Positions 1 to 63,412 are shown, counted from the first letter of the whole stretch. The stretch is 63,412 nt of DNA, filler included, from Octopus bimaculoides (GCF_001194135.2; 3 parts of 3 records of this genome joined end to end with filler, not necessarily neighbours in it), one strand, 5' to 3'. Numbers and translations: made by a program. The notes: generated by a model from the letters alone, not told the origin.

Positions 1-12260: not shown

Positions 12261-13352
12261 TCAGATATTAATTCTTGGAACGGCAGAGGCCATCTAATGG
12301 TTATTTGAGTGTGTGTGTGTGTGTGCAAAAACCGGAATTAGTAGTTAAAGGGAAATAACTGAGAAAGTAAATTTGCAGAGTTACTTCCCCTACATCTTCC
12401 TTTTTTTATTAATAGCGTGTAATAAAAGCAAATTGTTGCTTAGTGTACTGTGACGTAACGCAAGAACTCCAGGACGCTAAGCAGCAGGAAATTGGCGCGA
12501 AAAGAAAAAAAAAATACATATACAATGTATGTGCCACCGGTAATATATATATATATAAATTTAGATTCAAGGTGAATATGGTACTTAAGTTTAGGCACCA
12601 GAATTAAGTATGGTATTATCCATACAATTCCAAAATAAGGTGATTAAAATCAAAATAGGCAACAAGGTTATCCAAAGTTAATGCAGTACAATCGTTTCAT
12701 GCGACTCCTTTTAATTAAGCAATGTTAACATTACATCAAATGTAAAATGCAGAGCAATCCTCAGCTGCACAAAGATATAGAAAATTTACTGAAATTTCAT
12801 TACCATACAGCCACTCCTGTTTATAATTTTTTGTTAAAAATATTGAAAAAAAATATGCCACCAAAGAAAAAACGTATTCTCTCCAGAAACACCAATCCGG
12901 CAAAGAGGAGTGCAGAAAACCGAATGCCAGAGTCTCAAGAGTTAAGGAAGATGGGACTTTCTCAACATCAGCAAAAAGCCACGCTGCAGCACATCTAATG
13001 GAGTCCCAAGACAGAAAGGAACTTGAGAATTTCTCGAGATCAGTAAAGGCACTCTGCAGCACTTAATGCTGAATCATTAAAATGCCAGATTACATAGAGA
13101 TCTTATAGAATAGCTCTCAGAAACAGACCACGTACAAATTCTTTCTTCACAACACCTGGAGCTGTATTCAGATACGATCCATCCCATTTCTATAAAGATG
13201 ATAATTCTCTCCAAATTGATGTGTTAAACTCAAATTGTCGTTTATGCAAAACTTCAAAATTTATTCCACAAATATTTTGTCCTCAATGCTGCACTTTCCC
13301 ATATACAACATATGCTATCTCAATCCTGGGCAATGTTGGGTATCTCTATTAG
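12261..13352 (+). mobile_element. non-autonomous, internally deleted Helitron
   Basis: Disrupted RepHel-like N-terminus MPPKKKRILSRNTNPAKR...ES...; FRYDPSHFY...IDVLNSNCRLCKTSKF (zinc-finger lead-in); 3' GC hairpin cctgggcaatgttggg then CTATTAG|T; putative A|TC 5' end (boundary less certain). Confidence 0.62.
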
Positions 13353-13673
13353 TTTTATATAAAGATGATAGCCTAATTAAAACTTATACCTTAAATTTAA
13401 CTACGAATAAAGTGAAATGGTTTGCCCTTAAGACAAATATATTATGGTGCTTAATACTAAATGTATTTATTAATCCACTGGAATATTATGAATATCCTCA
13501 TTAATTATACTGATCTTAAAGTTAAAAATCATTCAGTTTTAATAACACAATTTCCCCTCAAATACAATTACGCCAAAAAATGTTGCCACATTATAAAGTT
13601 TGGTAAATATCACAAGGAAAATAATAATAATAATAATAACAACAAGATCAAATTTCAATATTTCTAAAAATAT

Positions 13674-16600
13674 TTATTTGTCATAATGAAAGAAAGCAAA
13701 AGATTGACGTCCAGGGATAATTCCAAAAACCATGAAAGAATTTTCTGAAGCATCAAAACCAAGAACTTCAAAGACTTCATTGTCATCAGTCCTGAGGAGT
13801 AAATATTTTGCATTGTTTTTTAAAGACAGGATTTCAATATCTTCAGATGTTTCCCCTTCAATATGTTCAGGCATTTGGAAAATATTGTTTAGTCTATCTG
13901 TTATATAAACACATTCACCAATTGTGCTGAGACGAGGTCTTTGAATATAATATCCCCTCTCATATTTTTCTCCTATTCTTATCCTCCTGACCAACGATTT
14001 TTCCCTGAGCCATTCCACAATACAGAAATCATCCGCTCTCATATCTATTTCTACCTCCCTCCTCATAACAACCACATCACCAGAAGATGTGACTCTTACA
14101 TCAAGTATCCTCGCATCTCCGTCAATCCTTCTCCACCTCCCCTTCTTCCCCCTACACACTTCATCTTTACATTTCCCATCTTTCATATCAACAACATCCA
14201 CATAATAAGAGTCGTTGGCTTCGGACTCTTTGCAAAGGTAGTAAAGCTGCTCTGTCTCTTTCTCTTCAGGTAGGTTTCTAATATGATGACCACCACACAC
14301 GAGTTGATTGTCGTTGTATTTATAAATCGTGTTGTAGTATTTCTCAGTTTTGATGGTTTTTAAACAGCGGAGATCCCTGTTGAAGACCATCATTTCTTTA
14401 CCAAAGACGACTATGAAATGTTCATCACTCCACCGACATATATCCAGTGGTTGTTGCTGTTGTGGTTGTTGTTTAGAAAAAAAGGCTTTTAAGTATTCAA
14501 ATATCCACCAAAATATGTTCAGTGCTGGTGGTTGTTGTTGTGGTAGTTGTTTGTGTTGAAGTATGTCACCTGTTGTTGTGCTGATTAAGGTGACACTTTC
14601 TCGAAACATCAACACACTCACATTGTCATCTAATTTAATTAATTTATTGTTCCAGTCCTTGCTGTCCCACAAATCATAATTAACAGGTTCCTCGAATGCA
14701 GGAATGGAAAAAGGGACCATTGCTGTTCTATATGGAAGTCTCCTCACTGATATTTCATCAATTCCTGACTTACCCTCCGCTATGTAATTACCGCATCTCA
14801 CCTTTAATCTACCTTTACCAATTATTTCACCTGATATACTTCTTCCTCCATCTCCTTCACTATATTTCGATTTATTAATTAATTCATTAGTGAATATTTC
14901 CTTGTTCATCTGAGATGTAATGGAAGGGAAACGATGACCAGAATCAAGATCTAATAACGACACAGATTCCAGAACCTTCACTTGGTCCCCATCAATCTTT
15001 ATGCAATGACATTCAATCAATTCAATATGGACACACCAGTAAATATTCCCCACTTTTCTGCATATTACACCATAAGGCACTTGACTTTGCCAAACTTGAT
15101 AATTCTTCAAATCTTTTCCATTCAGTTGAAATATTTCTTTTCTTTTAGGAACCGTGGCCATTATGTGTTTTCCTTGTGTAAAACACACACCACCAACTAA
15201 ACTTGCCACATTTCTGTGACATAGCAGCTCCCCGTCTTCATCGAATATTTTAACAGTTCCATTATTGGCTTTTTCACACACAACTGTCTTTCCTTCTTCA
15301 GAAATATCAAAATCTTTTACTTGAACAGCAAATTCGTCTGTTTGTAAACGAGCAACCGGGATCCTTTCTCGATTCACCATAAACAACCCTTCAACATACA
15401 ATTCATTCCTTCCCCTCCTGGGGCTTCCAACAAACCTTGGTCCTCTACTGTCTATACTGGAGAAACGTATTTTATCTTTATAAATTCTTCTATTTAAAAA
15501 TATTCTCTTATACTCCCCAGTCTGGGTCAAACACAAAATATTATGATATTCAGTTAAATTAACATATTTATCCCACACACCATTAATGTAGAAATAACTG
15601 TCAGCAGTTGTCATTCTGTCATCAATGATACCATCAACCTTCATGTAGTGTCTGACTGAATGTAAATATTGACCATCACTGTTGAAGAAAATGATGAATC
15701 TTAAGTTGTAGACAATGATGACATCATCAGCAATAACGTTAATTTCACAGATGTCATTAACATAAATTCGAAGATCTTCATTTCTAAATAATAATGTTTT
15801 AGGTATGTCCATTTGTTTTATTTCCTTCACATTCGAATGTGTTTCATCGATATCAACAAAATACAAATGACATCCATCTCTCCGTCCCAATTTACTACAA
15901 ACCAGTTGATTGTTTGATAAAGAAGCCACACATTGATATTCATTTCTTGTCTGGCAAATTACCAACGACAATGGAAATTCCACTTTTAATGTCAACATTT
16001 GGTAGTCATTATCTGAATCATTCCAATTTGTAATGACCAGTGTGTTTGACTGCCATCGACACATTTTAATATATTTATAAAGATTCAATTTGATAGAATC
16101 CAAAAAATGACCATCCAATGTGAATATCTTAATGTTTCTATTCCCCTCGTCCCATCCTGCAATCAGATTATTTTCAGTTATAACCAAACGATTAATCTCC
16201 ACTGGTCCCTTGTCTCCCAAATGTTGAGAGAGAGGAATATGTCTGCCTTTATCAGAAACTGTCAGATCCTGTAGATATAAAGAAGAAGACAACATTTCAC
16301 TGACAGAAATGTTTCTGGAAAATACATCTACCAGGTCGATATAATAATTAAGTTGATTATTTGTAACGAGATCATTAACCAACAAATTATGATCGTTTAT
16401 AGCAAACATATGGCTGCTGTCTATAAGATAAACAAACGTTTGGTCCATAGATCCACCATAGAGATTGGGGAGATGTTTCACTTGGGACATTAAAACACTG
16501 GGTGTCATCTCAAAACTACAAAGATGACGACAAGCACTACCACGACCACCACCACCTATTCTAGTGTTGTACTGTAAAGCTTTTCCCCTCGTAACAATTA

Positions 16601-16997
16601 ATAGCTTTTCTGTTTCCTTTTCTATTGATAATGATTTCACAAAAAAGGGGATATTAATTCTATGGATTATTTCAACTTCATTATAACATTTAATGGCTAA
16701 AATATCTAAATGGGATGGTTTATCACAATAACAAACAATTTCACCTTCACCCATCTTACACACCCGTACATAAGGCTGCCCTAATGATACACTTCTCACT
16801 GTCTTTGATAGGTTTCCGATGACCCTTAATTGTTTCTGTAGGGGTAATGTGACACCTATTTGATTAAAATCCCATCGACATATATCCGTAGCTGTAGACG
16901 GCAGAGATAATCTCGACACAATGTCTCCTTCATTAGAAATGTATAACAAGCAATCATGGTTGATGTCGGAGACCACCAACTGTCCATTTGCCAGATT
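13674..16997 (-). CDS. giant multi-beta-propeller (NHL/TRIM-C-terminal-like) protein, C-terminal part
   Basis: 1,107 uninterrupted codons from the gap to TAA at 13676-13674; recurring propeller blade motifs (LVVSD..N.CL, DICRW, VKIFDEDG). AATAAA on the minus strand at 13471-13466. Confidence 0.88.
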   Translation of the reverse strand, partial: NLANGQLVVSDINHDCLLYISNEGDIVSRLSLPSTATDICRWDFNQIGVTLPLQKQLRVIGNLSKTVRSVSLGQPYVRVCKMGEGEIVCYCDKPSHLDILAIKCYNEVEIIHRINIPFFVKSLSIEKETEKLLIVTRGKALQYNTRIGGGGRGSACRHLCSFEMTPSVLMSQVKHLPNLYGGSMDQTFVYLIDSSHMFAINDHNLLVNDLVTNNQLNYYIDLVDVFSRNISVSEMLSSSLYLQDLTVSDKGRHIPLSQHLGDKGPVEINRLVITENNLIAGWDEGNRNIKIFTLDGHFLDSIKLNLYKYIKMCRWQSNTLVITNWNDSDNDYQMLTLKVEFPLSLVICQTRNEYQCVASLSNNQLVCSKLGRRDGCHLYFVDIDETHSNVKEIKQMDIPKTLLFRNEDLRIYVNDICEINVIADDVIIVYNLRFIIFFNSDGQYLHSVRHYMKVDGIIDDRMTTADSYFYINGVWDKYVNLTEYHNILCLTQTGEYKRIFLNRRIYKDKIRFSSIDSRGPRFVGSPRRGRNELYVEGLFMVNRERIPVARLQTDEFAVQVKDFDISEEGKTVVCEKANNGTVKIFDEDGELLCHRNVASLVGGVCFTQGKHIMATVPKRKEIFQLNGKDLKNYQVWQSQVPYGVICRKVGNIYWCVHIELIECHCIKIDGDQVKVLESVSLLDLDSGHRFPSITSQMNKEIFTNELINKSKYSEGDGGRSISGEIIGKGRLKVRCGNYIAEGKSGIDEISVRRLPYRTAMVPFSIPAFEEPVNYDLWDSKDWNNKLIKLDDNVSVLMFRESVTLISTTTGDILQHKQLPQQQPPALNIFWWIFEYLKAFFSKQQPQQQQPLDICRWSDEHFIVVFGKEMMVFNRDLRCLKTIKTEKYYNTIYKYNDNQLVCGGHHIRNLPEEKETEQLYYLCKESEANDSYYVDVVDMKDGKCKDEVCRGKKGRWRRIDGDARILDVRVTSSGDVVVMRREVEIDMRADDFCIVEWLREKSLVRRIRIGEKYERGYYIQRPRLSTIGECVYITDRLNNIFQMPEHIEGETSEDIEILSLKNNAKYLLLRTDDNEVFEVLGFDASENSFMVFGIIPGRQSFAFFHYDK

Positions 16998-17627
16998 NNN
17001 NNNNNNNNNNNNNNNNNNNNNNNNNNNNNNNNNNNNNNNNNNNNNNNNNNNNNNNNNNNNNNNNNNNNNNNNNNNNNNNNNNNNNNNNNNNNNNNNNNNN
17101 NNNNNNNNNNNNNNNNNNNNNNNNNNNNNNNNNNNNNNNNNNNNNNNNNNNNNNNNNNNNNNNNNNNNNNNNNNNNNNNNNNNNNNNNNNNNNNNNNNNN
17201 NNNNNNNNNNNNNNNNNNNNNNNNNNNNNNNNNNNNNNNNNNNNNNNNNNNNNNNNNNNNNNNNNNNNNNNNNNNNNNNNNNNNNNNNNNNNNNNNNNNN
17301 NNNNNNNNNNNNNNNNNNNNNNNNNNNNNNNNNNNNNNNNNNNNNNNNNNNNNNNNNNNNNNNNNNNNNNNNNNNNNNNNNNNNNNNNNNNNNNNNNNNN
17401 NNNNNNNNNNNNNNNNNNNNNNNNNNNNNNNNNNNNNNNNNNNNNNNNNNNNNNNNNNNNNNNNNNNNNNNNNNNNNNNNNNNNNNNNNNNNNNNNNNNN
17501 NNNNNNNNNNNNNNNNNNNNNNNNNNNNNNNNNNNNNNNNNNNNNNNNNNNNNNNNNNNNNNNNNNNNNNNNNNNNNNNNNNNNNNNNNNNNNNNNNNNN
17601 NNNNNNNNNNNNNNNNNNNNNNNNNNA

Positions 17628-19062
17628 AAGAAGGAAGCTCAAGGAAAACTAAATTATTTTGGTTAATTATTTCCTCATTATCAGTGAATAATTTAGCTTT
17701 CTTGTTTCTGTAAATTATTAATATAGAAGATGTTGACATAGGTAGAATATTTGTAATGTTGTTGCAATCCTCAATATCAATATAGTCTTTTAAACTGGGG
17801 GTATGTAGCTGGTGGTTGTATGACAGTTTGGGCCAAAAGTCTTCATTTTTTTGAATGGCATGAGGTTTGCCAAAATAATCTGTTACCAAAATGGTATCTT
17901 TACCAACAGAAATAGAGCGGCATTTCCTGCCAATGTCCCTCATTGTCACACCACCTTTAGCCGAAATCCTATAAATGATCTGTCCCTGGAGGACAAAGAA
18001 ATAGCTTTGGTATAGTGAGATTTTGCTAGGGAAGTCCAGAGAATGGGTCTCTACCTCCCATAACTGTTGGCCATCCATATCATAACAGATTACTCTGTTA
18101 ATACTGGAAAATGATATTAAAAGTATATTTTGGACCCCTACAGCAATATCTGTAGGGGTTTCTTTGGTAATGAATTCGTGCTTAATTCTATTCTCCTCCC
18201 AATCCATTCGGTAAACAGTCTTACCAAACATTTCTACACCTATAAGTGTAGAATGTTCCAAGTAAGAAGCCAAATAGAATCCCAGCTGTATTGTTTTAAT
18301 CTTGAAAGTAGTGGGGCTGATAATGAGAATCATTTCTTGGAAGGGGAGGGTTGCCAGAACCATGTCTTGACCGATTCTGGTGAAACTGGTGACAGAAGAT
18401 GGACAATGGACATCATTTCTGTCACCATCTCTTGTCACACAGCATATTGTCATACAATGGTGGGAATATGTTACTATTCCCTCCTGTATGCCAATGATAT
18501 TGGATATTAATATGTTTTTGTCAAATTCTTCACCAGATTCCTCGATCTTTGCTTCTCTGGTCACAACTGGGCAAAGAGGACGAAATTTTGTGATCACTTT
18601 TGGTGGCTCAATGGTTTTGTGGTTGTATGGGTTACAGGTGACGTAAATGTCAAAGAGTCTTTGTTGGAACCAATCAAGATTTTGGTGAATAAAATCATTA
18701 TTTTGTTTTGTAAATTCCAGAAAACTTTGCATTTTACGTTTGATTTTACGTAAAATACATGGTCCATCTAAATCCATGTGATTACATTCATCTTTTACAT
18801 AATCTATAAACGTATTGATGTGGTCTGTTTTGATTATTGTTTGGTAACATGTCACAATATGAAGAAAGCCTGGTAAAATGGACATTTCCCATTCTTCAGG
18901 TTTCCTTGTGTTTTGCGTTTCCTGTTCTTCTGTTTTCTCTGTGTTTCGTGTATGTAATATTTGGGGAAAAATTCGTGTAGTTTCCTTATAAACCAATCTT
19001 GTATCACAGCCTGTGGCAGGAATGAGAGCCAACATTTTGCTTTCTTCGTTAATCTTCTCCAT
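17628..19062 (-). CDS. giant multi-beta-propeller protein, N-terminal part
   Basis: 478 open codons from aaaATGg to the gap; helical N-terminus then an NHL-like unit (PTDIAVG..NILLIS....NRVICYDMDGQQLWEV....LDFPSKI). Continuity across the 630-N gap is inferred. Confidence 0.82.
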
Positions 19063-19183
19063 TTTATGAATATGAAATTATTATCTTGTTCTGTTAAATA
19101 TATTCTTTTCTCTTGATTTTGTCTTCTTCCTTTCGAATACAATTTATCTCTTCAAAATTCACAAACTTTTTACAGCAAAGCTG
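19063..19183 (-). other. splice acceptor and 5'UTR part of the coding exon of the propeller gene
   Basis: ttttcattttatttcAG at 19183-19181; no ATG between 19180 and 19063. Confidence 0.6.
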
Positions 19184-20424
19184 AAATAAAATGAAAACTT
19201 TATTAGTTTTGTGAAAAATTTTTGATAAAATAATATTTACTTGATTCATTCAAACAGTTTCAAGGAAAACACACATTTCATTAAATATATTAAAAAAAAT
19301 TGATTATTTGACAGTGAAGTTAAACATTTAAACTATTTTCTTTGGAATAACCATCAGAAATAAAACTTGAAGATATAACTACACCATTATCTGAATATAA
19401 GTGATGGCGAAAAGTTTTGTAGTAAAACGAAATATAAGTCTTTTGTTGAGGTTATTTCTACAGATATGCGATGGAAGTTATAGCCAGGACTGATTTCTTG
19501 CTACAATGTTTCATATCGAAAATTCAGATGGAAACGAACAATGAGATCAAAGACAAAAACATCGGTTGTTTGTTCTCTCTGATGTCTCAATATGAAAGGT
19601 TTTCTATATAAAATGTGTTAAGACAGAGCTCAATAAATATGGAATGAATTCCTGTTGGGAGCAATAACATAATGGAATATAATGATGTCTAAAAGTAAAG
19701 GACACGAGAAAATAAAATCATGAGAAACATTTTTAGGTGAAAACAAACCTTATCCTCCCATAGTAAATCCTTCCCCCACCGTTACACCTCCTTCCTGCAC
19801 CATACTATTCCACATTGGTCTTCCCCGCCCCATAACACAACCTTCACCCACCGCTGTCATATTAGAGAGAGAGAGAGAGAGAGTACATGCATATACACAC
19901 AAATATTTGAATATAATGTGCATATGACTAATGCGTGTGTGTCGTCGTCTTGCCTTATCTCTGGCGATTGATAACAAAGCGTACAGTTTGTTTGTCTGTA
20001 GTTCGTTAGGCGAGAGAAAATATTAGCTTGGAAATAAAGCATTTAACCAGAGAAAAGCTGCCTCAGTGAAGTATTCGTTGACCCATGGGGAAACAGAAAA
20101 GGGAGCATTGAAAACAGATGATGCTGGTAGTCATGCGCATGCGTATATTTAATACCCTTTTTGGGGCTCTGAACAACCAATGGAGTTGAACGAGGATCCA
20201 TGTGACGACATACAGTGTGTTTAGGGCATTTTAAATCAGAAAGATCCCTTCTCTCTACATGCGTAACCCCTGCCCAAGAGAGAAAGAAAGAAGTAGAACA
20301 CTAATGACAGAGAAATCTTTCGTCTCCTGTGAAAACAATTGAAACGTTAGACATATTTGACACAAATGAGAGGAAAAAATAAAGTACAAATGTGAATGCG
20401 ACAGTGTGTGTGTGTAGTCTTTTA

Positions 20425-20740
20425 TTTGTTTCAGTCATTTGACTGCGGCCATGCTGGAGCATCGCTTTTAGTCGAACTAATCGACCCCGGGACTTATTCG
20501 TTGTAAGCCGAGTACTTATTCTATCGGTCTCTTTTGCCGAACCGCTAGATTACGGGGACGTAAGCACATTAGCATCAGTCGTCAGCGACGGTGGGGTGAC
20601 AAACACAGACACACAAATATATATACACGGCGGGCTTCTTTCAGTTTCCGTCTACCAAATCCACTTACAAGCCTTTGGTTACGCAGTGAACCCGGAACAG
20701 AGTGGTTGGTAAGCAAGCTACTTACTACACACCCACTCCT
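20425..20740 (-). mobile_element. tRNA-derived SINE (family 1), near full length
   Basis: tttgactgcggccatgctggagc...gggcttctttcagtttccgtctaccaaatccac...ttactacacacccact. Confidence 0.8.
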
Positions 20741-20778
20741 GTGCCTATGTATGTATAATTATGTATAATTATATATAT

Positions 20779-20991
20779 ATATTAATAGTTATCGCCAAGC
20801 CAACATGGCAGTCCAGGAAAATAGGACGAATGCTGCTGTTGATTAGCTCCAAGAGGCCATCGCCTCTAGCTAGCTGGTTCACGTGTCACATAGCTAGCTA
20901 GAGGCGATGGCCTCTTGGAACTAATAATCAACAGTAGCATTCGTCCTATTTTCTTGGACTGCCATGTTGGCTTGGCGATAACTATTAATAT
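20779..20991. repeat. about 213-bp palindrome / foldback MITE
   Basis: Arms 20779-20875 and 20892-20991 are reverse complements with few substitutions and one 3-nt indel; 16-nt loop. Confidence 0.85.
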
Positions 20992-21403
20992 CCAGTACCG
21001 CTGCCCTAGTCTTCTTCTGAGAGATTTAGAAATATTAATATTTCGATATATATATAGTTCCCATCATTCAAACATGGTGTAAATGTGTTAGTACTCCCAA
21101 TACAATTAAAATATCTGGTATATTTTCTAACCTAGCAGTTCGACAAATAGGTTCAGTTAAAATATCTACCAGACTAAAAGAGTAATACTTCAGTTATGTT
21201 ATATGGTATTTATTCAAGCTCTATGTTCTGGGATCAAATCCTGGCGAGGTTTAACAGCTTCTAGTCTATAAGATACTGCCTGAAAATAAAATAATTTTCT
21301 ATAAAACAGTATATTTATGTTTGAAATAAGTCTAATGTATATTTAACGAAGTAAATGAATTACTAAATTGTTAATTAAAATAATTATCAAGAAAAAGACT
21401 TAC

Positions 21404-21513
21404 CAAAGTCAATAATTGTGTTTGAATGTCAGCCTGAGGTGTTGGTCTCTGAGTTGAGTTCGTTCAAAGAGCAGCAAAAATGTAAAAATCTTTAGTCATG
21501 AGGCCTATTTATA
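21404..21513 (-). promoter_or_regulatory. TATA box, initiator and non-coding exon 1 of the propeller gene
   Basis: Minus-strand TATAAATAG at 21513-21505, CA initiator-like at about 21481, ATG-free exon of about 78 nt, donor TTG/GTAAGT at 21403. Confidence 0.55.
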
Positions 21514-21657
21514 AGCAGCAAGAAAAACAGTGGGCGTTAACGAGTTGTGCGTGCGTGTGTACGTGTGTACGTGTGTGTACGTATGTGTAGTGTGATATTT
21601 GAACAGAATCTGTTATGGTAAGTCCTTGACACCAATTATAGCAGTGAATGTCAGGCA

Positions 21658-21696
<39 letters not shown>

Positions 21697-21959
21697 ATAT
21701 ATGTATATGTATGTGTTTGTAGGTTTGCTAGGTTCCCACTATAAGGCAAAAAGAGAAAAATAATTGGAACACACACACATAGGGACACATATATAAACAA
21801 CCCTACATATATTTATCTGTGTGTATATATATATATATATATAAACAATATATGAGTATATGCATATATATGTACATGTATGTTTATACGTTCATCTACA
21901 TGTACATATAGATACATAACTGGGTACATGACGTGGCAAAAGAACAAGGACAAAATGGT

Positions 21960-22050
21960 AAACAAGGTGCAACAAACAAGCAGGCCACATAGAAACATCC
22001 CCTTCATCAGCTGCCACCATTAAAACTCCGGCGTTTCGAAGAATTAATAT
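21960..22050 (-). mobile_element. Penelope-like terminal remnant
   Basis: Plus strand ccccttcatcagctg...ggcgtttcgaag, i.e. on the minus strand CTTCGAAACGCC and GCTGATGAAGGG, the two motifs typical of Penelope ends; similar remnants near 9040, 51230 and 58420. Confidence 0.35.
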
Positions 22051-22064
22051 ATATATGTACACAA

Positions 22065-22102
<38 letters not shown>

Positions 22103-41700: not shown

Positions 41701-42828
41701 TCGATATCTGAGCAGGTAAAAACATTCAACATGAAATTGAAGCTCAACCAAAGCTAACAGATGACGTGGATTCCCGCCATTGAATTGTAACGAAATGCAT
41801 CTCGATTGCAGCTGTTTAAAGAAAACGTGTATCGGGTATCGTTTCTGCCACCAGTGAATGTCTTAGAGAATTTTATTGTTGCTTGCCTGGGTATTTGATA
41901 TAAGAATTGGATCTGTGGATAAATCTGTATACGATTTCATCAAACGTCTCTGAATTTCTGTGGGACCAGAAAAAGGGACCAGAACTCACAAAGCAATGGT
42001 TAGAAACAGCCGAGAAGAGTTCGAACTGGAGGAATGGAAGTGAATTTCTAATGGCGTAATTTACTTTTCGTTCAACTGGTGTCTTGGATCGAAACGGTTA
42101 CATCAAAGGTACTTTGGCTCTGGGATACCTTAATCACTAAGGAAGATGCAGATTGTCATGCAGACAGTTGCACACGGGTATCCATTAGAGGGTATCTGGA
42201 TGCAGCCCGGCTCTCTTACAATGTGACGATTTCAGAGCTGAAACACTTGTATGTTGTGTGTCTGTGGATGGGGGTCGGAGTTTCTTCTTCTCTGAAGGCC
42301 TTCTACTTTTCATCTCGCTCAATAACTTCTTAGTGCAGAAGCTACCCCAGTCCACCCAGGTGTAAAGGAATCCCCATGCGACAGTTTTGCGAACCGATCT
42401 GGAGAGATGTTGTGGTCTCGGTCATATATTCGCCATAGAAACCCGAGACCAGCTCTGGTTCTATTAGACCTCGGACTCGACGTAATAATATTCCAGAGAC
42501 TTTTTTACTATACGATGCAGATAAGAATGGATCTTGGCTTTAAAACTAAATGGTGACAGCGACTGACGTGTTCCAGTCTTATAAAACCTCTTTAGCTAAG
42601 ACTGAACCACGGAGCTCTAACTAAGAAAGCGTTTTTAGACATCATTCAATATAATTAAATACGTTAACTTTTAAAGAAACGAGAGTTATGGAAGCTGGTT
42701 GGAAATGAAATAGCCTTGGAATGAGTTCTGAATCTTGTAAAAGAGTGGAAGAGAGTTTCCGTAGAAACAACAACAGTAACAACATTAACAGTGGCACCAC
42801 CACCGTCTTTTCTTTAGTCGCATTTCCG

Positions 42829-43065
42829 TTTTCTCTTCTTCTTTCCCTCCTCCATACTTTTTTCTTCTTCTTTCCCTCCTCCATACTTTTCTCTTCTTCT
42901 TTCCCTCCTCCATACTTTTCTCTTCTTCTCTCCCTCCTCCATACTTTTTTCTTCTTCTTTCCCTCCTCCATACTTTTCTCTTCTTCTTTCCCTCCTCCAT
43001 ACTTTTCTCTTCTTCTTTCCCTCCTCCATACTTTTCTCTTCTTCTTTCCCTCCTCCATACTTTTC
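42829..43065. repeat. 29-bp CT-rich minisatellite (about 8 units, runs into gap)
   Basis: Unit CTTTTCTCTTCTTCTTTCCCTCCTCCATA. Confidence 0.9.
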
Positions 43066-44084
43066 NNNNNNNNNNNNNNNNNNNNNNNNNNNNNNNNNNN
43101 NNNNNNNNNTTAATTAATTAANNNNNNNNNNNNNNNNNNNNNNNNNNNNNNNNNNNNNNNNNNNNTATATGTATTTATATTTATATGTATATGCATACAC
43201 ACACACACACACACACGCATATATATGAATATGTATATTTTGCAATCAAATATAAAAAAGAACACTGACACAAAATTCCAATGACAATGGTATTAGTTAA
43301 AAGCTTGAAGAGAAAAAGAAGTAAATGTATTCAACGTTTTGGGTAGAAGTCTTTCATCAAAATCAGGAAAGGAATGAATAAGAGGAAAATGGAAAGAGGG
43401 TAAAAATGAAAACTGAAAGATCCTTGTATAATCAGAGCTAGCACCGTTATGAGTTCAAACATTTTAATTTAGACCTCAGCTTGCAGCAGTTAATAAATTA
43501 ACTGTTTTCTCTGAAAATAAAAAAAATAAAATTCATCTTTTTCAATGTTTCTTTCCAGCAATAAATTTTGAATTATACCCCACAATATTGAATATTATTC
43601 TAAAAAAGAAAAAAACCAAAAATAGAAAATAATCTGTTTTATTAAACTCCATCATTATTGCTTTCTAATCTCCATTTGTATTCATTGATATTAAACTTTT
43701 ATATAATCTCCCACATAACTTTTAATTCTATTTACATTTAAATACTGCCATAACAGAGCAATTTTGATGAAGCAGCTTTATTAAAAACCGCATCGTTATA
43801 ATATATATCAATCTGCATTCAAAATTCATTTGCACACTTTTAATCATTGTAATGTCCACCTCCCCATGCTAGTATGGCCCCGACAGGGTTTACTAAGGCA
43901 GATTTTCCTGTTGCCTGCCTTTACCTGTTTCCAAGTAATGTGACATTTCCTCAATGACTGGACATGTTTTTCACAGAAATGAATGACACTGCTTGTATGA
44001 CAATGGCACTCGTTTACAATGAACACACAGTGCTATGACTAGAAGACACACATGCATGCACACACACGTGATAGGCTTGTTTTG

Positions 44085-44700
44085 CTTTCTATCTACCAGA
44101 TCCACTCACAAGGCTTTGGTTGGTTTGGGGCTACAGTAAAAGATACTTGTCCAAGGCACCACACAGTGGGACTGAACCTCAAAACCATATGGTTGGGAAG
44201 TCAAATCTTCCACCCACATATGAATATACATATCGAACTAAGTGCAACATATCCTTTTCTACTCTAAGCACAAGACCCGAAATTTGGGGGGAGGAGGCCA
44301 GTCAATTAAGTTGACCCCAGTACACAACTGGTATTTAATTTATCGACTCTGAAAGGATAAAAAGCAAAGTCGACATTGGTAGAATTTGAACTCAGAACGT
44401 AAAGACAGACAAAATACCGCTAAGCATTTTGCCCAATGTGCTAATGTCTCTGCCAGCTCGTTGCCTTCAAAGTGTAATATATTCTTTTCTACTCTAGGTA
44501 CAAGACCCGAAATTTTTGGGGAGAGGGCCAGTTCATTAGATCGACCTCAGTATGCAACTGGTACTTAATTTACCGACCCTGAAAAGATGAAAAGCAAAGC
44601 TGACTTTGGTGGAATTTGAACTCAGAATGTAAAGACAGACGAAATACTACTAAGCATTTCACCCGGTGTGCTAATGATTCTGCCAGCTCACTGCCTTCAA
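44085..44700 (-). mobile_element. SINE cluster: one family-1 head and two tandem family-2 copies
   Basis: Family 2 reverse complement: GGCAGCGAGCTGGCAGA...TTAGCA...TTCTGAGTTCAAATTC...CTTTCAG/GGGTCGATAAATTAA; copies at about 44240-44470 and 44480-44700. Confidence 0.75.
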
Positions 44701-45351
44701 AGTGCAATATATCACCAAGGCAACTTAGATTTAAATTAGAATGCCACATTAATAAATATTTCAATAATATGATCACAAATCCAACTAAGAATAAGTATCT
44801 GTTAGAATAAAACTCATTCTGATAGAGACATACACTTCAAGATATTTTATAATAATTCTACTTCGGAGATGTAATTGCCAGGCTAGTGATTTGATCTGAG
44901 ACTTTGTTGGAACTAAAGCAATTACTGTGGCACATATTAGTCATTCAAAACCATACAAAGACTCTTATCTTCTCTTAATCATTATTTGGTGTTGAAATTT
45001 TCCTCCCACAATCGGTGACCTGGTCACTGACATAGTTCTACTCGCAGTTGGTCTGAGATGAAGCTGTTGACCAATGTATATATGTCTCTGGGTTTTAAAT
45101 ATAATTTCTCTCTCTGTCTCTTTTCTCTCTGTCTCTTTTCTCTGTCTCTTTCTCTCTGTCATCACTTGGTGCTCATAGAAGATAAGTTAATTCGGTTTTT
45201 GGTTGAAATTCCTCTACTCATTCTTCAGTTCCTTAGTGAAGGTGCATACGTGAGTGGTTAGGATATTCTTTCGCCGAACCGCTAAGTTACAGGGACGTAA
45301 ACACATCGGCATTGGTTGTCAAGCAATATTGGGGGGACAAATACAGACACA

Positions 45352-45407
<56 letters not shown>

Positions 45408-46426
45408 NNNNNNNNNNNNNNNNNNNNNNNNNNNNNNNNNNNNNNNNNNNNNNNNNNNNNNNNNNNNNNNNNNNNNNNNNNNNNNNNNNNNNNNNNNNNN
45501 NNNNNNNNNNNNNNNNNNNNNNNNNNNNNNNNNNNNNNNNNNNNNNNNNNNNNNNNNNNNNNNNNNNNNNNNNNNNNNNNNNNNNNNNNNNNNNNNNNNN
45601 NNNNNNNNNNNNNNNNNNNNNNNNNNNNNNNNNNNNNNNNNNNNNNNNNNNNNNNNNNNNNNNNNNNNNNNNNNNNNNNNNNNNNNNNNNNNNNNNNNNN
45701 NNNNNNNNNNNNNNNNNNNNNNNNNNNNNNNNNNNNNNNNNNNNNNNNNNNNNNNNNNNNNNNNNNNNNNNNNNNNNNNNNNNNNNNNNNNNNNNNNNNN
45801 NNNNNNNNNNNNNNNNNNNNNNNNNNNNNNNNNNNNNNNNNNNNNNNNNNNNNNNNNNNNNNNNNNNNNNNNNNNNNNNNNNNNNNNNNNNNNNNNNNNN
45901 NNNNNNNNNNNNNNNNNCAATTATGGTTGCAATGAACAACAGCTGATAGTTTTGTATTTAAATTCTTACAGTTTTATTTAATTTCTTGCTTTTACATTTT
46001 GTATTCCATGTTAATATTTTGAAGAATTTTCATCTGATGTCAAAGAGTCATTCAAAAGAAAAATGAAACTCTGTTATTAAAACTATGTTGTTATGGGTTT
46101 TCTAATCTCTGTTCGGAATCAGGCTCACACTCCTTCAACATGGCCTCACATGCCTCTTTAATATATTCATACATTTAACCGAATGCCCTTGATGGTATCA
46201 TCATCATCGTCATCGTCAGCGTCAGCGTCATTGTCGTCGTCATCGTCATCATGTCATCATCATCATCATCGTCATTATCATCATCATCGTTGTCATCAGC
46301 ATCCTCGTTGACATGTCATCATCATCATCGTTGTCATGTCATCATCATAGTCGTCATGTCATCATCATCCTCGTCATCATCATCATGTCTTCATCATCAT
46401 CAATGTTGCTGTCATCATCAACATTG

Positions 46427-46461
<35 letters not shown>

Positions 46462-46699
46462 GTCGTCCTCCCCATCATCATCATTGTCCTCCTCCTCATC
46501 ATCATTGTCATCATTGTCATCATTGTCATCATCATCATCATCATCGTCATTGTCATCGTCTAATATCCTTTCCTATGCTGGCATTGGCTGGATGCTTTGG
46601 TGTGGTTGCCATGGCTGGATGCCCTTCCTCACACAGAACACTTTACAGTGCCTACAGGGTTCTCATCAGGTAATACCAGCAGTGGTGTGGGTCACCGAA

Positions 46700-47050
46700 T
46701 AACTTGCTAGACAAGACCCCTTGAGGGGGTGGCTTAGAACCAGGTGATGAGAAGTTAGAGTATGAATAGGGAAACAGAAACAGGTGTCTTGTAGCAGAGG
46801 AGATGCATGGTTACCTTCTTTGGGTCCCACTGACTCATAAGGGCCAGGTTCGTGGTTTCATGGTGTATATATTTCTCACCTGGATGGGACACTGGTCCTT
46901 CGCAGGATAACTCAATTTTGCTGGTTGAGTGGACTGGAGCAATGTGAAATGAAGTGTTTCGATCAAGAACACAACTAGTTGCCCAGTCCAGGAATTGAAA
47001 CCATGATCTTATGACCATGAGTCCAACACTCTAACCACTAAGCCATGCAC
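46700..47050 (-). mobile_element. tRNA-derived SINE (family 3)
   Basis: Reverse complement head GTGGTGCATGGCTTAGTGGTTAGAGTGTTGGACTCATGGTC...GGTTTCAATTCC. Confidence 0.7.
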
Positions 47051-47087
47051 CACCACTACCTCAGAGGGAGAGAGAGACAAAGGAGAG

Positions 47088-47149
<62 letters not shown>

Positions 47150-47393
47150 AGGTGGTGAAAATGTGATGGGGTATCTACCCAAGTTCAGTGCTGTCTTAAG
47201 GCATAGACACACTGAGCAGTTGCCAGGGGCCTCACAAGTCTAGGGACCCACTGTTAATTTTTAATGCATCCTCACTGATATTATGACATTATCTGGACCC
47301 CCCCTCCAAATAACAAAATTCGCTTTTATTAAACTGCCGTGTTATGACTTATATAATTGTTGTTATTCAAATTCTTCAATGCTATGCCTTAAA

Positions 47394-47568
47394 CCCTTAA
47401 TATTTAACTTGGTCAGATCCAGCCTCTCACACCTACTCTACAATGTCATTCTAAAAGTAACCAATCACATCATTGAAATCTCAAAACTATGAGATAATCC
47501 ATAATTAATTCAAAGCAATGGGGATAAAGAAGGATTACTTTTGACAGAATAATCTGAATGTTGAAGGG
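47394..47568. mobile_element. piggyBac-type MITE
   Basis: TTAA(A)CCCTTAATATTTA ... TGAATGTTGAAGGG-TTAA: CCCTT/AAGGG termini with TTAA target sites. Confidence 0.55.
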
Positions 47569-48129
47569 TTAAAAACAATCTTCCTTGTGACAGTAAAACC
47601 ATTTTTAGTTGCTGGATGAACACAAGATCACGTTTATGTGGGTGTTTTCCCCTTTTCTGCAAAGACTCAGCTAATTGACTACTTGTAATGTCTCCAAGGA
47701 GAACAATTCCAAATTTGGCATCTGCCATTAATTAGCTGACATTTTATAGAACCATACGTTTCTTTCATGATTCCTCAATACTGAAATGTAAAGTAGACAG
47801 ACAGTAGAAACCTCGAGTTTTGGGTGTGTGAGAAGATCTTCATGGCTTATAGCTGAAGCTTTTAATTTCTGCCACAACACTCATCAAAGGATATTGTTGT
47901 GTCTCATTCATTATGTTCTTTCATCTCCTCCTACATTTGTCTTCCATCTCTATTTTAAAAAATAGCAATCTGAGGTAGAAATATTCCTGCACAAAAGAAA
48001 AGGGAATTCATATAGAATATGTAATGATATCATTTACTATCTAATTACCTTATAATGGTTCCCAAATTTCTGTTCAACTTCATTTATACAACACCACAAA
48101 ATAAACTCACATAACTTTTTATCAATATA

Positions 48130-49013
48130 CGAGGTTTGATCTATAAGTACCCGGACTGTTGCCATAGTAACAAAGCTAAAGCATGCAGAGTGAATATGCT
48201 TGGCACAGATTGACCTTGAACACTACTGTGCATGTGCTGTAAGTTTTAACGTTCTAGCTCACTTCTGCTGTTTACAGCGGTGCTTGGAAGGAAAGTGTGT
48301 AGTGTATGATCGTTGCATTGACCATGACAGGGTAAGTTGTCATGGCGATGCCTGCTTAGAAGCCTACGCAAAGTTGCAGAAAGTGTATGGAGAAAAGTGT
48401 ATGAGCTGCACACAAGTGTATGGAGAGTGGTTCAGACGTTTCCAAGATGGTCGGAAAAAGGTCAATATTGATGAACATTGTGGGAGACCCACAACCAGCA
48501 GAACTGAGAAAAACACTGCAGATGTGCATGCAGCTGTGAGGTGAAATCGTTGAATCACCATCCGTTAGTTATCAGAGGATGTGCAGATTAATTACGGTTC
48601 AGTTCAGTCCATTATCACTGAAGATTTGGATATGCGACGCGTGTCTGCCAAGTTTGTGCCAAAACTGTTTTCAGCTGACCAAAAAGACACTTGGGTTTCA
48701 GTTGCACAAGATCTTGATTGTGTCGAGAACGATGAAAACATTTTGAAAACTTTGCCTAGGTCACTGAGCAGGTATCGCCAAGCTTTTAGCAAAATTTGAT
48801 GCAGATTCTCTGCTCAACTTTCTCTGTCATGGCCATCATGATGATCACACACTACACACCTTCCTTCCAAGCACTGCTGTAAACAACGGAACGTTAAAAC
48901 TTAGTGTGCATGCACCACAGAGTTCAAAGTCAACCTGTGTCAAGCAGCTTTACTCTGCGTATTTCAGCTTCGTTACTATGACAACATTCCGGATACTTAT
49001 TGACCAAACCATG
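48130..49013 (+). mobile_element. mariner derivative with two 5' ends (long inverted arms), TA target duplication
   Basis: TA at 48128-48129 and 49014-49015; transposase N-terminus ...EWFRRFQDGR...GRPTTS...RRVSAKFVPKL (WVPHEL-like motif); right arm 48750-49013 is an inverted copy of the 5' end. Confidence 0.85.
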
Positions 49014-49719
49014 TACACATAGCTTGTAGAAAAAGAAATAAGTGTAATCCACTCCTAGCTTCTCCAGTTTTTTCCCCGTCACTTGTTACAGGCAGGTCTT
49101 CCTCCATCTTTAAACATATCCTCTCATTTGGAACATCACCCTCTATCTCCTTTGTACTACTTATATTCCCCCACCTGTTCCCTGTGGGTAGGCCCCGATA
49201 CATCTCCACTATCATCTATTTCTCTCTCCCTCTCTCCTTTTGATCGTCTCTCAATTCCTAACTCTCTCCCATTTTCCTTCTCTTTCTGGCGTGGCCAAGT
49301 ATTTCCTATTATAATAAGGCAACTATTTCCGTTCCTCTATCATACTCTAACCTTTTGCCAGGCACACATCCACTGTCCCCAGCTCCACTCCCTCTCCCAA
49401 CTAAGAAGTCTTTGTCTTGCAATTTACTTACCACACAGGCACTCCTGCACCTATATATATATANNNNNNNNNNNNNNNNNNNNNNNNNNNNNNNNNNNNN
49501 NNNNNNNNNNNNNNNNNNNNNNNNNNNNNNNNNNNNNNNNNNNNNNNNNNNNNNNNNNNNNNNNNNNNNNNNNNNNNNNNNNNNNNNNNNNNNNNNNNNN
49601 NNNNNNNNNNNNNNNNNNNNNNNNNNNNNNNNNNNNNNNNNNNNNNNNNNNNNNNNNNNNNNNNNNNNNNNNNNNNTATATATATTTATATATATATATA
49701 TATATATATCATCATCATC

Positions 49720-49850
49720 ATCATCATTCAATGTCCGCTTTCCATGCTAGCATGGGTTGGATGATTTGACTGAGGACTGGCGAACCAGATGGCTACACCA
49801 GGCTCCAATCTGATCTGGCAGAGTTTCTACAGCTGGATGCCCTTCCTACA
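49720..49850 (-). mobile_element. SINE (family 4) 3' end with (GAT)n tail
   Basis: (cat)n-tcaatgtccgctttccatgctagcatgggttggatg; same tail at 52150-52200 (+), 56040 and 60820. Confidence 0.7.
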
Positions 49851-51598
49851 TGCACACACACACATGCATGCACGTTCACACACACATACACACAAAGATT
49901 TCTTAAGGTGCACTGATTTGACCAATCAGAATCAGTGTTAATGAAACCCCTAATTGTTCTCTGACTTTGGATGTTTGTCAGTGATATTCATTTTACAGAA
50001 TATTTTAAAATTAACGATCAATTATTGTTTATGAAATCGAGTTGGTTGCTTGACTAAACATTATCAGTTTCAAGCAGCAATGCTTTCGTTTAGCTCTGGT
50101 ATAACTCTATTCATATTTTGCAAAACTACCAAATACATCATCATCATCATCACGTCAGATGAGACCAAACTCTGTAAACTCTGTAAAATAGATTCTCTTC
50201 TAAAGTTTATCTTTCATGGACAATCCTATCAATTCATAAAGCTCAGTCCCATCACTCTTTATCTGATGGTTACATCAAACAATTCCAGGTCAGGTGATAA
50301 ACGAAAAACACTATCATAAAACAACAAAGATTTCCTTGTATGTAGAACAGTGATTAATCTTTGATTCATTATAGAGAACAAAACCTTGTGCTGAATTAGA
50401 AAAGCTTTTTTGAAGCAGTGTATTAGTTATACAATTGTTTTATATATCAGACTGTATAAATATATAAAAGTGCCTATTATCTCAGGTATTAAGCCACTTG
50501 GTACTTGATAAGCTATTATCACAGAACGGAAGAAAACTGACGTTTTTAATGTAAAATTGATGAAATCTCAAATATTTTTACTGACACTACCAATCGGTTC
50601 TGTTTACCATATTTATTTCTCTCCAGTTAGGGTTGGCAACTAAATTATCTTTACAACCCATAAAAACTAATATATTCTACACAACACTGAAGTCTTCTAT
50701 CGTAATGTCTATTCTAGGCTGGAAAATATATTTCATTTGATAGTTTACAGAGATATTTAGAGGGGTGAACAAAATGACTTGTGGTTAATAAGTTCAACTG
50801 TCTTTACTCTAGCTTTAAATCCTTTTGAGGTGGTCTCTACTTTCCACCTTTGGCAGATTGGCAGAATTGTTTTGGAAGAGATGTTTTCTCTGCTTATTCT
50901 GGCTCTTTGTATTGTGGGTTCAAATTCCTGTATAGCTTTCTGATTTGGTCATAAACGGCAAATACAGACAGGACACAGATGTGTGTCGATAGCCAGCTGG
51001 AGGAGATGTCCTCCTGGGGCTAAAAGCAACAGTAACATCCACCCCTCGGGGTCAACCAAATATACTTCACTTTATCGTGCAGTTACTGTTAATACCTCGT
51101 TCAGAGATTTAACATTGCTTGTTTTCACTTTTTCGATATCGGTGAATAATTTCACTGGAAAAAGTTATATATATTTGCCAAGGGATGTCTTTTGCATCGA
51201 AGGTCGGCGATTGTCGTACGCTGAAGAAGGGAAATAACCCTGAAACTCGAGTACGTACGTATCGTAGATCAAGATGGGAAAGATAACTTCCCTTGGCAAA
51301 TACAGACAGGACACAGATGTGTGTCGATAGCCAGCTGGAGGAGNNNNNNNNNNNNNNNNNNNNNNNNNNNNNNNNNNNNNNNNNNNNNNNNNNNNNNNNN
51401 NNNNNNNNNNNNNNNNNNNNNNNNNNNNNNNNNNNNNNNNNNNNNNNNNNNNNNNNNNNNNNNNNNNNNNNNNNNNNNNNNNNNNNNNNNNNNNNNNNNN
51501 NNNNNNNNNNNNNNNNNNNNNNNNNNNNNNNNNNNNNNNNNNNNNNNNNNNNNNNNNNNNNNNNNNNNNNNNNNNNNNNNNNNNNNNNNNNNNNNNNN

Positions 51599-51660
<62 letters not shown>

Positions 51661-51789
51661 CAGACATGCTTTGGTTGGCATGGAGCTATAATAGAAGACA
51701 TCAAGGTGCCACGTAATAGGATTGAAATCGGAATCTTGTGGTTGGGAAGCAAACTTCTTACCACACAACCACACCGGACCAAATTCGAT

Positions 51790-52200
51790 GACTGGCACCT
51801 GTGCCGGTGGAGCGCTAACAGCACCATCCAAGCGGGATCACTTCCATGCCAGTGGCACGTAAAAAGCACCATTTGAGCGCGATCGTTTCCAGCTTCGCCT
51901 TACTGGCACTCGTGTTGGTGGCATGTGAACAAAACATTGGACTGACTCCTGTGCAGGTGGCACGTAAAAAACATCATTTCAGCATGGCCATTGCCAGTAC
52001 CGCCGGACTGGCCCACGTGCCGATGGCACGTAAAAAGCACCCACTACACTCTCAGAATGGTTGGCGTTACGAAGGGCATCCAACTGTAAAAACTCTGCCA
52101 GATCAGATTGGAGTCTGGTGTAGCCATCTGGTTCACCAGTCCTCAGTCAAATCGTCCAACCCATGCTAGCATGGAAAGCAGACGTTAAATGATGATGATA
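51790..52200 (+). mobile_element. SINE (family 4) with internal GTGGCACGTAAAAAGCAC repeats
   Basis: Four degenerate copies of the 18-mer, then the family-4 3' end and a gatgatgat tail. Confidence 0.65.
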
Positions 52201-53214
52201 CCAGGCACAAGTGCAACCAAGGCAGTTTATGGAAGACCAGCAGTCACCCATACATACCAGACTCCCCTCTCCACACCACTGATGTTATCCAAGGGAAAGG
52301 CAATGGGGCTGATACACCCTAGCACCGGTGACATCGCAACTCATTTCTACAGCTGAGTGAACCGGAGCAACGTGAAATAAAGTGTCTTGCTCAAGAGCAC
52401 AACACACAGCCCTGTCCAGGGATCAAACTCACAACCTCATAATCAAACGATTTTGTTGGTTTTCCCTGACAAGAGTCAATCATCATCAACAGGTCAGGTA
52501 GCAAAGAGAAAACTCTATCACCTGTTGATAATTATGTTTGTATGTGTGAAACCGAAATTATTTAACAACAGTTGAAATCAAATGTAATAAGTCAAATTCC
52601 AACAATTACCATAGTTCTACATCTAAATATTGAATATGTTTGGAATATGTGTGCCTCGTGTACTTTCCAGCGGATCTGATGTTTTGCTGAGGCCAACAGA
52701 CTTTAGCGTAAATGGAGGAAATGAGAATTATGTTCACCATTCAGAGAACTTTCTATTTATTGGTGATAATTACACTTATACATACATGCATACGTACATA
52801 CATACATACATACATATATATGTATACATATTCAGTCACACACACACTTGTCTGTATACATACATACATACATATATACGTACATACATTTATATACATA
52901 CATTTATATATATATATATATATATATATATNNNNNNNNNNNNNNNNNNNNNNNNNNNNNNNNNNNNNNNNNNNNNNNNNNNNNNNNNNNNNNNNNNNNN
53001 NNNNNNNNNNNNNNNNNNNNNNNNNNNNNNNNNNNNNNNNNNNNNNNNNNNNNNNNNNNNNNNNNNNNNNNNNNNNNNNNNNNNNNNNNNNNNNNNNNNN
53101 NNNNNNNNNNNNNNNTATATATATATATTATATTACATTATACACATATACATATGTACATACACACATACATTTATATATATATATTATATTACATTAT
53201 ACATGTATACATAC

Positions 53215-53271
<57 letters not shown>

Positions 53272-53394
53272 GAAGAAAAGCAACAAAAATTCAATAGGTC
53301 ATAGCATATATATATATATATATACTAACTACCTGCATGTCTATCTATGTATTTATATATTTGTTTAACAATCTCTCTCTCCCTCCCCATAGAG

Positions 53395-53640
53395 GAAAAA
53401 TATCCTATCACCTTTAAACGTAGTGTGGACAGAATTCTTTAAGGAATACCAGATAAGCCATCCATACCTGGATACAACCCACTCAACAAGGACTCACTAC
53501 TTGAATAGACCATAAACAAAACTTGATTTAAAATGGATTTAGATAATCCTATCAGGTGGTGCTATTAAGTTAGACATGACCTGGACCAATCTTTGGTTGA
53601 AACATATCTAAGTTTTATCTAAGTTTAATATATATAAGAC
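53395..53640 (+). mobile_element. CR1-like LINE 3' end
   Basis: FKRSVDRIL*GIPDKPSIPGYNPLNKDSLLE matches the terminal FK..LD..L..IPD.P..PGY....NSL motif of invertebrate CR1-type elements. Confidence 0.55.
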
Positions 53641-54713
53641 TTTTTCATTTTCCCAAGCATCAACCTAATACACTTGCTTGTTGTTCTATAAATCTTGAAT
53701 ATACATACACACACAAACACACATTATATACAATCAGTATTTACATATACATACATATTATATATCTATTAATATATTTAATATTGGTTTCAAACTTTGG
53801 CTCAAGGCCAGCAACATTCAGTGACTGGAGCAGGGATAAGATGATTACATCGACCCCAGGGCTAAACAGTAATTATTTTATTGACCTTGAAAGAATGAAG
53901 GGCAAAGTTGACCCTGGGTAGCATGTGTTTACTTATATATAAGTAAATGTGTGAGTACGACTGCAACTTTAAAGCTGAAACAAGTTAAAGAGTTACATAT
54001 ATATATATGAATAAATAAACAAATATATACATATGTATACATATATATATATATGCACGTTCATGTTACACAGACCTGTTGTGTGTGTTGTATATAGAAG
54101 TACATGCATTGACTTCTTATTAAATGTTGTTGGTGTTTGTTATGTATTTTTGTATGTTTTCTTTTACTGCTTCTTTTTTTTCTTTTCTTTTTTTTTCCTA
54201 TAGATTTCGCTGACAATATATTCCTGATATTGCATCTGAAATATTAGCTGGAAAATATCAAACTGCGTGATAAACTTGTAAATCTTCTCAGAAACATAAG
54301 CATCATAATTGAAGCTGGCTTATAACCAATATACAATTGGTTCTAGTTGCAGCTTGTTCTGTTAGGGGTGGAGGGCATGGGGGAGGCACAAATTTTCATA
54401 TTTTATGTTTTGTAGTCATTGTCGTAGGTTTTCTTTAGCATGAGGATGTTACCGAAATGATGGTGTGAGGGTCGTCATCGTTATCTTTATTGTCATATTA
54501 TTGTCATCATCATCAACAGCATCATCATCATCCTTATCGTCATCATTACCATGACAACGTCTTATTCCCTTGTCCTTATTACTACTTTCACCTCAACAGA
54601 CATTTTGTATATAGAAGAGTTCAAACACCAGGTTATTTTAGTATCGCTATGTCAAATGAAATGATAATTTACATATGTGTGTGTGTATATGTGTGTGTGT
54701 GTGTATATGTATA

Positions 54714-54748
<35 letters not shown>

Positions 54749-54776
54749 CATCAGATGATATATATATCATCATCGT

Positions 54777-54807
<31 letters not shown>

Positions 54808-54819
54808 TTACTCTTTTAC

Positions 54820-55205
54820 TTGTTTCAGTCATTTGACTGCGGCCATGCTGGAGCACTGCTTTTAGTCGAACAAATCGCCCCCCCAGGACTTATTTTTTGT
54901 AAGCCTAATACTTATTTTATTCGTCCCATTTTACCGAACCAATAAGTTACGGGGACGTAAACACACCAGCATCGGTTGTCAAACGATGTTTGTGGGGGGA
55001 GGACAAACACAGACACACACATACACATATATATATATACATATATACGATGGGCTTCTTTCAGTTTCCGTCTACCAAATCCACTCACAAGGTTTTGGTT
55101 GGCCTGAGACTATAGTAGAAGACACTTGCCCAAGATACCATACAGTGGGACTGAACCCGGAGCCATGTGGTTGGTAAGCAAGCTACTTACCACACAACCA
55201 CTCCT
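54820..55205 (-). mobile_element. tRNA-derived SINE (family 1), full length
   Basis: Complete tail-core-head order, with an internal CA/TA microsatellite. Confidence 0.85.
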
Positions 55206-55582
55206 ATGTAACTTCATTAGCTTACAGTTGTTTCTGCTATACAATGTTCAGTCTCTGAGTCACATCCCATAGCTTCATCAGAGCCTTGTATACGAAGCAC
55301 ATTTTATTTGGGAAAATGACATTTTCAGAACATGCAGGCATTAGGAGTGAGAAAGTTGATGTTGAAGCCTATGGGAAGATCTATCCAAATGCAGAGCTAC
55401 TTTCTTTAGTCATTGTGTGGTGATCACTATAAGCTTTAAGCTTATAAAATACTATTATTATTATTATTATTATTATTACAGAATTGTAAAAATTGACACT
55501 GCTTAACAAAACCGTTCGCAATAAAAGCACATGAAATACAAAAACAACTGAGAACTATTTATAGTTCTTAAATCTAGCACTA

Positions 55583-55673
55583 AGTTCGCAGGTGTAATTG
55601 GTAGCACACCTGGTCATATAATCAAATAGGTGTGGGTTCAAGTCCCATGAGTATGGGAATACCTACTTTTTTT
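55583..55673 (+). pseudogene. tRNA-like sequence with oligo-T terminator
   Basis: D arm GTGT-AATTGGTA-GCAC and T arm GTGGG-TTCAAGT-CCCAT intact; anticodon and acceptor stems degenerate; T7 at 55667-55673. Confidence 0.4.

Positions 55674-63412: not shown

What the first reader, a model, noticed from the sequence alone, without database searches (positions are those of the whole stretch)
13674..19062. About 1,800-aa protein of roughly six tandem NHL-like beta-propellers with no RING/B-box, TM segment or signal peptide
Seen: 478 + 1,107 open codons around a 630-N gap. A unit of about 250-290 aa repeats, marked by recurring motifs: TDICRWDFNQIGVT (about 16870), KMCRWQSNTLVIT (about 16055), LDICRWSDEHFIVV (about 14435), and [IL]KI[FY]..DG starts at about 16140 and 15245. 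Approximate units: 18540-17830, 17790-gap, 16997-16270, 16200-15400, 15330-14950 (partial), 14640-13680. A short helical N-terminal region precedes them. Known: molluscs have large expansions of TRIM-like genes with one divergent NHL-type propeller, and NHL propellers bind RNA, glycans or peptides. Inference: a cytosolic multi-propeller sensor or scaffold, with strongly diverged units hinting at a fast-evolving immune or recognition family. I do not recognise this architecture; it is the best candidate for an undescribed system here.
Basis: partly seen in the sequence, partly recalled or inferred. Interest (0 to 1): 0.75.

Follow-up and report, generated by a model that had tools for sequence, protein, structure and literature searches.

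The report
Octopus six-propeller NHL-like orphan protein
This is one intronless octopus gene for a protein of about 1,800 residues built from six NHL-type beta-propellers in a row; it belongs to an unnamed, octopod-only gene family whose local branch is multiplying and changing fast, so it is an unusual new architecture of a familiar fold, with its function still unknown.

Summary
On the minus strand, 478 open codons (19062-17629, starting at an ATG just after in-frame stops) and 1,107 open codons (16997-13677) flank the 629-N gap. Thirteen homologues run across the junction. Ten have exactly 227 residues there. The closest Octopus vulgaris locus has 685 nt of open frame, the length class that keeps the window in frame. 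So this is one gene of about 1,810 codons.

Profile-profile comparison finds six in-register units of about 215-320 aa. With a 39-row alignment, AlphaFold2 folds unit 4 at pLDDT 81.8. Foldseek's best PDB matches are the six-bladed NHL domains of TRIM2, Brat, Mei-P26, TRIM3 and Lin41. The unit profile also hits those domains by sequence (E down to 6e-11). Unit 5 is short, and only its first blade is clearly NHL-like.

I found no RING, B-box, TM segment or signal peptide.

In 1.84 billion representatives the family has only 27 hits. All are from Octopus or Argonauta, and nearly all are annotated 'uncharacterized'. Some paralogues are conserved (92-94% between species). The window's clade is tandemly amplified, with dN/dS about 0.75 (loops above 1), yet its ORFs stay open.

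The function, probably a multivalent binding scaffold or sensor, is inferred, not shown.

The parts
19181..19190 (-). Possible 3' splice acceptor (tttatttcag) about 120 nt upstream of the ATG, suggesting a 5'-UTR intron. Inferred only.
   Evidence: Sequence read. The 5' flank is conserved at 83% with O. vulgaris L002 out to window 19577.
18538..19062 (-). N-terminal non-propeller region, aa 1-175. It has a variable hydrophilic lead and then a conserved segment of about 90 aa, probably helical (…NLDWFQQRLFDIYV…KFRP). There is no Cys/His zinc motif.
   Evidence: ATG with upstream in-frame stops. Family alignment A2. No Pfam hit. No significant PDB hit; only weak matches to helical proteins. No signal peptide.
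17746..18537 (-). Propeller unit 1 (aa 176-439).
   Evidence: In-register profile similarity to unit 2 (82%, 178 columns) and to unit 4 (75%, 162 columns). Boundaries.
17629..17745 (-). Start of propeller unit 2 (aa 440-478). The rest is lost in the gap.
   Evidence: Family alignment.
16998..17626 (.). Assembly gap (629 N). It should hold about 685 nt, or about 227-229 codons: most of unit 2 and the first strand of unit 3.
   Evidence: Ten of the 13 homologues that span the junction have exactly 227 residues here. O. vulgaris L002 has 685 nt of open frame here.
16182..16997 (-). Propeller unit 3 (C-part aa 1-272). It contains TDICRW and a Gly/Arg-rich loop.
   Evidence: hhalign gives u3-u6 96%, u3-u4 84% and u2-u3 84%.
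15300..16181 (-). Propeller unit 4 (C-part aa 273-566), an NHL-type six-bladed beta-propeller. The stretch actually modelled was 15243-16214.
   Evidence: AF2 gave pLDDT 81.8 and pTM 0.79, with four-stranded blades. Foldseek top hits were TRIM2, Brat, Mei-P26, TRIM3 and Lin41 NHL domains, at E 1e-8 and target-normalised TM 0.64-0.70.
14643..15299 (-). Unit 5 (C-part aa 567-785). It is short, about 215 aa. The first blade is canonical NHL-like (VKDFDISEEGKTVVCEKANNGTVKIFDEDG). The fold of the rest is unresolved.
   Evidence: hhalign gives u4-u5 83% over only 78 columns. The unit-5 profile hits NHL domains only through positions about 10-40.
13677..14642 (-). Propeller unit 6 (C-part aa 786-1107). 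It carries a Gln-rich insertion just before LDICRW.
   Evidence: hhalign gives u4-u6 97% (173 columns) and u3-u6 96%.
13673..13678 (-). AATAAA polyadenylation-signal hexamer overlapping the TAA stop codon (13676-13674).
   Evidence: Sequence read. Its function is inferred.

Best explanation
Window 19062-13674 (minus strand) is one intronless protein-coding gene of about 1,810 codons, broken only by an assembly gap. Its product has no signal peptide, TM segment or catalytic domain, and no RING or B-box. It consists of about 175 N-terminal residues (a variable lead plus a conserved, probably helical segment) followed by six tandem units of about 215-320 aa. These units are diverged copies of one NHL-type six-bladed beta-propeller. 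This is shown directly for unit 4 and by in-register homology for units 1, 2, 3 and 6. Unit 5 is a shortened, partly recognisable copy.

The gene belongs to a family found only in octopods. Some paralogues sit alone on large chromosomes and are conserved. The window's clade is tandemly amplified, with at least 22 distinct gene models on one 29-Mb O. vulgaris chromosome. It evolves quickly, yet its long ORFs are kept open.

Inferred mechanism: a cytosolic or nuclear 'beads-on-a-string' binding platform. Each propeller would offer one ligand-binding face, as in TRIM-NHL proteins (RNA or peptide) or in the four propellers of LRP6, so the protein could bind several or repeated ligands at once. The fast-changing loops suggest that the ligands also change, for example viral, transposon-derived or other conflict-related molecules.

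What is shown: the gene structure, the repeat architecture, the fold class, the taxonomic range and the evolutionary pattern. What is inferred: the subcellular location, the binding function and the arms-race interpretation.
For: One gene:
- Homologues of 1,478-1,925 aa cover both halves in the same order.
- The gap-equivalent stretch in O. vulgaris L002 is 685 nt of open frame, which restores the window's frame.
- The gene is single-exon in relatives: P0004 spans 5,139 nt for 1,712 codons plus stop, and P0034 spans 2,940 nt for 979 codons plus stop.

Repeats:
- Profile windows against the whole family profile give in-register hits at spacings of about 260-280 aa.
- The unit-versus-unit hhalign matrix confirms this.

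Fold:
- AF2 with alignment A1 gave pLDDT 81.8.
- Foldseek against the PDB ranks NHL domains first, at E about 1e-8 and target-normalised TM up to 0.70, against 0.47-0.50 for WD40s.
- The unit profile against PDB sequences hits TRIM2 (6e-11), TRIM3 (1.3e-8), Brat (1.4e-8), Thin (1.9e-6), TRIM71 (2e-6) and Mei-P26 (1e-3).
- Pfam NHL matches 7 of 39 unit sequences below threshold.

Absent features:
- No Pfam or NCBIfam domain.
- Maximum 19-residue Kyte-Doolittle hydropathy is 1.35 and 1.63, and the N-terminus is hydrophilic.

Taxonomic range:
- An exhaustive phmmer search of 1.84e9 representatives gave 27 hits. All that were looked up are Octopus vulgaris, O. sinensis, O. bimaculoides or Argonauta hians.

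Evolution:
- dN/dS is 0.78, 0.75 and 0.56 against the three nearest copies.
- For unit 4, loops give 1.3-1.7 and strands 0.7-1.0 against the two nearest copies.
- No stops were seen in about 1,060 aligned codons. About 20 would be expected from random substitution at the observed divergence, and none of 500 simulations gave zero.
- Conserved paralogues are 91.6% and 93.9% identical between O. vulgaris and O. bimaculoides.
- A tail-to-tail gene pair plus three copies of the 3'-end fragment lie within 15 kb in L002.
Against: - The gap itself is unread, so a stop, a frameshift or an intron inside it cannot be excluded. As written, the frames differ.
- The nearest O. vulgaris copy carries a 1-nt frameshift. 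Many family gene models on that chromosome are fragments. Some copies, possibly including this one, may therefore be dying.
- Only unit 4 was modelled with confidence. The single-sequence model of the whole C-part failed, at pLDDT 30. In the unit-4 model the sixth blade and C-terminal margin score only pLDDT 52-69.
- Pfam's NHL model is not significant on the window protein.
- The top E-values in the PDB profile search belong to designed or idealised WD40 proteins. These come from summing many individually insignificant blade matches.
- Net charge of the units is about neutral, which gives no hint of RNA binding.
- I have no expression evidence.
- The dN/dS values are pairwise Nei-Gojobori estimates between probable paralogues with mosaic dS (0.11-0.48). 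Gene conversion may distort them.
Confidence: 0.62

Rival explanations
1. The window copy is a recently dead or dying member of the amplified clade. The gap hides a disabling lesion, and the high dN/dS reflects relaxed constraint rather than adaptation.
For: - The frames on the two sides of the gap differ as written.
- The nearest O. vulgaris gene has a 1-nt frameshift that its gene model hides with an intron.
- L001's copy lacks the first 145 codons and changes frame near its 3' end.
- Many sibling models are fragments of 138-980 aa.
- dN/dS is about 0.75.
Against: - 478 + 1,107 codons are open in 35% GC DNA.
- No stops were seen against about 20 expected under random substitution, and none of 500 simulations gave zero.
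- The start codon, the stop codon, an AATAAA at the stop and a conserved 5' flank are all intact.
- The gap length is only an estimate, and 685 nt, as in L002, restores the frame.
- Frameshifts in the O. vulgaris long-read assembly may be homopolymer errors.
Confidence: 0.2
2. The two ORFs are separate genes, or a misjoin by the scaffolder, and not one protein.
For: The gap is unread, and the frames differ with 629 N.
Against: - Thirteen homologues from four species carry both halves in one chain, in the same order. They have 190-229 residues between the halves, and ten of them have exactly 227.
- Two O. vulgaris loci are colinear with the window on both sides of the gap. The spacings are 685 and 687 nt, close to the 629 estimate.
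- The N-part ends mid-unit, and the C-part starts without the first strand of its blade.
Confidence: 0.03
3. The ORF belongs to a mobile element or an endogenised virus, being multi-copy, intronless and lineage-restricted, and is not a host gene.
For: - It is intronless and has many copies on one chromosome, with partial 3' fragments scattered nearby.
- Interspersed repeats are shared between the window's flanks and the O. vulgaris loci.
Against: - There is no reverse transcriptase, integrase, transposase or capsid domain in the ORF.
- No LTRs or TIRs flank it; only microsatellites do.
- The Foldseek viral library gives only generic propellers.
- Three paralogue lineages are single, conserved, full-length genes at 92-95% identity between species or copies. 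This is how host genes behave.
Confidence: 0.05
4. The units are propellers of another superfamily, such as WD40, YWTD or PQQ, and the NHL resemblance is only generic blade similarity.
For: - The best E-values of the unit profile against PDB sequences are idealised WD40 proteins (2ymu at 8.8e-16). A PQQ-repeat protein scores 6.8e-7.
- Pfam NHL is below threshold.
Against: - The WD40 scores are sums of 8-10 blade matches, each with i-Evalue above 15. NHL domains give individually passing stretches that span several blades, for example Brat 111-208 against profile positions 128-219.
- Foldseek ranks six-bladed NHL domains first, with TM 0.64-0.70 and rmsd 4.3-4.8 over 277-299 columns. WD40 targets reach only 0.47-0.50.
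- YWTD (LRP6) scores only E 0.65.
- The unit length of about 270 aa fits six blades, not seven.
Confidence: 0.1

Closest known systems
NHL-repeat beta-propeller domains of TRIM-NHL proteins (TRIM2, TRIM3, TRIM71/Lin41, Brat, Mei-P26, Thin/TRIM32, NHL-2)
   Same: Fold and blade sequence pattern are shared: a six-bladed propeller of about 270-290 aa. These domains are the best Foldseek matches (E 1e-8, TM up to 0.70) and give significant profile-to-sequence matches. The blade motif 'V.D..N..I.IF..DG.L' matches the NHL consensus as I recall it.
   Different: TRIM-NHL proteins have RING, B-box and coiled-coil modules (some also a filamin domain) and a single C-terminal propeller. This protein has none of those modules and six propellers. 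Sequence identity is only 10-15%. Pfam NHL does not reach threshold. The conserved C-R-W motif in the second blade is not, as far as I know, an NHL feature.
Multi-propeller ligand platforms such as LRP5/6 (four YWTD propellers)
   Same: Several six-bladed propellers are strung in one chain. In LRP6 each propeller binds its own ligands (my own knowledge). This is the best analogy for how the protein may work.
   Different: LRP proteins are secreted or membrane proteins with a signal peptide, EGF modules between the propellers and a TM segment. None of these is present here. YWTD sequence similarity is not significant (E 0.65).
Cytosolic multi-propeller scaffolds (DDB1/CPSF160/SF3B3 triple WD40-like propellers; EML tandem atypical propellers)
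   Same: These are large cytosolic or nuclear proteins made almost entirely of propellers. They act as assembly platforms without catalytic domains (my own knowledge).
   Different: They are seven-bladed WD40-like propellers, often interdigitated, and are ancient and universally conserved. Here the propellers are NHL-type, arranged as sequential duplicates, and confined to octopods. Foldseek TM to DDB1 is 0.42.
Uncharacterized octopod proteins LOC106873529, LOC106880634 and LOC106882419 (O. bimaculoides), LOC115216371 and LOC118768537 (O. sinensis), CAI9743080 (O. vulgaris) and GAB1597371 (Argonauta hians)
   Same: These are true family members. They are colinear over the full length at 33-72% identity to the C-part (up to 77% for partial gene models), with the same six-unit plan.
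   Different: None has a name, a domain annotation or a publication. The window copy itself was not found as a predicted protein in the databases searched.

Membership tests
NHL-repeat six-bladed beta-propeller (Pfam PF01436 repeat; TolB-like six-bladed fold) | Six-bladed beta-propeller of four-stranded blades, about 260-300 aa | tested here: met
   The unit-4 AF2 model has pLDDT 81.8, with five clean four-stranded blades and a less confident sixth. It aligns over 277-299 columns to 273-282-residue NHL domains at target-normalised TM 0.64-0.70. The other units are covered only by homology to unit 4.
NHL-repeat six-bladed beta-propeller (Pfam PF01436 repeat; TolB-like six-bladed fold) | Statistically significant sequence similarity to bona fide NHL domains | tested here: met
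   The unit profile A1 against PDB sequences gives TRIM2 6e-11, TRIM3 1.3e-8, Brat 1.4e-8, Thin 1.9e-6, TRIM71 2e-6 and Mei-P26 1e-3. The unit-5 profile gives TRIM2 3e-8.
NHL-repeat six-bladed beta-propeller (Pfam PF01436 repeat; TolB-like six-bladed fold) | Match to the Pfam NHL model at its gathering threshold | tested here: not met
   There is no NHL hit at E<=1 on either window ORF. Only sub-threshold hits appear, in 7 of 39 unit sequences, with best E 1.7e-4.
TRIM-NHL proteins | N-terminal RING, B-box and coiled-coil (tripartite motif) | tested here: not met
   There are no zinc-finger domains by Pfam. The N-terminal 175 aa have no conserved Cys/His pattern and no PDB relative. A helical segment is possible, but it was not shown to be a coiled coil.
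TRIM-NHL proteins | A single C-terminal NHL propeller | tested here: not met
   There are six tandem units.
LDL-receptor-type multi-propeller proteins (LRP5/6) | Signal peptide, YWTD propellers separated by EGF modules, and a TM anchor | tested here: not met
   There are no EGF or Ldl_recept_b Pfam hits, no signal peptide or TM segment, and LRP6 scores only E 0.65.
Octopod six-propeller family (unnamed; e.g. XP_014776406.1) | Colinear full-length homology: N-terminal segment followed by six units in the same order | tested here: met
   phmmer E-values range from 0 to 1e-103 against full-length members. The alignment is colinear across both ORFs and the gap.
Octopod six-propeller family (unnamed; e.g. 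XP_014776406.1) | Single-exon coding region | tested here: met
   The window ORFs are uninterrupted on each side of the gap. P0004 and P0034 have gene spans equal to 3x their length plus a stop.

The most novel reading that the evidence does not exclude
The family is an octopod invention of innate recognition. It would be a RING-less, six-propeller descendant of NHL proteins in which each propeller face is a separately evolving binding site. The tandemly amplified, fast-evolving clade would then act as a germline-encoded repertoire against viruses or transposons, analogous to TRIM5/finTRIM or NLR expansions but built on a different, multivalent scaffold. The conserved single-copy paralogues would do a housekeeping job.
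Probability: 0.15. Interest if true: 0.8.

Novelty: new variant of a known kind. Interest (0 to 1): 0.55.

Why it matters
Cephalopod genomes are known for lineage-specific gene expansions, but most of their 'uncharacterized' genes have no structural assignment. Here a whole octopod-only family gets one. It is a chain of six NHL-type propellers with no other recognisable domain, an architecture I did not find in any described protein. The family splits into conserved members and a clustered, rapidly diversifying branch. That split makes it a concrete candidate for a lineage-specific recognition system in animals that lack adaptive immunity. It is also a clean case of how whole-propeller duplication can build a giant protein. 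The practical value is modest until expression and ligands are known.

Tried and rejected
- The first two homologous-protein runs timed out. Later ones worked but had low recall. The profile queries A1 and A4 returned only 13 and 2 proteins and missed known family members, so their silence outside octopods carries little weight. The octopod-only claim rests mainly on the exhaustive phmmer search.
- Single-sequence AF2 of the 1,107-aa C-part failed at pLDDT 30.
- Plain BLASTP self-comparison showed almost no internal repeat. Profiles were needed.
- My first hhalign unit matrix was contaminated for adjacent units, because the fragments shared 30-aa margins. I redid it with non-overlapping units.
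- Pfam, NCBIfam and PDB sequence searches with the single window ORFs gave nothing.
- The N-terminal 175 aa could not be classified.
- Net charge per unit gave no hint of RNA binding.
- No LTR or TIR signature of a mobile element was found, and the viral structure library gave no specific match.
- Literature searches for octopus/cephalopod plus NHL, and for six LOC identifiers, found nothing relevant.
- The Logan contig carrying P0060 (L004) has no poly(A) tail, so it could not serve as evidence of expression.
- I could not identify the window's species. Its protein is absent from the databases, and its best matches are 72-93% identical Octopus proteins.

Full report
**1. What is in the sequence**

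The piece is AT-rich (about 35% GC) animal DNA with microsatellites and five N-gaps.

On the minus strand an ORF starts at the ATG at 19062. Two in-frame TAA codons lie 6-7 codons upstream. The ORF runs 478 codons to 17629, where the 629-N gap (16998-17626) begins. A second open frame of 1,107 codons runs from 16997 to 13677 and ends in TAA at 13676-13674. An AATAAA hexamer overlaps that stop. A polypyrimidine-AG, a possible acceptor for a 5'-UTR intron, lies at 19190-19181. No other copy of the gene is in the window.

**2. Is it one gene across the gap?**

As written, the frames do not match, because 2 leftover bases plus 629 is not a multiple of 3. The gap length is only an estimate.

An exhaustive phmmer search of 1.84 billion representative proteins with the C-part found 27 relatives. 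Several are full-length proteins of 1,478-1,925 aa that contain both halves.

In a MAFFT alignment of 14 of these, 13 span the junction. They have 190 to 229 residues between the last N-part residue and the first C-part residue, and 10 of them have exactly 227.

Two O. vulgaris loci are colinear with the window on both sides of the gap:
- L001 (OX597841.1, about 9.08 Mb) at 87-88% nucleotide identity, with a flank-to-flank distance of 687 nt.
- L002 (same chromosome, about 21.98 Mb) at 83-86% identity. The similarity includes 515 nt upstream of the ATG.

In L002 the gap-equivalent stretch is 685 nt. It lies inside a 1,353-codon open frame, and 685+2 = 687 = 229 codons, so the same length would put the window's two ORFs in frame.

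I conclude that this is one gene of about 1,810 codons. About 228 of them are unread: most of unit 2 and the first strand of unit 3.

The gene is intronless in relatives too. P0004 spans 5,139 nt for 1,712 codons plus stop, and P0034 spans 2,940 nt for 979 codons plus stop.

**3. The repeat**

Single-sequence comparisons barely see the repeat. BLASTP gave one weak pair. Smith-Waterman against shuffles gave z = 5.2-7.5 for three of fifteen unit pairs.

Profiles see it clearly. Windows of 120 columns from the family alignment, compared with the whole alignment by hhalign, hit other places in register at spacings of about 260-280 aa. This defines six units that start at about 170, 432, 697, 978, 1255 and 1469 of P0004.

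With non-overlapping unit profiles the probabilities are:

| Pair | Probability | Columns |
|---|---|---|
| u4-u6 | 97% | 173 |
| u3-u6 | 96% | 87 |
| u2-u4 | 94% | 184 |
| u2-u6 | 86% | 99 |
| u2-u3 | 84% | 194 |
| u3-u4 | 84% | 115 |
| u4-u5 | 83% | 78 only |
| u1-u2 | 82% | 178 |
| u1-u4 | 75% | 162 |

An earlier matrix was inflated for neighbouring units by shared margins, and I discard it.

Unit 5 is about 215 aa and resembles the others only over its first 80-100 residues.

All six units can be aligned together. They share a first blade (ng.iviyd..n..ik.f..dG.l), a second blade with tdiCRW, and further blade-like segments.

**4. The fold**

Single-sequence AF2 of the C-part failed at pLDDT 30, though the model was mostly strands.

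I then aligned window unit 4 (with margins; window 15243-16214, 324 aa) with 38 other sequences. These were unit-4 orthologues plus the other five units of the window and of six diverse paralogues (A1).

AF2 with this alignment gave mean pLDDT 81.8 and pTM 0.79. There are 133 residues at pLDDT 90 or above, and the strands group into four-stranded blades. Five blades are clean. The sixth blade and the C-terminal margin are less confident, at pLDDT 52-69.

Foldseek against the PDB puts NHL domains first:
- TRIM2 (7qrv, 7b2r: E 1e-8, target-normalised TM 0.67-0.70, rmsd about 4.6 over 284-295 columns).
- Brat (1q7f), Mei-P26 (7nyq), NHL-2 (8suc), TRIM3 (7qrw), Lin41/TRIM71 and Thin.
- Seven-bladed WD40 proteins reach only TM 0.47-0.50.

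An HMM of A1 against all PDB sequences gives an independent line of evidence. It hits TRIM2 (6e-11), TRIM3 (1.3e-8), Brat (1.4e-8, profile 128-219 against Brat 111-208), Thin (1.9e-6), TRIM71 (2e-6) and Mei-P26 (1e-3). The even lower E-values for idealised WD40 proteins are sums of 8-10 blade matches, none of which is significant on its own.

Pfam's NHL model does not reach threshold on the window ORFs. It gives sub-threshold hits on 7 of 39 unit sequences, with best E 1.7e-4.

The unit-5 profile hits the same NHL domains, but only through its first blade.

So the units are very diverged NHL-type six-bladed propellers. This is direct for unit 4, by homology for units 1-3 and 6, and partial for unit 5.

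**5. What is not there**

- No RING, B-box, filamin, EGF or any other Pfam or NCBIfam domain.
- No TM-grade hydrophobic window. The Kyte-Doolittle 19-residue maximum is 1.35 in the N-part and 1.63 in the C-part, and the latter falls in a strand region.
- The N-terminus is hydrophilic, so there is no signal peptide.
- The first 175 residues comprise a variable lead, which is basic in some paralogues, and then a conserved segment of about 90 aa ending in KFRP. This region has no significant PDB relative; the weak best matches are helical proteins.
- Unit net charges are near neutral.

**6. The family**

Every hit whose source I looked up comes from Octopus vulgaris, O. sinensis, O. bimaculoides or Argonauta hians. 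Nearly all are named 'uncharacterized' or 'hypothetical'. The exceptions are two automatic names, 'Sema domain-containing' and 'zinc finger protein 431-like', given to fragments. One further orthologue of P0013, at 85% identity, comes from an SRA assembly of unknown species.

Literature searches found no description of the family.

The family has two kinds of member:
- Conserved members. P0007 against P0029 is 91.6% identical and P0013 against P0032 is 93.9% identical, both between O. vulgaris and O. bimaculoides. These lie on chromosomes of 97-216 Mb. The two Argonauta copies are 94.8% identical to each other.
- The window's clade. At least 22 distinct gene models lie on one 29.19-Mb O. vulgaris chromosome, many of them fragments. 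Within 15 kb, L002 holds two full-length copies tail to tail and three copies of the last about 83 codons.

**7. Evolutionary pattern**

All values are Nei-Gojobori pairwise estimates for the window against its nearest relatives.

| Comparison | dN/dS | dS |
|---|---|---|
| C-part vs L002 gene 1 | 0.78 | 0.175 |
| C-part vs L001 | 0.75 | 0.168 |
| C-part vs L002 gene 2 | 0.56 | 0.333 |
| N-part vs L002 gene 1 | 0.33 | 0.484 |

By unit, against L002 gene 1, dN/dS is 0.48 for unit 3, 1.49 for unit 4, 0.73 for unit 5 and 0.59 for unit 6.

For unit 4 I used the model's secondary structure to split the codons. Loops give 1.68 and 1.30 against the two nearest copies. Strands give 1.03 and 0.70. Against the more distant L002 gene 2 there is no such difference (loops 0.50, strands 0.53).

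Despite 13% nucleotide divergence there are no stops in about 1,060 aligned codons. Random substitution at that level gives a mean of 19.6 stops, and none of 500 simulations gave zero.

The frame is therefore kept open by selection while the protein sequence, especially the loops, changes fast.

These are pairwise estimates between likely paralogues, and the uneven dS suggests gene conversion. They indicate a pattern but do not prove positive selection.

The nearest O. vulgaris copy has a 1-nt insertion that shifts the frame where the window is intact. Its gene model hides this with an intron. This could be a real lesion or an assembly error.

**8. How it probably works**

What is shown: a soluble protein with no detectable domain apart from its six propellers.

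What is inferred from known NHL and multi-propeller proteins (my own knowledge): NHL propellers bind RNA or peptides on one face, and proteins with several propellers, such as LRP6 and DDB1, use each propeller as a separate docking site. The most likely role is therefore a multivalent binding scaffold or sensor.

The clustered amplification, the birth-and-death pattern and the fast loops fit a recognition role in a conflict, for example with viruses or transposons. Reproductive or other fast-evolving functions would fit equally well. I put about 0.85 on the structural description and about 0.3 on the recognition-scaffold mechanism.

**9. Rivals**

- Pseudogene with a lesion hidden in the gap: possible, at about 0.2. 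The sibling copies are often broken, but the 1,585 open codons argue against long-standing decay.
- Two genes or a misjoin: essentially excluded by colinearity.
- Mobile-element or viral gene: no supporting domains, no terminal repeats and no specific viral structural match. The conserved single-copy paralogues also behave like host genes.
- Another propeller superfamily: both structure and sequence searches rank NHL first. A formal HHsearch against Pfam or ECOD was not available.

**10. Verdict**

The fold is known. What is new is six NHL-type propellers in tandem, with no tripartite motif, in an octopod-restricted and undescribed family that has a rapidly amplifying branch. I class it as a new variant of a known kind. 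Interest is moderate (0.55), because function and expression are unknown.

Noticed in passing
L002:10001-15410 (O. vulgaris OX597841.1, about 21.98 Mb): The closest O. vulgaris gene (P0001, CAI9743080) has a 1-nt insertion (TGAGGG against the window's TGA-GG) at about L002 11390, and this shifts the frame. The deposited gene model bridges it with an 'intron', which removes part of units 1-2 (about 176 residues shorter than P0004 there), so the annotated 1,625-aa protein is not the real product. It could be a real lesion or a long-read homopolymer error.
   Followed up: partly
L002:15758-16006, 20730-20978, 21163-21411 and 21586-24696: Within 15 kb of the O. vulgaris gene lie a second full-length paralogue in inverted orientation (65% aa identity to the window) and three separate copies of the last about 83 codons plus 3' flank. 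This is a sign of ongoing local duplication.
   Followed up: partly
window 19062-17629 compared with 16997-13677: Against the same O. vulgaris gene, dS is 0.48 for the N-part but 0.11-0.30 for the C-part units. The divergence is mosaic, which suggests gene conversion or recombination among paralogues.
   Followed up: no
window 14450-14560 (C-part aa about 815-850, unit 6): A Gln-rich insertion (…LPQQQPPALNIFWWIFEYLKAFFSKQQPQQQQP) sits just before the LDICRW motif. The Argonauta homologue P0008 has a much longer Q/P/Y-rich tandem-repeat insertion at the same loop, so this looks like an insertion hot spot.
   Followed up: no
Proteins P0027/P0050, P0049, P0021 and P0023 (Octopus): Some database models join family fragments to other domains: C2H2 zinc fingers (P0027, P0050), ankyrin repeats (P0049) and 'zinc finger protein 431-like' (P0021). 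A 162-aa fragment (P0023) is auto-named 'Sema domain-containing'. These are probably chimeric or mis-annotated models within the amplified cluster.
   Followed up: no
window 5144-5530 (+): A 128-aa ORF starts with a signal-peptide-like hydrophobic stretch (MKNLVLLFTFVVCLWLTKA). It is followed by acidic, Pro/Asp/Glu-rich, loosely repeated sequence (VT.G.PP.DDD). It has no Pfam hit and may be an exon of a secreted acidic protein.
   Followed up: partly
window 10508-10900 (+): A 130-aa ORF gives a sub-threshold Pfam match to DUF4581 (E 5.7e-4, 20.5 bits against a cut-off of 27). The match covers almost the whole model (16-131 of 131), so this may be a diverged single-exon homologue.
   Followed up: no
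window 20415-20679, 4136-4301, 6045-6209, 7653-7832, 22067-22282: Short stretches are 70-84% identical to several places in the O. vulgaris loci L001 and L002, outside the gene. They look like interspersed (SINE-like) repeats.
   Followed up: no
window 20779-20845 and 20925-20991: An inverted repeat with 67-nt arms, 97% complementary and 79 nt apart, lies about 1.7 kb upstream of the gene. It looks like a MITE or a hairpin.
   Followed up: no
L004 (Logan contig SRR11869391_2352341, 7,179 nt): This is a complete 1,687-aa orthologue of the conserved paralogue P0013, at 85% identity, from an unidentified sample. It has 373 nt upstream and 1.7 kb downstream and no poly(A). It shows that this paralogue is conserved in a further octopod-like species, but it does not show expression.
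   Followed up: partly
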